Source of the DNA: Candidatus Brocadiia bacterium
GTDB taxonomy: Bacteria > Planctomycetota > Brocadiia > CAIUPP01
DNA: 64,000 bases
Direction: 5' to 3'
NCBI GenBank assembly: GCA_050015075.1
Contig: JBEKCB010000003.1
Coordinates: forward strand, 128,001-192,000
Part shown: positions 1 to 64,000 of the stretch, one piece after another
Layout of the letters: each line of letters begins with the position of its first letter
How positions within the stretch are numbered: the stretch's first letter is position 1
The notes under the pieces: generated by a model
Database searches by the model: none
What the model was told of the DNA's origin: nothing
The model's input: the letters and a program-made list of their open reading frames with translations, nothing else
Translations under genes and position numbers: made by a program

Positions 1-1
1 G

Positions 2-496
2 CTGAACGCCGGGCGGATGCCGGACCCGAAGGACTTCAACGTCATCGTCGCCATGGACGACCCGCCCGCCGATCTGAAGCCGGGCATGTCCGCGCAGGTG
101 GAGATACTGATCGCGAAGCTGACCGACGTCGTCGCCGCGCCGGTCCAGGCCGTCGCGACCGTGGACGGCCGGCAGGTCTGCTACGTCGCCGGCAAAGGCG
201 GCGTCGAGCCGCGCGTCGTGAAGACCGGCCTGTCCAACGCCGACTATGTCGAGATCACCGGCGGACTGGAAGCGGGCGAGAAAGTGCTGCTGCACGCTCC
301 GACCGTCACCGGCGCCACAACCGCGGTGAGTCCCGCGCCGGCGGTGAGTGCCACGCCGGCGGTAAGCGCCACGCCCGCCGTGACCGCCATGGCCGATGAC
401 GGCGAGGTGAAACGCCCGGCGCCCGCCTCGCTGGAGGCGCAGGCGGCGGCCGAAAGCCCGAAAGCCGCCGCGGCCCCGAAGAATCCGACGCCCTGA
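2..496 (+). CDS. Efflux RND/MacA-type periplasmic adaptor, C-terminal part (truncated by window edge)
   Basis: LKPGMSAQVEI...APVQAV...VKTGLSN..VEITGGLEAGEKV is the typical membrane-fusion-protein C-terminus; Ala/Pro-rich tail. Confidence 0.8.
   Translation: MNAGRMPDPKDFNVIVAMDDPPADLKPGMSAQVEILIAKLTDVVAAPVQAVATVDGRQVCYVAGKGGVEPRVVKTGLSNADYVEITGGLEAGEKVLLHAPTVTGATTAVSPAPAVSATPAVSATPAVTAMADDGEVKRPAPASLEAQAAAESPKAAAAPKNPTP
323..388 (+). repeat. 18-bp coding tandem repeat (about 3.7 copies, AVSATP-like)
   Basis: gcggtgagtcccgcgccg / gcggtgagtgccacgccg / gcggtaagcgccacgccc / gccgtgaccgcc. Confidence 0.8.
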
Positions 497-596
497 TGGC
501 CCGCCGCCGCCAGGTCCCGGCGGGCCGAGCCGCCGATTGGCCGTGCGTCCGGCGCACCGAAGCGCTAAAGGAGACGAGTAAACGGATGCTCGCGGC

Positions 597-790
597 ATGA
601 AAGTCAGAGAAATGCTGCGGTTGTTGACAAAAGATGGATGGTATCTCGTCGCGACACGCGGCAGCCATCGTCAGTACAAGCATCCCGCGAAGCCCGGCCG
701 TGTCAGGTCGCCGGAAAACTTTCCGACGACCTTGCCTTGGGCACTCAGCACAGCATCGTGAAACAAGCTCAGTTTAAAGGAGACCGATAG
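597..790 (+). pseudogene. hicA: HicA toxin with 1-bp frameshift
   Basis: ATG597 reads MKVREMLRLLTKDGWYLVATRGSHRQYKHPAKPGRV, then continues in another frame as VAGKLSDDLALGTQHSIVKQAQFKGDR-TAG790; span is 194 nt, one short of a codon multiple. Confidence 0.85.
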
Positions 791-996
791 TGCGTTACGC
801 GACAGTCATCGAAAAGGCGGCCGGCAATTACTCCGCTTACGTGCCCGATCTGCCCGGCTGCGTGGCGACCGGTCGCACCATTGCCATCGCCGAAAGGGAA
901 ATCAGGAAGGCGATCCGGTTTCACCTCGAGGGACTCAAGGCGGACGGCCTGCCTGTTCCTGAACCATCCTCGGTCTGCGAATACGTTGACGCATGA
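790..996 (+). CDS. hicB: HicB family antitoxin
   Basis: YSAYVPDLPGCVATG..IRFHLEGLKADGLPVPEP; GTG start overlaps the hicA stop. Confidence 0.9.
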   Translation: MRYATVIEKAAGNYSAYVPDLPGCVATGRTIAIAEREIRKAIRFHLEGLKADGLPVPEPSSVCEYVDA

Positions 997-1026
997 GCCG
1001 CCTGAAGCGGCTGCGTCGAGTTCCGC

Positions 1027-1055
1027 TTGACACCCGTCCCGCGCCTCTTTACATT
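1027..1055 (+). promoter_or_regulatory. Sigma70-type promoter
   Basis: TTGACA-17 bp-TACATT upstream of ATG1097. Confidence 0.6.
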
Positions 1056-1096
1056 TCATTTATCCACGTTCCGGATTCCTCGGTTCCGAGAGTGAA

Positions 1097-2095
1097 ATGA
1101 GTGCGTCACGCGTCGCAACCGAACTGGCGCGCCACGCCAGGCGCATCGGCCCGATCCTGCAGGAACTCGTCCCGCGCGACGGCGATGAGTCCGCCTTCCT
1201 CGGCGGGCCGGCCTGGTACCACCTGGAGACCGGCGGCAAACGCATCCGCTCCGCCCTCTGCCTGCTGACCGCCGAGGCGCTCGGCGGCGACTCGGAGAAG
1301 GCGCTCCATTTCGCCGCGGCGGTCGAGCTGCTCCACAACATGCTCCTGGTCCACGACGACATCGAGGACGGCGACACGGTCCGGCGGAACCAGCCGACGG
1401 TCTGGAAGCGGTTCGGTCTGGCGAACGCGATCAACATCGGCGATTACCTGTTCGCGCGCTCGCTGCGCGCGGTGATCCTTTCGCCCGTGCCCGGCGAGGC
1501 GCGCGCGCGGCTGGTGGACCTGTTCCTGGCGACTTACGAACGGACCATCGCCGGGCAGGCGCTCGATATCAATTCCCGCTGCGACGAGCGCTTCACGATC
1601 GAGGACTACCTGCGCATGGTCACGCTGAAGACCGGCCATTACCTGGTGCTCGGCATGGTCGGCGGAGCGATCATCGCCGGCGCGCCGGAGGCGACGCTCG
1701 AGTGCCTGCGCCGGCTCGGCGAAAGCCTCGGCCCGGCGTTCCAGATCCGCGACGACATCCTCGACCTGACTGCCGGCAAGGGGCGCGGCGGCGTGAGCGG
1801 CTCCGACATCCGCGAGGGCAAGGCCAGCATCCTCTACGCGCACGCGCTGGCGCACTCCTCGCCGGCCGAGGCCGAGCGCCTGCTGAAGATCATGCGAAAG
1901 CCGCGCGAGGAGAAAACCGACTCCGACGTCGCCGCGGTCCTCGGCCTGTACGGCCGGTGCGGGTCCATCGCGTTCGCGCAGGAGATGGCCGACCGGCTGA
2001 TCCTCCAGGCCCAGCGCGCGCTCGACGCGCTGCCGGTGGAGCAGCAGTCCCTCTTCCGCGAACTACTCACTTACATCGCCGAAAGGAAAACCTGA
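1097..2095 (+). CDS. Polyprenyl diphosphate synthase (GGPP/IspA-like)
   Basis: GGKRIR, first aspartate-rich motif HDDIEDGDTVRR, second motif FQIRDDILD, GQALD, KT. Confidence 0.92.
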   Translation: MSASRVATELARHARRIGPILQELVPRDGDESAFLGGPAWYHLETGGKRIRSALCLLTAEALGGDSEKALHFAAAVELLHNMLLVHDDIEDGDTVRRNQPTVWKRFGLANAINIGDYLFARSLRAVILSPVPGEARARLVDLFLATYERTIAGQALDINSRCDERFTIEDYLRMVTLKTGHYLVLGMVGGAIIAGAPEATLECLRRLGESLGPAFQIRDDILDLTAGKGRGGVSGSDIREGKASILYAHALAHSSPAEAERLLKIMRKPREEKTDSDVAAVLGLYGRCGSIAFAQEMADRLILQAQRALDALPVEQQSLFRELLTYIAERKT

Positions 2096-3166
2096 ATGAA
2101 AGCGCTCATCGCCGCCGGCGGCAAAGGCACGCGCCTGCGCCCGATCACGCACACGCGCAACAAGCACCTCATCCCGATCGCCAACAAGCCGATCCTTCAC
2201 TACGCGCTCGAATACGTCGCCGCCGCCGGCATCCGCGAGGCGGGCATCATCGTCAACGCCGACAGCAACGAAGTGCAGGAAGCGCTCGGCTCCGGCGAGC
2301 GCTGGGGCCTGAAGATCACGTACATCCCGCAGACGGCGCCGCTCGGCCTGGCGCACTGCGTGAAGATCGGGCAGCCCTTCATCGGCCGCGAGCCGTTCGT
2401 CTTCTACCTCGGCGACAACATGGTCGTCGGCGGCATCGAGCGCTTCCGCGACGAGTTCCTCGCGCGCAAGTCCAACTGCCACCTGGCGCTCGCGCGCGTG
2501 CGCGATCCGGAGCGTTTCGGCGTGCCGGAGATCGCCGGCGACCGCATCGTCTCCATCCAGGAGAAGCCGAAGGCGCCGAAGAGCCAGTTCGCCGTCACGG
2601 GCATCTACTTCTACGACGAGTCGGTTTTCGAGGCGGTCCACAACATCAAGCCGAGCGCGCGCGGCGAGCTGGAGATCAGCGACGCGCACGATTACCTCAT
2701 CAAGCACGGCAAGCGCGTGACGTTCAGCGAGATCACCGGCTGGTGGAAGGACACCGGCCTGCCGGACGACCTGCTCGAGGCGAACCGGCTGGTGCTCGAT
2801 CACGTGGAACCGGCGCAGGAGGAAGGTGTGCGGATCGAGGGCGACTCGCAGGTCGTGGGCCGCGTAGTCCTGCAGCGCGGCGCGCGCATCATCGGGAGCA
2901 ATATCCGCGGCCCGGCCATCATCGGCGAGAACACGGTCATCGAGAACTCGTACATCGGCCCGTACACCTCGATCTACCACGACTGCCGGGTCACCCACAG
3001 CGAGGTGGAATTCAGCATCGTGCTGGCGAACTGCCGCATCGAGAACATCGGCGTGCGCATCGAGGGCAGCCTGCTCGGGTGCGACTCGCAACTGATCCGC
3101 GCCCGCGACAAGCCGCGCACGCACCGCTTCGTCGTCGGCGACCAGGGCATCATCGAGATCGCGTAG
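2096..3166 (+). CDS. Glucose-1-phosphate thymidylyltransferase (long form)
   Basis: GGKGTRLRP..KHLIPIANKP, EKP, SARGELEI, WWKDTG, C-terminal beta-helix. Confidence 0.9.
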   Translation: MKALIAAGGKGTRLRPITHTRNKHLIPIANKPILHYALEYVAAAGIREAGIIVNADSNEVQEALGSGERWGLKITYIPQTAPLGLAHCVKIGQPFIGREPFVFYLGDNMVVGGIERFRDEFLARKSNCHLALARVRDPERFGVPEIAGDRIVSIQEKPKAPKSQFAVTGIYFYDESVFEAVHNIKPSARGELEISDAHDYLIKHGKRVTFSEITGWWKDTGLPDDLLEANRLVLDHVEPAQEEGVRIEGDSQVVGRVVLQRGARIIGSNIRGPAIIGENTVIENSYIGPYTSIYHDCRVTHSEVEFSIVLANCRIENIGVRIEGSLLGCDSQLIRARDKPRTHRFVVGDQGIIEIA

Positions 3167-3261
3167 CAGGCGGGTCGGCTTTGACGAAATGACGAGGCAT
3201 GGCGCGGAGATACTAGGTTATAACTGCGCTGTTCGGATGTTGCCTATCGAGTCACACATCA

Positions 3262-3579
3262 TCAGTCGCCGATAAACTTCACGTAGAGATGAATTTCGTA
3301 GGCACATTGTCGAATAAGCTCGTCGATCTGCTTGAGATGTGCCAACGTTCGGGAGTCGGCCGAGAAGCTCTCAATAAGGAGTGCCCACTCCTTTAGCAAT
3401 TTTTCTGCCTGAATGCGATTGAAGACCGTGTCGCCATACAAGTCAATCGTGCTTGCCCATGGGAATTGCGAAGCTTGATCCTCAGCCAACCTTAGGGCCT
3501 GACTTAGCGCACTCTTTGGGTCCAGGACCATTGCAATCTGGCCGCCGTCCTCGTTCTGTAGCGCAACATTAACACCCAT
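3262..3579 (-). CDS. Hypothetical protein, lower GC than flanks
   Basis: Clean 105-aa ORF with ATG start; IDLYGDTVFN and HLYVKFIGD motifs. Confidence 0.7.
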   Translation of the reverse strand: MGVNVALQNEDGGQIAMVLDPKSALSQALRLAEDQASQFPWASTIDLYGDTVFNRIQAEKLLKEWALLIESFSADSRTLAHLKQIDELIRQCAYEIHLYVKFIGD

Positions 3580-3594
3580 TTGGGGAGGCCTTTC

Positions 3595-3741
3595 TCATAT
3601 CGTCATCGGCATCACCCGCGCCGTCGCCAGGCGGCGCGCTTTTTCAACCGTCCTTCCCTGGCTCGCGACATCCAACTCCGGACAGCGCGCCACGCAGCCT
3701 TCGCGTTCGCGCTCAAGCATCATCGTGAAATGCCTATGCAG
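3595..3741 (-). pseudogene. hicB: Degenerate truncated HicB remnant
   Basis: Reads LHRHFTMMLEREREGCVARCPELDVASQGRTVEKAR, aligning to hicB at 4572-4793; CTG in place of ATG and the C-terminal half is lost. Confidence 0.8.
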
Positions 3742-3744
3742 GAG

Positions 3745-3963
3745 TTAGAGGGCCTCCCACTCGCTTCTTGACAGACGCGCTTGACGGAGAATGCGCGCTA
3801 GGAGTTCCCTGCCGATATCTTTCTGATGCGGGTTCGGAATGGTCAGAGCCAGGCCGCTTTTGAGCATGAAGGCGTGTCTGCCGCCCGCGTAGGGGCCGTC
3901 GAAGCCCGCTTTGCGCAAGCAGCGAACCAGGTCGCGCCGCGAGATGGGGCCGAACTGCGGCAT
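3745..3963 (-). CDS. hicA: HicA family mRNA interferase toxin
   Basis: GFDGPYAGGRHAFM..TIPNPH..DIGRELLARILRQA. Confidence 0.88.
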   Translation of the reverse strand: MPQFGPISRRDLVRCLRKAGFDGPYAGGRHAFMLKSGLALTIPNPHQKDIGRELLARILRQARLSRSEWEAL

Positions 3964-4211
3964 CAGGCCGCCTTTTCCTTCTTCACCCTCAAGCCGATCC
4001 CGTCAATCTTCGGCAGCGGCAGGTGCCTGTGAATTCTGAAAAGCAGCCAGTCCTCGAGCACTTCGGCCAGCGCGGCGCGGCAATCTTCCAACGTCCGGGC
4101 GTTGGCGTACACGCCGCGGCATTTCGAGATTTCGCCGTAGTAACTCCCGTCATCGGTAAGTATCTCGTATCGCGCGTTTCGCATCGCAGCTTCAAGGTAT
4201 TTGCTGAGCAT
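3963..4211 (-). CDS. hicB: HicB family antitoxin
   Basis: YYGEI..GVYANARTLEDCR..LEDWLL..LPLP; coupled to the downstream hicA. Confidence 0.88.
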   Translation of the reverse strand: MLSKYLEAAMRNARYEILTDDGSYYGEISKCRGVYANARTLEDCRAALAEVLEDWLLFRIHRHLPLPKIDGIGLRVKKEKAA

Positions 4212-4249
4212 CGGCGGGCTCCATTTCCCTCTATTTACCTTTAGCGGCG

Positions 4250-4278
4250 ATTGTAAGTCTCCTCGTGGCGAGTGTCAA
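4250..4278 (-). promoter_or_regulatory. Sigma70 promoter of the hicBA pair at 3745-4211
   Basis: Minus strand TTGACA-17 bp-TACAAT. Confidence 0.75.
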
Positions 4279-4310
4279 GCTGCGGGGTTCGGGTGCGTGA
4301 GTTGTGTTCG

Positions 4311-4358
4311 CTACTCGATGCTTTCCACGAGTTCCTTCGGGACGCCGATGTCCACGAC
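4311..4358 (-). repeat. 48-bp direct repeat: copy of the nnrE 3' end (partner 4894-4941)
   Basis: 46/48 identical; encodes VVDIGVPKELVESIE* versus VVDIGVPKELGESIE*. Confidence 0.95.
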
Positions 4359-4579
4359 TATGATTCGAATTCGCTTCGCGACACGCCGGACTGACGGATG
4401 ATGGCGTGCAGAGTTCCGACGCGGATTTCCGGGTGATCCGGCACAGGCACCGTAACCGTTGTGTCGGGCAAGCGCCGCTGCATCACCACATGGCTTCCGC
4501 GTCGCCGGGTCTCGACAAAGCCGTACTGCGCCAGTATGGCGCAAACCTGCTTGCCGGAAAGAACGCGCAATTTACCCAA
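4358..4579 (-). CDS. hicA: HicA family toxin
   Basis: LSGKQVCAILAQYGF..RRGSHVVM..VPVPDH.EIRVGTLHAIIRQSG. Confidence 0.9.
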   Translation of the reverse strand: MGKLRVLSGKQVCAILAQYGFVETRRRGSHVVMQRRLPDTTVTVPVPDHPEIRVGTLHAIIRQSGVSRSEFES

Positions 4580-4793
4580 CGACGATCTCCAGGCGCGTTA
4601 CGTACACTTCCTCGTGAAGCCGGTCTCGGATTTCTGCCGGTGAGGCTGTTTCGAAGAAGAGTTCGAGCGCCTCGCGGAGATTCTCGCGCGCTTCTTCAAT
4701 CGTCCCGCCCTGGCTTGCGACATCCAGTTCGGGACAGAGCGCTACGTAGCCGTCTCCTTCACGCTCCATGATCGCCGTGAGTTGCTTATGCAT
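4572..4793 (-). CDS. hicB: HicB family antitoxin
   Basis: EREGDGYVALCPELDVASQGGTIEEARENLREALELF; start placed at ATG4793 from the GGAG site. Confidence 0.9.
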   Translation of the reverse strand: MHKQLTAIMEREGDGYVALCPELDVASQGGTIEEARENLREALELFFETASPAEIRDRLHEEVYVTRLEIVVG

Positions 4794-4832
4794 GATTTTC
4801 GCTCCATTTCCCCGCATTCATTTGCAATTGCG

Positions 4833-4861
4833 ATTGTATGGCCCATCGCGTCGAGTGTCAA
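4833..4861 (-). promoter_or_regulatory. Sigma70 promoter of the hicBA pair at 4358-4793
   Basis: Minus strand TTGACA-17 bp-TACAAT, same boxes as 4250-4278. Confidence 0.75.
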
Positions 4862-4893
4862 GCCGCTGTTTCCCGCTCAGGACTTTCGTCAGT

Positions 4894-5577
4894 CTACTCG
4901 ATACTTTCCCCGAGTTCCTTCGGGACGCCGATGTCCACGACGGTGACCTGGCCAGTCTGCGCGGGGCCTTCGGCTAGGGTGAAGCCGAGCTTCGGGAGGA
5001 CGAAGGTGGCGGTGCGCGTGGCGCGGACGGCGGCGCGGAGGATTCGGCCGGCGTCGCAGTCGAGGCCGCTCGGGATGTCTATCGCCAGGACCGGCTTGTC
5101 GGCGGCGTTGATGAGGCGGATGAGGGAAAGATACGGCTCGCGCACGTCGCCGGTCAACCCCGTGCCCAGCAGCGCGTCCACGATCAAGTCGGCGGACCGC
5201 TCGAGACCGGCGGCTTCGAAACGCCCGTCTTCCGCCGCGGCGACGTGCAGGTGAAGCCCCATTTTCTGCGCGATCTGGAGGTTGATCCCGGCGTCGGTCC
5301 AGGGATCAATTTCCTCCGGCGGGCACGCCAGGACGAACTCCACCTTCGCGCCGCGGTTATGCAGGTGGCGGCCGACGACGAATCCGTCTCCGCCGTTGTT
5401 CCCCTTGCCGCAGAAAATCACGACGCGCCTGTTCGCCGGATTACCGAGCATCTCGACCGCGACCTCCGCCGCGCCGCGGCCGGCGTTCTCCATCAGGACC
5501 ACGCCCGGCATCCCGTATTCGTCCATCGCCCGCCGATCCAGCTCGCGCACCTGCTCCCGAGTGCACGCTTTCCTCAT
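4894..5577 (-). CDS. nnrE: NAD(P)H-hydrate epimerase (YjeF N-terminal domain)
   Basis: LMENAG, GKGNNGGDG, VDALLGTG, AIDIPSG, VDIG. Confidence 0.92.
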   Translation of the reverse strand: MRKACTREQVRELDRRAMDEYGMPGVVLMENAGRGAAEVAVEMLGNPANRRVVIFCGKGNNGGDGFVVGRHLHNRGAKVEFVLACPPEEIDPWTDAGINLQIAQKMGLHLHVAAAEDGRFEAAGLERSADLIVDALLGTGLTGDVREPYLSLIRLINAADKPVLAIDIPSGLDCDAGRILRAAVRATRTATFVLPKLGFTLAEGPAQTGQVTVVDIGVPKELGESIE

Positions 5578-6728
5578 GGCTTCACCCAGCCCTTGAACAC
5601 CTGGCGTCCTTTCTCGATCTCCAGGATCGCAGCCGGCTTGATGGGGTTGTGGTTCTTGTCGAAGGTGATGCGGCTGGTGATGGTGTCGAGGTCGGTCTTC
5701 TCGAGCGCGTCGCGGATATCTTTGCGGTCGTCGCTGCCCGCGCGGCGGATGGCGTCGAGGAGGATCTCCGTCGCCTCGTAGCCGAGCGAGGCCAGCGCGT
5801 CGGGATCGGCGCCGAAGCGCTGCCGATACGCGGCGACGAACGCCTTCACAAGAGGCGAATCGGACTCGCGCGAGAAGTGGTTCGAGAAATACCCGCCCTC
5901 CGCCGCGGCGACCTTGAGCAGCTCGGGCGAGTCCCATCCGTCGCCGCCGAGGAACGCCGCCTTGAGGCCGATCTCGCGCGCCTGGCTGACTTGCAGCGCC
6001 ACGTCGTTGTAGTAGTTCGGCAGGAACAGCACATCCGGCGCGGCGGGCAGGATCTTCGTGAGCTGCGGCTTGAAGTCGTTGCTGCGCTCCGGGTAGCTCT
6101 CGTACGCGACGACCTCGCCGCCGAGTTCGGTGAAGACCTTCTTGAAAATTTCGGCCAGGCCCTTGTTGTAATCGTTCGCGGAGTCGTAGAGGACCGCGGC
6201 GCGGCGGGCCTTCAGCGTGTCCCAGGCGATGTGCGCGTCGGCGTAGCCCTGGAACGGGTCGGTGAAGCAGGCGCGGAAGACATAGCGCTTGCCCAGCGTC
6301 ACGAACTGGCTGGTCGAGGAACTGGAGATCATCGGCGTGCGCGAGGCCTCGGCGACCTCGGCGCCGGCGAGCGAGACCTTGCTCATCACCGCGCCGACCA
6401 CTGCGCAGACGCGCTCACGCTCGATGAGGCGCGAGAACGCGATCTTGCCGGCCACCGGATCGCCCTTGTCGTCCTCGACGATCAGTTCGAGCGGACGGCC
6501 GAACAGCCCGCCCGCGGAGTTCGCCTGCTCGATCGCCAGCCGGACGCCGTTCTCGCAGGAGATGCCGAAAGTCGCCGCCTCGCCGGTCTTCGGCGCAACG
6601 CAGCCGATGAGAATGGCCGGCCCGGTCTCCGCGCGCTCGGCCGCCGTGTGGGCTGCTTCCTTCTTCCCGCATCCGCAGAAGCCGAGCGCCAACGCCGCCG
6701 CCGCAATCAGCCCAATCGCCCTGTTCAT
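5574..6728 (-). CDS. Branched-chain amino acid ABC substrate-binding lipoprotein (LivJ/K-like)
   Basis: Signal peptide with lipobox-like GFCGC; EDDKGDP, FRACFTD, GGDGWDS. Confidence 0.88.
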   Translation of the reverse strand: MNRAIGLIAAAALALGFCGCGKKEAAHTAAERAETGPAILIGCVAPKTGEAATFGISCENGVRLAIEQANSAGGLFGRPLELIVEDDKGDPVAGKIAFSRLIERERVCAVVGAVMSKVSLAGAEVAEASRTPMISSSSTSQFVTLGKRYVFRACFTDPFQGYADAHIAWDTLKARRAAVLYDSANDYNKGLAEIFKKVFTELGGEVVAYESYPERSNDFKPQLTKILPAAPDVLFLPNYYNDVALQVSQAREIGLKAAFLGGDGWDSPELLKVAAAEGGYFSNHFSRESDSPLVKAFVAAYRQRFGADPDALASLGYEATEILLDAIRRAGSDDRKDIRDALEKTDLDTITSRITFDKNHNPIKPAAILEIEKGRQVFKGWVKP

Positions 6729-6742
6729 CGTGGGTTCCCTTT

Positions 6743-7945
6743 TCAAATCCAGTCGCGATCTTTCAAGGAGGCGACGAGTTCCTCGGCCGCCGAAATCTGG
6801 CAGGCCGTGCGGAACGGCACCTTCTTGTCCGCGGCGACCCGCCGCATGTCCTCGAAGGCGATCCCGATCCGGTCCTCGACGACCTCGAACGTCTCGTCCT
6901 TGTCGGTGATCGAGCCGCTCTTGGCCTGGCGCCACTCGACGTACGAGGCGATCACGCCGCCGCTGTTGGCGAGGATGTCGGGCGCCACCGGAATCCTGCG
7001 CTCGTTGAGGATGACATCGGCCTCGGCGGTGGTCGGCCCGTTGGCGCCTTCGACCACGGCGGCGGCGCGGATCTTGCGGGCGTTGTCGCGGGTGATCTGG
7101 TTCTCGCGGGCGCACGGCGCCAGGATGTCCACCTTGGCCAGGAGCAGTTCGTCGTTGGAGATGTGCTTGCCCGGCGCGCCGTCGAGCGAGCCGTGCTGCG
7201 CGGCGTAGGCGAAGAGCGCGGGGATGTCGAGCCCTTTCGGATTGCACCGGCCGCCGGTCAGGTCACTCACGGCGACGACCTTGACGCCGGCCTCGTGCAG
7301 GAAGAGGGCGGCGTAGCTGCCGACGTTGCCGAAGCCCTGCACCGCGGCGGTGGCGCCCTTGGGGCTCTTCTTCAGGGTGTCCTCCAGCATCAGCAGCGCG
7401 GCGTGGCTGACGCCGCGGCCGGTGGCTTCGCGGCGGCCGGGCAGCCCGCCGACGCGCGGCGGCTTGCCGGTGACGCACTCGGGGATGTGCAGCTCGCCGA
7501 AGATCACCGCCATGTCCGTCGCGTCGGTGCCCATGTCCGGCGCCGGGACATAGACGCCGTAGCGCAGGTCGAGATTCATGACGTGCACGTATTCCTTGAT
7601 GACGGCGGTCTTCTCGAACCGGCTGAGCTTCTTCGGGTCAATGGCGATGCCGGTCTTGCCGCCGCCGAAGGGGATGCGCGCGAGGGCGGTCTTCCAGAGC
7701 ATGCGCTCGGCCAGGTCGCGCGTCTCGTCGAGCGTCACATCCGGCGCCATGCGGATGCCGCCCTTCGCCGGGCCGCGCACGGTGTTGAAGTACACGACGT
7801 ACGAATCCGCCTGGATGACCTGGTCCGGGCTGATTTTCAGGCTGAGGTTGAAATAGGTTTCCTTCTCCGGCCGGCTGAGGAGTTGCTCGGCGGTGGCGCT
7901 GATGCCGGTGTACTTGCGCAGGAGGCCGTAGTCAATGTTCGACAT
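6743..7945 (-). CDS. Glu/Leu/Phe/Val dehydrogenase
   Basis: GPAKGGIR, GGGK, PAPDMGT, QGFGNVG, EGANGPTT, PDILANSGGV. Confidence 0.93.
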   Translation of the reverse strand: MSNIDYGLLRKYTGISATAEQLLSRPEKETYFNLSLKISPDQVIQADSYVVYFNTVRGPAKGGIRMAPDVTLDETRDLAERMLWKTALARIPFGGGKTGIAIDPKKLSRFEKTAVIKEYVHVMNLDLRYGVYVPAPDMGTDATDMAVIFGELHIPECVTGKPPRVGGLPGRREATGRGVSHAALLMLEDTLKKSPKGATAAVQGFGNVGSYAALFLHEAGVKVVAVSDLTGGRCNPKGLDIPALFAYAAQHGSLDGAPGKHISNDELLLAKVDILAPCARENQITRDNARKIRAAAVVEGANGPTTAEADVILNERRIPVAPDILANSGGVIASYVEWRQAKSGSITDKDETFEVVEDRIGIAFEDMRRVAADKKVPFRTACQISAAEELVASLKDRDWI

Positions 7946-7983
7946 TTTGTTTTCCTTCTGAAGGACGATTGCGTTGACGGAGC

Positions 7984-9444
7984 TTATCCTTTAATCACGC
8001 CGAGCGGCCGCATGCGGCAGACTTTTTTAGCCAGGCCCGCGCCGTGGACGACGTCCACCACCACGGCCACATCTTTGTAAGCTGCCGGCTGCTCCTCGTC
8101 AAGCCCTCGGCGGTCGTGCGAGAGGGCGAAGATGCCCTTCTGTTCGAGTTCCTTGCGGATCGAGCGGCCCTGCGCGGAGCGGACGGCGGCGGTCCGCGAG
8201 AGCAGCCGGCCGGCGCCGTGGCAGGCCGAGCCGAAGGTCTCCTCCATCGCGCGCGGCTGCCCGACGAGCAGGAAGGAATACCTGCCCATGTCGCCGGGGA
8301 TGATGACCGGCTGGCCGATGGCGCGATAGACCTCCGGCACTTCCGGATGGCCCGGCGGAAACGCGCGGGTGGCGCCCTTGCGATGGACGCAGAGCGTACG
8401 CTCGGCGCCGCCGACTTTGTGGCGCTCCAGCTTGGCGATGTTGTGCGCGACGTCGTAGATGAGGTCCATGCCCAGGTCGCGCGGGCTCATCTTGAAGAAG
8501 TGCTCGAAGACCTGGCGCGTGAGGTGCATGAGCACCTGGCGGTTGGCCCAGGCGTAGTTGGCGGCGCAGCGCATGGCGCCGAGGTAGCGCCGGCCCTCGT
8601 TGGAGTTCACCGGCGCGCAGACGAGCTGCCGGTCCGGGAGTTCAATGCCGTATTTCCCCGGCGCGCCCTGGAGCGAGTGCACATAGTTATCGCAGATCTC
8701 GTACCCGAACCCGCGGCTGCCGGAATGGATCATGACGGTGACCCCGCCGGCGGCCAGGCCGAAGACGCTCGCGGCTTCGGCGTCATAGATCTCGTCCACC
8801 ACCTGCACTTCGATGAAGTGGTTTCCGGAGCCGAGCGTGCCGACTTGGCCGCGGCCGCGCTCGTACGCGCGCGGGCTGACGGCGTCCGGATCGGCGCCCT
8901 CGATGCAGCCGCCGCTCTCGGTGTGCTCCAGGTCCTCGGGCCGGCCGAGGCCTCTGCGCACGATCCAGGCGCAGCCCTCGGCGACGATGTGGCGCTCCTC
9001 GGCATCGGTGAACCGGATCGCGCCGGTGGCGCCGACGCCGGTGGGAATGTCGCGGAACATCGCGCCGACGAGCGCCTGCACGCGGCCGGCCACCGTCTTC
9101 TCGTCCAAGTTCGTCCGTAGCGCGCGCACGCCGCAGTTGATGTCATAGCCGACTCCGCCCGGCGAGATCACGCCGCCTTCGGCCGGGTCGGTCGCGGCGA
9201 CGCCGCCGATGGGAAAACCGTAGCCCCAGTGGATGTCCGGCATCGCCATCGAGGCCGCCTGGATCCCCGGCAGGAAGGCGACGTTCGCCACCTGCTCGGC
9301 GGCCTGGTCCTTGCGGATGGACTCGACGAGGCGCTCGTCGGCGAAGATGATGCCGTCGGTCCGCATGCCCGCCTTGTACTCGCGCGGGATGCGCACGCGC
9401 CACGGATCCATCCGCTCCAGCGGCCCGTTCCACTCGTTCGCCAT
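7984..9444 (-). CDS. rtcB: RNA ligase RtcB
   Basis: MPDIHWGYGFPIGG, GYDINCG, GTLGSGNHF, HSGSRG, HRKGAT, HGAGR, AYKD. Confidence 0.96.
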   Translation of the reverse strand: MANEWNGPLERMDPWRVRIPREYKAGMRTDGIIFADERLVESIRKDQAAEQVANVAFLPGIQAASMAMPDIHWGYGFPIGGVAATDPAEGGVISPGGVGYDINCGVRALRTNLDEKTVAGRVQALVGAMFRDIPTGVGATGAIRFTDAEERHIVAEGCAWIVRRGLGRPEDLEHTESGGCIEGADPDAVSPRAYERGRGQVGTLGSGNHFIEVQVVDEIYDAEAASVFGLAAGGVTVMIHSGSRGFGYEICDNYVHSLQGAPGKYGIELPDRQLVCAPVNSNEGRRYLGAMRCAANYAWANRQVLMHLTRQVFEHFFKMSPRDLGMDLIYDVAHNIAKLERHKVGGAERTLCVHRKGATRAFPPGHPEVPEVYRAIGQPVIIPGDMGRYSFLLVGQPRAMEETFGSACHGAGRLLSRTAAVRSAQGRSIRKELEQKGIFALSHDRRGLDEEQPAAYKDVAVVVDVVHGAGLAKKVCRMRPLGVIKG

Positions 9445-9455
9445 GGCGGCCTCCC

Positions 9456-9509
9456 CTGCTCGTAGTGTGCCCGTAAGGGCATACAAGTAGCGCCCGACGG
9501 CGCCACTAC
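9456..9509. repeat. REP-like GTAG palindromic repeat, copy 1
   Basis: ctgctcgtagtgtgcccgtaagggcatacaagtagcgcccgacggcgccactac; near-identical copy at 51243-51297. Confidence 0.85.
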
Positions 9510-9530
9510 GAACGCTCTTCGCGACAGAAG

Positions 9531-9950
9531 CTAAATATCGAAATAAACTTCAGCGACCCAGGCGGACGCGGTTCTGGCGACGCGCGCGCCATAGTACGGC
9601 ACGCCCTTGATCTCCGCGCGCAGCTCATGCCGCGAGCGGTCGAGCGCTTCGCCGCTGAGCGTGGCCACCAGGCGCCATTCGGCGACCTCACTCACGCGCA
9701 CCTGCGCGAAGGCCCGCTTCCGCGCGTCCGTGCGCAGAAGTATTTCGTGCAGCCACACGACCAGCAGGTCCACCGCATCCGTGCCGGTGACGACGACGGT
9801 CTCTTCCTCGACCGGCCGCACCGAAGCCGGATCGAGGAGCACCTCCAGCATCCCGCGCGCGGCGTTCTCGTACAGCTCCGGCAGCGTGCGCCCGAAGGCG
9901 CGGATGCCGACATCGGCGGTGTGCTCCAGGATCTCGAACGGTTTGTCCAT
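9531..9950 (-). CDS. Archease
   Basis: FEILEHTADVGIRAFG...EIKGVPY...FDI; directly upstream of rtcB. Confidence 0.92.
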   Translation of the reverse strand: MDKPFEILEHTADVGIRAFGRTLPELYENAARGMLEVLLDPASVRPVEEETVVVTGTDAVDLLVVWLHEILLRTDARKRAFAQVRVSEVAEWRLVATLSGEALDRSRHELRAEIKGVPYYGARVARTASAWVAEVYFDI

Positions 9951-10110
9951 GGTTCCCATGCAGTGTAACGCGCGCACCGCCCGCGACGCAAGAAGGCGCC
10001 GGTTCCATTCGGGCACGCGGCGTTCGCGCGCGCGGGGCTTGATTTCCTGAGCGCGGGGCGGATAGACTGGCGAGGTCAGGCCCATTTTCCACTCAAAGGA
10101 GGCGCATCCC

Positions 10111-11169
10111 ATGGAACGCTCTGCGCTGGACTTTCTGAAGAAGCTGGTCGAGACGCCCAGCCCGTCCGGATTCGAGCAGCCCGCCCAGAAACTGGTCCGC
10201 GACCGCCTCAAAGAAGTGGCGGACGAGGTGCGCACCGACGTGCACGGCAACGTGATCGCCGTCAAGAACCCGGACGCGCCGCTGCGCGTGATGCTGTCCG
10301 GCCATTGCGACGAGATCGGGCTGATGATCACGCACATTGACGACAAGGGCTACCTCTTCTTTGCGTCTATCGGCGGCATTGACCCGTCCATCCTGGCCGG
10401 GCAGCGCGTCGAGATCCATGACCCCCGCGGCCGCGTGGACGGCGTCATCGGCAAGAAAGCCGTGCACCTGATGGAGGCGGACGAGCGCGGCAAGCCGATG
10501 AAGATCAAGGAATACTGGATTGACATCGGCGCGAAAGACCGGAAGGACGCGCTGTCGGCGGTAGCCATCGCCGATCCGATCACGCTCGCGCGGCGGTTCT
10601 TCGAGCTGCGCAACCAGTTGATCAGCGGGCGAGGGTTCGACGACCGCGTCGGGGCGTGGACGGTGGTCGAGACCATGCGCCGAATCCGGAACCTGAAGCT
10701 CGGTTGCGGCGTCTACGGCGTGAGTTCGGTGCAGGAGGAAATCGGCCTGCGCGGCGCGCGCACGGCGGCGTTCGGCATTGACCCGCACGCGGGCATCGCG
10801 GTGGACGTCGGATTCGCCAGCGACCATCCCGAGGTGGACAAGAAAGTCGTCGGCGAGGTGTCGCTGGGCAAGGGGCCGATCCTCCATCGCGGGGCGAACA
10901 TCAACCCGGTGCTCGGCGCGCTCATGGAGAAGGCCGCCAAAGCCGAGCGCATCCCGTTCCAGATGCAGGCCGAGCCGGGCTCCACCGGGACCGACGCCAA
11001 CGCCATCCAGATCAACCGCGCCGGCGTCGCCGCCGCGCTGATGAGCATCCCGAACCGCTACATGCACACGCCCGTCGAGGTCTGCTCGCTCAAGGACCTG
11101 GACAACGGCGTCAACCTGCTCGTGGCGACGCTGCGGGCGATCAAGCCGTCGCAAAAGTTCATTCCGTGA
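10111..11169 (+). CDS. M42 family metallopeptidase
   Basis: PSPSGFE, GHCDEIG, FDDR, QEEIG, GTDA, RYMHTPVE. Confidence 0.93.
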   Translation: MERSALDFLKKLVETPSPSGFEQPAQKLVRDRLKEVADEVRTDVHGNVIAVKNPDAPLRVMLSGHCDEIGLMITHIDDKGYLFFASIGGIDPSILAGQRVEIHDPRGRVDGVIGKKAVHLMEADERGKPMKIKEYWIDIGAKDRKDALSAVAIADPITLARRFFELRNQLISGRGFDDRVGAWTVVETMRRIRNLKLGCGVYGVSSVQEEIGLRGARTAAFGIDPHAGIAVDVGFASDHPEVDKKVVGEVSLGKGPILHRGANINPVLGALMEKAAKAERIPFQMQAEPGSTGTDANAIQINRAGVAAALMSIPNRYMHTPVEVCSLKDLDNGVNLLVATLRAIKPSQKFIP

Positions 11170-11208
11170 ACGGTTTCAAGCGCGCTCCGGCGCGCCGGCG
11201 GCGGCGAT

Positions 11209-11780
11209 TCAGACCGCTTCGTAGAGCGTGAAGACGTTCCTGCCGTAAGAACGCCGGCCGGCGGCGCGCAGGTGAGAGGTGGATTCGGGGATCGGGTCGC
11301 GCAGGTCGTGCTGGAGGATGACGACGCAGCCGGGCTTGAGCAGCCGCCGCTCCGCGAATTCGTCGAGGAGCGCCATGAGCGCGGCCCGGCCGGATGGGTC
11401 CTGCAGCAGCGGAAACGGCGGACCCACGAAGGCGATGTCGGCCGGGCGGCCGAGCTTGGCCAGGACGTCCGCGCACCGGAAAACATCCCGCACCAGCACG
11501 TCGGCGCGGTCGGCCACGCGGCAATGCTCCAGGTTGCGCTCCAGGTACAGCTTGTGCGCGTTGGAGCGCTCGACGAAGACGCACCACGCCGCGCCGCGGC
11601 TCAGCGCCTCGATCCCGACGGTGCCGACTCCGGCGAAGAGATCGAGCACCGTGGCCCCCAGCACGTCGTCGCGGAGGATGTTGAAAATCGCCTGGCGCGC
11701 CATCTCGGGCGTGGGGCGGACTTTTTCGCCGCGCGGGCAGTCGAGCCGCGTGCCGCGCGCCGTGCCTGCGACGATGCGCA

Positions 11781-11781
<1 letters not shown>
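11209..11781 (-). CDS. rsmD: 16S rRNA m2G966 methyltransferase RsmD
   Basis: MRIVAG..G..RPT, LDLFAGVG..GIEALSRGA; DPPY is replaced by GPPF. Confidence 0.85.
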
Positions 11782-12725
<944 letters not shown>

Positions 12726-12774
12726 GGCGCCTCCTCTCGTGTTCAGCTTCGATGAAAGCCGCCGACAGGAACGG

Positions 12775-12860
12775 ATTCTAGGGGCATCGCGAGCGCCTGT
12801 CAAGAACGCGCGTATTAGGGCTGCGTTAGATTGACATTACGGTTGAGCGACGGTTAGACT
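12775..12860. promoter_or_regulatory. Divergent sigma70 promoters
   Basis: Minus: TTGACA(12803-12798)-17-TAGAAT; plus: TTGACA(12831)-18-TAGACT. Confidence 0.55.
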
Positions 12861-12948
12861 TATGGCCGCCGGTGGACCCCCGCGGCGGCGGCCGCCGGAG
12901 ATGCGCGTTCCCGCTCGGGCGAATCCTGAAGAACGTAAGGAGAGCCGG

Positions 12949-13575
12949 ATGCTTTTCAGATTTTTCCCCCAGGAATTCAAGTTCTTCGACCTGCTGGAGG
13001 AGCAAGCGGACTACGCCGTTGCGGCGGCGATCTTCTTCAAGGAAGTGGTCGCGAAAGGCGAACTGACCGTGGACGACTTGTCGAAGATGCGGGATATCGA
13101 GCATCGGGGCGACGAGGCCGCGCACGCGATCATAGACCGGCTGAACCGGACCTTCGTCACGCCGTTCGACCGCGAGGATATCTACGCCTTGACGAAGGAA
13201 CTGGATGACATCACCGACATGCTGTACACGATTGTCCGGCGGCTGTCCGTCTACAAGCTGACCGGCGTGGACAAGAGCCTGGTGGAGTTCGCCTCGGTGA
13301 TCGAGGATTCCGTCCGCGCCGTGTCGCTTACGGTCAAGGGGCTGCGCAACATGAAGAACGCCAAGGCGATCCTGCCGTCGTACGTGGAGATCCACCGCCT
13401 CGAGAATGTCGGCGATACGATGAGAGATATCGTGCTCGCGCAACTCTTTGAAACCGAGAAGGACCCCATCATGGTGATCAAACGGAAAGAGATCTACGAG
13501 GACGCGGAAACGGTCCTCGATATTTGCGAAGACGTCGCCCACGTGGTCGAGTCCATCTTTGTCAAACATGCCTGA
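12949..13575 (+). CDS. DUF47 phosphate transport regulator
   Basis: EHRGD..LNRTFVTPFDREDIY.L...LDD, ENVGD; upstream of Pit. Confidence 0.92.
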   Translation: MLFRFFPQEFKFFDLLEEQADYAVAAAIFFKEVVAKGELTVDDLSKMRDIEHRGDEAAHAIIDRLNRTFVTPFDREDIYALTKELDDITDMLYTIVRRLSVYKLTGVDKSLVEFASVIEDSVRAVSLTVKGLRNMKNAKAILPSYVEIHRLENVGDTMRDIVLAQLFETEKDPIMVIKRKEIYEDAETVLDICEDVAHVVESIFVKHA

Positions 13576-13578
13576 GTC

Positions 13579-14571
13579 ATGACAGTCACCATTGTTCTGC
13601 TCGTCGCGCTGGCTCTGGTTTTCGATTTTCTGAACGGATTTCACGACTCCGCGAACTCCGTCGCCACGGTCGTTTCCACGCGGGTGCTCTCGCCCCGCTA
13701 CGCCGTCCTCTGGGCGGCTTTCTTCAACTTCGTCGCCTTCCTTTTCTTCGGGCTTCATGTGGCGAACACCATCGGCAAGGGGATCATTGACATCACGATC
13801 GTGGACAACGGCGTCATCTTCGGGACGCTGGTGGGCGCCTGCACCTGGGATGTCTTCACCTGGTATTTCGGCCTGCCGACCAGCTCTTCTCACGCGCTGA
13901 TGGGCGGAATGATCGGCGCCGCGCTTGTGAAGGCGGGGACCGGCTCGCTGCTGTGGGGCGGCATCCTCAAGACGGTCGTCTTCATCTTCGTCTCGCCGGT
14001 CATCGGCCTCGTGCTCGGGTTCCTGATGGGCGTCATCGTTTATCGTCTGGCCGCCCGGAGCGCTCCGGCGAAAGTGGACTATGTCTTTCGAAAAGGGCAA
14101 TTGGTGTCCGCCGCGCTGTACAGCCTGGGCCACGGCGGAAACGACGCGCAGAAGACCATGGGCATCATCGCCAGCCTTCTCTTCAGCGCGGGGCTGCTGG
14201 GCGCCACGTTTCACATTCCGCTGTGGATCGTGCTATCCTGCCACGCGGCCATCGCCCTGGGAACGATGCTGGGCGGCTGGCGCGTGGTGAAGACGATGGG
14301 CCAGCGGGTGACCAAGCTCAAGCCGGTGGACGGGTTCTGCGCCGAGACCGCCGCGGCGGCCACGCTGTTCACCGCCTCGGCCTTCGGCATCCCGGTGAGC
14401 ACCACTCATACGATCACCGGCGGGATCATGGGCATCGGCTCGCTCAAGCGGTTGAGCGCAGTGCGCTGGGGCGTCGCCGGGCGCATCGTCTGGGCGTGGG
14501 TCCTGACCGTTCCCTGCGCGGCGGGAGTCTCCGCGCTGGCCTATTACCTGGTTCGACTGGCGCAGGGCTGA
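13579..14571 (+). CDS. Inorganic phosphate transporter (Pit family)
   Basis: NGFHDSAN, GLPTSSSH, HGGNDAQK, PVSTTH. Confidence 0.94.
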   Translation: MTVTIVLLVALALVFDFLNGFHDSANSVATVVSTRVLSPRYAVLWAAFFNFVAFLFFGLHVANTIGKGIIDITIVDNGVIFGTLVGACTWDVFTWYFGLPTSSSHALMGGMIGAALVKAGTGSLLWGGILKTVVFIFVSPVIGLVLGFLMGVIVYRLAARSAPAKVDYVFRKGQLVSAALYSLGHGGNDAQKTMGIIASLLFSAGLLGATFHIPLWIVLSCHAAIALGTMLGGWRVVKTMGQRVTKLKPVDGFCAETAAAATLFTASAFGIPVSTTHTITGGIMGIGSLKRLSAVRWGVAGRIVWAWVLTVPCAAGVSALAYYLVRLAQG

Positions 14572-14597
14572 GGCCCGGTGCGCCGAGGAGCTATCCG

Positions 14598-15638
14598 ATG
14601 CCTATCGTGGACATGCCGCTCGAAAAGCTGAAGACGTACCGCGGAATCAATCCGCGCCCGAAGGATTTCGACCGGTTCTGGGAGGACGCGCTGGCCGAGA
14701 TGCGCGCGGTGGACCCGAAAGTCACCCTGACGCCGGCGGAGTTCCAGGCGCCGTTCGCCGAGTGCTTCGACCTGACCTTCACCGGCGTCCGCGGCGCGCG
14801 CATCTATGCCAAGTACCTGCGTCCGCGCCGGGCGCCCGCGCCGCATCCGGCGGTGCTGCTGTTCCACGGCTACTCCGGCCACAGCGAGGACTGGACGCAG
14901 AAGCTGGGCTATGTGGCGGCGGGCTTTTCCGTGGCGGCGCTCGACTGCCGCGGCCAGGGCGGACGCTCGGAAGACCACGGCATGGTCAAAGGGACGACGC
15001 TGCGCGGGCACATCATTCGCGGGCTGGACGACTCGCCGGAGAACCTGCTGTTCCGGAGCATTTTCCTCGACACGGCCGAGCTGGCGCGAATCGTCATGGA
15101 CATGCCGGAGGTGGACCCGGCGCGCGTCGGCGCGACCGGCGGCTCGCAGGGCGGCGGGCTGACGCTGGCCTGCGCGGCGCTGGAGCCGCGGATCAACCGC
15201 GCGGCGCCGGCCTATCCGTTCCTGTGCGACTATCGCCGCGTCTGGGAGATGGACCTGGCGCTCAACGCATACGAGGAACTGCGGTGGTTCTTCCGCTCCT
15301 TCGATCCGCGCCATGAGAGCGAGGACGAGATCTTCACGCGCCTGGGCTACATTGACCTGCAGAACCTGGCCAAGCGCATCCGCGGCAAGGTGCTGATGGC
15401 GGTCGGCCTCATGGACACGATCTGCCCGCCCTCGACGCAGTTCGCGGCGTTCAACAAGATCGTCGCGCCGAAGGAACTGGCGATTTACCCCGACCACGCG
15501 CACGAAGGCCTGCCGGGCTGGTCCGACCACGTGTTCCAGTTCATGCTCGAGATGAACACGCAGGCCGCCGGAGCAAAGAAAAACCTTGCGAAGGCCGGCC
15601 CGCCGAAGCGGGCCCGCAAAAACCCTCGCAAGGCTTAA
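14598..15638 (+). CDS. Acetylxylan esterase / cephalosporin-C deacetylase (CE7)
   Basis: FHGY, RGQ, GGSQGG, D.ICPPSTQFA, HE. Confidence 0.92.
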   Translation: MPIVDMPLEKLKTYRGINPRPKDFDRFWEDALAEMRAVDPKVTLTPAEFQAPFAECFDLTFTGVRGARIYAKYLRPRRAPAPHPAVLLFHGYSGHSEDWTQKLGYVAAGFSVAALDCRGQGGRSEDHGMVKGTTLRGHIIRGLDDSPENLLFRSIFLDTAELARIVMDMPEVDPARVGATGGSQGGGLTLACAALEPRINRAAPAYPFLCDYRRVWEMDLALNAYEELRWFFRSFDPRHESEDEIFTRLGYIDLQNLAKRIRGKVLMAVGLMDTICPPSTQFAAFNKIVAPKELAIYPDHAHEGLPGWSDHVFQFMLEMNTQAAGAKKNLAKAGPPKRARKNPRKA

Positions 15639-15662
15639 TGACATTCACTCAAGGAAAGAAAT

Positions 15663-15742
15663 TCTCTCGCCAAGACGCGAAGAACGCAAAGAACGGAGAA
15701 TAATTATGCTGTTCTTGGCGCTTTTTGCGTCCTGGCGAGAGA
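15663..15742. repeat. Long imperfect palindrome with 9-mer periodicity between convergent genes (possible bidirectional terminator)
   Basis: tctctcgccaagacgcgaagaacgcaaagaac ... gttcttggcgctttttgcgtcctggcgagaga. Confidence 0.75.
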
Positions 15743-15766
15743 CCTTTTCTTAATCGCCGCCCGGCC

Positions 15767-16258
15767 CTATTCGCCGCGCTTGCCGAGTTCGCGGTCGAGC
15801 ATGAACATCGCGTCCTTCGAGTCGCCGATCAGCCGGAGTTGCTGCACGATGGTCAGCGCGTTGGACTCTTCCTCGACCTGCTCGTTCACGAACCATTGCA
15901 GAAAATTGGCCGTCGCGTGGTCGTTCTGGGCGTGGGCCACGTCCACCAGGCCGTTGATCAGGCCGGTGACTTTCTGCTCGTGCGCGTAGGCCGCCTCGAA
16001 TGCCGCCAGCAGCGTGGGCCACTGCGTCTGCGGCTTCGCGATCGGTTCCAGCACGATCCTGCTGTTGCACTCGAGGACGAAGTCGTAGATCTTCATCGCG
16101 TGCTTGACCTCTTCCGCGGTCTGGACCCGCATCCATTTCGCGGCGCCGATCCAGTTCTGCGCGGTGAAGTTCGCGACCATCGAGAGATAAAGGTAGGCGG
16201 AGTACAGTTCGGCGTTGACCTGCCCGTTGAGCGCCTTCTCCATCTTCTCGCCCAGCAT
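15767..16258 (-). CDS. ftnA: Non-heme ferritin
   Basis: ELYSAYLYLSM, EEVKHA, HEQKVT, FLQWFVNEQVEEE. Confidence 0.94.
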   Translation of the reverse strand: MLGEKMEKALNGQVNAELYSAYLYLSMVANFTAQNWIGAAKWMRVQTAEEVKHAMKIYDFVLECNSRIVLEPIAKPQTQWPTLLAAFEAAYAHEQKVTGLINGLVDVAHAQNDHATANFLQWFVNEQVEEESNALTIVQQLRLIGDSKDAMFMLDRELGKRGE

Positions 16259-16303
16259 CGTATTCCCCCACTTTCGGAAGAAATGGAACGCCGCTAGTTC
16301 AGG

Positions 16304-16594
16304 TCATCCGCGCTTGCTGGAACGCCGGAGGCGCGGCGCGGGGTTGTCAATCTCGCGGACGATCCCGACGCGTTCCAGATCGCCGAGAGTCCGCCGGACA
16401 GTTTTACGGGAGAGCGCGGGCAATCGCGCCTGGAGCCCGCAGTCTATTTTGTCCACCGTCGCCCCATCGCCGGAATGAGCGAGTTCGCGGAGCACCTCCA
16501 CCCGCTGGCGGGTCAGTTTGAGGCCCGCCTGCCGGCAGATGTCGCTCAGCAGTTGCATCACGTCGCCGGATGCAGCGTCTCTGGAATTGCACAT
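16304..16594 (-). pseudogene. Fur/PerR-like regulator, N-terminal winged helix only (truncated or divergent)
   Basis: GLKLTRQRVEVL..LPALSRKTVRRTL..LERVGIV; no C-terminal His/Cys metal-binding domain. Confidence 0.6.
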
Positions 16595-16801
16595 GCCCGA
16601 AAAGCCTTTCTCAAGCCCGCATATCGAGGAGACAAGGCTCTTTCGACCCCACGGCTGCGCAGAAAACGACGGCCTTGCCGACTCTTCTCGACTTGCGACC
16701 TGCGTCCTTCACTTACCGCACGTTTACTGTCGAGAGGAGCCAGCAAGGCCTACTGCAACGCCTTCTTTTCCGGCCCGCTTGCTTCCTTCACTTCCACAAG
16801 A

Positions 16802-16830
16802 AGGATATCTCACGGCCGCGGGCTTGTCAA
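16802..16830 (-). promoter_or_regulatory. Sigma70 promoter for the Fur-like/ferritin unit
   Basis: TTGACA-17 bp-TATCCT. Confidence 0.6.
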
Positions 16831-16869
16831 CTTTTTTTCTGTTATCCCTTTTCGCTCGGCCGCGCGGGG

Positions 16870-18462
16870 CTATTCTTCCTCTTCCTCTTTGGGCAGATCG
16901 CTGATGATCGCGTCGGTCGAGAGCAGAAGCGTGGCGATGCTGGCCGCGTTCTGGAGGGCGCTGCGGACCACTTTCGCCGGGTCAATGATGCCGGCCTTCA
17001 TCATGTCCACGTATTCGCCCTTCTCCGCGTCGAAGCCGAAATCGTGTTCCGATTCGATGACCTTCTGCAGCACGACCGCGCCGTCGTAGCCGGCGTTCTC
17101 GGCGATCTGGCGCAGCGGAGCGCTCAATGCGCGGCGGACGATGTCCACGCCGGTCCGCTCGTCGCCGGAGGCCTTCACCTTGTCGAGCGCCTTGAGGGTG
17201 CGGACGAGCGCCACGCCGCCGCCGGGCACCAGGCCCTCTTCAACCGCCGCGCGCGTGGCATGCAGGGCGTCCTCGATGCGCGACTTCTTCGCCTTCATCG
17301 CGATTTCGGTCGCCTCGCCGACGCGGATTTCGGCCACGCCGCCGGCGAGCTTGGCCAGCCGCTCGTCCAGTTTCTCGCGGTCGTAATCGCTGGTGGTCGT
17401 CTCGATCTCGCGCCGGAGCTGCTCGATGCGGCTGCGGATATCCTTCTGCGAGCCGGCGCCCTCGATGATCGTGGTCTTCTCCTTCTCCACGCGCACCTTC
17501 TTGGCGCTGCCGAGGTCCTTGAGCTGGAGGTTCTCGAGCTTGATGCCCAGGTCCTCGAACACGGCCTGGCCGCCGGTGAGCGTGGCGATATCCTCGAGCA
17601 TGGCCTTGCGCCGGTCGCCGAAGGCGGGCGCCTTGACGGCGCAGACGGAGAGGATGCCGCGGAGCTTGTTCACGACCAGCGTCGCGAGCGCTTCGCCATC
17701 CACTTCCTCGGAAATGATCAGCAGCGGTTTGCCGGCGCGCGCGACGGTCTCCAGGACCGGCACGATGTCCTGCACGGAGGAGATTTTCTTCTCGTGGATC
17801 AGGATGTACGGCTCTTCGAGGACGCACTCCATCCTCGCCGGGTCGGTGACGAAGTAGGGCGAGCTGTATCCCTTGTCGAACTGCATCCCCTCGACGACCG
17901 TGACCTCGGTCTTCAGCGACTTGCCCTCTTCGATGGTGATGACGCCGTCCTTGCCGACCTTGTCCATCGCCTCGGCGATCATCTGGCCGACCTCCGGATC
18001 GTTGTTGGCGGCGATGCGGCCGACGTGGGCGATCTCTTCGCCCGAACTGACCTTGACGGCCATGCGCCGGATTTCGGCGACCACGGCTTCTACGCCGCGG
18101 TCAATCCCGCGCTTGAGGTGCATCGGGTTGGCGCCGGCGGCGACGTTCTTGAGCCCTTCGTCGAAGATCGCCTCGGCCAGCACCGTGGCCGTCGTCGTCC
18201 CGTCGCCGGCGGTGTCGCTCGTCTTCGAGGCCACCTCGCGCGCCATCCGCGCGCCCATGTTCTCGTATCGGTCCTTCAGCTCCACTTCCTTGGCCACGGT
18301 CACGCCGTCCTTGGTGACGTCCGGCGCGCCGTAACTCTTCTCCAGTATCACGTTATGACCGGCAGGGCCGAGCGTGGACTTGACGGTCCGGGCGAGCTGC
18401 TTCACCCCGCGGCGCAGCGCGTTGCGCGCCTCTTCGTTCAGTGCAATCTGCTTGGCTGACAT
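16870..18462 (-). CDS. groEL: Chaperonin GroEL
   Basis: [45 protein letters not shown]. Confidence 0.97.
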
Positions 18463-18472
18463 CAGTTTCTCC

Positions 18473-18766
18473 CTACTCGATGACCGCGAGGACGTCGTCC
18501 TCAGACATGAGCATGTATTCCTCTCCGTCCACCGTGACCTCCGTGCCCGCATACGAGCTGAAGAGGATCCGGTCGTTCTTCTTGACGGTAAAGGCGCCGA
18601 GCTTGCCGTCCTTCAGCAGCCGGCCGGAACCGACCGCGATGACCTTGCCCTGCTTGGGCTTTTCCTTGGCGCTGTCGGGGATCAAGATCCCGCCTCGCGT
18701 CTTCGTCTCCGCCTCGAGCCGCTTCACCAGCACCTTGTCGCCGATCGGCGTCAGTTTGGTCGCCAT
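18473..18766 (-). CDS. groES: Co-chaperonin GroES
   Basis: [37 protein letters not shown]. Confidence 0.96.
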
Positions 18767-18839
18767 CCTTCTTGCTCCTTTCAAAAAGAAAAGATTTTCC
18801 GGCCGCGAAAACGCCAAAGAAGGCGCTCTCGCGTTCCGA

Positions 18840-19250
18840 TCACAGATCATCCGTCTCGTAATGCCGCCGCAGGACTTCTTCGACGATGTGGCGCAGCGCG
18901 GAGATGTCGAAAGGTTTTGCGATGAACGAATCGAAGTGCGCCGCCAGCGCCTCGGACATCAACTCGCGCGACGCGTCGGCCGACATCAGGATGCTCGGCA
19001 CGCGTACGGAAATCTCCCGCCGGATCATGCTCACCGTATCGAGCCCGCTCATGTCGGGCATATTCATGTCCACGATCATCACGTGGATGAAGTGGCTTCG
19101 CACGACCTCGATCGCCTCGCGGCCGCACGAGGCCAGGCACAACTCGTATCCCTGCACGGCGAGCGCTTCGCGCACGGTCTCTCGGCATCCCGCGTCGTCG
19201 TCCGAGACGAGGACCCTGTACGGCCGTACAAACAACTCGCGCGCCACCAT
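18840..19250 (-). CDS. Single-domain response regulator (receiver)
   Basis: VLVSDDD, IVDMNMPDMSG, LMSA, AKPF. Confidence 0.88.
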   Translation of the reverse strand: MVARELFVRPYRVLVSDDDAGCRETVREALAVQGYELCLASCGREAIEVVRSHFIHVMIVDMNMPDMSGLDTVSMIRREISVRVPSILMSADASRELMSEALAAHFDSFIAKPFDISALRHIVEEVLRRHYETDDL

Positions 19251-19645
19251 GTGCGGCTCCTTCTCCTCAGGCTGCTGCGATAATCCGTGATTCCACGTCA
19301 GCAAACTATATACCGCTGCGCACAGGACTGGAGTAAAGTCCATCGAACTGAACGTGTGCTAATCGGAGTGTCATAACCTGCGTCATTACTGTCAGTTGTG
19401 ATATGCCATTCTGAAGGTTTGCACAAGGCGGGCAATTCCTCCGCCCGCTTTTCGCTGGCAGGATGGCAGTTAATGACTGCCACATTGACAGGCCGGCTCG
19501 GAGCGACTCATGCGAAGATTCGCAGCGGACGGCTCGCCGGCACGTTGCCGAACGGCCGGCAGCGTCACGCTACTTCGCGGTTTTTTTATTGACACTGTTG
19601 GAATAGTCTTTATGATAGTGATGGTGGAATTGCAGGCTTTGCTGC

Positions 19646-20455
19646 ATGGAGGAGTGCATGCGCCGGGAAACGCTGGCGGTCGGCCTCGCGCAGATGCCGC
19701 AGACGGCCGACCTGGGACGCAACCTCCGCGAGATCGCGCGGTTCGTGGAGGCGGCGCGGCGAGCCCGCGTCGCCCTGCTCGTCTTCCCGGAATGTGCGCT
19801 CACCGGTTACGCGCCGGCGTTCCACAAGTCCTCGGCCGGTTTCGATCCGGATGCCGTCGAGGCGGCCCTCGAGGAAGTGCGCGGCCTGGCGCGGAAGTCG
19901 CGCCTGACCGTGGTCCTCGGCACGCACCTGCCGCTCGACCGGGGCTGGTCGAACAGCGCGCTGCTCATCGGCCCCGACGGCCGCATCGCGGCGCGCTACG
20001 ACAAGGCGCACCTCTACGGGCTGGACGCGGAATATTACCTGGCCGGACGCGCGCCGCCCGCGGTGAAGGCCGCCTGCGGTACCACGGTCGGCATGCAGAT
20101 CTGCTACGACCTGCGGTTCCCCGAAGTCTCCCGCTGGCTGGCGCTGCGGCGGGCCGAAGTGATCATCGTCATCTCGTACCTCTTCGGCAGAAAACAGATG
20201 TGGAAGCGGCCCATCATCGAGGCCCACATCCGCAGCCGGGCGGCCGAAAACGGCCGGTTCGTCCTCTTCGCCAACGCGGCCGGCCCGCAGCAGAACGTCC
20301 CCAGCACGATCGCCGACCCGCGCGGCTGGATCACCGCGCAGGCCCGGCGGAGCGTCCGGCAACTGCTGCTGGCGCGGCTGGACCTGAGCTGCGTCCAGGA
20401 CGACATACTGCGCAGCCGCAGGACCGACCTGTTCGAGGCGGAGGGCCCGCAGTGA
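19646..20455 (+). CDS. Carbon-nitrogen hydrolase (nitrilase family)
   Basis: FPECALTGY, YDKAHL, ICYDLRFPE (E-K-C triad). Confidence 0.92.
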   Translation: MEECMRRETLAVGLAQMPQTADLGRNLREIARFVEAARRARVALLVFPECALTGYAPAFHKSSAGFDPDAVEAALEEVRGLARKSRLTVVLGTHLPLDRGWSNSALLIGPDGRIAARYDKAHLYGLDAEYYLAGRAPPAVKAACGTTVGMQICYDLRFPEVSRWLALRRAEVIIVISYLFGRKQMWKRPIIEAHIRSRAAENGRFVLFANAAGPQQNVPSTIADPRGWITAQARRSVRQLLLARLDLSCVQDDILRSRRTDLFEAEGPQ

Positions 20456-21003
20456 ACGAGACCGCCCGGAAACGGCTGCTCCAGATCGCGCGGCAGAGCG
20501 TGGCCGCGGCCATCGAAGGAAAGCCTCTCCCGAAGCTCGATGAAGCCGACCCCGAACTCCAGGGCAAGCAGGGCTGTTTCGTCACGCTCAAGAACGGCGA
20601 GAACCTCCGCGGCTGCCTGGGCCACTTCACCAGCGCCAAGCCGCTCTGGAAGCTCGTCAATGAGACCGCGCGCGCCTCGGCCACCGAGGACCCGCGCTTC
20701 TGGTCCTACCCGATTACGCCGGACGAGCTGGACCGGCTGAACATCGAGATCAGCGTCCTCAGCCCGCTCCAGCGTATCGCGAATCCGCTCGCCATCGAAC
20801 TGGGTGTGGACGGCATCTACATTCGCCGGGGCGCCGCGGCCGGGTGCTTCCTGCCGCAAGTCGCCATGGAGACCGGCTGGAGCAAGGAGGAGTTCCTCAG
20901 CCATTGCTGCAGCCACAAGGCCGGCTTGTCCGCCGACGCGTGGCGCGATCCGGACACCGAAGTGCTGACCTTCCGCGCAGAGGTTTTCGGAGAGACCGAG
21001 TAA
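20452..21003 (+). CDS. AMMECR1 domain protein (AmmeMemoRadiSam protein A-like)
   Basis: GCFVTLK..LRGCLG, DPRF, IEISVLSP, FLPQVA, KAG; GTG start overlaps the upstream stop. Confidence 0.92.
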   Translation: MNETARKRLLQIARQSVAAAIEGKPLPKLDEADPELQGKQGCFVTLKNGENLRGCLGHFTSAKPLWKLVNETARASATEDPRFWSYPITPDELDRLNIEISVLSPLQRIANPLAIELGVDGIYIRRGAAAGCFLPQVAMETGWSKEEFLSHCCSHKAGLSADAWRDPDTEVLTFRAEVFGETE

Positions 21004-21045
21004 GAGACGCGTTCAACTTGTAGAATGCTAAAGGAGAGTCGCCGG

Positions 21046-21369
21046 ATGGCCATTCACGTGCATGAGGACGAGTTCTTGAAGAAGCAGCCCGGCGGCGGGC
21101 AGTTGATCGGCGCCGAGCAGGGCGCGACGAAGGGCTTCTGCATCGGCGTCGCATTTTACGACCAGGAAGTTTACGGCACGCCCGGCGTGCACGACGACCA
21201 GGAAGGTTTCTACGTCCTCGCCGGCCAAGGCACTGCGAAGGTCGGCGACGAGGAATTCGAGATCCGCCCCGGCACCGCCTACATCGCCCAGAAAGGCGTC
21301 CCGCATTCCGTCAAGAAGCGGCCCGGCTCCAAGCCGGTGAAACTGCTCTGGAGCCATGGGGCGGTTTGA
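21046..21369 (+). CDS. Cupin domain protein
   Basis: HDDQEGFYVLAGQG...PG......GVPH. Confidence 0.85.
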   Translation: MAIHVHEDEFLKKQPGGGQLIGAEQGATKGFCIGVAFYDQEVYGTPGVHDDQEGFYVLAGQGTAKVGDEEFEIRPGTAYIAQKGVPHSVKKRPGSKPVKLLWSHGAV

Positions 21370-21419
21370 TGGAGGGCGCAGCGGCGAGACTCCCGCGCGA
21401 TCGCGCCAGTGCTTTGAGT

Positions 21420-21788
21420 CTATCCCCGGGAAACTGTGCTGATTTCGCTCGCGTTCGCCCCGGCAAGAAGAACCATCCCGGTTCGTGCGGCCTGCGCCAG
21501 CAGCGACGCGCCGCTGTTGAATTCCTCCGGGGTCATCAGGATGACATCCAGCGGCACCTGGTATCGGCGGATGGTCGCACGTTCCGGCCCGGCGATCAAC
21601 CGGGCGCGTTCAAAGATGTCCTTGTCGCGGAAGTCGTCGGAGACTACCAGCACGTCCACATCGCTCTCCTCGCTCGCCGCGCCGCGAGCGTGCGAGCCGA
21701 AGAGAATAAGTTGCGAGATTCGGACTGCCTGCTGAGTCAGGCGTTCGCCGAAAAACCGAACCGCTTCTATCGCTGCGTTTTGATCCAT
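21420..21788 (-). CDS. Minimal nucleotidyltransferase (MNT antitoxin)
   Basis: LFGSHARG...SDVDVLVVS. Confidence 0.9.
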   Translation of the reverse strand: MDQNAAIEAVRFFGERLTQQAVRISQLILFGSHARGAASEESDVDVLVVSDDFRDKDIFERARLIAGPERATIRRYQVPLDVILMTPEEFNSGASLLAQAARTGMVLLAGANASEISTVSRG

Positions 21789-22147
21789 GATAATACCTCT
21801 CGGCTCTTGGCCAGCATATCGCGGACTGCCGCTCCGGAATAGTCCGCCAGAATTTTCTGGAGATCATCGGGATAACGAGTCGGAACGCTCACGTCATTCA
21901 GTGTCGTCAGGAACTGATCCACGCCTGCCGGCGCCTGCACTCCGATTTTCTCCATCAGGTACAAAAGATTGTGCGTCTTCGGAGGCGCCGCCTGAAGTTT
22001 TGCCTGCCATAAACCCTTAAGTGCCTTCTCTACAGCTAGGTGCGTCATGAAGACCGCATAGAAATACCTTTCGCCTTTCAGCATGTATTCAGCCGTCTCG
22101 AGGTCATAATCAGCCTGCGCGAACCATTGGTCTGCGAGTTTATCCAT
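21767..22147 (-). CDS. HEPN domain protein (type VII TA partner)
   Basis: W..QA.YDL..A, AVEKALK, PPKTHNL, TRYPD; overlaps MNT. Confidence 0.9.
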   Translation of the reverse strand: MDKLADQWFAQADYDLETAEYMLKGERYFYAVFMTHLAVEKALKGLWQAKLQAAPPKTHNLLYLMEKIGVQAPAGVDQFLTTLNDVSVPTRYPDDLQKILADYSGAAVRDMLAKSREVLSWIKTQR

Positions 22148-22203
22148 GGCCTCATCTTTCTATCAGCGCCACATTATATCATGATCAGCCATGCAAGCAG
22201 CTA

Positions 22204-23394
22204 TCACCGTTGCAGTGTTCCCGCGCGGACGTAGAGCTTGCCGGGCATCTGGACGGCCAGGCGCTTCAGCTCGAGGACCATGAGGGTGCTGCCGACGTTC
22301 GCCGCGGAGAGGTGCGATTCCCGGGTGATCTCGTCAATGTCCCGGGGCGTGGAGTCGAGCAGATCGTAGACGGCGCGCTCGACCTCGTTGAGCATCAGGG
22401 CACGCGGATCGGGGATCGGCCGCTCGTCCTCGCGGACCTTCAGCGGCTGCGTCAGCGGGCCGAACTCCTCGATGATGTCGTCCACGGTCTCGACGAGCTT
22501 GGCGCCGTCGCGGATCAGCCGGTGCGGGCCGCGCGTCTGCGGACGGCCGATGTCGCCGGGGACGGCGAAGACCTCCTTGCCCATTTCTCCCGCCAGCCGC
22601 GCGGTGATGAGCGCGCCGCTGTTCCGGGCGGCCTCGACCACGAGGATCCCGAGCGAGAGCGCGGCGATGATCCGGTTGCGCGGCGGGAAGTTCGCGGCGG
22701 TGGGCGGCGAGCCGAGCGGCAGTTCGCTGACCAGCGCGCCGCTGCGGGCGACGCGATCGGCCAGGTCGCGGTTCTCCGGCGGATAAACCCGGTCCAGCCC
22801 GCATCCGAGCACCGCGATCGTGCGCCCGCGCCCCTTGAGCGCGCCCTCGTGCGCCGCGGCGTCCACGCCCTGCGCCAGGCCGCTGACGACCGTGAACTCC
22901 GCCTGCGCCAGCTCGAACGCCAACCGCTCGGCGTGCATCCGGCCATAGAGTGACGCGCGCCGCGAGCCGACCACGCCGATGGCCAGCGCGTCGCGATCGA
23001 GAAATTCGCCCTTCACGTACAGCAGCAGCGGCAGCCCGTCCTGGTCGCGGAGCGAACCGGGGAATTCCGGCGCGTTGAACGGCAGGATGCGGATGCCGAG
23101 ATCGCCGGCCTTCTTCAGTTCCTCTTTCGGATCGTACTGTGCGTCGCGCCCGCGGAGCGCGCGGATGGTCTCGCGCTTGAGGCCCAGTCCGCCGAGTTCC
23201 TCGCGGCCGGCCTCCCGCGCGCGCGGCCACGAGCCGAAGTGGTGGAGCAGCCGGCGCAGGGTCGTCGGGCCCAATCCGCGGACGGCCATCGCTTCGAGAA
23301 GATCCTCCACGGCGACCTCAGGCAGCGGCTCGGCGCGGCCATAGGCCTCCGGCGTCCGGCTCGGGTCACCCACGTTCACATCCTTTGTGCACAA
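22204..23394 (-). CDS. dprA: DNA-processing protein DprA (start uncertain)
   Basis: VVGSRRAS.YG, VSGLAQGVD, FPPRNRIIA, SGALITA, LIRDGA, C-terminal winged helix. Confidence 0.95.
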   Translation of the reverse strand: MCTKDVNVGDPSRTPEAYGRAEPLPEVAVEDLLEAMAVRGLGPTTLRRLLHHFGSWPRAREAGREELGGLGLKRETIRALRGRDAQYDPKEELKKAGDLGIRILPFNAPEFPGSLRDQDGLPLLLYVKGEFLDRDALAIGVVGSRRASLYGRMHAERLAFELAQAEFTVVSGLAQGVDAAAHEGALKGRGRTIAVLGCGLDRVYPPENRDLADRVARSGALVSELPLGSPPTAANFPPRNRIIAALSLGILVVEAARNSGALITARLAGEMGKEVFAVPGDIGRPQTRGPHRLIRDGAKLVETVDDIIEEFGPLTQPLKVREDERPIPDPRALMLNEVERAVYDLLDSTPRDIDEITRESHLSAANVGSTLMVLELKRLAVQMPGKLYVRAGTLQR

Positions 23395-23397
23395 AGG

Positions 23398-24300
23398 TCA
23401 ACGACTCGGCGCGCGGATCCTCGTCGTCGGCTCGGCCGGCGGGGCGAACGGCATTCGCAGCCTGACGAGCGTGTCCGGCGAATCCGGCGGCAGCAGGTCC
23501 AGCGCGCCGCCGTGCGCGGCGGCGATCAGCCGCGCGAAGATCGCCGGCTCGGCGCGGCTGCGGACGAGGGCCTGCTCGCGCGGAATGGCGACGCCGATGC
23601 AGATCAACTCCACCTGGAATCCGCCGCGCGGAACATCGGGCCCGAGCCGCAGCGCCAGGGTGCCTGCCGTGCCGGCGTTCGGCTCTTGCCGCGGCGGCCA
23701 CGTTTCCAGGAGATGCACGAGCAGTCCGGAGAGCGCGCGATACCACTGCTGCCGGTCCACGACGGCGGTGTCCGGCTCGAGTTCGATCTCGACGGAGAGA
23801 TGGATTCCGCGGGCATCCGCCGACGCCTGCGCCGCTTCCGCGGCGGCGTTGACGATTTCCGCCAGGTGCGCGCGCGCCGGGTGCAACTGGAGCGCGGAAA
23901 ACGACTCAGGCAGGATGTCCGTCGGATCGCCGGGCGCCGCCAGGGCCCGCTGCTCGGCGAGCCGCATGAGTTGATCCAATCGCCGCGCGGAGGGGATTTC
24001 GCGGCCGAAGACGAAGCTGTTCGCGCCGATGGTCACGATATCGCCCCGAACGATCCGGCGTTCACTGACCAGGACGGTGTTGACGAAGGTGCCGTTCGAG
24101 CTGCCCGAATCCACGATGATGGCGCCGTCGCCGTCGGGCAGCAGCCGCGCATGGAGGCGCGAGGCGCGGTCGTCATGGAGCACCACCTCGCGCTCTTCGT
24201 CGCGGCCGAGGGTCACCGGGCTGTCGGCCAGCACGAACGTCCGGCCGGCGTCGGGGCCCTGGAAGATGGTGAAGAGCCGCTCAGGCATTTTGGCCAGCAT
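23398..24300 (-). CDS. FHA domain protein with degenerate HATPase-like C-terminus
   Basis: LGR..SRLHA..SSNGTFVN FHA motif; C-terminal VDRQQWYRALSGLL...LIAAAHGG.L resembles an eroded kinase ATPase fold. Confidence 0.75.
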   Translation of the reverse strand: MLAKMPERLFTIFQGPDAGRTFVLADSPVTLGRDEEREVVLHDDRASRLHARLLPDGDGAIIVDSGSSNGTFVNTVLVSERRIVRGDIVTIGANSFVFGREIPSARRLDQLMRLAEQRALAAPGDPTDILPESFSALQLHPARAHLAEIVNAAAEAAQASADARGIHLSVEIELEPDTAVVDRQQWYRALSGLLVHLLETWPPRQEPNAGTAGTLALRLGPDVPRGGFQVELICIGVAIPREQALVRSRAEPAIFARLIAAAHGGALDLLPPDSPDTLVRLRMPFAPPAEPTTRIRAPSR

Positions 24301-24347
24301 CCCTCACAAGCGCTGATCGTCCGCAGTTGGAGGTCAGGCGGCGGGCG

Positions 24348-24833
24348 TCAGATGATGACGCCGTTGATCGTGCCGTCGAAGACCATGTGGTCCTTGACGA
24401 AGCCCTGGCAATCGAACGAGCAGATGCGCGCTTTCATGTCGCCGCGCACTTTCGCGACCATGATGAGGCGGTCGCCCGGCAGCACCTGGCCGCGGAACCG
24501 CACGGCGTCGAGGCCGGCGAAGCCCAGGAAGCGGCCCTTCGTGTCGGGATTCGCGCCGCGGCCGTAGAAATAGCTGCACGACTGGGCGGCGCATTCGCAG
24601 ATGAGCACGCCGGGCATGATCGGCCGGCCGGGGATGTGGCCGCGGACCCAGAAGTCCTGCATCGAGGCGTCGCGGAAGGCGACGACGTAGCCGCCGGGCA
24701 GGTCGTATTTGATGATGCCCGAGAGCATCTCCATCTCGAAGCGCTGCTGGTTGAACTTCCGGATGCCCTCGATGTCGTCCTCGACGCAGTTCAGGTCCAT
24801 CAGGCTGAAGTCCACGAGCGGTTTGGGCGGCAT
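24348..24833 (-). CDS. 3-hydroxyacyl-ACP dehydratase (FabZ/FabA family)
   Basis: FWVRGHIPGRPIMPGVLICE..AQ, VRFRGQVLPGD. Confidence 0.88.
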   Translation of the reverse strand: MPPKPLVDFSLMDLNCVEDDIEGIRKFNQQRFEMEMLSGIIKYDLPGGYVVAFRDASMQDFWVRGHIPGRPIMPGVLICECAAQSCSYFYGRGANPDTKGRFLGFAGLDAVRFRGQVLPGDRLIMVAKVRGDMKARICSFDCQGFVKDHMVFDGTINGVII

Positions 24834-24848
24834 GCTGGTCCTTTCCGA

Positions 24849-25937
24849 TCACAAGTGAACGAGGAATTCCGTGGAGCCGATGCGGATGACATCTCCGGCT
24901 TTCAGCGGAGCGCGCCGGACGGCGACGCCGTTCAGGAACACTCCGTTTCCGCTTTTCAAGTCCTCGATGACGACATCGCCCTCGTGCCGCCAGATGCAGG
25001 CGTGAGAGCGGGAGACCTCTTCATCGCGGAGGTGGATTTTCGACTTTTTGCCGCGCCCGATGGTGATGCGCTTGCCGAGGAACGTGAAAGTCTTTCCGGC
25101 CAGCGGGCCGTTGCGGGCGGTGATGCGGCACTTCCAGGCGCCGGGGGCCATCGTGTCGCGAGGTTCATCGCGGTCCGAGCGCTGCGATTCGGCTTCGAGC
25201 AAACGGACCCAGTCCGCCGAAGCAGGCTCGCTCGGCGCGGGGACCGGTCGCGCGGCGGGGCGCGCGGGCGCGCGACGCGCGGCTTTCGGCTCCGGCGCAG
25301 CGTTGCCGGCCCGGTACAACAGGACCACGCCGCCGACCTTCAATGTCGCCCCGTCGGCCAGGATGAAGCGCCCCGGCGGGTCCGCCGCCAGTTGGATCGC
25401 CTGCACGCCGGCCGGGACGGCGGTGATCTGGACCCGAAAATCGCAAATCCCCTGTTCCGCGACGCGGACGTCCGCCTCGGGCGCGCGCCCGATCAGGATC
25501 GGCATCCTGGTGACCGGCAGTTCCAGGGCGCCGGTCGGACTCTGCCCGAGGAGCCAGCCGGCCGCGCGGCCGCCGGCGCGCTTCAGCGGCATGCCATCCA
25601 CCAGGTAAATGTAGAGGCTGCGGCCGATGCGGATCACGTCGCCGGGAGCGAGCGGCCGCGCCCTCACCCGGCGCTCGTTCACCCACGTGCCGTTGAGGCT
25701 GTTCAGGTCGGCGATGGTCAGCCGCCGGCCCTGAAACGAGACCGCTGCGTGCCGCTTGCTGGCAAGCGTGTCGCCCAGGAATATCTGGTTTCCGGGATCG
25801 CGCCCGATGATCAGCGGCTCGCCGGCGATGGGGAAAACGGCTGCGACGCAGCCCGCGTCGAGGCGCGCCAGGCGCGCTCCGGCGTGGCTCCGCTCGCGCG
25901 AAACGTTCCGCGGGCTGTGTTCATCGTGGCTTTGCAT
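24849..25937 (-). CDS. Multi-FHA domain protein (two intact, one degenerate)
   Basis: IGR..SKRHA..SLNGTWVN; IGRAPEAD (degenerate); IGR..SRSHA..SGNGVFLN. Confidence 0.85.
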   Translation of the reverse strand: MQSHDEHSPRNVSRERSHAGARLARLDAGCVAAVFPIAGEPLIIGRDPGNQIFLGDTLASKRHAAVSFQGRRLTIADLNSLNGTWVNERRVRARPLAPGDVIRIGRSLYIYLVDGMPLKRAGGRAAGWLLGQSPTGALELPVTRMPILIGRAPEADVRVAEQGICDFRVQITAVPAGVQAIQLAADPPGRFILADGATLKVGGVVLLYRAGNAAPEPKAARRAPARPAARPVPAPSEPASADWVRLLEAESQRSDRDEPRDTMAPGAWKCRITARNGPLAGKTFTFLGKRITIGRGKKSKIHLRDEEVSRSHACIWRHEGDVVIEDLKSGNGVFLNGVAVRRAPLKAGDVIRIGSTEFLVHL

Positions 25938-26011
25938 CAGACCGCCATCCCCTCCGCTGCGCTCGAAGGAAAGCATATCAGCCTCGGCTCGGTCCTGCAA
26001 GAGGCGGGCCG

Positions 26012-26725
26012 TCAGGGCTTCTCCGCGACGGCGACAAAGTTGACCGGGTAGAGCGATTTCACCCCGAACCATCCGTCCGCGAGCAGCGCCAGCCGGATGA
26101 AGAGCCGGTTCATCCCAAGCCCCGCGCGGAAGGCCGGCCGGACCGGCCAGAGCAGCGCGAGCGCGGCGGTCGAGGGCGCATAGGCCAGGAAGCAGACCAG
26201 CCCGCCGACCGGCTCGACGGAGACGAGGCGCAGCCCGGCTTTTTCGACGAGATGCCGCAGTCCGTGGCCGGTGAACCGCCAGTAGTCGTGCGGCTCGTTG
26301 TGGAGCCAGGCCAGGTGCGGCACGGAGAGGATGGCCTTGCCGCCGGGCTTGAGCATGCGCGCGATCTCGCGCAGCGCCAGTTCCGGCTCGGGCAGGTGAT
26401 GCAGGACCTGCGCGCAGAAAACCGAATCGTATTGCGCTGCCGGCAGGCCGGTCCGCTGCAGGTCGGCGAGGTGATCGAGCCGTTCGGCCGGGCCGGCGAT
26501 GTCGAGGCTCTCATAGGAGGCGCAGAACTCCTCGAGCATGCGCCGGTACGCCAGCCGGCCGGCGCCGGCATCGAGGAGACGGCCGCGCGCATGCCGCTCC
26601 GCCGCGGCGCGCAGGGCGCGATACAGCGAAAGGTTCGTCGTCGCCAGTTCGAAGTAATCGCGGCTTCCGGCGGTGGCGTCGGAGATGCGGCGGCTGTTTT
26701 CCTTGACGCAGGACTGTAGGCCCAT
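26012..26725 (-). CDS. Class I SAM-dependent methyltransferase
   Basis: LLDAGAG, QVLHHLPEP, LKPGG, H.EPHDYWRFT. Confidence 0.9.
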   Translation of the reverse strand: MGLQSCVKENSRRISDATAGSRDYFELATTNLSLYRALRAAAERHARGRLLDAGAGRLAYRRMLEEFCASYESLDIAGPAERLDHLADLQRTGLPAAQYDSVFCAQVLHHLPEPELALREIARMLKPGGKAILSVPHLAWLHNEPHDYWRFTGHGLRHLVEKAGLRLVSVEPVGGLVCFLAYAPSTAALALLWPVRPAFRAGLGMNRLFIRLALLADGWFGVKSLYPVNFVAVAEKP

Positions 26726-26803
26726 GGCCGTTCCGTTGCCGTGTTCGCTGGAACTCCTGAGCCACAACATAGCCGGTTGAGCGCGCCAGTTCAAGCGGCG
26801 GCG

Positions 26804-26878
26804 GTGAAAAGTGAAAAGCTCAAAATGGAAAGCGGAAAACGCAGCATTCCACGCTCTGCGCCTTCGACTTTCACTTTG
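26804..26878. repeat. Degenerate 7-mer tandem repeats arranged as inverted arms
   Basis: gtgaaaa gtgaaaa gctcaaa atggaaa gcggaaa ... ttcgactttcactttg. Confidence 0.55.
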
Positions 26879-27016
26879 CCTCGTGCATCCGCCGTCGAGT
26901 ATTTTGCTCTGCCGTGGAGAGGATGCTAACATGTAGGGCTACTGAGGCCCGTCGCCGGGCCGATTTTTCGCGCGGGCTGGAAAGCTCCCGGCGGACACCA
27001 ATAAGGAGGGACTTCA

Positions 27017-30000
27017 TTGGCTGCCAACGGTTCTCCCCGGACAAGGCGCAGGCGGCGGGTCGTGTTGTACACGCTGCTGGTCCTGTTCCTTGGCTTGGCC
27101 ATAGTCTTCGTTTTTCACCATTATCACGGCCGCGAGAAGCGGGCCTACAACTACGGACAACTGTATCTCGAGCGCGGGAATACGAGCGACGCCCTCGTGC
27201 AGTTCCGCGCGGCGCTGGCGTTGAACCCGAAATTCACGGAGGCGCGGGTAGGCGTCATTGATGCGCTGAAACGGCGAAAGGAATTCGCCGAGGCGTTGGC
27301 GGAAGTGGATCAGTTGGTCAAGTATGGCCTGGCGGAGAGCGAGGCGGCACAGTGGAAGGCTCGGGTGTTCTACGCCCGCGCCTTGAACCGCCTGGAAACC
27401 GCCGACAAGGACCTCACGGTCAAAATCTGCGAGCAGACCATCGCGGAAGACGTGGACCCGGCGATCGCCCTGGTGCAGCAGCAGGCGGAAAAGGCCGACA
27501 AGCCGGCGGCCGCCTATACGCTCCTGGCCGAACTTTACGACCAGAAACTCCTGGTCGAGGGGGCTGAAGAGCGGCTCCTCGCCAAGGCGTACCGGCAGGC
27601 GCATGACCTCGATAAGAAGGATGAGGCGGCGGCGAGGGAACAGGATATCCAAGCCCTGTTCTTGAAGATGCGTTCGGTCAGGAATTTTTCGTACAGTGCG
27701 TATCAGGAAGCGATCAAGAAGGATCCGCAGGCGCCGGATGCGCGAATCGCGCTGGCGCGGCTGGCGCTCACGGCCTATAACCCGCGGCTCGGCGAGGCCA
27801 AGGCGATGCTCGATCCGCTGATGAAGCTGACGCCCCCGCCGCGCGAGGCGCTCCACCTGATGGCCCTGACCGAATGGTATTCCGGCGACGTGGACCACGC
27901 GCTGGAGCACGTGCGGCTGCTGACCAATGTGGCGGCGCCCCGGCGCGAATACCTGGTGACGGAGGCGGAAATCCTCATCGCGGCCGGCCGCTGGCCGGAG
28001 GCCCGCACGGTGGCGGATAAACTCGAGAAGTTCGGCCGCAAGCGCCCGGAGATCCGCTGGGTTATGGGCCGGGTGCTGCTGCATGAGGGGAATGTCGAGG
28101 AAGCGGTGGACCAACTGCAGAACATCTTCACGAGCCCCGGGACGTGGGCGCAGGCGCGCCTGGTCCTGGCGCAGGCGCTGATGCGCGCGACGCCGCCCAA
28201 ACGCGAGCAGGCGATCTCCACATACACCAAGGTCCTCGAGGATTGCAAGAGCACCACGCCCGCGAATGCCCGCGTGGAGAAGGAGCTTCGTGAAACGGCA
28301 TACCAGGCGTGCGTGGCGCTGTCCGGCGCGACGAAGGAGCTCGGCCCGAAAGCCGCCCAAGGCTACGCGGTGCGGGCGTTAAGCATTGCGCCGGAGCGCC
28401 TGGAGGCATTCCAGCTCGCCCGCGACGTGCTCCAGGCGAACGACGCCCCGCCGGAGAAGATCGAGGAACTCGCGCTGATCCACGCCAAGGGACTGGCGCG
28501 CGACCCGGCCCAGAGAAATGCCGCCGACGAGTTCCTGCAGAAGGAATATGACGAGTTCAAGGACACCCCCACCCGAGGCGTGCAAGTCCGCCTGCTGCGC
28601 GCCAGCTTCCTGCAGAATACGGGCTCCTACCTGGAGGCGGCGGCGATTTACGAGCAGCTTCGGAAGGAGTATCCCAACTCGGCGTCTTTCGCCTATGAGT
28701 TGGCGCGGTTGCACACGCGGCTCGGGCATTACAAGGAAGCGCGGGAAATCTACGAGTCGGTGCTGGCCACGTCTCCGGGCGACATCGGCGCGGTCACGGG
28801 CCTGGTCGGCGTCTTTCTCCGCACGAAGGACATGGACGACGCGCATGCCGTTCTGGACCGCGCGAAAGGCGCCTCGAATTCCGCGCAGGTCTGGGCCACG
28901 CTGCTGTATGTTTTCCTGAGCGAGAAGCGCCTGGACGAGGCCGCGTCGCTCGCGAAGTCCTACGTGGAAAAAAATCCGACGAGCGCGCCGGCCCAGTGCA
29001 TGCTGGCGGAAGTCCTTTGGGCGCAGGGCAACCGGAAAGACGCGAAGGCGGCATTCGACGACGCGCTGAAGCTTGCGCCGGACTTCGCGCCGGCATCCCG
29101 GTGCGCCTTGCTGGACCTGGAGGAGAACCAGCCCGCCGACGCAGTGATCCTGCTGCGCGCCGCCTCGGAGAAGTCGAAGACGGACGCCGGGAAAGCCGAG
29201 CTGGCCGTGGCGCTGCAAGCGGAGGGCAAAGTGCAGCAGGCCGCCGACCTGCTGAAAGGCCTCTCCGCAAAGGCTCCGGGCCCGGACCTCCGGCTGGACA
29301 CGCCGCGCTGGTACCTGGCGGTCCTGCTCGCCGGCCAGGGCGACCTCAAGAGCGCCGCGGCGATGAGCGATCTCCTGGCCGCACGGGAATTCCTCGGGTT
29401 GCCGGCGGATCGCCTGGAACTGCTGCAGCGCGTGGCGGCTGCCGCGGAGCCGGCGCGGACCGACCTGGCGGCGAAGCTCAACGAGGTCTTCTGGCTCAGC
29501 ATGAACTCCTGTCCGGGCGTGCTGGAACAGGTGGACCTCGTTCTGAAGCAACTGCCGGACGAACCGCTGGTGGCCTGCTGGCGGGCACGGCTGATGGACA
29601 GAGAGGGGCAACACGAAGAGGCGGCCAAGCAGTGCAACGACATCCTCAGCGCGCACCCCGATTTCGTCATCGCCCGGCTGCTCCTTGCGGAGTGCCAGCA
29701 ACGGAGCGGCAAGATCGAGGAGGCGATCCAGTCCCTCGATGAGGCGCTCAACGAGGCTCCGCCGGAGGTGATCGGCGTGGTTCAACTGCAGCGGGCGAAA
29801 CTTCTTGCGGATTCGGGGCGGCTGGAGGAGGCCATCGCCGGCTACCAGGGCATTACCAGCCCGCCCAGGTTGGCCGCCGCCGCCTGCAACGAACTCGCGT
29901 GGTTGTACGTCACAAAGCGGAACGACGCCGACTCCGCGCTGCCCCTGGCGGAGCAGGCCGCGAAGCTCAGCCCGAACGATCCGGCGATCCAGGATACGCT

Positions 30001-30226
30001 CGGCTGGGTTCTCTACATCAAAGGGGAGAACGACAAGGCATTGGAACTGCTCCAGAAGGCCAGAGCGATGCTTCCGGGGAACCCGACGGTGCGGTATCAC
30101 CTGGGCCTGGCGCTCCTGAAGACCGGCCGGAAGGACGATGCCCGGGTTGAACTGCAGGAGGCGCTCGCCATTTCCAAGGACTTCCCGGAGGCCGCGGATG
30201 CCGCGGCGCAGCTTGCGGGAATTTGA
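27017..30226 (+). CDS. Large membrane-anchored TPR protein (PrsT-like by architecture)
   Basis: Basic N-terminus and one TM helix, many TPRs, C-terminal NELAW..DTLGW..YHLG pattern; AGGAGG before TTG start. Confidence 0.85.
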   Translation: MAANGSPRTRRRRRVVLYTLLVLFLGLAIVFVFHHYHGREKRAYNYGQLYLERGNTSDALVQFRAALALNPKFTEARVGVIDALKRRKEFAEALAEVDQLVKYGLAESEAAQWKARVFYARALNRLETADKDLTVKICEQTIAEDVDPAIALVQQQAEKADKPAAAYTLLAELYDQKLLVEGAEERLLAKAYRQAHDLDKKDEAAAREQDIQALFLKMRSVRNFSYSAYQEAIKKDPQAPDARIALARLALTAYNPRLGEAKAMLDPLMKLTPPPREALHLMALTEWYSGDVDHALEHVRLLTNVAAPRREYLVTEAEILIAAGRWPEARTVADKLEKFGRKRPEIRWVMGRVLLHEGNVEEAVDQLQNIFTSPGTWAQARLVLAQALMRATPPKREQAISTYTKVLEDCKSTTPANARVEKELRETAYQACVALSGATKELGPKAAQGYAVRALSIAPERLEAFQLARDVLQANDAPPEKIEELALIHAKGLARDPAQRNAADEFLQKEYDEFKDTPTRGVQVRLLRASFLQNTGSYLEAAAIYEQLRKEYPNSASFAYELARLHTRLGHYKEAREIYESVLATSPGDIGAVTGLVGVFLRTKDMDDAHAVLDRAKGASNSAQVWATLLYVFLSEKRLDEAASLAKSYVEKNPTSAPAQCMLAEVLWAQGNRKDAKAAFDDALKLAPDFAPASRCALLDLEENQPADAVILLRAASEKSKTDAGKAELAVALQAEGKVQQAADLLKGLSAKAPGPDLRLDTPRWYLAVLLAGQGDLKSAAAMSDLLAAREFLGLPADRLELLQRVAAAAEPARTDLAAKLNEVFWLSMNSCPGVLEQVDLVLKQLPDEPLVACWRARLMDREGQHEEAAKQCNDILSAHPDFVIARLLLAECQQRSGKIEEAIQSLDEALNEAPPEVIGVVQLQRAKLLADSGRLEEAIAGYQGITSPPRLAAAACNELAWLYVTKRNDADSALPLAEQAAKLSPNDPAIQDTLGWVLYIKGENDKALELLQKARAMLPGNPTVRYHLGLALLKTGRKDDARVELQEALAISKDFPEAADAAAQLAGI

Positions 30227-30277
30227 ATCCCGCCGCGAATCGAAACGCGCGCTTTCGCAAATACACGGAGGGCTTCC

Positions 30278-31957
30278 GTGTCGAAGGTTCTCCTCGTGAG
30301 TTTTGCGGGCTATCCTTACACGCCCAGCAGCCTCATGCCCGACAACGGGCTGGCCAGCCTGGCCGGTTCGCTCCTCGAAGCGGGACATGAGGTGCGCATC
30401 CTCGACTACGGCGCCGTGTCCACCGTGCGCCGCCTCTTTCCCGAGGCGCTGTCGCGGCGCGTTCAGCCGCTCGCCGAGAAACTCTTCGTCGAGCATCTGC
30501 GCCTCTCCTGGCTCCAGAAAATCCGATTCCTGCGGGCGGGCGCGCAACTGGAGCGTTACCAGGAGAAGGAAATCCTGGCGATTGCGGCCGAGGCGGCGGA
30601 CGAAGCGGTGCGCTTCGGGGCGGATTACGTCGGGCTCAAACTCTGGAACGGCGACGGCTTCTCCGGCTCGGTCCGGATCGCCGAAGCCGTCCGGGCGCGG
30701 CTGCCGCGGGCGCGTCTCATCGGCGGCGGCCCGCATGCGGACTATTTCGGCGGGCACATCCTCCAGCACACCGATGTGTTCGACCAATTGATCCAGGGCG
30801 AGGGCGAGCAGGTCCTCCCGCAATTGATCGCCGCGCTGGAGAGCAAGGGAGACTGGCGCAAGGTCCCGGGCGTGGTCTGGAAGCACGCGAACAGGATTTC
30901 CTGCAACCCCACCTGCGTGGTCGAGGCGCTCGACCAGTTGCCGCTGCCGGTCTATGACCGGGCCGTTTATCCGGCGCTGGAGGGCGACGGGAAGCTGAAG
31001 ATCGGCGTCCTGGACGAAAGCCGCGGCTGCCCGAACCGGTGCGCGTTCTGCATCCACCCGATCAAGAGCGGCGGCAAGTGGCACATGAAATCGCCGCAGC
31101 GCGTGGTGGCCGAGGTGCGGCGCTTGATGGACCAGTTGGGCTCGCGCTGCTTCATCTACTCCGGCAGCAACACCTCCGCGCGCGTGGCGATTGACATCGC
31201 CCAGGAGCTGCTCAAGGAGCGATTGGACGTGCGGTACGGCTGCTTCGGGCACGTCCGGAGCATCGGCCAGGCGGACTTCGCGCTGCTGCGGCGGAGCGGA
31301 TGCGAGGCGATCTTCTACGGGCTCGAATCGGGCAGCGAGCGCATCCTGCGCGAGGCCTTCAACAAGCCGCTCGACCTGGCCGAGGCGGAGCGCGTGATCC
31401 GCCAGACGAAAGAGGCGGGCATCTGCGCCATCGCCAGCGTCATCTACCCGGCGCCGTTCGAGGACGCGGAGAGCCGCCGCGCCACGCTGGATTTCCTGCG
31501 GCGCGTCCGGCCCGACAGCGTCCCCGTCACCATTCCCGGTATGATCCCCGGCACGCCGTGGGAAAAAGACCCGGAGAAGTACGGCTTCAAGATGAGCGAA
31601 CGTGCCGATGTCTGGGAATACGGGCTGACCTACAAGATCAAGCTGCTCTTCCCGCCGAGCATGTGGAAGCCGCTGCCCTACACCCTGAACGGGAAGTCCT
31701 CCAAGCAGCTCTTCGCCGAGTGCGAGAGCTTCATCCACGACATCGAGGCGGAGGGCCTGGTCACCGACCTGTCGCACGAAAGCGTGCTGATGGCGGACGC
31801 CCTCGGCCAGCGGAACGACCTGCCGGGTTTCCGCGACCGCTGCCGCGCGATGTTCCTGAGCGGCGACGTCGAGCGGATCAGCGACATGGTGAGCGCGATC
31901 AATCGCGGCGTGACCGGCCGCCGGCCGCCGGCCGAGCGCGAAAGGCAAGGCGCATGA
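30278..31957 (+). CDS. B12-binding domain radical SAM enzyme
   Basis: GGPH, GEGE, SRGCPNRCAFC, GLESGS. Confidence 0.9.
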   Translation: MSKVLLVSFAGYPYTPSSLMPDNGLASLAGSLLEAGHEVRILDYGAVSTVRRLFPEALSRRVQPLAEKLFVEHLRLSWLQKIRFLRAGAQLERYQEKEILAIAAEAADEAVRFGADYVGLKLWNGDGFSGSVRIAEAVRARLPRARLIGGGPHADYFGGHILQHTDVFDQLIQGEGEQVLPQLIAALESKGDWRKVPGVVWKHANRISCNPTCVVEALDQLPLPVYDRAVYPALEGDGKLKIGVLDESRGCPNRCAFCIHPIKSGGKWHMKSPQRVVAEVRRLMDQLGSRCFIYSGSNTSARVAIDIAQELLKERLDVRYGCFGHVRSIGQADFALLRRSGCEAIFYGLESGSERILREAFNKPLDLAEAERVIRQTKEAGICAIASVIYPAPFEDAESRRATLDFLRRVRPDSVPVTIPGMIPGTPWEKDPEKYGFKMSERADVWEYGLTYKIKLLFPPSMWKPLPYTLNGKSSKQLFAECESFIHDIEAEGLVTDLSHESVLMADALGQRNDLPGFRDRCRAMFLSGDVERISDMVSAINRGVTGRRPPAERERQGA

Positions 31958-33240
31958 TCGAGGCTGTCCTCTGGGCGCTCGTCGGCTTGTTCCTGCTGCT
32001 GCAGCTTCCGTTCCTGGTGGGCGTGCTCGGGTTCCGGCGTTACGTGAGGCGCGCCCTGGACGAAGAGAGCGATTTCCTGAAGCGCGAAGCCGGCTCGGCG
32101 GTCGCCGCGGGCGCGGCCGCCGGAACGAGCCGGCTCCGGCAGCACACGCCGAAAATCTCCGTCATCCTTCCGTGCAAGGGGATTGATCCGGGCTTCGAGG
32201 AAAATGTGCGTTCGATCCTCGAGCAGCGATACCCGGATTTCGAGATCATCTTCGCCACGGCCACCGCCGACGATCCCGCCCGCAAGAGCCTGGAGGCGCT
32301 GCTGAAACGGCAGCCTTCGCGGAAGGTCCGGCTGGTCGTCGCCGGAATCCAGCCGGGAAGAAGCCAGAAATTGAACAACCAGTTGGCCGCGCTGGAGGCC
32401 GTGCGCCCCGAGAGCGAGGTGCTGGTCTTCTTGGATTCCGACATCCGCGCGCGGCCGACGTTCCTGCTGAGCCTGATCGAGCCGTTCGGGCGCGCGGAGA
32501 CGGGCGCGACGACGGGCTTCCGGTGGTACATTCCCGAGAAGGGCGGGTTCGCCTCTTATCTGCGCGCGGCCTGGAACGGCGGCGGGACGCCGATCCTGGC
32601 GCAGCGCGGCCTGGCTTACGCCTGGGGCGGCGCGATGGCGATGCGGAAGAGCGATTTCGCGCGGGCCGGCATCCGCGAAAAATGGGCCACGGCGCTGACG
32701 GATGATTTTCCCCTGACCGATGCCGTGCGCAACGTGTTGAAGAGCGCCGTCGTCTTCGTGCCGCGCTGCCTGGTGCCCTCGCACGAGGATGCTTCGCTCC
32801 GGCAGACGCTCGAGTGGACGAACCGGCAGACGATCATCTGCCGGGTGTACAATCCGAAGCTCTGGTGGGTCCTGTTCGTGTCGCACGGCGTGCAGTCCTT
32901 GGCGCTCTTGGCCGGAGCGGCGCTGGTGGCGGCTCGGTTCCTGGGCGCTGCTGGGTTTTCTCTGACGCCTGTATTGTTTTTGTTCGCCGCCATTCCCGTC
33001 CAGATCGGTTTCGGGATGCTCCTGTGGCAGGCCGTGCGAGCGCATCTGCTTCCGGAGATCGGCGGCTGGGGCGAGGCGCTCAAGCATGCGCTGCTCGTGC
33101 CGGCGGCGATTGTCCTGATCTTCTATAACAGTGTGCATTCGCTCTGCACGAGCGTCATCTGCTGGCGAGGCGTGAAGTACCGGCTGCTTTCGGCCACGCG
33201 CACCGAAGTGCTCCCGGAGAGAACGACGCCACAGGGTTGA
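31954..33240 (+). CDS. GT2/GT21 glycosyltransferase (ceramide glucosyltransferase/HpnI-like)
   Basis: N-terminal TM, ILPCKGID, QKLNN, FLDSD, WGGAMA, TDD, RQ, C-terminal WRG..Y. Confidence 0.85.
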   Translation: MIEAVLWALVGLFLLLQLPFLVGVLGFRRYVRRALDEESDFLKREAGSAVAAGAAAGTSRLRQHTPKISVILPCKGIDPGFEENVRSILEQRYPDFEIIFATATADDPARKSLEALLKRQPSRKVRLVVAGIQPGRSQKLNNQLAALEAVRPESEVLVFLDSDIRARPTFLLSLIEPFGRAETGATTGFRWYIPEKGGFASYLRAAWNGGGTPILAQRGLAYAWGGAMAMRKSDFARAGIREKWATALTDDFPLTDAVRNVLKSAVVFVPRCLVPSHEDASLRQTLEWTNRQTIICRVYNPKLWWVLFVSHGVQSLALLAGAALVAARFLGAAGFSLTPVLFLFAAIPVQIGFGMLLWQAVRAHLLPEIGGWGEALKHALLVPAAIVLIFYNSVHSLCTSVICWRGVKYRLLSATRTEVLPERTTPQG

Positions 33241-34406
33241 GGCCGATGAACATCCCGCTCTCGATATTTCTGAAGATCGCGTTCCGCACGCCGGACCTGT
33301 TCCTGTCCGTCGCGCGCGAGACGATCCGCTCGCATACGGCGCGCCTGCTGGACTACCGCTTCGGCAGGGGCTACGCCTTTCCGCCGCGGTACATTGACCT
33401 GAAGATGACGAACCTCTGCAACCTGCGCTGCAGCATGTGCGGCCAATGGGGCGACCAGGGGAATTTCCGCAACGCGCCGAAGGAGGTCCTGCAGCAGCAA
33501 CTGGAGCTGCCCGTCCTCAAACGGCTGGTGAAAGAGGTCGCCGGCTTCCGCCCGTCGTTCTATCTCTGGGGCGGCGAACCGTTCCTCTACCGCGACCTGA
33601 TTCCGTTCATCAGCACCATCAAGGCGAACAAAATGGTCTGCGCGATGAACACGAACGGGACCTTCCTGACCGAGACGGCCGATGACCTCGTCCGCCTGGG
33701 CGTGGACAATCTGCTGATTTCCGTGGACGGCCCGCGCGAGGTCCACGATCGCGTCCGCGGCATGGCCGGGACTTTCGATCGGGTGATGACCGGAGTGGAT
33801 CGCATCCTTTCGCTCCGGCGCGAACGGCGGGCCGCGAAGCCCTACGTGACCTTCGTCATAACGGTCAATCGGGAGAACGCGTCCGAGTTCCACCATGTCT
33901 ACGACCTGGCGGCGAAGCTCGGGGTGGATTTCGTCGGTCTCCAGTTCGGCACCTCCACGAGCGAGGCCACCGGCGGGGCATACGAGAAGAGGATGAAGCG
34001 GTGCCTGGGGTGCCTCGCGACAAGCTGGCGGGGGTTTCTCTCCTACAAGGTGGACTTCGACGTGGCGGCCGTCCAGGAAGGGCTCAAGCGGATCCGCAGC
34101 ACGCGACATCCGTTCGGCACGTATTTCATCCCGGATCTGTATCCCGAGGACCTGCCGGATTACTACGGCTCGAAGCACTTGGTGAAAGGACACCGCACCT
34201 GCATCGTGCCGTGGATCCGCGCGGACCTGCTGCCGAACGGCGACGTGTACCCGTGCATTGATTTCCCGGATTATATCGTCGGCAATATCCATGAGACTCC
34301 GTTGATGACCCTCTGGAACGGCCCGCAATATGTGCGGTTCCGCCGGGAATTGCAGAAAGGGCTTTTCGCGATCTGCAGCCGGTGCTCTTCGCTTTACGAG
34401 TTTTGA
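33237..34406 (+). CDS. Radical SAM/SPASM domain protein
   Basis: CNLRCSMC, GGEP, C..PW...NGDVYPC, CSRC. Confidence 0.9.
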   Translation: MRPMNIPLSIFLKIAFRTPDLFLSVARETIRSHTARLLDYRFGRGYAFPPRYIDLKMTNLCNLRCSMCGQWGDQGNFRNAPKEVLQQQLELPVLKRLVKEVAGFRPSFYLWGGEPFLYRDLIPFISTIKANKMVCAMNTNGTFLTETADDLVRLGVDNLLISVDGPREVHDRVRGMAGTFDRVMTGVDRILSLRRERRAAKPYVTFVITVNRENASEFHHVYDLAAKLGVDFVGLQFGTSTSEATGGAYEKRMKRCLGCLATSWRGFLSYKVDFDVAAVQEGLKRIRSTRHPFGTYFIPDLYPEDLPDYYGSKHLVKGHRTCIVPWIRADLLPNGDVYPCIDFPDYIVGNIHETPLMTLWNGPQYVRFRRELQKGLFAICSRCSSLYEF

Positions 34407-34414
34407 CCGGGGGA

Positions 34415-35146
34415 ATGGAAGTGGCGAGGAAAGGTCTCAGCCGGATGTCGCTCATGACCGCCGACGTGATTCGGCTGGCGGTTGACGTTCTGCTCCACGC
34501 AGGAGCGATTCTCCTTGCGGGGTTCGTCTTCGTTCAAGTGTGGCGGCAGGGCGCCGTTCTGTGGCGCGTGCTGGCGTTTCCGGCGGCGTACCTGGGCCTG
34601 GTCGCCGGGTTCTGGGCGAGCGTCCTGGTCCTGCGGGCGATCCTCCTCCGCAGGATCACGCCCGGCACGTACCGGCTGAGCGAGCCGGCGGCGGTGCGAT
34701 GGATCGTCGCGGATTCTTTCATGCGCATGGTGCAGCGGAGTTTTCTCCACGGCTATATTGACGACTTCGCGCCGATGCGATATCTCTTCTATCGCTCGCT
34801 GGGCGCGCGGATAGACCGGACGTTTTTCTTCGGCTGGGACGCGAAGATCACCGATCCCTGGGCCCTTGCGGTCGGCCGGGACGTGATCATCGGCAGCTTC
34901 GCGGTGATCCTGGGGCATTCCGTCGAAGGGGACCAGGTGATTCTGGACCGCGTGGAAATAGGCGATGGAGCGACGGTGGGCATCCGGTCCGTGATCATGC
35001 CCGGCGTAAAAATCGGCGCGCGCGCGATGGTGGGCGCCTGTTCGTTGGTCCTGAAAGGAACGACGATACCCGCCGGCGAGATTTGGGCCGGCGTGCCGGC
35101 GCGGAAGATCGGCGGCGGCGCGGCGGCTTCCCCGAAGCAAGTTTGA
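34415..35146 (+). CDS. Membrane-anchored hexapeptide-repeat acyltransferase (start uncertain)
   Basis: Two TM segments, then LGARI..IGDGATVG..IMPGVKIG..WAGVPARKI. Confidence 0.8.
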   Translation: MEVARKGLSRMSLMTADVIRLAVDVLLHAGAILLAGFVFVQVWRQGAVLWRVLAFPAAYLGLVAGFWASVLVLRAILLRRITPGTYRLSEPAAVRWIVADSFMRMVQRSFLHGYIDDFAPMRYLFYRSLGARIDRTFFFGWDAKITDPWALAVGRDVIIGSFAVILGHSVEGDQVILDRVEIGDGATVGIRSVIMPGVKIGARAMVGACSLVLKGTTIPAGEIWAGVPARKIGGGAAASPKQV

Positions 35147-35166
35147 TTTCATCGTTGGAGAATGAT

Positions 35167-36351
35167 GTGGCGCCCGCAAAGACTGTGGCGGTGGTTCGTT
35201 GCAGCCGGTATGAGCGGAAACTTCTCCGCGATGCCGTCGAGGGAGTCTTCACCCTGATCCCGGAAGCGGCGGCTCATCTCAGCCGAGGCGCCAAGGTGCT
35301 GCTCAAGCCGAACCTGTTAAGCTCCACGGACCCGCCCGAGCGGGCGGTGAACACCCATCCCGAATTCGTCCGCGCGGTGGTCGAGTTCTGCCGCGACCGC
35401 GGCTGCGCCGTCTGGATCGGCGACTCCTGCGGAAGCCTGGCGCCCGGTTCCACGGGAAGCGCGATGGAGGTCACGGGCCTGAACCGCGTGGCCCTGGAGA
35501 CCGGCGCCCAGTTGGTCAACTTCGACACCGCCCCGAGCGTGGAAGTCCCGATCCCCAACGGCCGTGTCCTTCAGCGCGTGCGGATTTCCAAGCCGGCGCT
35601 CGAGGCGGAAGTGCTGGTCAGCCTGCCCAAGATGAAGACGCACGGGCTCACGCTGCTCACCGGCGCCGTCAAGAACCAGTTGGGCGTCGTGCCCGGCCGC
35701 GGGAAGAAGGACATCCATTGCGCGGCGCCGAAACCCGCCGAGATGTCGCAGGCGCTCGTGGATATCTACTCCGTCCTGCGGCCGCACATCGCCCTGATGG
35801 ATGGCGTGATCGCGATGGAGGGCAACGGCCCTGCCGCCGGCGAGCCGCGAGGCGTGGGCCTGGTCCTCGGCTCGGACGACTGCGTGGCGTTGGACGCGGT
35901 CGTCGCCCGGATCATGGGCTATTCGGATGGCGCGGTGATGACGACGCGCTTCGCGCACGAGCAGGGGCTTGGGACCGGAGACCTGGGCTCGATCCGGACC
36001 GCAGGGCTGACGCTGGCGGAGGCAGCCGTTCCGCACTTCAAGAAACTTCCGCATCGGCTCCAGGGCGTGATTTTCAAGTTCATTCCCGGCTTTCTCGCGA
36101 GCTGGATTTTCGACCAGTTGGGCTCCGCGCAGCCGGTGATCCTGGAGGACGCCTGCGTGCTTTGCGGCGAGTGCGTCCTCAACTGCCCGGTCCAGGCCCT
36201 TCGCCGGGAAGGCCGGCGGATCGTCACCAATCCGGCGGAGTGCATCACCTGCTATTGCTGCTCCGAGGTCTGCCGGCAGCGCGCGATCGAGATGCGCCGG
36301 CCGCTCATGGGGCGCGTGCTTCGCGTGTTCGCGGGAAAGCGTGCGAAGTAG
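35167..36351 (+). CDS. DUF362 protein with C-terminal 2x[4Fe-4S]
   Basis: VLLKPN, THP, PKMKTH..TGAVKN, EGNGP, CVLCGECVLNCP, CITCYCCSEVC. Confidence 0.9.
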   Translation: MAPAKTVAVVRCSRYERKLLRDAVEGVFTLIPEAAAHLSRGAKVLLKPNLLSSTDPPERAVNTHPEFVRAVVEFCRDRGCAVWIGDSCGSLAPGSTGSAMEVTGLNRVALETGAQLVNFDTAPSVEVPIPNGRVLQRVRISKPALEAEVLVSLPKMKTHGLTLLTGAVKNQLGVVPGRGKKDIHCAAPKPAEMSQALVDIYSVLRPHIALMDGVIAMEGNGPAAGEPRGVGLVLGSDDCVALDAVVARIMGYSDGAVMTTRFAHEQGLGTGDLGSIRTAGLTLAEAAVPHFKKLPHRLQGVIFKFIPGFLASWIFDQLGSAQPVILEDACVLCGECVLNCPVQALRREGRRIVTNPAECITCYCCSEVCRQRAIEMRRPLMGRVLRVFAGKRAK

Positions 36352-36398
36352 CGCCCGGCGCGCCGTGAGGCGCATGGTCGTTGCGCGATGCGCGGATT

Positions 36399-36438
36399 AA
36401 AAAACGTGGGCCGCGTGATGCAATGCATCACGCGGCCC
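36399..36438 (-). terminator. Intrinsic terminator downstream of the PEP-CTERM gene
   Basis: 15-bp inverted repeat gggccgcgtgatgca/tgcatcacgcggccc followed closely by T6 on the minus strand. Confidence 0.75.
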
Positions 36439-36493
36439 GTTCTTCCCCGGCGTCACATCATCAGGACGCTGGGCACGTCCAAGTCACCGTAAA

Positions 36494-37624
36494 TTACTTC
36501 TGCCGTCTCCGAAGGAACAGGCTGCTAAGTCCGAGGCCCAGCAACGTGAGAGTCGCCGGCTCGGGGACCGTAGACGCATACAGCGAAGACGAGTCCTGCG
36601 TGCTGCCAATGACTTCGTCGCCCGCCGCAGTGGTGAAAGTCTGACCGTCCACGGTGACGGTGCCGCCGGTCACTGTGCCCGCAATCGTGGGGACAGTGTA
36701 GGAGAAGGCGTCGTCACTTGCGATCTGCCAGCTACCCGCGTCCGCCGAAGTGCCCTCGTAATTCGAACTCTCCGGGAAGTAAAGGGTGGGCTGGAAATCG
36801 ATGAGATTGCCGACACCGCCGAAAGCGGCGACTGCACTTGCATTCCCGCCTTCGACTGCCAGGAAAATGCCGTTCTCCAGGTTGGGAGCCGTTCCGATAT
36901 TCCCAATGCCTGCGTCCGGCCCAGTCAGGGCAAGCGTTTCCACCGCGCAGTATGCGTTCCCGTTGATCGTGCCTTCATTCTCGAACACGCCATCAAGGAA
37001 CACGCTGCTGCTGGCGTTGGAACCGGCGCCCGGATAAGTGTCGAACGTTACGCCCGAAGTGCCCGGAACCCACTGTTGCGGCGCAAGGCCCGTGCCACCC
37101 GGATTGAACAACGCGTTCTTGCTTCCCGCCGTGGTGGAGCCGTTGTCAATGTTGTCATAGACGACCCACGCGCCGGACGTGCCAGCGGGCTGGCCGGACG
37201 GGATCGGGTTCCTGGTGCTGTTTCCAAGGTAGACGTAGAGGGTCGTGACGCCGGCCACTGTGGTGGTAGTCGCCCCAACCACTTTGAGGTCGTACGCAAG
37301 GCCGGTCAACGATCCATAGTTGGCTCCGCTGACTGAATTGAAAGCCAGCGAACTGCCACTCGTCTGGTCCACGAGTCCTTCCACGTTGAACAGGGTGCGG
37401 TCCTCATCCCCGCCTTGCGGCGCGTTGTTGAGGATCGGTCCCCAGCCTGCGGGCGCGGGCTCGCCGGTCGGGTAAGTCCCGGCAGGGAATCCCGGGATGC
37501 CCTGTCCGCCGGAGGCGACGTTGAAGTCTTCCGGCGACCGCGGGTACAGCGAATCTGCGTTCGCCGATGCCGCAAGGAAGGCCAGAATACCCAACACACT
37601 AACGACAACCAATGCTTTTCTCAT
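36494..37624 (-). CDS. PEP-CTERM sorting domain surface protein
   Basis: Signal peptide (ASANA), Gly/Ser/Thr-rich body, C-terminal VPEPATLTLLGLGLSSLFLRRRQK. Confidence 0.93.
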   Translation of the reverse strand: MRKALVVVSVLGILAFLAASANADSLYPRSPEDFNVASGGQGIPGFPAGTYPTGEPAPAGWGPILNNAPQGGDEDRTLFNVEGLVDQTSGSSLAFNSVSGANYGSLTGLAYDLKVVGATTTTVAGVTTLYVYLGNSTRNPIPSGQPAGTSGAWVVYDNIDNGSTTAGSKNALFNPGGTGLAPQQWVPGTSGVTFDTYPGAGSNASSSVFLDGVFENEGTINGNAYCAVETLALTGPDAGIGNIGTAPNLENGIFLAVEGGNASAVAAFGGVGNLIDFQPTLYFPESSNYEGTSADAGSWQIASDDAFSYTVPTIAGTVTGGTVTVDGQTFTTAAGDEVIGSTQDSSSLYASTVPEPATLTLLGLGLSSLFLRRRQK

Positions 37625-37705
37625 CCTACCTGCACCTCCTCTATGATAAAGAAACCGATGAAGCCACACGTCACAATCGTCGCGCACGTCCGAGTTTTTG
37701 TTCGT

Positions 37706-38368
37706 TTAGCCCCTCCTTTCCCCCGAGTCCACAAACTTGCCCATAGTTCTCACAATGATGATGAAGTCCACCCACCAGCACATGCGCTGGGCGTACATGG
37801 TGTCGAGCTTGACTTTCCGGCGCACGTCGCGCAACGCGTGGTCGTAACCGGCGCGCACCTGCGCCAGGCCGGTGATCCCCGGCTTGACGGTGAGCCGCTG
37901 ATCGTAGCCGGGAATGCGTTCCCGGAGCTGCTGCACGAAATGAGGCCGCTCCGGCCGAGGACCGACGAGGCTCATTTCGCCGCGGACCACGTTGACGAGC
38001 TGCGGCAGTTCGTCCAGATGCGACCGCCTGAGAAAACCGCCGACCAGGGTCACGCGCGAGTCGTGCGCATCGGCCCACACCGGGCCGCTCTTCGTCTCGG
38101 CGTCGGGGCGCATCGTCCGCACCTTGATGATATTGAATGTGCGCCCATGCTCGCCGACGCGCTCCTGCTTGTAGAATGCAGGACCGCGCGAGGTCAACTT
38201 GACCAGCAGCGCGGTGAGACCGATGATCGGCGCGAACGCGACGAGCAATATAAGTCCGACGATGCGATCGAACTTCGGCTTCATCGAGCGGTATTTCGTC
38301 CGCAGATACCGCACGCCCATGGCGATGAAGCCTGTTCCGAGCAATGTAAGTGTTGCGGGTTCCGGCAT
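37706..38368 (-). CDS. Priming phosphoglycosyl (sugar) transferase with N-terminal PEP-CTERM-like motif
   Basis: KQERVG..KVRTM, D.RVT.VG.FLR..HLDELPQL.NV..GEMSLVGPRPE, KPGITGLAQV; begins MPEPATLTLLG after AGAGGGA. Confidence 0.92.
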   Translation of the reverse strand: MPEPATLTLLGTGFIAMGVRYLRTKYRSMKPKFDRIVGLILLVAFAPIIGLTALLVKLTSRGPAFYKQERVGEHGRTFNIIKVRTMRPDAETKSGPVWADAHDSRVTLVGGFLRRSHLDELPQLVNVVRGEMSLVGPRPERPHFVQQLRERIPGYDQRLTVKPGITGLAQVRAGYDHALRDVRRKVKLDTMYAQRMCWWVDFIIIVRTMGKFVDSGERRG

Positions 38369-38932
38369 TAGTCCCTCTGTTCTGATCCCGATAGTCTGAT
38401 CGTCTACTGAACCAAAGCAAGATGCATGCCAATAATTTCCATTAATCCGGGCCCGAAACCGCCGTGCGTGGAATGCACTGTCAAATAAGGACATAGGACA
38501 CTTTTGAATCTGAAATTATCTGCGAATCCGCGTTTTTAGGGGAATCGTATATGAAAACCGTGTTGAGAGGGCTAGACAGACTGGACTTCACGGAATGACA
38601 CTTAACAACATAACGTGCATTCTTATAGTGCGTTATGACGCGTTCATAATTTTAGACTCGCGAAAGTGATTTGAACTTGGGCCGAAGCCAGCCTGGCTAT
38701 GATGCTAACGTGCGCTCTAACAGGGACTTGCGATGAACCGTTTCAGGGCTGTGGAGTTCTTGTGGAAAAGCGGATGCAATGCTGAAAAGCCACGGCGAAG
38801 CCGTGTTGTGGACTCTCGGCGCGACGGGGTTCGAACGTCGAAATGCATCCGCTTGACCATGAGGCGCGCTCAAGGTATGCTTGTGGACGCACTGCGACTT
38901 GCCGTTTCGCTTTCCGCCCTGGGATGGGTTTC

Positions 38933-39784
38933 ATGGATCAAGCCGCGTCGGGCAAGACACTGGGTTTGGCCTTGGGCGGAGGCAGCGAACTGGGGCTGGC
39001 GCATCTGGGCGTGCTGTGCGTGCTCGAAGAGCACGGCATTCGAGCCTCATTTATTTCCGGCTGCAGCGCCGGAGCGCTCGTGGCGGCTTTTTACGCCGGC
39101 GGCGCGCCGGTGGAATTCATGCGCGAGATCGGGCTGAGGCTCAACTGGCGCGCGCTCCAGAAGTTCACGCTGCCGGTGCTGGCGCTCTCGACGAACGAGC
39201 CGCTGGGGCGGTTCCTCCAACGATTCCTGCCCGCGCGCGATTTCGCATCGCTCAAGATACCGATCCGGCTCGTGACGACGGACCTGCTTACGGCGGAGAT
39301 GGTGGTCTTTCAAGGCGGGCCGCCGTTCAAGCCGCTCGGGATCATCGAGGACCCGGAAGTGGTTTTCGAGACCGGCGATTTCATCGAGGCGGTCCGGGCG
39401 AGCTGCGCCCGGCCGGTCATCAATCGCCCGGTGAAGATCGGCAAGCGGCTGCTCGTGGACGGCGCATTGACGAACAATGTGCCCGCGCTGCTGACGCGCG
39501 ACATGGGCGCCGACGTGGTCGTCGCGGTGGACCTGCACCGGCGCCAGTGGAAGGACAAGCCGCCCACGAACATCTTCACCTACGCCGTCCAGGCCCAGGC
39601 GATCCACCTGCACTGGAGCATCAAGCACCGCAAGGTCGCCGCCGACGTGGTGATCCATCCCGACTTCAGCCAGGTGCGCGCGCTGGATTTTTCGGCGGGG
39701 AAGGATCTGGTGCGCTGTGGCGAGGAAGCCGCGAGGAACGCGCTGCCGGCGATTCAGGAAGCCCTGGCCTGCCCGAAGCCGTAA
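38933..39784 (+). CDS. Patatin-like phospholipase
   Basis: LALGGGSELG, GCSAG nucleophile motif, VDGA. Confidence 0.88.
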   Translation: MDQAASGKTLGLALGGGSELGLAHLGVLCVLEEHGIRASFISGCSAGALVAAFYAGGAPVEFMREIGLRLNWRALQKFTLPVLALSTNEPLGRFLQRFLPARDFASLKIPIRLVTTDLLTAEMVVFQGGPPFKPLGIIEDPEVVFETGDFIEAVRASCARPVINRPVKIGKRLLVDGALTNNVPALLTRDMGADVVVAVDLHRRQWKDKPPTNIFTYAVQAQAIHLHWSIKHRKVAADVVIHPDFSQVRALDFSAGKDLVRCGEEAARNALPAIQEALACPKP

Positions 39785-39793
39785 GGAAACGCC

Positions 39794-40624
39794 CTACCCT
39801 TTTTGCGCGCCGCTTAACCGGTTGGTCACCAGCCCGTCCCAGTTGAAGTCCGGGTAGCATTCTCGAAGCCGGCTCAGCATGTAGTCGGGCGACTCCTGGA
39901 AGGTCTGCGTCCGTTCCATGAAGAAGTAGCGCAGGTCGCCGGCCGCCATGCGATAGCGGTTCTCGAACAGGCTCAGCGGCGTCCGGTCCTGGTAGAAGCG
40001 GCGCAGCAGCACCGGCCGTCCCTGGCATTCCTCCTCGACGCGCTCCAGGTCGAGCCGCCGGGCGATGGCCGGATTCCCGCTCACGCTCGGGTAGGCTCGC
40101 AGACCGCCGAGGGGCGTGAAGAGGAGGTACTCATGGTAGAACTTGTCGTGATGCGGGTTGACCGTGATGCAGAGGTCGGTGGACTTCAGCGACAGGGTCG
40201 CGTAGTCGAAGACCAGCTTCATGAGCGCGAGCACCATCGCCAGCGAGCGCGAGACGGACAGGCGGCGATCCGCGAGCATCGTGACCTCGATCAGCCGCCG
40301 GCCGGCGTCGCGCAGGGCCTGGACCTCGTCGTGGTAGATCTCGTCCATGGGCAGCCCGACCGGCGTGTCGGGGATCACCGACACCGTGGCGATGACTTCG
40401 TCGCGGATCACGCCGACGAAAGTGACCGTGCTCGGGAACGCGTTGAAGATCGTGAGGCGCAGGCCGGAAGAATTCGGCGGAATATAATCGCGGGTTCGAT
40501 AGTTCTGGTAGACCAGCTCGTACGCGCTTTCAAGCTCAGCGCGGCTGAGCGCCGGCCGGATCTCGAGGTCGCCGCTTCCCCCACGGTCAGCCTCGCCGGG
40601 CGTCGCGCTATCCTTCGGGATCAT
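39794..40624 (-). CDS. FeeM-like N-acyl amino acid synthase / GNAT (start uncertain)
   Basis: AYELVY..Y, TVSVIPD...GLPMD, IEVTMLA, ITVNPHH..FY. Confidence 0.75.
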   Translation of the reverse strand: MIPKDSATPGEADRGGSGDLEIRPALSRAELESAYELVYQNYRTRDYIPPNSSGLRLTIFNAFPSTVTFVGVIRDEVIATVSVIPDTPVGLPMDEIYHDEVQALRDAGRRLIEVTMLADRRLSVSRSLAMVLALMKLVFDYATLSLKSTDLCITVNPHHDKFYHEYLLFTPLGGLRAYPSVSGNPAIARRLDLERVEEECQGRPVLLRRFYQDRTPLSLFENRYRMAAGDLRYFFMERTQTFQESPDYMLSRLRECYPDFNWDGLVTNRLSGAQKG

Positions 40625-40822
40625 CAACAAGACACGTCCTACATACCCGGAAAGGACAGTCCGTCCTTCTCCTGAAACAGCCCCAGCCAAAGGATTCTAC
40701 GTGACGACTTACCGATAGTCAACTCCGATGTCAAGAATATTTTCCAACGCCGCGCGCCGGCGCGCCCGCCGGGAACTTGCTTTTTCCGGCATCGTGTCCC
40801 GATGAGGTAATAAAAAAACCGC

Positions 40823-41593
40823 TCAGCGCGTCTGCAATCTCACCGCCCTCGGCGCCTCAACCGGGCCGCCGGCCGTCGCGCTCAAGCGCAGCACCGACGC
40901 GCGTCCGCCCAGGTCGCACGTCACCGAGAATGCCGCGTCGCCGTCGCGCCGGCATGAGAAGCGCGGCGTCGGCTCGCCCGCGCGCCGCGGACAAAACACG
41001 GTCAGCGTCTCGACCGCCGGCGCGGTGAGCGAAAGCCTGACCTGCGGCCGGCCGCGGTTGTCGCCGAGCGCCAGTTCCGGCGCCGGCGCGCGCGGCCAGA
41101 GCACCTCCGCCACGCAGATGTTCTCCGCGCCGTGGATCACGAACCGCGCGCCGACGCCGAGCGAAATGCGATTGTGCGCGTCCGTGTGCCAAAGGAGGTC
41201 CGCGGTGAACGGGCGGCCGTCCTTCTCATTCACGTCGAGCACCGCCAGGTAAGGCGCGGGGCTGGCGCGGACGAGCACCACTCGCCGCAGCGCGCGGCGC
41301 ACGCGGCCGTCCGGCCCGGCGCATGAGGCCGCATCGGCGAGCGTGGTGTCGAACGCCTCCGTCTCCTGCCCGCCGAGCAACCTGCGTTTCGTATCAGCCG
41401 CGCGGACGTCGCCGCAGCCGTCGTCCACCAGGAACGTCTCGCCCAGCGCGCAAAACGCCGCAGAGTTGAAATCACTCTCGCGCTCGCGCGCGCACTGCTG
41501 GCCCCCGCAGAAGTGCGTGACGCGCCAGTCGGATGAGGCTTGGTCTTTTGGAGAGACCGCCATATCAGAATTCATCTCGTCTTCGTCCGCCAT
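40823..41593 (-). pseudogene. Probable C-terminal fragment of a larger (heparinase II/III-like) protein
   Basis: DFNS..F.ALGETFLVDDG, R.VVLVR..YLAVLD..LLWHT; acidic N-terminus abuts a TCGTCC repeat and resembles it. Confidence 0.45.
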
Positions 41594-41673
41594 CTCGTCC
41601 TCGTCCTCGCTCTCGTCCTCGTCCTCGGCCGTTCGTCACACTAGTTCGAGGACGAGGACGACGACGAGGACGA
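41594..41673. repeat. TCGTCC/GGACGA tandem-repeat palindrome, copy 1
   Basis: ctcgtcctcgtcctcgctctcgtcctcgtcctcg ... cgaggacgaggacgacgacgaggacga. Confidence 0.85.
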
Positions 41674-41687
41674 TAGCTTCGCGTCGC

Positions 41688-42803
41688 TCACCCATTAAAA
41701 ATCCGATCCGCCGCGTCGAGCCATTCCAGGTAGTTGCGCGCGTAGATTTCCGGGCAGGGCCGCTCGAACGGCGTGCCGGTCGGCGACAGGATGTACCCGG
41801 TCCGCCCGTTGACCACGCGCGCGATCTCCTCGACCTTGCGCGTCATCCGGCCCGGCGGCGCGGTGTAGAGATCCTGGTCCTGAAGGTAGCCCATCAACCC
41901 GATGCGCCCTTCCGCCTGCTGCATCAGTTCGGCGAGCTTGATGTCCCCCTGGTCCGGCGGCTCGATCGGCTCGAGCAGGTCCGCGCCGGTCTTGAGAATC
42001 TCCGGGAAAATTTCCCGCACGCGCCCGTGGCAGTGGATGCCGCAGAGCAGGCCGCCGCCGTGGATGATCTCCGTCAACTTGCTCAGATATGGCGTGACAA
42101 GCCTGCCGAAGAGCGAAGGCGACATCGCCGGCGGCGTGCAGATTTCGGGGCCGTCGGTGTGGAGGACGCAGTCGAGGCCGTGGCAGGCGGCGACGATCCG
42201 GCGCAGGTCCTCGCTGCAGCGCTCGAATGCCCAGTCCTCCATGCGCTGGACCGCGGGCAGGTCGGTCATGCAGCGCTCGCGGAAATCGTCGAAGTCGAAG
42301 AGCCCCGCGACGGCGGACATCGGCTCGGCGAACGCGATGCCCATCACCGCGCGGTCGCCGGCGGAGACATGGAACTCGCGGGCGCGCATGATGTCAACTT
42401 CCGGCGGATCGTACGGCAGCGAGAGAATGCATTCGATGTCCGCGTCGGAGGTGATGAACGGCTTGACCAGCCGCGCGGGCTTGCCCTCGGGCATGCTCAT
42501 CGTCTCGGTCAGGTCGCCCTCCGGCGTGTGGAGAATCGTGCGCCGGACGCGCGCGTCGCCGACACCCTCGATGCGCCGGTCGAGCAGGCCCGGCCGCTGG
42601 CGGATCAATCCATGCGCCGGCGGCAGGACGCTGATCTTCGCGAACGCGCCCGCGCATTGTTCGATCTTGCTCAGCAGCGGCGCGTAAGTCGGGTCCTCGG
42701 CGTGGCCGCTGCCCGCATACGGGAACAGGTTATATGCCGAGAACGGCACGCGGTCCACCGGCCGTCGGCGCATTGCGGCAAGCATACGCTCTTTGCGAGT
42801 CAT
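41688..42803 (-). CDS. Uroporphyrinogen decarboxylase superfamily (MtaA/CmuA-like) protein
   Basis: MT.KER..AAM....DRVP, TPEG.L, HCHG, GYILSP. Confidence 0.85.
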   Translation of the reverse strand: MTRKERMLAAMRRRPVDRVPFSAYNLFPYAGSGHAEDPTYAPLLSKIEQCAGAFAKISVLPPAHGLIRQRPGLLDRRIEGVGDARVRRTILHTPEGDLTETMSMPEGKPARLVKPFITSDADIECILSLPYDPPEVDIMRAREFHVSAGDRAVMGIAFAEPMSAVAGLFDFDDFRERCMTDLPAVQRMEDWAFERCSEDLRRIVAACHGLDCVLHTDGPEICTPPAMSPSLFGRLVTPYLSKLTEIIHGGGLLCGIHCHGRVREIFPEILKTGADLLEPIEPPDQGDIKLAELMQQAEGRIGLMGYLQDQDLYTAPPGRMTRKVEEIARVVNGRTGYILSPTGTPFERPCPEIYARNYLEWLDAADRIFNG

Positions 42804-42964
42804 AAGACTAGCCCCTATAAGTCTTTACACACGCCGGGCCGCGTTCGTCATAAGATGCTTTTGGGCAGTGCTTTGCGTCAAATTGGATTCGTTTTTTCAA
42901 ATCACCTTTTGCGCGTTATCTTCTTCCCCTGCATCATCTTGCAACTTCCCATACCACCGAGCGC

Positions 42965-42993
42965 AGTATACCATAATATTTCTGACTTGTCAA
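42965..42993 (-). promoter_or_regulatory. Sigma70 promoter
   Basis: TTGACA-17 bp-TATACT. Confidence 0.7.
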
Positions 42994-43004
42994 GTAAGCA
43001 CCCG

Positions 43005-44816
43005 CTATTTTTTCTGCGCCGGATGTTCAGCCAGATACTTGCGCAGCATCTCCGCAATATCCTCGTGGCCCTGTTTCGCCGCGTACGTTATCGGCGTCCT
43101 TGCATTGGGCTCGGTGTAGAGCGCCTCGGCCGCGTCCGGCTGCGCGCCGGCGGCCAGGAGCGCTTGGACGACGTCCTTGCGCCCGGCGCCGGCGGCCCAG
43201 AAGAGTGGCGTGCGGCCCCAGCGGTCGCGCGCCTCGATCTGCGCGCCTTTCGAGATGAGCAGTTGCGCGATTTCCTTTGTGACGGCCAGATGCAGCGGCG
43301 TCTGATTCGCGAGCGCCAGCGCATTCACGTCCGCGCCCTTCGCCAGGAGTTCCTCGACAGCCGCCAGGTCGCCGCGGTTGGCCGCGCGATGCAGCGGCGT
43401 CAAGCCGAGGCGATCCACGTCCGGCTGCGCGGCCTGAGCAGCTGCATTGGGAGGCCTTTCCCTTTCCTGCTCTTCCGCTACGGAGAGCTTCCAGTCGTTG
43501 GTTTGAAAACGGATCAAATCCATGGTGGAATCCACACGCGATCTAAAGATACCGTCCTTTACACGCTGGTTGACGCCCTCCCCAATGAACTCCGCCCCGC
43601 CGGTATCCGTGAGCTCCGCACCGACACTCCAAACCAACCAGCCTCCCTTAGTGGTCCTGTAGCGCAGCGGCTTGGCCGAGAACGGATCGAGCGGGACCTT
43701 CGGCAGGAACTCGGGGCAGAGCGCGTCGAGAGTCTCCGGCAGCTTGCCGTGCTGTCGCTCGTAGAGCGCGATGGCCGCGCGGATCTGAAGCACGCGGAGC
43801 TGCGTGTCCATTCGGCTGAGCAGCACCCGCCAACCCCAGAACCCCACGAGAGCTTCATCATACCCTGGGCCTATCGGCGTGTCCTGCTGCAGCCACCTTT
43901 GAGCAGCGGGGTTGTTGATGATCTCGTAAACAGGAAGATCCGCGTCCTTCCGGGTAGCCACGAAGGTTCGGCTGTGTCCGTGGATGATATCGGTTATCTT
44001 CTTGGCTATCCTCGTGCGGAGCCCGCCGGCGCGAAGACATGCGGCAGTATATTCCGCATCACATTCGACACTGTCCGCGATCTCTCCAGGCCTCGTCTCG
44101 GCCTCCGGACAGGACTGGATGATTTTCCTCAGATCGTCGTCCGGCAACTCAGCGTTCGCGACTAACCGGTCGAGTGATGTTGCGCCAATGGAAACGATGA
44201 GCAAGCCAATGGAGATCTGGAAATTAACTCCGTTCCGAAGCTGCGCGCCGATACGAAGGCAGGCCAGGTAAGGCTCGACAGCGGCATGCGGCCTGTCGTT
44301 TAGTTCCTCGGCAAGCCCGGCATTGCCGAAGCGCCTGCCCAACGTCCACAGCGAGGCCAGGCAATATTTGCAGGGATCCGGATAGCCGTTCGCTGCGCCC
44401 GAATGGTTCACTGTGCTTATGAAGATCGGCATCCGGCAGACCGAATGCGAGTGCGCCTCGACGGCCATGTCCATCGCCGGCTTGTTCGCCGCCACCCACG
44501 CCTCGAGCGCGGCCAGGTCGCCTGTGTACGGATACCAGGACTCGCCCGTGCCCGCAGGAGCGCCGTCGCTCTTCATCAGGCTGACGGCCTTCGCATAGTA
44601 GAATGCCACATTCTCTTCCACCGGGACGGTCGGCCACAGAACGGGGAACTGCTTCAGTTCTTTCGCGGTCGGATGCCGCAGCATGGCGGAATCGGAGAGG
44701 ATCTTGAGCATGGCGGAGTAGTCGTACCATGGCGCAGTGCGCGACGGCGTGCTGGCGCTGAGCAGCAGAAGCGCTCCGCCGAGCAGCAGAAGCGCGGCGC
44801 AGGCGATGATCGCCAT
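43005..44816 (-). CDS. Membrane-anchored protein with C-terminal ankyrin repeats
   Basis: N-terminal hydrophobic helix; GLTPLHRAA, QTPLHLA, GRTPLFWAA, RTPITYAA. Confidence 0.85.
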   Translation of the reverse strand: MAIIACAALLLLGGALLLLSASTPSRTAPWYDYSAMLKILSDSAMLRHPTAKELKQFPVLWPTVPVEENVAFYYAKAVSLMKSDGAPAGTGESWYPYTGDLAALEAWVAANKPAMDMAVEAHSHSVCRMPIFISTVNHSGAANGYPDPCKYCLASLWTLGRRFGNAGLAEELNDRPHAAVEPYLACLRIGAQLRNGVNFQISIGLLIVSIGATSLDRLVANAELPDDDLRKIIQSCPEAETRPGEIADSVECDAEYTAACLRAGGLRTRIAKKITDIIHGHSRTFVATRKDADLPVYEIINNPAAQRWLQQDTPIGPGYDEALVGFWGWRVLLSRMDTQLRVLQIRAAIALYERQHGKLPETLDALCPEFLPKVPLDPFSAKPLRYRTTKGGWLVWSVGAELTDTGGAEFIGEGVNQRVKDGIFRSRVDSTMDLIRFQTNDWKLSVAEEQERERPPNAAAQAAQPDVDRLGLTPLHRAANRGDLAAVEELLAKGADVNALALANQTPLHLAVTKEIAQLLISKGAQIEARDRWGRTPLFWAAGAGRKDVVQALLAAGAQPDAAEALYTEPNARTPITYAAKQGHEDIAEMLRKYLAEHPAQKK

Positions 44817-44921
44817 CCGTGGAAATCGGCGACGAAAGTTTTTTTCTATCCTGGGCCCTCACTACGGCGGAAGCGGGACTACTGAGGCATTGTAATGGTC
44901 AACTGTTGCGGGTACAAGAGA

Positions 44922-45026
44922 TTTGGACATTGGAAATTGGGAGATGGGAAAATTGGGTGATTAGGAAGTGAGGTGCAATCTCCGAATTACCCAATCTCCT
45001 AATCACCTAATCTCCCAGTCACCCAT
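44922..45026. repeat. 8-mer tandem-repeat palindrome
   Basis: aattgggagatgggaaaattgggtgattagg ... acccaatctcctaatcacctaatctcccagtcaccca. Confidence 0.75.
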
Positions 45027-45420
45027 TGTTCTTCCAAATCCACACCTGCCGCTTCTGCACGCCCCATTGCACGGCGTCGTTGTACTTCTGGAAGAAGAGT
45101 TCGACGCGCCGGCCTTTGATCGCGCCGCCCCGGTCGTGGACCTCGACGAGGCCGACGCCTTCGATCCAGAGTTTGGTCCCGAACGGGATGTCCTTCGGCG
45201 CGGAGACCAGGACTCCTTTGAAGCCGGGCGCGTAGGTGCCGTCGGCAGTGATGCCGTCGGATTTCCCGCAGCAGGCCACGCACGCGGAGTAGCCGGTGAC
45301 GCGGTATTCGCCCATCGGCGTCCAGGTCCCGCGCGGCGCAGGCGCGGTCGCGGGCGCAACCGCGGCGGCCGACGCTGTAAGGATCAGGAATAAGATGGGA
45401 ATCGTTATGATTGTTTTCAT
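45019..45420 (-). CDS. Secreted 3D domain protein
   Basis: Signal peptide; VTGY..CCGK.DGITADG, IPFGTKLWIEGVG, HDRGGAIKG. Confidence 0.85.
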   Translation of the reverse strand: MKTIITIPILFLILTASAAAVAPATAPAPRGTWTPMGEYRVTGYSACVACCGKSDGITADGTYAPGFKGVLVSAPKDIPFGTKLWIEGVGLVEVHDRGGAIKGRRVELFFQKYNDAVQWGVQKRQVWIWKNNG

Positions 45421-45587
45421 GGCTTGTCCTCCCCTCTGTAAGTATACAACGCGATTTCGGCGTGTGCGGGACCGGCGCGCGAGAATATGATGAAACCGCC
45501 AATAATGACGGGCGTTTCCTCGCGTTCCAAAATCCTCGCCGCCGCGCCGGATTTTCGCCGGTGATCGTCCTCGTCGTCAGCTTTGCA

Positions 45588-45676
45588 TCGTCCTCGTCCT
45601 CGCTCTTGTCCTCGTCCTCGAACGGCAGTTCTGAACCGACGGCCGAGGACGAGGACGACGACGAGGACGAGGACGA
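45588..45676. repeat. TCGTCC/GGACGA tandem-repeat palindrome, copy 2
   Basis: tcgtcctcgtcctcgctcttgtcctcgtcctcg ... cgaggacgaggacgacgacgaggacgaggacga. Confidence 0.85.
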
Positions 45677-45781
45677 TTCGAGGAGTCGCATGCGAGTTCC
45701 GCATGACATTTTCCAACACGCAGGTTATAATCCGCGGAGGGGCTATGAGCCGGACGGGAAGCTCTTTATAAGGAGAAGGCG

Positions 45782-46759
45782 ATGGCGGCGCAGATCATCA
45801 ACGGCGAGGCGGTGGCGGCGGAAGTCACGGCCGCACTGAAGAAGGACGTCGAGGCGCTCAAGGCGAAGGGCGTCGCGCCGAAGCTGACGGCGGTGATCGC
45901 CACCGACAACAAGGGCGCGCGCATCTACGCCAGCAACCAGGCGAAGACCTGCGAGAAGATCGGCGTCGCCTACCAGCTCAGCGAGCTGCCGCCGGCGAGC
46001 ACCGAGGCGGAGATCATCGCGGCGATTCAAAAATTGAACGCCGATGCCTCCGTCAGCGGCATCATCATCCAGATGCCGCTGCCGGACGGCGTCAACGCGC
46101 GGCGGCTCCAGGCGATGATCGCCGCGTCGAAGGACGTCGAGGGCATGAGCCCGGCGAACCAGGGGCGCGTGGTGTACGCGCCGCAGCCGTTCTACCGCAA
46201 GCCGCAGGCGGGCGAGCCGGGCTACGCGGACTGGCTCGAGAAGTCGCTCGGCTGGCCGCTGCCGGCGCCGGCGCCCTGCACGCCCTGCGGCGCGATGATG
46301 CTCATCCGCTCGCTCAAGCTGGATCTCTACGGCAAGGAGGCCGTCGTCGTCGGCCACAGCGAGATCGTCGGCAAGCCGATGGCGCTGCTGCTGGTGGCGC
46401 ACTTCTGCACGACGACCTGGTGCCACATCGGCACGCGCGACCTGGCCGCGCACACGCGCCGCGCGGACATCCTCTGCGTCGGCGCCGGCAAGGCCGGCCT
46501 GGTCAAGGGCGACATGGTCAAGCCCGGCTCGGTGGTGATTGACATCGGCATCAACCGCATCCAGGAGACCGGCCCCGACGGCAAGCCCGTCCTCGACGAG
46601 AAGGGCCGGCCGAAGATGAAGACGGTCGGCGACGTGGAGTTCGACAAGGCGAAGGAGGTGGCCGGCTACATCACGCCCGTGCCCGGCGGCGTCGGGCCGA
46701 TGACCGTGGCGATGCTGCTGCGCAACACCGTCGAGGCGGCGAAGGCGCAGGTGAAGTAA
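45782..46759 (+). CDS. folD: Methylene-THF dehydrogenase/cyclohydrolase family
   Basis: QMPLP, KDVEG, PCTP, VIDIGINR, GDV, TPVPGGVGPMT. Confidence 0.93.
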   Translation: MAAQIINGEAVAAEVTAALKKDVEALKAKGVAPKLTAVIATDNKGARIYASNQAKTCEKIGVAYQLSELPPASTEAEIIAAIQKLNADASVSGIIIQMPLPDGVNARRLQAMIAASKDVEGMSPANQGRVVYAPQPFYRKPQAGEPGYADWLEKSLGWPLPAPAPCTPCGAMMLIRSLKLDLYGKEAVVVGHSEIVGKPMALLLVAHFCTTTWCHIGTRDLAAHTRRADILCVGAGKAGLVKGDMVKPGSVVIDIGINRIQETGPDGKPVLDEKGRPKMKTVGDVEFDKAKEVAGYITPVPGGVGPMTVAMLLRNTVEAAKAQVK

Positions 46760-46774
46760 AACAGCCTGTGTTAA

Positions 46775-46920
46775 ACCACCAAGGCAGCAAGGCGCAAAGA
46801 GAAAACGGCTTCCACCACGGAATACGCGAAGCACACGGAATGACTTTTCTAAATAGCTTCAGTGTCTTCCGTGTGTTCCGTGGTCGCAATACCAGTTGGC
46901 GTTCTTGGTAACTTGGTGGT
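46775..46920. repeat. Nested palindromes with 9-mer periodicity between convergent genes
   Basis: Outer accaccaag..cttggtggt; inner accacggaa..ttccgtggt (46814-46884). Confidence 0.75.
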
Positions 46921-46923
46921 GAT

Positions 46924-47538
46924 TTAGCGGGCGTAGAGTCGTTTTCGGCGGATGTAGGCGGCGACGGGGTCGGGGACGAGGTAGCGGATCGTCCGGCCGG
47001 CCGCGACGCGGCGGCGGATTTCGGACGAGGAGATCCCGATCAGCGGCATGGCGACCGCGCGCTTGAGGATGGCGCGCGCCGGACGCCGGCCGACGGCGCG
47101 CTCGAGGGCGGCGGCGTTCGGGTTCGCATGCCCGGGCCGGCTCAGAGGGACGAACCGGCAGAGGCGCGCGAGACGGGCGACTTCGCGCCACCCGGTGAGT
47201 TCGGCGACGGTGTCCATCCCGATCAGGAAATAGATTTGCACTCCGGCGCCGAGTTTCTCCCGCAGCGCGCGGACGGTGTCCACCGTGTACGAAATTCCCG
47301 GGCGGCGCAGCTCGATGTCCGAGGCCGAAAACGCGGGATTTCCGGCGACGGCCAGGCGGACCATCGCCAGCCGGTCCGCGCCGTCGGCGAGCGGCGCGGC
47401 GCGCTTGTGCGGCGGGAGCTTCGCCGGGATGAAGATCACGCGCTCGAGGCCCAGCGCCTCGCGCGCCGTCTCCGCCAGGACCAGGTGCCCCAGGTGGATC
47501 GGGTTGAAGCTGCCGCCGAGGATGCCCAGCTTTTTCAC
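46924..47538 (-). CDS. nadD: Nicotinate-nucleotide adenylyltransferase
   Basis: GGSFNPIHLGH, PPHK, SYTVDT, IGMD, ISSSEIR. Confidence 0.95.
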   Translation of the reverse strand: MKKLGILGGSFNPIHLGHLVLAETAREALGLERVIFIPAKLPPHKRAAPLADGADRLAMVRLAVAGNPAFSASDIELRRPGISYTVDTVRALREKLGAGVQIYFLIGMDTVAELTGWREVARLARLCRFVPLSRPGHANPNAAALERAVGRRPARAILKRAVAMPLIGISSSEIRRRVAAGRTIRYLVPDPVAAYIRRKRLYAR

Positions 47539-47682
47539 GCGCGCTCCTCTCGCTATGACCGGTTGAATTCTATCCGCGCGCGGCGGCGTTTGCAATTTCT
47601 TGACAGTGCCCCGCCGGTGTGCTAGCATTCTGAACGATGCGCAGCGGGCAGGCATTTTTGAGTGCGGCTGAGGGAGCGTGCC

Positions 47683-47898
47683 ATGTCGTGGCTGCCCAAT
47701 TTTGATACCCTTTCGGACCAGGAGCAGCCCTGGTTCATCTACGTCATCGTCCTGGTGACGCTGGCCCAGTTGCTGATGCTGTCGCTGGTGCTCGTGCTGT
47801 TCTACAAAGTGCAGCGCCTGGTGGAGAAGCTCGACCGCATTTCCACCGACGCCGGAAAGTTCGTCCAGATGGGGATGATGTACTTCAAGAAACAGTAG
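47683..47898 (+). CDS. Small single-TM protein
   Basis: GGGAG site upstream, long hydrophobic helix, host-like codon usage. Confidence 0.65.
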   Translation: MSWLPNFDTLSDQEQPWFIYVIVLVTLAQLLMLSLVLVLFYKVQRLVEKLDRISTDAGKFVQMGMMYFKKQ

Positions 47899-47948
47899 CG
47901 CCGCCGCGCCCCGCCCGCCGCTGCCGCGAATGAGGAAAGAGCCCGACC

Positions 47949-49133
47949 ATGAGCGAGACCGTCGCGTACTTCGACTGCTTCTCCGGCGCCAGCGGCGACA
48001 TGATCCTCGGCGCGCTGCTCGACTGCGGGCTGCCGCTGGAGGCGCTCGTGGCCGACCTGGCGCTGCTCGCGCCCGGGCTGATCCGGCTCCGCGCCGAGAA
48101 GGTCCTGCGCGGCGGCATCCGCGCGCTGCAGGTGACGGTCGAGACCGCCGACGAGCCGCAGCCTCCGCACCGCAGCCTGGAGACGATCCGCGCGATGATC
48201 CTCGGCTCGCGCCTGCCGGAGCGCGTGAAGGAGCGCGCGATGGCGGTCTTCACGCGGCTCGGCGAGGCCGAAGCGGCGATCCATGACGTGCCCGTCGAGA
48301 AGATCCACTTCCACGAAGTCGGCGCGCTCGACGCGATCGCGGACATCGTCGGCGCGGTCGCGGGCCTCGAGCGGCTCGGCGTCGGCGCGGTGTTCTTCTC
48401 GACGCTGCACCTCGGCGGCGGCACGGTGAAATCGCAGCACGGCACGCTGCCGGTGCCCGCGCCGGCGACGGCTGCTCTGGTCGCCGGCTTGCAATGCGAA
48501 CTCGGCCCGATCTCGCGCGAACTGCTCACGCCGACCGGCGCGGCGATCCTGACCACGCTGGGCCGGCAGGGCTCGCCCGGCCCGCTGCGGGTCGAGCGCG
48601 TCGGCTACGGCGCGGGCTCGCGCGACAACGCGGACCACCCGAACGTCCTGCGGCTGATGCTCGGACAGGCGGCGCCCGCGGCCGAGGCGGACGCGGCCTG
48701 GGTGATCGAGGTCAACCTCGACGACACGACCGCCGAGGTCATCGGCCACACCATCGAGCAGCTTCTCGCCGCCGGCGCGCTCGACGCCTGGGCGGCGCCG
48801 CTCCAGATGAAGAAATCGCGGCCGGGCTGGATGCTCTGCGCGATCGTCCAGGACGAGTCGCTCCGCCGCGCCGAGGAAATCCTCTTCCGCGAGACCACCA
48901 CCTTCGGCATCCGCCGCCACCGCGTCGAGCGGGCCAAGCTCGCGCGCGAGCTGCGCGCCGTCGAGACGCCGTTCGGCCCCGTCCGCGTCAAGGTCGGCAC
49001 GCGCGACGGAAAGCTCGTCACCGCGTCGCCGGAGTACGAGGACTGCCGCCGCATCGCGCTCGAAAAAAACGTCCCGCTGCGCGAGGTCATGGACGCGGCG
49101 CGGAGGGCATTCGACGGAGAACGGCGAACCTAG
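47949..49133 (+). CDS. larC: Nickel pincer cofactor biosynthesis protein LarC
   Basis: DCFSGASGDM, HFHEVGALD, HG.LPVPAPAT, TPTGAA, NLDD, MKKSRPG, PEYEDC. Confidence 0.95.
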   Translation: MSETVAYFDCFSGASGDMILGALLDCGLPLEALVADLALLAPGLIRLRAEKVLRGGIRALQVTVETADEPQPPHRSLETIRAMILGSRLPERVKERAMAVFTRLGEAEAAIHDVPVEKIHFHEVGALDAIADIVGAVAGLERLGVGAVFFSTLHLGGGTVKSQHGTLPVPAPATAALVAGLQCELGPISRELLTPTGAAILTTLGRQGSPGPLRVERVGYGAGSRDNADHPNVLRLMLGQAAPAAEADAAWVIEVNLDDTTAEVIGHTIEQLLAAGALDAWAAPLQMKKSRPGWMLCAIVQDESLRRAEEILFRETTTFGIRRHRVERAKLARELRAVETPFGPVRVKVGTRDGKLVTASPEYEDCRRIALEKNVPLREVMDAARRAFDGERRT

Positions 49134-49153
49134 AACACCCGACGCCGAAGTGG

Positions 49154-49318
49154 TAGTGTGGCGTTTCGGAAATAAGTTCCGTAATACGCGGTCATTCCGA
49201 GCGAAGCGAGGAATCTCATACGCAGCGTGCAGGCAACGGTTTGTGGTATGAGACCCTTCGCTGCGCTCAGGGTGACGCGGTCTGGACTCAAGCGTGCCAC
49301 TTCCGGAATACGATACTA
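49154..49318. mobile_element. MITE-like element: imperfect TAGT-start terminal inverted repeats enclosing an internal palindrome
   Basis: tagtgtggcgtttcggaaat versus reverse complement tagtatcgtattccggaagt (14/20); inner gtcattccgagcgaagcgagg..cccttcgctgcgctcagggtgac. Confidence 0.55.
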
Positions 49319-51205
49319 GGTCAGCGGTGAATGCGCGGTCATTGACACTCCGGCCGCGTCCAGGAATTCCCTGCACCACATCTCCAGGCAGATCAGCGTC
49401 CAGAGCTGGCGGCGCTCGAACATGCCGTAGCGGGGGCGGTTGAGGAGGCGCGCGACGGCGGCCGGCTCGAAGAGGCCCCGGCGGCGGACCGCGTCGGGGC
49501 CGAGAAGTTCCTGCACCATCCCTCGCATTTCGCCCGCAGCCCATTGGCCGACGGGCACCGCGAAGCCGGTCTTCCGGCGGCGGACGATATCCTCCGGCAG
49601 CAGGCCGGCGGCGACGCGACGCAGGATGCGCTTGCCCTCGAGTCCGCCCAGTTTCCATGACGGCGGCATGTGCATGACCGCCTCAACGACGCGGTGATCC
49701 AGGTACGGCACGCGCGCCTCGACGCCGTGCGCCATGGTCATGCGGTCCACCTTCACGAGCAGGTCGTCGGGCAGCCACGTGGCCAGGTCCATGCGCAGCA
49801 GTTGCTGCAGGTACGGCTCGCCGCCGGGCCGCAGGAACCGGCGGACGGCTTCGTCGGCCGGCGCGATGGTCCGGCACGATGCCTTGAGCCCATCCGAGTA
49901 CAGCCCCGCCTTCTCCGTCTGCGTGAAGACCGACTTCAGCGCCAGGTACGCCGCGGGCCGGTCCTCCAGGCCGGCGGCATACTCCGCGCCGCGGGCGGCG
50001 GCGGTCCAGCGGGAGAATTTCGAGAGCACGAACCGTATCGCGGCCGACGGGCTGACGGCGGAGAGCCGGTCGGCCCAGGCGAGGATCTTGTAGTGCGAGT
50101 AGCCCGCGAACAGCTCGTCGGCGCCCTCGCCGGTCAGCACCACGGTGACGCACGGCTTGGTCAGCTCCGCCATGAAGTACGTCGGGATCGCCGCGGAATC
50201 GGCCACCGGCTCGTCGAGTGCGCGGATGATCTTCGGCAGGCCTGCGACCGACTGCCGGCGCACGACCAGTTCGCGGTGGTTCGTGCCGAACCGGTCCGCG
50301 ACGCGGCGCGCGTACGGGCGCTCGTCGAAGCCGTGCTCCTCGAAGCCGACCGAGAACGTGTTCACCGGCGTGTGCGACGCCAGGGACATCAGCGCGACCA
50401 CCAGGCTGCTGTCGAGTCCGCCGGAGAGATAGGCGCCCAGCGGCACGTCGCTGATCATGCGGCAGCGGACGGCCTCCTCGAGATGCGCGCGCAGTTCGGA
50501 GGCCTCGACCGCGAAGGGCCGGCCCTTGTGGATCGGCTCGGCGCGCGGCAGTTCCCAATACCGCCGGATGACGCAGTGTCCGTCGCGGACGGTGAGCGTG
50601 TGTCCCGGCGGCAGCTTGCGCGCGCCTGTTACGATCGTCCGCGGCGCGGGGACGTACATGAACGTCAGGTACCGGTCGAGCCCTTCGGGATCGAGTTCGC
50701 GGGCGACGCCGCCGTGCGCCAGGATCGCCTTAAGCTCCGAGGCGAAGAGGAACCGCCCGCCCGGCAGTTCGGCGTAGAAGAGCGGCTTGATCCCGAGCCG
50801 GTCGCGCGCCAGGAAGAGCGTGCGCTCGACGGAGTCCCAGATCGCGAAGGCGAACATGCCGATCAACTGCTCGACGCAGCGCTGGCCCATCTGCTCGTAG
50901 AGATGGACGATGACTTCCGTGTCGCTCTGCGTCCGGAACGTATGCCCCTGGCCGATCAGTTCGCCGCGGAGTTCCCGGTAGTTGTAGATCTCGCCGTTGA
51001 AGATGACGTGATAGCGGCCGGACTCGTCGCTCATCGGCTGGCGGCCGCCGGCGAGGTCAATGATGCTCAGCCGCTCGTGGAGGAGCGTGGCCGAGTCGTC
51101 CTCGTAGGCGCCCTGCCCGTCGGGCCCGCGATGGCGGATCGTCGAGCGCATGCGCTCGGCCGCTTCGCGGTCCCTTGGTCCGATCCAGCCGCTGATCCCG
51201 CACAC
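49316..51205 (-). CDS. asnB: Asparagine synthase (glutamine-hydrolysing) family amidotransferase
   Basis: MCGI, HRGPD, RLSIID, FNGEIYN, LSGGLDSS, GEGADELFAGY, KVDRMTM. Confidence 0.95.
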   Translation of the reverse strand: MCGISGWIGPRDREAAERMRSTIRHRGPDGQGAYEDDSATLLHERLSIIDLAGGRQPMSDESGRYHVIFNGEIYNYRELRGELIGQGHTFRTQSDTEVIVHLYEQMGQRCVEQLIGMFAFAIWDSVERTLFLARDRLGIKPLFYAELPGGRFLFASELKAILAHGGVARELDPEGLDRYLTFMYVPAPRTIVTGARKLPPGHTLTVRDGHCVIRRYWELPRAEPIHKGRPFAVEASELRAHLEEAVRCRMISDVPLGAYLSGGLDSSLVVALMSLASHTPVNTFSVGFEEHGFDERPYARRVADRFGTNHRELVVRRQSVAGLPKIIRALDEPVADSAAIPTYFMAELTKPCVTVVLTGEGADELFAGYSHYKILAWADRLSAVSPSAAIRFVLSKFSRWTAAARGAEYAAGLEDRPAAYLALKSVFTQTEKAGLYSDGLKASCRTIAPADEAVRRFLRPGGEPYLQQLLRMDLATWLPDDLLVKVDRMTMAHGVEARVPYLDHRVVEAVMHMPPSWKLGGLEGKRILRRVAAGLLPEDIVRRRKTGFAVPVGQWAAGEMRGMVQELLGPDAVRRRGLFEPAAVARLLNRPRYGMFERRQLWTLICLEMWCREFLDAAGVSMTAHSPLT

Positions 51206-51242
51206 ATTGATATCCGCATAAGAAACCCGGCGGCGGCTCTAG

Positions 51243-51297
51243 CTGCTCGTAGTGTGCCCGTCAGGGCATACGACGTAGCGCCTGACGGCGCCACTAC
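51243..51297. repeat. REP-like GTAG palindromic repeat, copy 2
   Basis: ctgctcgtagtgtgcccgtcagggcatacgacgtagcgcctgacggcgccactac. Confidence 0.85.
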
Positions 51298-51308
51298 AAG
51301 CGGCCGCT

Positions 51309-52313
51309 TCAACGCGTATTCACGTACGGAGCAATCGCGAAGTCCCGGTGAGCATTCGGATCGCCGGCCTTGCCCGCCTCGGCCGCTTTCACGATGTTGT
51401 ACGCCTCGCGCGCGGTGACGTAATGAAGCCGCCACGCGCTTTCCTTGTACCGCTTCGCGAGGTGCGAGTGCAACTGCTGCATGCCGGAATTGAAGTACGC
51501 GCTGAAGTTCTGCGGCCGCGCGCCGTGCATGTGCACCTTGACGAAGACCCATTCCGGCCGGCCGACGACGCTGACGTTCGCGGCGACCCATCGGTCCACG
51601 CGCCGCGGCCTCGGCGGCATGTGCGCCTCCATCGAGCAAGTCAGGCGGAGCCGGTCGGCGATCCACGGCAGCGCCGGAATCCACCCCGCCGGCCGCGGCA
51701 CGCCGCTCAGCCGGCCCGGGCCCTGGAAGATCATCAGGTCGCCCGACGGCTTTCCGCCGGCGTGCACGTCCTCGCCCGTGTCGTACGACTTCGGCCGCGC
51801 CGGATCGTCCGCCGCGTAATAGATGCTGTTGCATTTGCCCGGCTGCATTCGGCCCCAGGCGGGAAACGTGAAGTCCGCGTAGCAGTTCGCCTGGCGCAAC
51901 ACGGCGAGTTCGTCGTTCACGCCGCAGTGCTCGTCGCCGCGCGAGTTGTCGAGCGACCACTTGCCGTGCACGAAGCCGAACGTGGAGACCGGTTCCGGCC
52001 CGATGGTGATCAGCGCGCCGGACCGCGCGTAAACTGCCTTGCGCCGCTCCAGTTTCTCGCGAAGCCCGTCGGCGGTATCGCGGCTGTGGTGCAGGTGCAC
52101 TTCGATCTCGCCGAGCCCCATCCGGCAGAGCGCTCCGAGCGAGTCCAGCACGGCCGGGTCCTCGGCATCGTAAAACCAGGTATGCCGTGGACTGCGCCCG
52201 TCGGAATCGGTGAACGCTTTCGCGACTTCGGGATAGCCCTGCCTCCACGCCGCGACCGACTCGGCCGAGCGCGGCTCGAAATGGTCGGCGAAGAGGAAGA
52301 TCAGGTGGCGCAC
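51309..52313 (-). CDS. Hypothetical His-rich putative metalloenzyme in a glycosyltransferase operon
   Basis: DHFEP, EVHLHH, FVHGKW.LDN, YADFT, FVKVH.HG, HYVTARE. Confidence 0.75.
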   Translation of the reverse strand: MRHLIFLFADHFEPRSAESVAAWRQGYPEVAKAFTDSDGRSPRHTWFYDAEDPAVLDSLGALCRMGLGEIEVHLHHSRDTADGLREKLERRKAVYARSGALITIGPEPVSTFGFVHGKWSLDNSRGDEHCGVNDELAVLRQANCYADFTFPAWGRMQPGKCNSIYYAADDPARPKSYDTGEDVHAGGKPSGDLMIFQGPGRLSGVPRPAGWIPALPWIADRLRLTCSMEAHMPPRPRRVDRWVAANVSVVGRPEWVFVKVHMHGARPQNFSAYFNSGMQQLHSHLAKRYKESAWRLHYVTAREAYNIVKAAEAGKAGDPNAHRDFAIAPYVNTR

Positions 52314-53476
52314 GGCGTGGCTCCATGCTCGGCGCGAAGCAGGACCGCCTCGTACTCGGCGGCGATTTTATCCCATGAGAAATCCGCGGCTCGCGACAGC
52401 GCGTTGCGGCTCATGGAACGCCAGGTCTCCGCGTCGCCGAGGAGGCGCGCGGCGGCGCGCGCGAGCGCGTCCGGGGCTTTCGGCGGGACCAGGATTCCCT
52501 CGCGGCCGTCGGTGATCGTCTCGCGGATTCCCGGCACGTCGGAGGCCACGCACGGCAGGCCGGCGGCGAGCGCTTCGAGGATCACGTTCGAGTGCCCCTC
52601 GGCGTACGACGGCAGCAGCAGCAGCGAGGCGGACTGATAGGCGGCCGGCAGCGCAGCCGGATCGAGCCAGCCGAGGAACCGCACCTCCGAGTTCGATCCG
52701 GCGGCGCGCAGAGCCGCGGCCTGCGCCTCGAGCGCCGCCCGCGACGGTCCGTCGCCGATGATCGTCAGCCGCGCCGGCCGGCCGAGCGCCCGCTCCAGCG
52801 CCGGCAACGCCGCAATCGCGTCCTGCACGCCCTTGAATTCCTGCAGCCGCCCGACGAAGAGCAGTTCCATCCTGTCCGGCGGCACGGAGCGCTCCCTGGG
52901 CGGCTTGAACCGCTCGGTGTCCACGCCGTTCGGAATGACCTCGATGCGCGCCTCCGGAAGGACGGCCAGCGCCGCGAGCCGGAGCGCATCGCTGACGGCG
53001 ATCAGTCCGGCCGCGTCGCGATACATCCGGCGCAGCAGCGGCCGCGTCAGCGCGTGCAGCCGCTGATGGGCGGCCAGCTCCGGCCGCGGCACGTCCGATC
53101 CGCGCAACGAGAGAACGTACGGGATGCCGCGCCGGCGCCACAGCCGCCACGCCGCCGGCCCGCCCGGAATCCCGAAGAACGCGCAGACGACCGTCGGCTT
53201 CATCTCGTCCGCCAGCCGCCGCGCCGCCGGGATGCTCCTGCGCATGAACGAGAGCAGCTCGACCGGCGTGCATTGATCCGGCTTCTTCCGCCGCACGCGG
53301 AGGCGATGGATCGCGACGCCGTCGCTCTGTTCCCGCTCCGGCAGCCCAGGGAAAAGCGAGGAGAGAATGGCGACCGAATGGCCCCGGAGCGCCAGGCGGC
53401 GCGCGATTTGCAGCGCCGCACGCCCGCCTCCGCCGCCGATCGGGGGAAGCTCGTAGCTGATGAAGAGGACCCTCAT
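52301..53476 (-). CDS. GT4 glycosyltransferase
   Basis: IPNGVD, FVGRL..KG, EGHSNVILEA, SDVPG. Confidence 0.92.
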   Translation of the reverse strand: MRVLFISYELPPIGGGGGRAALQIARRLALRGHSVAILSSLFPGLPEREQSDGVAIHRLRVRRKKPDQCTPVELLSFMRRSIPAARRLADEMKPTVVCAFFGIPGGPAAWRLWRRRGIPYVLSLRGSDVPRPELAAHQRLHALTRPLLRRMYRDAAGLIAVSDALRLAALAVLPEARIEVIPNGVDTERFKPPRERSVPPDRMELLFVGRLQEFKGVQDAIAALPALERALGRPARLTIIGDGPSRAALEAQAAALRAAGSNSEVRFLGWLDPAALPAAYQSASLLLLPSYAEGHSNVILEALAAGLPCVASDVPGIRETITDGREGILVPPKAPDALARAAARLLGDAETWRSMSRNALSRAADFSWDKIAAEYEAVLLRAEHGATPCAT

Positions 53477-54456
53477 GCGCCGCGGACGCCCTCGCCGGAA
53501 TGCCCCGGAGCCGAGCCGCCGCTGAACCGCTCGCGCACGACGTACGTCGGTTTCTCGTGCAGCTCGTAGTAAGTCCGGATCGTGATCTCGCCGAGCAGCC
53601 CGATGCAGATGAACTGGAACCCGACCAGCACGCAGAGCCCCGAGAGGATGAAGAACGGGTTGCCCGTGATATTGTAGCCGGCGAAGTACTTCATGAGGAC
53701 CGTCAGCGCCAGGAAGAGGAAGCCGACGAGAAATGAGGCGATGCCGACCTTGCCGAAGACCTGGATCGGCCGCGTGGAATAGCTGACGAGGAACTTGACG
53801 TTGATCAGGTCGAGGATGACCGGGACCACGCGCTCGAGGCCGTACTTGCTCTTGCCGGCGACGCGCGCGCGGTGGCGCACGGGGACCTCGGCGACGCGGA
53901 CGCCCATCCACGCCGAGAGCGCGGGAATGAAGCGGTGCATCTCGCCGTAAAGGCGGAGGCCGCGGAGCACCTCGCGGCGGTAGGCCTTCAGGGAGCAGCC
54001 GTAGTCGTGCAGGCGCACGTTGGTAATCTTGCTGATCAGCCGGTTGCCGACCCAGCTCGGGAGGCGGCGCGTCAGCCAGGCGTCCTTGCGGTCCTTGCGC
54101 CAGCCGCTGACCACGTCGTAGCCTTCGTCAATCTTCGCGAGCAGCAGCGGGATTTCGCGGGGGTCGTTCTGCAGATCGCCGTCCATCGGGCAGATCACGT
54201 CGCCGGTGGCGATGTCGAAGCCGGCCGAGAGCGCCGCCGTCTGCCCGAAATTCCGGCGCAGCCGAAGCACCGTCACGCGCGGATCGCCCGCGCACGCCTG
54301 GACGAGCCGCTGGTAGGTGTCGTCGGTCGAGCCGTCATCCACGAAGATCATCTCGGCGATGCGCTTCTCGGCGTCCGCGAACTCGCGAAGCTCGCGGCAG
54401 AGCGGCTCGACGTTCATCGCTTCGTTATGGAGCGGCACGACGATGCTGACTTTCAT
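53473..54456 (-). CDS. GT2 polyprenol-phosphate glycosyltransferase (ArnC/GtrB-like)
   Basis: VDDGSTD, RNFGQTAA, MDGDLQNDP, GEMHRFIP, two C-terminal TMs. Confidence 0.92.
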   Translation of the reverse strand: MKVSIVVPLHNEAMNVEPLCRELREFADAEKRIAEMIFVDDGSTDDTYQRLVQACAGDPRVTVLRLRRNFGQTAALSAGFDIATGDVICPMDGDLQNDPREIPLLLAKIDEGYDVVSGWRKDRKDAWLTRRLPSWVGNRLISKITNVRLHDYGCSLKAYRREVLRGLRLYGEMHRFIPALSAWMGVRVAEVPVRHRARVAGKSKYGLERVVPVILDLINVKFLVSYSTRPIQVFGKVGIASFLVGFLFLALTVLMKYFAGYNITGNPFFILSGLCVLVGFQFICIGLLGEITIRTYYELHEKPTYVVRERFSGGSAPGHSGEGVRGA

Positions 54457-54595
54457 GGGCATTATTCTAATCGCAATCGGCGCGGGAATCCACTGCTCTT
54501 CCAGGGGCTTTTGTTGACAATCGCCGGATGCTTTGGGATATTGAGCGCGGCGAGGAACGTTCAACAAAATCAATTATGGGCTATGCGACGCCGCC

Positions 54596-55711
54596 ATGCG
54601 CAAGGAAGCAACATATGCAGCCGCGACCAAAAAAGCGGCTCGTCTGATTGTAAAAGAAAAGAAGACGGAAGCAAGAGCTGTCCTCCAAGATGCTCTAGGA
54701 CGAGCGGTCGCGGCGAAGCAGGAAGGATATGCCTTATTCTTCCAAGGTGAATTGGCGTTCTTGGATGGTGAGCCGCTCAAAGGCTTCGAACTTGAGAAGC
54801 GGGCAAGAGAGCTTAAGCCAAGGTCACTTACAATTCTGCGAACTTTAGGGCTAAAAAGCTTAGCTCTCGGCAGGCTCGCAGAAGCCATTGAACGGTTCGA
54901 TGAGATACTGGCTATTAGGCCTAGAGATGCATGGGCACGGCTTTGCCGCTCGAGTGCCCAACTTAGCATTACCATTGCTGGCTTGAAAACGCACTTCGAT
55001 GAGATCAGTGCCGCGCGCGAAAAGGAGGAGCAAAGGATAAAGCTGGATGCGTGGCGGTCGCTTTCGGCCAGGGCCGCACACCGAATCGGAAATCAACTTT
55101 TCGCCTCCATGGGCGCTTTGCGGACGCTCTCAAAGCTGGACGTCCCCGAAGCACGAGAGGCTGTTGAAGATCTTTCGGGCAACGTAGATAGAATACGAAG
55201 GATCGTGCAGGAGTTTCAGCGTTTCAGCGCAAATGAGGCGCCCAGGTTACTACCAGCTGACATTGCGGTCCTCGTCAGCGATGTCGTACGACGTCACACG
55301 GACTTGAAACCGAACATTGCGCTCTCCTCGCAGGTTCAGGGACCATTTATTTGCGAAATCGACCGCATCCAGTTCGAGCAGGCGCTGGGAGAGCTGCTTG
55401 AGAATGCAATGTTTCACACTAAGCCTGGCGGGGAAATCACTGTCCGTGTCGAGCCGGTTGAAGCGCCGAACGCGCAGAATGTTCGAATCATCATCCAAGA
55501 CACAGGCGCCGGGATACCGCCGCAATCGAAGGAGCGCATATTCCAGGCCTTTTACAGCACCAAGCCGGGCGGCAGCGGTCTCGGGCTTGCCATCGTCCGC
55601 CAGATTGTGGAAAATCACAAAGGAACGATTCGAGAGACAGGACAGGAAGGGGCAGGCGCGCGTTTCGAGATCGTCCTGCCCGTGAAGGCACGCGAGGAGA
55701 GCCGCCAATGA
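54596..55711 (+). CDS. Cytoplasmic sensor histidine kinase with N-terminal TPR region
   Basis: H-box AAHRIGNQL, N-box LLENA, DTGAGIP, F.AFYSTK, GSGLGL; TPR-like helices, no TM. Confidence 0.9.
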   Translation: MRKEATYAAATKKAARLIVKEKKTEARAVLQDALGRAVAAKQEGYALFFQGELAFLDGEPLKGFELEKRARELKPRSLTILRTLGLKSLALGRLAEAIERFDEILAIRPRDAWARLCRSSAQLSITIAGLKTHFDEISAAREKEEQRIKLDAWRSLSARAAHRIGNQLFASMGALRTLSKLDVPEAREAVEDLSGNVDRIRRIVQEFQRFSANEAPRLLPADIAVLVSDVVRRHTDLKPNIALSSQVQGPFICEIDRIQFEQALGELLENAMFHTKPGGEITVRVEPVEAPNAQNVRIIIQDTGAGIPPQSKERIFQAFYSTKPGGSGLGLAIVRQIVENHKGTIRETGQEGAGARFEIVLPVKAREESRQ

Positions 55712-56328
55712 AAGTACTAGCGATTGACGATCAGGCCGAGGCGCTCAAGCAAATCGAGAAGGCCCTTTCCGGCGCCAAAGGTCCCGACGACATGCCGTAT
55801 GAAGTCATGGCGCTGGCGGACCACCACGCGGCGCTGGAACTCCTGACGAGAGAACATTTTGACGTCATCGTCACCGACATGGTTATGGGCAACCAGGAGA
55901 AGGAAGGGCTGGAGATTCTTCGCGAAATGACGGGCAAGTCGCCGATAACTATTGTCCTGACTGCCTATCCTTCAATTCCGAATTGTGTCGCTGCGATGCG
56001 CGCGGGCGCATGGGACTATCTTGAGAAGACGCCTGCAGATGGGAGTGATCCATATGAGATCCTGTTGAATTCTGTGAGCCAAGCATGCCGAGAGCGGCTG
56101 GCAAGGCCTGAGGCCGGCCGCGTGAACCCGGACGCTACATGGGTTAAAGACCACTATGAAGAACTGACGGCAAAGTATGCCGGAAAGATCGTTGCGGTTC
56201 TCGATGGGAAGGTGGTTGACGAGGACGAGAACTACGGAAAGCTGGCGGAACGCGTCAAGCGCGATTACCCTGTTGCCGTGCCTACGCTAGTCTTGGTGCC
56301 GGACACAAAGGTGGATGCAATCGATTGA
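55708..56328 (+). CDS. Response regulator: receiver fused to a DUF5678-like C-terminal domain
   Basis: IDD, VTDMVM, LTAY, YLEK; tail WVKDHYEELTAKYAGKIVAVLDGKVVD. Confidence 0.85.
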   Translation: MKVLAIDDQAEALKQIEKALSGAKGPDDMPYEVMALADHHAALELLTREHFDVIVTDMVMGNQEKEGLEILREMTGKSPITIVLTAYPSIPNCVAAMRAGAWDYLEKTPADGSDPYEILLNSVSQACRERLARPEAGRVNPDATWVKDHYEELTAKYAGKIVAVLDGKVVDEDENYGKLAERVKRDYPVAVPTLVLVPDTKVDAID

Positions 56329-56750
56329 ACAACTTCTGCAACGGCCACAACTACGTTCTTGCGATAAGGCGCGTTCGCCGTACGCCCGCGTCCGAGATCG
56401 TTGTCGAAATGTCAGGCGCTTCCCCGATTTTCCAGCCTGTGTTCGGGAAGGTTGATACGGGGGCTTACCGAACCGTGCTCAACTTCGATACCGCTAGAGC
56501 GCTTGCCATCGCCGACCCGGAGGCAAATTGCATTCGTCGCGGCACCGCGAAGTCAGCAACAGACGAGCCAATCCCTTATTTCGTCCACAGGGTCTTAGTC
56601 CAAATATCAGACAACGGTTGGCCACCGATTCTATTCCCGTTAGAGGCTGCGTTCGCAGAAAAGGTGAAGCGGAACCTTTTCGGCATTGACTGGCTGCAGA
56701 ATCTATGTCTGGCCTTCGATAGCTCCTCCGTACACTTCCTCCGAGACTAA
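56325..56750 (+). CDS. Retropepsin-like (clan AA) aspartic protease
   Basis: GKVDTGA catalytic motif and NLFGIDWL; TTG start overlaps the upstream stop. Confidence 0.8.
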   Translation: MNNFCNGHNYVLAIRRVRRTPASEIVVEMSGASPIFQPVFGKVDTGAYRTVLNFDTARALAIADPEANCIRRGTAKSATDEPIPYFVHRVLVQISDNGWPPILFPLEAAFAEKVKRNLFGIDWLQNLCLAFDSSSVHFLRD

Positions 56751-57130
56751 TCTCATATCGGGCGCGTCAGAGTTGGAGAGCTGACGGAAGCGTCTCCAAA
56801 TATCTGGCGGCCACGGCCGAATCGTATGGTATTCTATTCACAAACCTTCCGCCAGTCCAGAGGCATCCGCGCGGGGCCGGCAACCGCGGGTATAGCGGGG
56901 AGACTATGGCGCCGGCTCCAGTGCATGCCGCGGTTTCAGGCCTTCGATAGCGCGTGAGCCGGGCTTGATCCGGAAAACCCCCACTTAAGCAGGTCCCTCC
57001 GTCGGATTCTTCGGCGGCGCTGCCCGGTACGCCTTTTGCTCTTCCTGGAATGCGCACTTCAGAACGCCCCTGGCTTCAAGGGCGAAAAACCTTCCCTGTC
57101 CAGCCGATGCGCGAACGCGCGGGAACTCGA

Positions 57131-57721
57131 ATGAGAAAGACGACGATTGCGATGGCGTTTTCGGCCGCGCTGATTTCAGCGCCGGCCTGGGCGGGAATCA
57201 CCGGCTCGCCGCACGACCTCTCCAGCCGGCTGGGCACCGGGCAGGTTTGCCTGCCGTGCCACGCGCCGCACGCGGGATTGAATGCTTCGGCCGGGCCGGT
57301 GTGGAACCACGCCTTGTCGAAGGCGAGCTTTACGCAGTTCGGGGCGCCGCTCAAGTTGACGGGCGACTCGGTGCTCTGCATGGGCTGTCACGACGGGGTG
57401 ACGGCGGTGGGCGATTTCAACGTCGCGAGTCCCGCGGTCCGCGTCAGCCCCGACGTGGCGAACCTGGCGATTCAAAAGCTGCCGGGCGCAAATCCCGCGA
57501 ACGACCTGGGGACCGATTTGTCCGGCATCCACGCGGTCAGCGCGCTCTACGAGGCGACGCGCGCCTCCATGAAACCGATTACGGCCCTGGGCCCGCTGCG
57601 TTTGCAGGATGGCAGGGTCGAATGCACCACCTGCCACGATCCTCACAGCAGCCTGTACGGGAAGTTCCTCAGAATGTCGAACGCGCACAGCGCGATGTGC
57701 CTCACGTGCCATGCCGTTTGA
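57131..57721 (+). CDS. Periplasmic tetraheme cytochrome c (doubled-CXXCH type)
   Basis: Signal peptide; CLPCH, CMGCH, CTTCH, CLTCH. Confidence 0.9.
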   Translation: MRKTTIAMAFSAALISAPAWAGITGSPHDLSSRLGTGQVCLPCHAPHAGLNASAGPVWNHALSKASFTQFGAPLKLTGDSVLCMGCHDGVTAVGDFNVASPAVRVSPDVANLAIQKLPGANPANDLGTDLSGIHAVSALYEATRASMKPITALGPLRLQDGRVECTTCHDPHSSLYGKFLRMSNAHSAMCLTCHAV

Positions 57722-57739
57722 GGCGGCGGCCGCGCCGGA

Positions 57740-58357
57740 TTATGAAATCAAGTGCATCGCCTGCAGGAAACTCTTGCAGGCGGCCGGGGCGAGGATCAGC
57801 GTCAGGGCGAGTCCCGAGACGGCGCCCCAGAGGTGCGCGGCGTGGTTGACGCGCGTCTGCCGGAACCGCGCAGAGTAGTAGCTGTACGCGACGAAAACAA
57901 TGCCGAAAAGCCAGGCCGGCATCGGGATCACGCCGAAGATCAATATCGTGTCCTTGGGCGCGTAAAGGATGAAGCTGAAGATCACCGCCGTCACCGCGCC
58001 CGAGGCGCCCACGCAGAAATAATCCGGGTCGTCCCGGTGTTTCACCACGGTCGTGATATCGCTCAGGACGAGCGAGGCGGCGTAGAGCACGAAGAACTGC
58101 CAGTGCCCCATCAGTTGTTCGAGCAGGAACGCGAAGAAGTAAAACGAGAACATGTTGAAGATGAGATGTCCGACGTCGGCGTGGATCAGGCCGCTGGTGA
58201 GGAAGGTGTAGTAGCGGCGCTCGCGGACCAGGCTCCACGGGCTCAGCGCGAAGAACCGGAACAGGTCCGGGTACTGCCACGCGATCAGGCTGGTCACGAT
58301 GGTGAGGACCAGGATGAAGAGCGCGACGGGCGACTGCTGCATAACGCCGCTTTCCAT
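57740..58357 (-). CDS. Rhomboid intramembrane serine protease
   Basis: H....HLIFNM, GASG, AHLWGA. Confidence 0.92.
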   Translation of the reverse strand: MESGVMQQSPVALFILVLTIVTSLIAWQYPDLFRFFALSPWSLVRERRYYTFLTSGLIHADVGHLIFNMFSFYFFAFLLEQLMGHWQFFVLYAASLVLSDITTVVKHRDDPDYFCVGASGAVTAVIFSFILYAPKDTILIFGVIPMPAWLFGIVFVAYSYYSARFRQTRVNHAAHLWGAVSGLALTLILAPAACKSFLQAMHLIS

Positions 58358-58421
58358 GGCTGCCTTTCGATGGGCTGTGGAAACACAGCTGGTATCATAC
58401 CTGTTTTCCGGCGCCGGCGGT

Positions 58422-58442
58422 CAGGCCCGCAGGGCGGCGGCG
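58422..58442 (-). repeat. 21-bp direct repeat (partner 59227-59247) flanking the vapBC module
   Basis: caggcccgcagggcggcggcg is identical at both sites; this copy ends in a stop codon on the minus strand (AAALRA*). Confidence 0.85.
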
Positions 58443-58451
58443 GGCCCGGCA

Positions 58452-58934
58452 TCAGTCACGGCGGGATCGGCTTTGCTTGGCAGGCCTTGTCGCGCCCTCT
58501 TCGGAAATCGGGTCGAGCACATCCAGGAACGGAAAGCGGCGGAAGTCCAAGTCGTGCGTATAGATGGTCTTGACGCCGTTCTCCCGCATCAGAATCGCCG
58601 TGTGGGCGTCGAATACCAGGTTCCCCGAAATGTCGGGCACTTCGGCGAGGATCTCGGCGACGACCTGGCGGTGACGATCCGTTTCGGCCAGCACTTGGAG
58701 GTTAGATGAGGCGAATAATGCTTCCAGGAACTGCCATGACTGCCCTAAGGTGAAGGGACGCTGCAAGACGCGAGGATGTGTTGTTACGCGCAGGAACTCG
58801 TAAGCAATGCCCCAAGTCACATACCACGCCTTCTGCTGAGCACGCCAGCTTTCGATGAGGCGGCCGCACCTGGCGTTCTCGGGCGCATCCCGGTTGGCGG
58901 CATAGATCAGGATGTTGGTGTCAACGACGAACAA
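58452..58934 (-). CDS. vapC: PIN domain toxin VapC
   Basis: VDTNILIYA, EFLRVTTHPR, DAHTA, T.D.DF.RF. Confidence 0.92.
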   Translation of the reverse strand: MFVVDTNILIYAANRDAPENARCGRLIESWRAQQKAWYVTWGIAYEFLRVTTHPRVLQRPFTLGQSWQFLEALFASSNLQVLAETDRHRQVVAEILAEVPDISGNLVFDAHTAILMRENGVKTIYTHDLDFRRFPFLDVLDPISEEGATRPAKQSRSRRD

Positions 58935-58936
58935 AG

Positions 58937-59170
58937 CTAGCGTTCCATGACTTCATACAGGGCGTCGCGGTCGGCCACATCGACGCGCGCGGCGCCGCCG
59001 TGGAACTGGGGGAGTTTCGGGCGTTGAGCCGTACCCGCGCTCGGCGGTTTTGGAGTGATGAGATCGCGCAGTGCTGCCTCGACCAGCGCAGACATCGTCT
59101 GCCCGCGGCGCGCAGCCTCTCGCTTCAGCGCACGCATCGTCACGTCGCTGATATTCAATGTGGTTTTCAT
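58937..59170 (-). CDS. vapB: RHH/CopG-type antitoxin (VapB)
   Basis: MKTTLNISD..M..LKREAARRG.TMSALVE.ALR. Confidence 0.88.
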   Translation of the reverse strand: MKTTLNISDVTMRALKREAARRGQTMSALVEAALRDLITPKPPSAGTAQRPKLPQFHGGAARVDVADRDALYEVMER

Positions 59171-59206
59171 ATGGTTAACCATATCTTGCAGGCGGCGGGA
59201 TGTCAA
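59169..59206 (-). promoter_or_regulatory. vapBC promoter with palindromic operator
   Basis: TTGACA-17 bp-TATGGT; perfect 16-bp palindrome atatggttaaccatat (59169-59184) covers the -10 box and start. Confidence 0.8.
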
Positions 59207-59792
59207 CGCGGTTGCGCACCCTCGGGCAGGCCCGCAGGGCGGCGGCGAGGGCGGCGGCGGCTCGGCGGGCGGCTTGCTTCACCGGGGCGGAAAGCGGCCG
59301 GCCGTATTCGTGCGATTTCGGCTGAATGCCGAGGATCAGGACTTCGCACGGGAACGATTGCTGGAGATACTGGACGAGGACGTTGACGGGCATGTTGTGG
59401 GTCGAGATCGAACTGCCGCCGCGCAGGAGGCCGTGTTGAACCAGGGTGATGCTGCCGGGCTTTTTCCGGGCGACGTCGGCGGCGTCGAGGATGACGAGGT
59501 GCGTGGGGCGGAATTTCTTGATCTCGCCGGTGAGGTTTTCCGGAGCGGTCTCGCCCAGGAAAATGCGGAGCGACTTACGGATGGACGATGGACGATGGAC
59601 GATGGACAGTGTCGCGCAAGCGCGACAGGATTGAACGGCTTTTTTGCGCGCTTTCGCCCTGATGCGGCGCAGCTCTTCGGCGGCCTGGAGGCCTGCGGCG
59701 TCATCGCCTCTGAGCGACGAGCCGATGGCGAGGACGGCGACGCGGCGCGCGTCTTTGAGGTTCCGGCGGACGGCGGTCTTCAGCGATTCCAT
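59175..59792 (-). CDS. Hydrogenase maturation endopeptidase (HycI-like)
   Basis: IGSSLRGDDAAG, GETAPEN, ILDAA, STH, GIQP. Confidence 0.9.
   Translation of the reverse strand: MESLKTAVRRNLKDARRVAVLAIGSSLRGDDAAGLQAAEELRRIRAKARKKAVQSCRACATLSIVHRPSSIRKSLRIFLGETAPENLTGEIKKFRPTHLVILDAADVARKKPGSITLVQHGLLRGGSSISTHNMPVNVLVQYLQQSFPCEVLILGIQPKSHEYGRPLSAPVKQAARRAAAALAAALRACPRVRNRVDIPPPARYG
59580..59607. repeat. (GATGGAC)4 perfect heptamer repeat inside the protease gene
   Basis: gatggac repeated four times. Confidence 0.9.
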
Positions 59793-59848
59793 GAGCGGCC
59801 CCTGCGCTTTTCCACGCGCGAAGCGCAAAATGCTTCACTTCGCGCTCT

Positions 59849-60241
59849 TCACTTTTCAGGCTTCTTCGGCTCCGGCTCGGGACCCGGCGCGGGCTGGATG
59901 ACGATTCGGAGTTTGCCGCGGCTGAGCTGCGCCAGCTCGAAGTCGCCCGTCAGCCGCAGCGTGTCCTTGGGACATGAATCCACGCATTGCCCGCAGGCGA
60001 TGCACTTGGCGATGTCAATGTGCGCCTCGAACTTCTTGTCGCCGACCTTGACGATCTCGATCGCGGCGGCCGGGCAGTCGCGCATGCACAGCTTGCAGCC
60101 GATGCACTTGGCCGGGTCGAAGGCCAGCTTGCCGCGGAAGTCCGCCGGCATCGTGACCTTGACGTGCGGATAGCGGACCGTGGCGGGCTTTCTCCCGACC
60201 GACCGCAGCACTTCCTGGAGCATCTTCCCCGCCTTCGTCAT
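59849..60241 (-). CDS. 2x[4Fe-4S] hydrogenase subunit (NuoI/HycF-like)
   Basis: CIGCKLCMRDCP, CIACGQCVDSCP. Confidence 0.92.
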   Translation of the reverse strand: MTKAGKMLQEVLRSVGRKPATVRYPHVKVTMPADFRGKLAFDPAKCIGCKLCMRDCPAAAIEIVKVGDKKFEAHIDIAKCIACGQCVDSCPKDTLRLTGDFELAQLSRGKLRIVIQPAPGPEPEPKKPEK

Positions 60242-61203
60242 GGGCCGACCGGTCCTTTCATCAGTCCTTTCGCCGCCAGGTCAATGAGCAACTGGAGGAA
60301 CGCGACCGGGGCGACGTAGCGCCAGCAGAAGGTGACCATCTGGTCTATGCGCAGCCGCGCGAAGACGCTGCGGAGGAGCGAGATGAGGCAGACGATCGCG
60401 AAGACCTTGACCAGGTACAGCCCGAACCCGACCTCCGGCCCCAGGTTCAGCCCGAACGGCAGGTAGACCGCCGCGAGCAGCGAGCCGCCGACGATCATCT
60501 CGACGCTGATCGCCATCCGGAAGATCGCCAGCAGCTTGCCGCTGTACTCGGTCAGCGTGCCGGCGACGATCTCCGTCTCGGCCTCCGGCGCGTCGAAGGG
60601 CACGCGCTCGAGCTTGCCCAGGAGCGCCAGCAGGCCGACCGCCAGCCCGATGACGTTGAAGAGCATGTGCAGCGGGTGCGCGGCGTAATACTTCGTCAGC
60701 TCGCTGAGCGACCAGGTGTCGGCCAGCAGCGCCGGCGCCAGGATGCTCAGGACGAGCGGGACCTCGTAGGCGAAGAGCTGCGTGATCGCGCGCGCCGCGC
60801 CGATCATGGAAAAGAGCGACCGCGAATACCACCCGCCGAGGAAGAACGCGACGGTCGGGATGCTCAGCAGGTAGAGGACCACGATCGCGTCGCCCTTGAA
60901 CGCGTAGAGCGCCGAGGACTTCCAGATGGGGATGTACATCAGCGCGGTGACGACCGAGGTCAGCGCGACGAGCGGCGCGATGGCGAACATGGGCCGGTCC
61001 ACGAGTTCCGGGACGAGGTTCTCCTTGGCCATGAGCTTGATGAAGTCGGCCCAGGGCTGGAACCACGGCGGCCCGACGCGGTTCTGCAGCCGGGCGCAGA
61101 CCTTGCGGTCCACGTATTCCGCGAACAGCGCCATCGTGGCGAGGAAGAGCAAGCCGGGGAAAATCAGGATGTGGAACAGGACGCCGGCCAGGGTGTGCTC
61201 CAT
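60238..61203 (-). CDS. Membrane subunit (NuoH/HycD-like)
   Basis: RK..ARLQNRVGPP..QPWADFIKL..KE, PFDAPEAETEIVAG..TEYSG. Confidence 0.93.
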   Translation of the reverse strand: MEHTLAGVLFHILIFPGLLFLATMALFAEYVDRKVCARLQNRVGPPWFQPWADFIKLMAKENLVPELVDRPMFAIAPLVALTSVVTALMYIPIWKSSALYAFKGDAIVVLYLLSIPTVAFFLGGWYSRSLFSMIGAARAITQLFAYEVPLVLSILAPALLADTWSLSELTKYYAAHPLHMLFNVIGLAVGLLALLGKLERVPFDAPEAETEIVAGTLTEYSGKLLAIFRMAISVEMIVGGSLLAAVYLPFGLNLGPEVGFGLYLVKVFAIVCLISLLRSVFARLRIDQMVTFCWRYVAPVAFLQLLIDLAAKGLMKGPVGP

Positions 61204-62429
61204 TATCGGTTCTCTCCCGCGCGGAAGTTGCGGTTCAAGGCCGAGAAGTCCACGCCGCGCTTGCGGTGCCACTCGATGCCGTACTCGCGCAACTGGCCCC
61301 AGGTCATGACGCCGTCGCGGGCGGATCCGGCGACTTCGATCAGCCGGTCGGTGCAGGAGAAGCACGGGTCAATCGCGGCGACGACGATCGGCAGGTCGGC
61401 CAGGTAGCCGTCCTTGAGCATGTGGGCGACGGCCTGGACGTTCGCGAGCGTGGGCGCGCGGACTTTCACGCGCTCGGGCTTCTCCGTGCCGTTGGACTTG
61501 ACGTAATGCGCGTCCTCGCCGCGCGGCGCCTCGTAGCGGACGAACGCCTCGGCGGCGGGGACTTTGCGCGGCGCCTTGACGGCGATGGGGCCTTCAGGCA
61601 GGTTCTCGATGAGTTGCCGGATGAGGCGGTAGCATTCCATCAGCTCGCCGCAGCGGACGAGCGTGCGGCCGTACACGTCGTTATGGTTGTCGGTGATGAC
61701 GTTGACGGGGACCTCGGCGTACGCGGCGTACGGATCGTCCTTGCGGCAGTCGCGCGGCACGCTGGAGGCACGCGCGGTCGGGCCGACGGCGCCGAGCCGC
61801 ACCGCGTCGTCGTGCGAGAGCGCGCCGACGCCGGAGAGCCGCTTGGCCAGCGTCACCTCTTCGGTCGCGACGGTGATGTAGTACTTCGTCCGCTCCTCGA
61901 GCACCTTGACGCCCTCGAGGATCTTCAGCTTCTGCTCGGAGCTGACGTCGCGCCGGACGCCGCCGATGGTGTTGATGCCGTAGTTGACGCGGTTGCCGGT
62001 GAGCATGGCGAGCAGGTCCATCACCACCTCGCGGTCGCGCCAGGTGTACATCAGCAGCGTGTCGAAGCCGACCTCGTGGCCGGCGACGCCGAGCCAGAGC
62101 AGGTGGCTGTGGACGCGCTCGAGCTCGCCGACGAGGCTGCGGATGTAGTTCGCGCGGCGGGGGACTTCGAGCTGCGCGCATTCCTCGACGGCCATGGCAA
62201 AGGCGGTGGCGTGCGAGTGCGAGCAGATGCCGCAGATGCGCTCGACGAGGTAGAGGTCCTGAATGTACGTGCGCGCCTCGCAGGCCTTCTCGATCCCGCG
62301 GTGGTTGTAGCCGAGCCGGATGCCGGCCTTCATGATCTTCTCGCCGCTGAGGGTGAGCATGAAGCTCGTCGGCTCTTTGAGCGCCGGGTGTTGCGGCCCG
62401 ATGGGCACTTGCAGATTCGCATCAGGCAT
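61203..62429 (-). CDS. Group 4 NiFe hydrogenase large subunit
   Basis: L1 ERICGICSHSH and L2 DPCFSCTDR followed by a C-terminal extension. Confidence 0.94.
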   Translation of the reverse strand: MPDANLQVPIGPQHPALKEPTSFMLTLSGEKIMKAGIRLGYNHRGIEKACEARTYIQDLYLVERICGICSHSHATAFAMAVEECAQLEVPRRANYIRSLVGELERVHSHLLWLGVAGHEVGFDTLLMYTWRDREVVMDLLAMLTGNRVNYGINTIGGVRRDVSSEQKLKILEGVKVLEERTKYYITVATEEVTLAKRLSGVGALSHDDAVRLGAVGPTARASSVPRDCRKDDPYAAYAEVPVNVITDNHNDVYGRTLVRCGELMECYRLIRQLIENLPEGPIAVKAPRKVPAAEAFVRYEAPRGEDAHYVKSNGTEKPERVKVRAPTLANVQAVAHMLKDGYLADLPIVVAAIDPCFSCTDRLIEVAGSARDGVMTWGQLREYGIEWHRKRGVDFSALNRNFRAGENR

Positions 62430-62531
62430 GGTCCACCTCCATTCAGCCGCGTTCGCGCGAAGGCTCGAAAGACCCGAAGTCCGGGACGGTCACATCCGTC
62501 CCCCTCTTTCGCGGGTTCGCGTTTGCGCGGC

Positions 62532-62675
62532 TAGTGTTTAGTTGCGTAAATTGGCGTACCAATTTACGCAACTAAACACGGCCCAACGGAACGCATAACT
62601 CGCTATAACGACGCGGTTTATTGCGGTCATGCTTCTTTGCGGAAATAGGACGCCTATTTCCGCAAGGAAGCACTA
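62532..62675. mobile_element. MITE-like element with TAGTG terminal inverted repeats and two long hairpins
   Basis: TIR 16/20; perfect 21-bp stem gtgtttagttgcgtaaattgg/ccaatttacgcaactaaacac; second stem at 62630-62672. Confidence 0.65.
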
Positions 62676-62678
62676 CCG

Positions 62679-63155
62679 TCAATCTCTCTTTCGCGGGGCG
62701 CCCGGAAGGCTCTCCGCCGTCCAGTCTTTGCGCAGCGGGTGCTGGCCCGCCGGCCAGTTATCCGGCAGCGGATACCGCGGGCCTTCCGGCAGGCCCTGCA
62801 CCTGGAAGCCCAGCAGGTCCACCAGTTCGCGTTCGTAAGCTGCGGCGGCCGGGAATCGGGCCGTGACGCTCTGCAGGACCGGCTTGTCCTTGGGCAGAGC
62901 GGTGGCCAGGTTCAGGACGACGCCGCTGGGCCGCGCCAGGTGATAGATGACGCCGAGCGTGGCGCCCAGGTCGAGCCCGGTCATCGCGCAGAGGATCGTG
63001 AACTGCATCCGATCCTGAAGGTGGCCCAGGACCTCGGCGGCCTGGTCGGCGGGCGCTTCGGCGAACATCCGCCGCGCGCGCGCAATGCGGATCTTGGCGT
63101 CCAGGAATGGAAATTTCCCGGCGAGTTCGGCCTGAATCGCCTTCTCTTCCGTCAT
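62679..63155 (-). CDS. NuoC-like hydrogenase subunit
   Basis: MTGLD, YERELVDLLG, PDNWPAGQHPLRKD. Confidence 0.9.
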   Translation of the reverse strand: MTEEKAIQAELAGKFPFLDAKIRIARARRMFAEAPADQAAEVLGHLQDRMQFTILCAMTGLDLGATLGVIYHLARPSGVVLNLATALPKDKPVLQSVTARFPAAAAYERELVDLLGFQVQGLPEGPRYPLPDNWPAGQHPLRKDWTAESLPGAPRKRD

Positions 63156-63193
63156 GGCATTTTCACCGGACATGGCCGCCCCGATTCATGATA

Positions 63194-63625
63194 TCACTGT
63201 TCCAGGCTCTTGAGCAACTTCACGACGCCGTCAATGATCGCCGGCGGGCTGGCCGGGCAGCCGGGAATGTAGGCGCTGACCGGCAGCACGGCGTCGATTC
63301 CCTGCATGACATTGTAGCAGCCCTGGAAAACGCCGCCGGAGCAGGCGCAGGTGCCGCAGGCGACGACGAATTTCGGCTCGGCCATCTGCTCGTAGATGCG
63401 GACGATCCGGTCCTGGATCTGCCGCGTCACCGGCCCGGAGCAGACGAGCACGTCGGCATGCCGCGGCGTGGCCTTGAGCTGGATGCCGAAGCGCTCGATG
63501 TCGTACCTCGGCGTCAGCGCCGCGATGATCTCGATGTCGCAGGCGTTGCACGCGCCGGAGTTGAAATGGAGGATCCACGGCGACTTGATCCTCGCCCAGG
63601 TCACTACGCGCTGAAGCACAGGCAT
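63194..63625 (-). CDS. Group 4 hydrogenase small subunit (NuoB/HycG-like)
   Basis: CNACDIE, PRHAD, GTCACSGG, IPGCP. Confidence 0.93.
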   Translation of the reverse strand: MPVLQRVVTWARIKSPWILHFNSGACNACDIEIIAALTPRYDIERFGIQLKATPRHADVLVCSGPVTRQIQDRIVRIYEQMAEPKFVVACGTCACSGGVFQGCYNVMQGIDAVLPVSAYIPGCPASPPAIIDGVVKLLKSLEQ

Positions 63626-63629
63626 TCGA

Positions 63630-63962
63630 TCACCTTCTGTACAAGACCGAGAGTCCGACGAACCCGCCGAGGACATAGATCAGTGCGATGCACAGCGTCG
63701 CGAGGGTGCCCACCTGCATGGTGGTGGTCATCAGCGCGATGACGTGGAGGATCGTGAAGAAAAAAGCGAACGGGAAGAACTGGCTGTAGTCCGGCTGGAC
63801 TTTCTGGTCGGGCGTCTCCTCGCCGCAGGCGTACGGCTTGGCGCCGGCGCCGATCCGGCCTTTGCGCAGGGCCAGGCCCGAGAGGACGCCGAAGAAGCAG
63901 ACCCCCGCGGCCAGGATGATGAGGAACGCGGCCGGCGGGCTCAGCAGCCAGGACCAGTTCAT
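63630..63962 (-). CDS. NuoA-like membrane subunit
   Basis: KPYACGE, FFPFAFFFTILHV; three TMs. Confidence 0.8.
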   Translation of the reverse strand: MNWSWLLSPPAAFLIILAAGVCFFGVLSGLALRKGRIGAGAKPYACGEETPDQKVQPDYSQFFPFAFFFTILHVIALMTTTMQVGTLATLCIALIYVLGGFVGLSVLYRR

Positions 63963-64000
63963 GAGATCACCCTTTCAGTTCGCGCAGATGGGCCACGTCG

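Follow-up and report, generated by a model that had tools for sequence, protein, structure and literature searches.

A low-GC island in a Candidatus Brocadiia genome encodes a histidine kinase, a receiver-DUF5678 regulator and a retropepsin-fold protease: a candidate two-component module with proteolytic output

Introduction

Three overlapping genes in a window of 64,000 nucleotides from a Candidatus Brocadiia bacterium (the whole of the DNA stretch analysed) raise the question of whether a histidine kinase and its response regulator can act directly on a small aspartic protease encoded beside them. To our knowledge, retropepsin-like proteases are widespread in prokaryotes and only a few (APRc, RloA and RimB) have been studied, and we know of no function for DUF5678, the domain that is their commonest partner. 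Literature searches found no published description of the plain DUF5678-retropepsin pair or of the kinase-linked form with a receiver-DUF5678 protein described here, and nothing relevant in the full-text literature on DUF5678 (PF18929). The analysis below suggests that the signal probably switches the protease directly, giving two-component signalling with a direct proteolytic output. The presence of a receiver, with its own kinase, on the partner domain provides an experimental handle on how DUF5678 acts upon the protease, and the cassette would add to two-component signalling a direct proteolytic output that works through a new output domain.

Gene layout and the island

All three genes are open reading frames on the forward strand: the histidine kinase gene at 54596..55711 (371 aa), the receiver-DUF5678 regulator gene at 55708..56328 (206 aa) and the retropepsin-fold protease gene at 56325..56750 (141 aa, TTG start). 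The overlap between kinase and regulator reads ATGA (55708-55711), and that between regulator and protease reads TTGA (56325-56328), the protease start lying on the regulator stop codon. The GC content of the cassette is 0.553, compared with 0.688 in the 3 kb to the left, 0.635 in the 3 kb to the right and a window mean of 0.652. The reading frames, overlaps and GC content all agree with the original prediction of three genes with 4-nt overlaps and a GC content below that of their flanks.

The cassette lies in a presence/absence island of about 2.33 kb (54461..56789), defined by GC content and by comparison with the empty site of a genome of the same genus (G401). In G401 the left flank is 95% identical and stops at the equivalent of 54460; about 12 nt follow, and homology then returns from around window position 56790 onward. 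Apart from the three genes the island holds only a promoter-like site and a 3' tail of about 39 nt, with no other gene. The promoter-like site is a predicted sigma-70-like match on the forward strand (54514..54542; TTGACA and GATATT with a 17-nt spacer and an extended TG) and precedes the start of the kinase gene by 54 nt; it is purely a pattern match, with 10 of 12 consensus positions, from a scan that returned 3 sites where 0.9 were expected.

A direct repeat of 14 nt (forward strand) has its left copy at 54463..54476, just inside the left border, and its right copy at 56830..56843, about 40 nt beyond the right border, the latter being present also at the G401 empty site. The copies are imperfect (12 of 14 positions identical), and we do not claim a target-site duplication: the region has 44 repeat families of such size, and since repeats of this length are common there by chance, only the position of this one is notable. 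One DNA contig, from run X12, joins 54460 directly to 56826. In the contigs of runs X8, X12 and X22 the cassette is covered only partly in places, and gaps in coverage of this kind carry no weight as evidence.

A search of 40 relatives of the source genome did not find the cassette protease in any of them. Together with the low GC content and the empty site in G401, this supports the horizontal acquisition proposed originally. The island pattern may reflect either a gain in G000 or a loss in G401: L084 has the cassette at this left junction too, within one block of 88% identity, and the closer G401 is without it.

The histidine kinase

The kinase begins with a short TPR-like region, which is followed by a DHp domain containing H162 and by a HATPase_c domain. 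The last of these is clear in profile searches (E 2.5e-27), and the HisKA match is sub-threshold (E 0.0027). Across 11 aligned kinases there is no or almost no variation at H162, N270, G304/G306, F316/F319 and G326/G328/G330, and the protein thus has the H-box histidine and the N, G1, F and G2 boxes of a two-component kinase. It has no hydrophobic stretch (the maximum Kyte-Doolittle mean over 19 residues is 0.97), and judged by its sequence it is a soluble, cytoplasmic protein.

The input end is more variable. The TPR matches of the window kinase all fall under the Pfam cut-offs (the best being TPR_2, E 0.0031, 18 bits against 27), and orthologous kinases carry strong TPR arrays. Among 10 relatives scanned, the kinase has TPRs in 4, PocR in 3 and no detected input domain in 2; the remaining one has a PAS protein that lacks an ATPase domain. 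The original description of a soluble kinase with all catalytic boxes therefore stands, its TPR input being sub-threshold here and strong in the orthologues. The further idea of a ligand sensed by the TPRs does not hold in general, because the inputs vary (TPR, PocR or none).

The regulator and its DUF5678 tail

The regulator is composed of a receiver (residues 3-108), a conserved linker and a tail at residues 152-199 (nucleotides 56161-56304). The receiver is recognised both by profile (Response_reg, E 3e-15) and by fold (Z 16.8), and all 24 family members share its residues D7, D8, D57, T85 and K107, which provide the acidic pair, phospho-acceptor aspartate, threonine and lysine expected of a receiver. 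The tail is a DUF5678 domain (PF18929): it scores 34.6 bits against a gathering cut-off of 23.2 (E 1.7e-8, profile positions 1-48 of 49), and 37.2 bits in a six-frame genome search. Its model superposes on those of stand-alone DUF5678 proteins with TM 0.82/0.86 over 65 residues, both sides of the comparison being predicted and the comparison cluster being 92% PF18929. Both score and predicted fold thus place it in the family, as had been suggested from its resemblance alone. A profile search detected no DNA-binding family in the tail; this and the invariant residues agree with the earlier view of an intact receiver without a DNA-binding output.

Between the two domains, P134, D142 and W145 are 95% conserved, and yet linker residues 131-140 are modelled at low confidence (pLDDT 69). 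Searches for more distant relatives of the tail were less informative. The DUF5678 profile has no significant relative among PDB sequences (best E 0.065, over 24 residues), and a feature-based atlas search with the tail gave no usable match. Foldseek and VIA-align searches with the whole regulator model returned matches filled by receiver domains, RssB receiver structures among them.

The protease

The protease contains the motifs DTGA (residues 44-47) and FGIDW (residues 119-123). Its AlphaFold2 model has a pLDDT of 91.3, and a Foldseek search with it retrieved retropepsin and pepsin folds only, with 40 matches at E <= 0.001. The best of these is Rickettsia APRc (5c9f, E 8e-6), and RSV, FIV and HIV proteases and DDI1 are also matched; the family profile likewise matches the DDI1 protease domain (E 0.0066). 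Both the catalytic D-T/S-G motif and the predicted retropepsin fold are those of clan AA, as anticipated from the DTG and FGxD motifs in the original prediction of a single-domain aspartic protease. The curated family models PF13975, PF13650 and TIGR03698 all leave the window protease below threshold (PF13975: 17.5 bits against 28.2), and it has no NCBIfam match; some of its relatives carry precomputed PF13975 or PF13650 matches. Since it is below every Pfam cut-off, it is best described as a member of a divergent subfamily, classed by fold and motif only. This subfamily is its own and comprises 29 clusters.

The D-[TS]-G motif is kept in 37 of 38 proteases, as DTGA, DSGA, DTGS or DTGF. The exception is L090 (identical to L091), in which NMAI replaces DTGA, with kinase and regulator still present. 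No signal peptide or membrane segment was found in the protease, which is accordingly predicted to be cytoplasmic. Retropepsins are active only as homodimers (PMC12239564).

The studied bacterial relatives, namely APRc of Rickettsia conorii (5c9b, 5c9d, 5c9f; PMC4140852) and the Pseudomonas proteins RloA and RimB (PMC12239564, PMC11957791), are also single-domain clan AA proteases with D-T/S-G. APRc is structurally the closest, with TM 0.61-0.64 at 13-15% identity. In contrast to all three, the cassette protease is predicted to be cytoplasmic and has DUF5678 and a two-component system as its partners; the only link of the Rlo proteins to two-component signalling, as far as the available text goes, is transcriptional (PMC12239564).

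Recurrence of the cassette

The original prediction had asked whether the three-gene architecture recurs, and it does. In 16 distinct related loci the kinase gene is directly upstream of the regulator gene in 14 of the 15 that can be assessed, and the protease gene is directly downstream in all 14 that can be, so this is no one-off fusion. At L096 there is no intact kinase. Of 13 junctions between regulator stop and protease start that were inspected, 11 show an overlap of 4 nt and 2 an overlap of 1 nt, a pattern suggestive of coupled translation and a fixed stoichiometry. The divergences of kinase, receiver, tail and protease correlate (r 0.62-0.93), and the kinase and regulator trees have one well-supported deep split in common. 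Five candidates (L060, L064, L130, L138 and L152) were rejected as full-length regulator relatives, being ordinary sigma-54-type regulators of 471-481 aa. It is worth adding that a 238-nt contig from an RNA library spans the regulator/protease junction with 0 mismatches, which is a weak indication of expression given that DNA may occur in such libraries.

DUF5678 outside the cassette

DUF5678 is a family of at least 6,055 sequence clusters, and 29 other DUF5678 loci were sampled from 401 genomes of the phylum. A clan AA Pfam match is found in the next or the same ORF at 18 of these (E <= 0.1, with 11 of them exceeding the gathering cut-off), a protease motif only at a further 2, and no adjacent protease by Pfam or motif at 9. 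The 18 loci include one single ORF of 200 aa (L173) with DUF5678 ahead of Asp_protease_2, and DUF5678 and a protease domain occur together in 4 clusters. The original statement that DUF5678 usually sits just upstream of clan AA proteases is thus borne out, and the best reading of the tail is as a partner domain of proteases to which a phospho-receiver has here been added. In every pairing DUF5678 is N-terminal to the protease or upstream of it. The cassette has this in common with the stand-alone pair, along with both domains, the same start/stop overlap and the occasional single-ORF fusion; it differs in that DUF5678 is here the C-terminal output of a phospho-receiver with a dedicated histidine kinase, and in that the protease belongs to the separate subfamily described above.

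Most DUF5678 proteins stand alone as single-copy chains of 63-90 aa in which no dimerising part is obvious, and many are tandem repeats of 2-3 copies. Longer forms carry sensor modules in the position that the receiver has here: TPR arrays in L178, P0173 and P0245, and receivers in 14 of 66 long forms scanned, in addition to 4 identified before. Such varied sensor modules at one position fit a regulatory adaptor. DUF5678 is not strictly tied to a retropepsin: in a second lineage of receiver-DUF5678 proteins (L179/L191) the gene lies between a six-GAF kinase upstream and two unknown ORFs downstream, with no retropepsin.

Proposed mechanism and alternatives

We favour, tentatively and with slightly more doubt than confidence, a self-contained, horizontally mobile two-component module in which the DUF5678 tail would contact the retropepsin-like protease and phosphorylation would switch it. 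The cytoplasmic kinase would autophosphorylate on H162 and pass the phosphate to D57 of the regulator, a transfer suggested by the adjacency of the two genes and their shared phylogeny. The tail would be the dedicated partner of the co-translated protease, in direct contact with it, and phosphorylation of the regulator would alter this contact and thereby switch the protease; the output of the module would be control of a protein and not of transcription. In the likeliest version, which is zymogen-like, DUF5678 would serve as a trans-acting prosegment that holds the protease in a latent, monomeric form until phosphorylation of the receiver frees the monomers to form an active homodimer and cleave their putative substrates. 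The direction of the switch, with inhibition relieved by phosphorylation, is a guess by analogy with protease prosegments.

The transframe/p6* region of retroviral proteases and other protease prosegments are short N-terminal or upstream polypeptides, and the DUF5678 tail would resemble them in lying upstream of a retropepsin whose dimerisation and activation it could govern. Unlike them, it forms a folded domain of its own, sits on a protein other than the protease and would be controlled by phosphorylation; no homology is implied.

In weighing this mechanism, the intact signalling residues, the conserved trio of genes, the general link of DUF5678 to proteases, the DUF5678-protease fusions, the other sensor modules fused to DUF5678, the correlated divergences, the kept catalytic motif, the homodimer requirement of retropepsins and, weakly, the RNA-library contig were counted in its favour, as was the N-terminal or upstream position of DUF5678, which is that expected of a prosegment. 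Counted against it were the L179/L191 lineage without a retropepsin, the 9 of 29 loci without a protease, the NMAI of L090, the lack of an intact kinase at L096, the position of the window protease under every Pfam cut-off, and the fact that most DUF5678 proteins are tiny and stand alone.

The same contact might instead be an activating one. Receivers commonly dimerise on phosphorylation, and if each tail held one protease monomer, the phospho-dimerised receiver would join two and so complete the active site, making the regulator an activating scaffold. This would suit tandem DUF5678 proteins, whose 2-3 copies would hold 2-3 monomers, and the 1:1 synthesis suggested by the overlapping genes, and retropepsins need the dimer for their aspartate dyad (PMC12239564). 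However, it cannot be the general mechanism of a family whose members mostly lack any obvious dimerising part, and we regard it as possible, though on the unlikely side. A different connection would have the protease cleave the regulator itself, in the linker around P134, D142 and W145 or in the C-terminal tail, and so end or propagate the signal. The strong conservation of these residues in a poorly modelled linker fits such a site, and fused DUF5678-protease forms would need processing if their parts act separately, but docking between domains could explain the conservation equally well, and cleavage seems to us very improbable.

It might also be argued that there is no direct coupling, with DUF5678 binding nucleic acid or some other protein in the manner of an antitoxin and the protease merely co-transcribed. 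The loci without a neighbouring protease agree with this, as do the varied partners elsewhere: a UPF0175 protein comes next at L183, DUF2281 and DUF5678 share one protein in P0184, and L191 lies among different neighbours. Against it, the protease is directly downstream at all 14 assessable cassette loci, genes overlap at all 13 junctions, single-ORF fusions exist, and the profile search showed the tail to match no DNA-binding family; we consider it improbable.

A protease switched through its regulator would have precedents in RssB and CpdR, which work with ClpXP as adaptor response regulators whose receiver phosphorylation governs a protease through protein contacts. As proposed here, the receiver would likewise act on a protease by contact and not by transcription. 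The difference is that RssB and CpdR deliver substrates to an AAA+ protease encoded elsewhere, whereas here the operon itself encodes the partner, a small retropepsin-fold protein, and DUF5678 serves as the output domain.

Possible biological role

The original prediction also raised the possibility of a defence or cell-death function. Such a role would be either an anti-phage or abortive-infection module, like Detocs but with a protease effector, or an addiction cassette of the toxin-antitoxin kind. It concerns function and not mechanism, and is compatible with a kinase-switched protease. Detocs, in the available part of its description, consists of a TPR kinase (DtcA), a lone receiver (DtcB) and a receiver-effector (DtcC), with nucleosidase, endonuclease or transmembrane effectors and no protease named (10.1101/2023.01.24.525353). 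On the same partial account the cassette resembles it as a compact mobile operon with a cytoplasmic TPR kinase and a receiver with a non-transcriptional, non-DNA-binding output (10.1101/2023.01.24.525353). It differs in having no second, buffer receiver comparable to the stand-alone DtcB and in encoding the effector as a separate, unfused gene.

In support of a conflict role, we note the small low-GC presence/absence island and its protease's absence from 40 relatives, the TPR kinases of 4 relatives and the TPR-like N-terminus here, a DarT gene and a Macro-domain gene beside L002, HNH-AP2 genes next to both L093 and L096, and, in the window, a PIN/RHH pair 1.7 kb from the cassette. On the other side, the PADLOC matches were weak and generic, confined to kinase and receiver (PDC-M43B, E 1.7e-4; PDC-M60B, E 2.5e-3), with none for the protease, and PHROGs gave generic kinase and receiver families and nothing else. 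No relatives were found on viral contigs. Examination of the genes flanking related loci found no consistent defence island: the flanks are in most loci housekeeping genes, not conserved, with no recurring defence gene. We consider a conflict function of either kind doubtful; were the cassette to serve in conflict, its protease would represent a new class of effector.

A combined reading, in which DUF5678 would be a trans prosegment and general regulatory subunit of prokaryotic retropepsins and the island a mobile conflict module, its kinase detecting an intracellular cue such as infection and phosphorylation unleashing the protease, is distinctly unlikely as a whole. If true, the module would be a two-component system of abortive infection or cell fate whose effector is a retropepsin. 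It is worth adding that the gene order and overlap resemble those of a type II toxin-antitoxin pair, in which the gene of a small neutraliser lies upstream and overlaps that of a toxic enzyme, an imbalance between the two causing toxicity.

Organisation and recurrence of the cassette

The three genes of the cassette lie on the forward strand at the positions given in the original prediction, and encode a histidine kinase (54596-55711, 371 aa), a regulator composed of a receiver and a DUF5678 (PF18929) tail (55708-56328, 206 aa), and a retropepsin-fold protease (56325-56750, 141 aa, TTG start). Read from the sequence, the start/stop overlaps are ATGA and TTGA. All three products lack a hydrophobic segment (Kyte-Doolittle 19-residue mean, maximum 1.25) and are therefore predicted to be cytoplasmic. 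One RNA-library contig of 238 nt aligns to 56197-56434 with zero mismatches and spans the regulator/protease junction; because such libraries can contain DNA, this is weak evidence of expression.

The trio shows tight, conserved operon linkage. Relatives of the regulator form 100 clusters, the window's own among them (44-100% identity, 128-214 aa), and 73 of these have precomputed matches to both Response_reg and DUF5678. Among species-representative genomes, full-length relatives occur at only three loci, labelled Anaerolineales (L002), Brocadiia (L003) and Phycisphaerae (L004); metagenome contigs supply 14 further loci, and the window's own sequence twice. With L091 taken as a duplicate of L090, 16 distinct loci were counted. 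A kinase core is immediately upstream in 14 of 15 assessable loci and the protease immediately downstream in 14 of 14. The locus that lacks the kinase core is L096; its upstream gene encodes a PAS protein ending in a truncated DHp-like stretch, with no ATPase domain. At the 13 regulator/protease junctions examined, the stop codon of the first gene overlaps the start of the second, by 4 nt at 11 of them and by 1 nt at two. Between kinase and regulator, 8 of 11 loci show a 4-nt overlap. In both the kinase tree and the regulator tree, PocR-type loci are separated from all others by a well-supported split, and no supported conflict is seen in the protease tree. The pairwise divergences are correlated among the four parts (r 0.62-0.93), as is expected of any co-inherited genes.

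Kinase, regulator and protease

The window kinase matches HATPase_c (E 2.5e-27) and, below the Pfam threshold, HisKA. When 11 family kinases are aligned, little or no variation is seen at H162 in the H-box, N270, G304/G306, F316/F319 and G326/G328/G330. Its TPR matches are all under Pfam cut-offs, and its N-terminus is alignable to that of relatives bearing strong TPR arrays. Family kinases range from 297 to 849 aa, and the ten relatives scanned differ in their inputs (TPR in four, PocR in three, PAS only in one, L096, and none detected in two).

The receiver of the regulator is clearly recognised (E 3e-15), with D7, D8, D57, T85 and K107 invariant in 24 sequences. Residues 152-199 match DUF5678 at 34.6 bits, against a gathering cut-off of 23.2. 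In the AlphaFold2 model (pLDDT 87) the tail consists of two helices, a β-hairpin, a helix and a strand, and superposes on predicted structures of stand-alone DUF5678 proteins with TM 0.82/0.86. The linker before the tail is modelled with low confidence, and P134, D142 and W145 are still 95% conserved.

Among curated families, the window protease has only a sub-threshold Pfam match and none in NCBIfam. Its model (pLDDT 91.3) finds exclusively retropepsins and pepsins as structural matches, with Rickettsia APRc at the head, and the family profile detects the DDI1 protease domain (E 0.0066). Of 38 family members, 37 have the D-[TS]-G motif and 36 have FGxDW; the protease of the cassette is apparently catalytically competent. 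In L090/L091 (4618-5037) the usual DTGA is replaced by NMAI, the PocR-type kinase and regulator being intact; either the copy is decaying or its product is a pseudo-protease.

The window's genome, G000, has further retropepsin-like loci: an 840-aa open frame with two tandem Asp_protease_2 matches (contig C12, 2850-3488; L192, L195), and two others, L193 and L194. DUF5678 is absent from all of these.

Partners of DUF5678

DUF5678 is genomically associated with clan AA (retropepsin-like) proteases in general, fusions included. With a profile of the domain, 6,055 cluster representatives are detected (E <= 0.001), and 28 of 401 genomes of the window's phylum have a match. Of the 29 loci in this sample (the window's excluded), 18 have a clan AA Pfam match (E <= 0.1) in the next or same ORF, 11 of them exceeding a gathering cut-off. 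In L185 and the truncated L166 the only sign of a protease is a D-T-G-A-D-type motif, and the other nine have no protease; the downstream ORF was scanned in 26 of the 29, the remaining three, long and unrelated-looking, being scored negative. In L173 the two are fused in one 200-aa ORF, DUF5678 preceding Asp_protease_2, and both domains occur together in four clusters, named by NCBI as Planctomycetes proteins, which also indicates the phylum of the window.

Other domains are found on the N-terminal side of DUF5678. These include TPR arrays (L178, P0173, P0245), DUF2281 (P0184), stretches of some 150 aa without annotation (L164, L174 and L175, all with a downstream protease), and receivers, which were found in 14 of 66 long forms scanned, plus four previously identified. 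Many proteins, for example P0139, P0140 and P0143, contain two or three tandem DUF5678 copies and no other recognised domain. L178 (601-2067) encodes at least five TPRs and DUF5678 in one 362-aa protein, with a retropepsin-like protease directly after it; the logic is that of the cassette, but the sensor repeats are joined to DUF5678 itself and there is no phosphorelay.

In a second lineage of receiver-DUF5678 proteins (L179/L191), the upstream gene encodes a 1,799-aa six-GAF kinase, and the two ORFs that come next match no family; no retropepsin follows. In L191 (5375-12714, minus strand) the kinase overlaps a 201-aa receiver-DUF5678 protein, followed by ORFs of 235 and 215 aa. An H...NC-type motif is present in the 235-aa ORF; at this position lies its sole PDB match, a non-significant one to an NlpC/P60 cysteine peptidase (E 0.75), and the ORF may encode a different peptidase partner.

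Proposed mechanism

The kinase and receiver are intact, and DUF5678 takes the place of the output domain. We propose that the tail binds the protease and that phosphorylation of the receiver would alter this contact. Direct coupling of some form is probable. We tentatively favour a latent, prosegment-like complex of tail and protease, which phosphorylation would open, because DUF5678 invariably precedes the protease, whether in the same ORF or in the gene before it, and the family consists mostly of tiny proteins with this domain alone. The main rival, in which receiver dimerisation would assemble the protease dimer, is rather unlikely by comparison; retropepsins are obligate dimers according to PMC12239564. 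Against the proposal as a whole stand the second receiver-DUF5678 lineage with its lack of a retropepsin, the DTG-less protease of L090 and the kinase-less L096.

Relation to known systems and biological role

RssB and CpdR are adaptor response regulators of proteolysis, and the proposed module would work in a similar way. Full-text searches outside subscription journals and supplementary files found nothing relevant on DUF5678/PF18929 and, for a response regulator or histidine kinase with a retropepsin, only the paper on Rlo proteins, in which the link to two-component signalling is transcriptional (PMC12239564). The layout also resembles that of Detocs (10.1101/2023.01.24.525353). The cassette differs in both features tested for Detocs membership: it has no buffer receiver, and its effector is separate from the receiver.

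There is no firm link between the cassette and defence. All PADLOC matches are weak and generic, and no copies were found in the viral contigs searched. The flanks are not conserved across loci and are mostly housekeeping genes, the exceptions being L002, L093, L096 and the window. In L002 (6598-8296), genes for DarT, an ssDNA ADP-ribosyltransferase, and a Macro-domain protein lie 0.5-2 kb downstream on the opposite strand, and are a DarTG-like toxin-antitoxin or defence pair. Homing-endonuclease-like HNH_3 plus AP2-domain genes lie upstream of the cassette in L093 (183-824) and L096 (1678-2286), two relatives of low GC.

Origin of the cassette

A foreign origin is the better-supported reading. 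The GC content of the cassette is 0.553, against 0.688 and 0.635 in the 3 kb to left and right, and is below both flanks in 9 of 12 loci, some margins being small. Its protease subfamily was found only in G000 among 41 genomes, which include the same-genus G401 (91% complete) and two of the same family (94% and 92% complete). In G401, about 55 nt separate the neighbouring glycosyltransferase gene (95% identity) from the right flank (84% identity), and the same empty-site join is present in one DNA contig of sequencing run X12. Alignment of the junctions places the G000-specific segment at ~54461-56789; it comprises a promoter-like site, the three genes and about 39 nt, with no integrase or transposase. 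In the related contig L084 the cassette is present, with its left junction in the same place, as part of a single block of 88% identity; the difference could therefore be a gain by G000 or a loss by G401. Among named genomes, the closest full-length relative bears the label Chloroflexota, the Phycisphaerae copy being far more distant, which points to transfer if the binning is correct.

Window positions 56760-57730, with a multihaem cytochrome c gene (57050-57721; paired CXXCH), are absent from L084, in which a rhomboid gene directly follows the cassette. A VapBC-like pair of PIN-domain and ribbon-helix-helix proteins is encoded 1.7 kb downstream of the cassette (58452-59206); G401 skips from the equivalent of ~58368 to ~59227, and the pair is therefore a second presence/absence difference.
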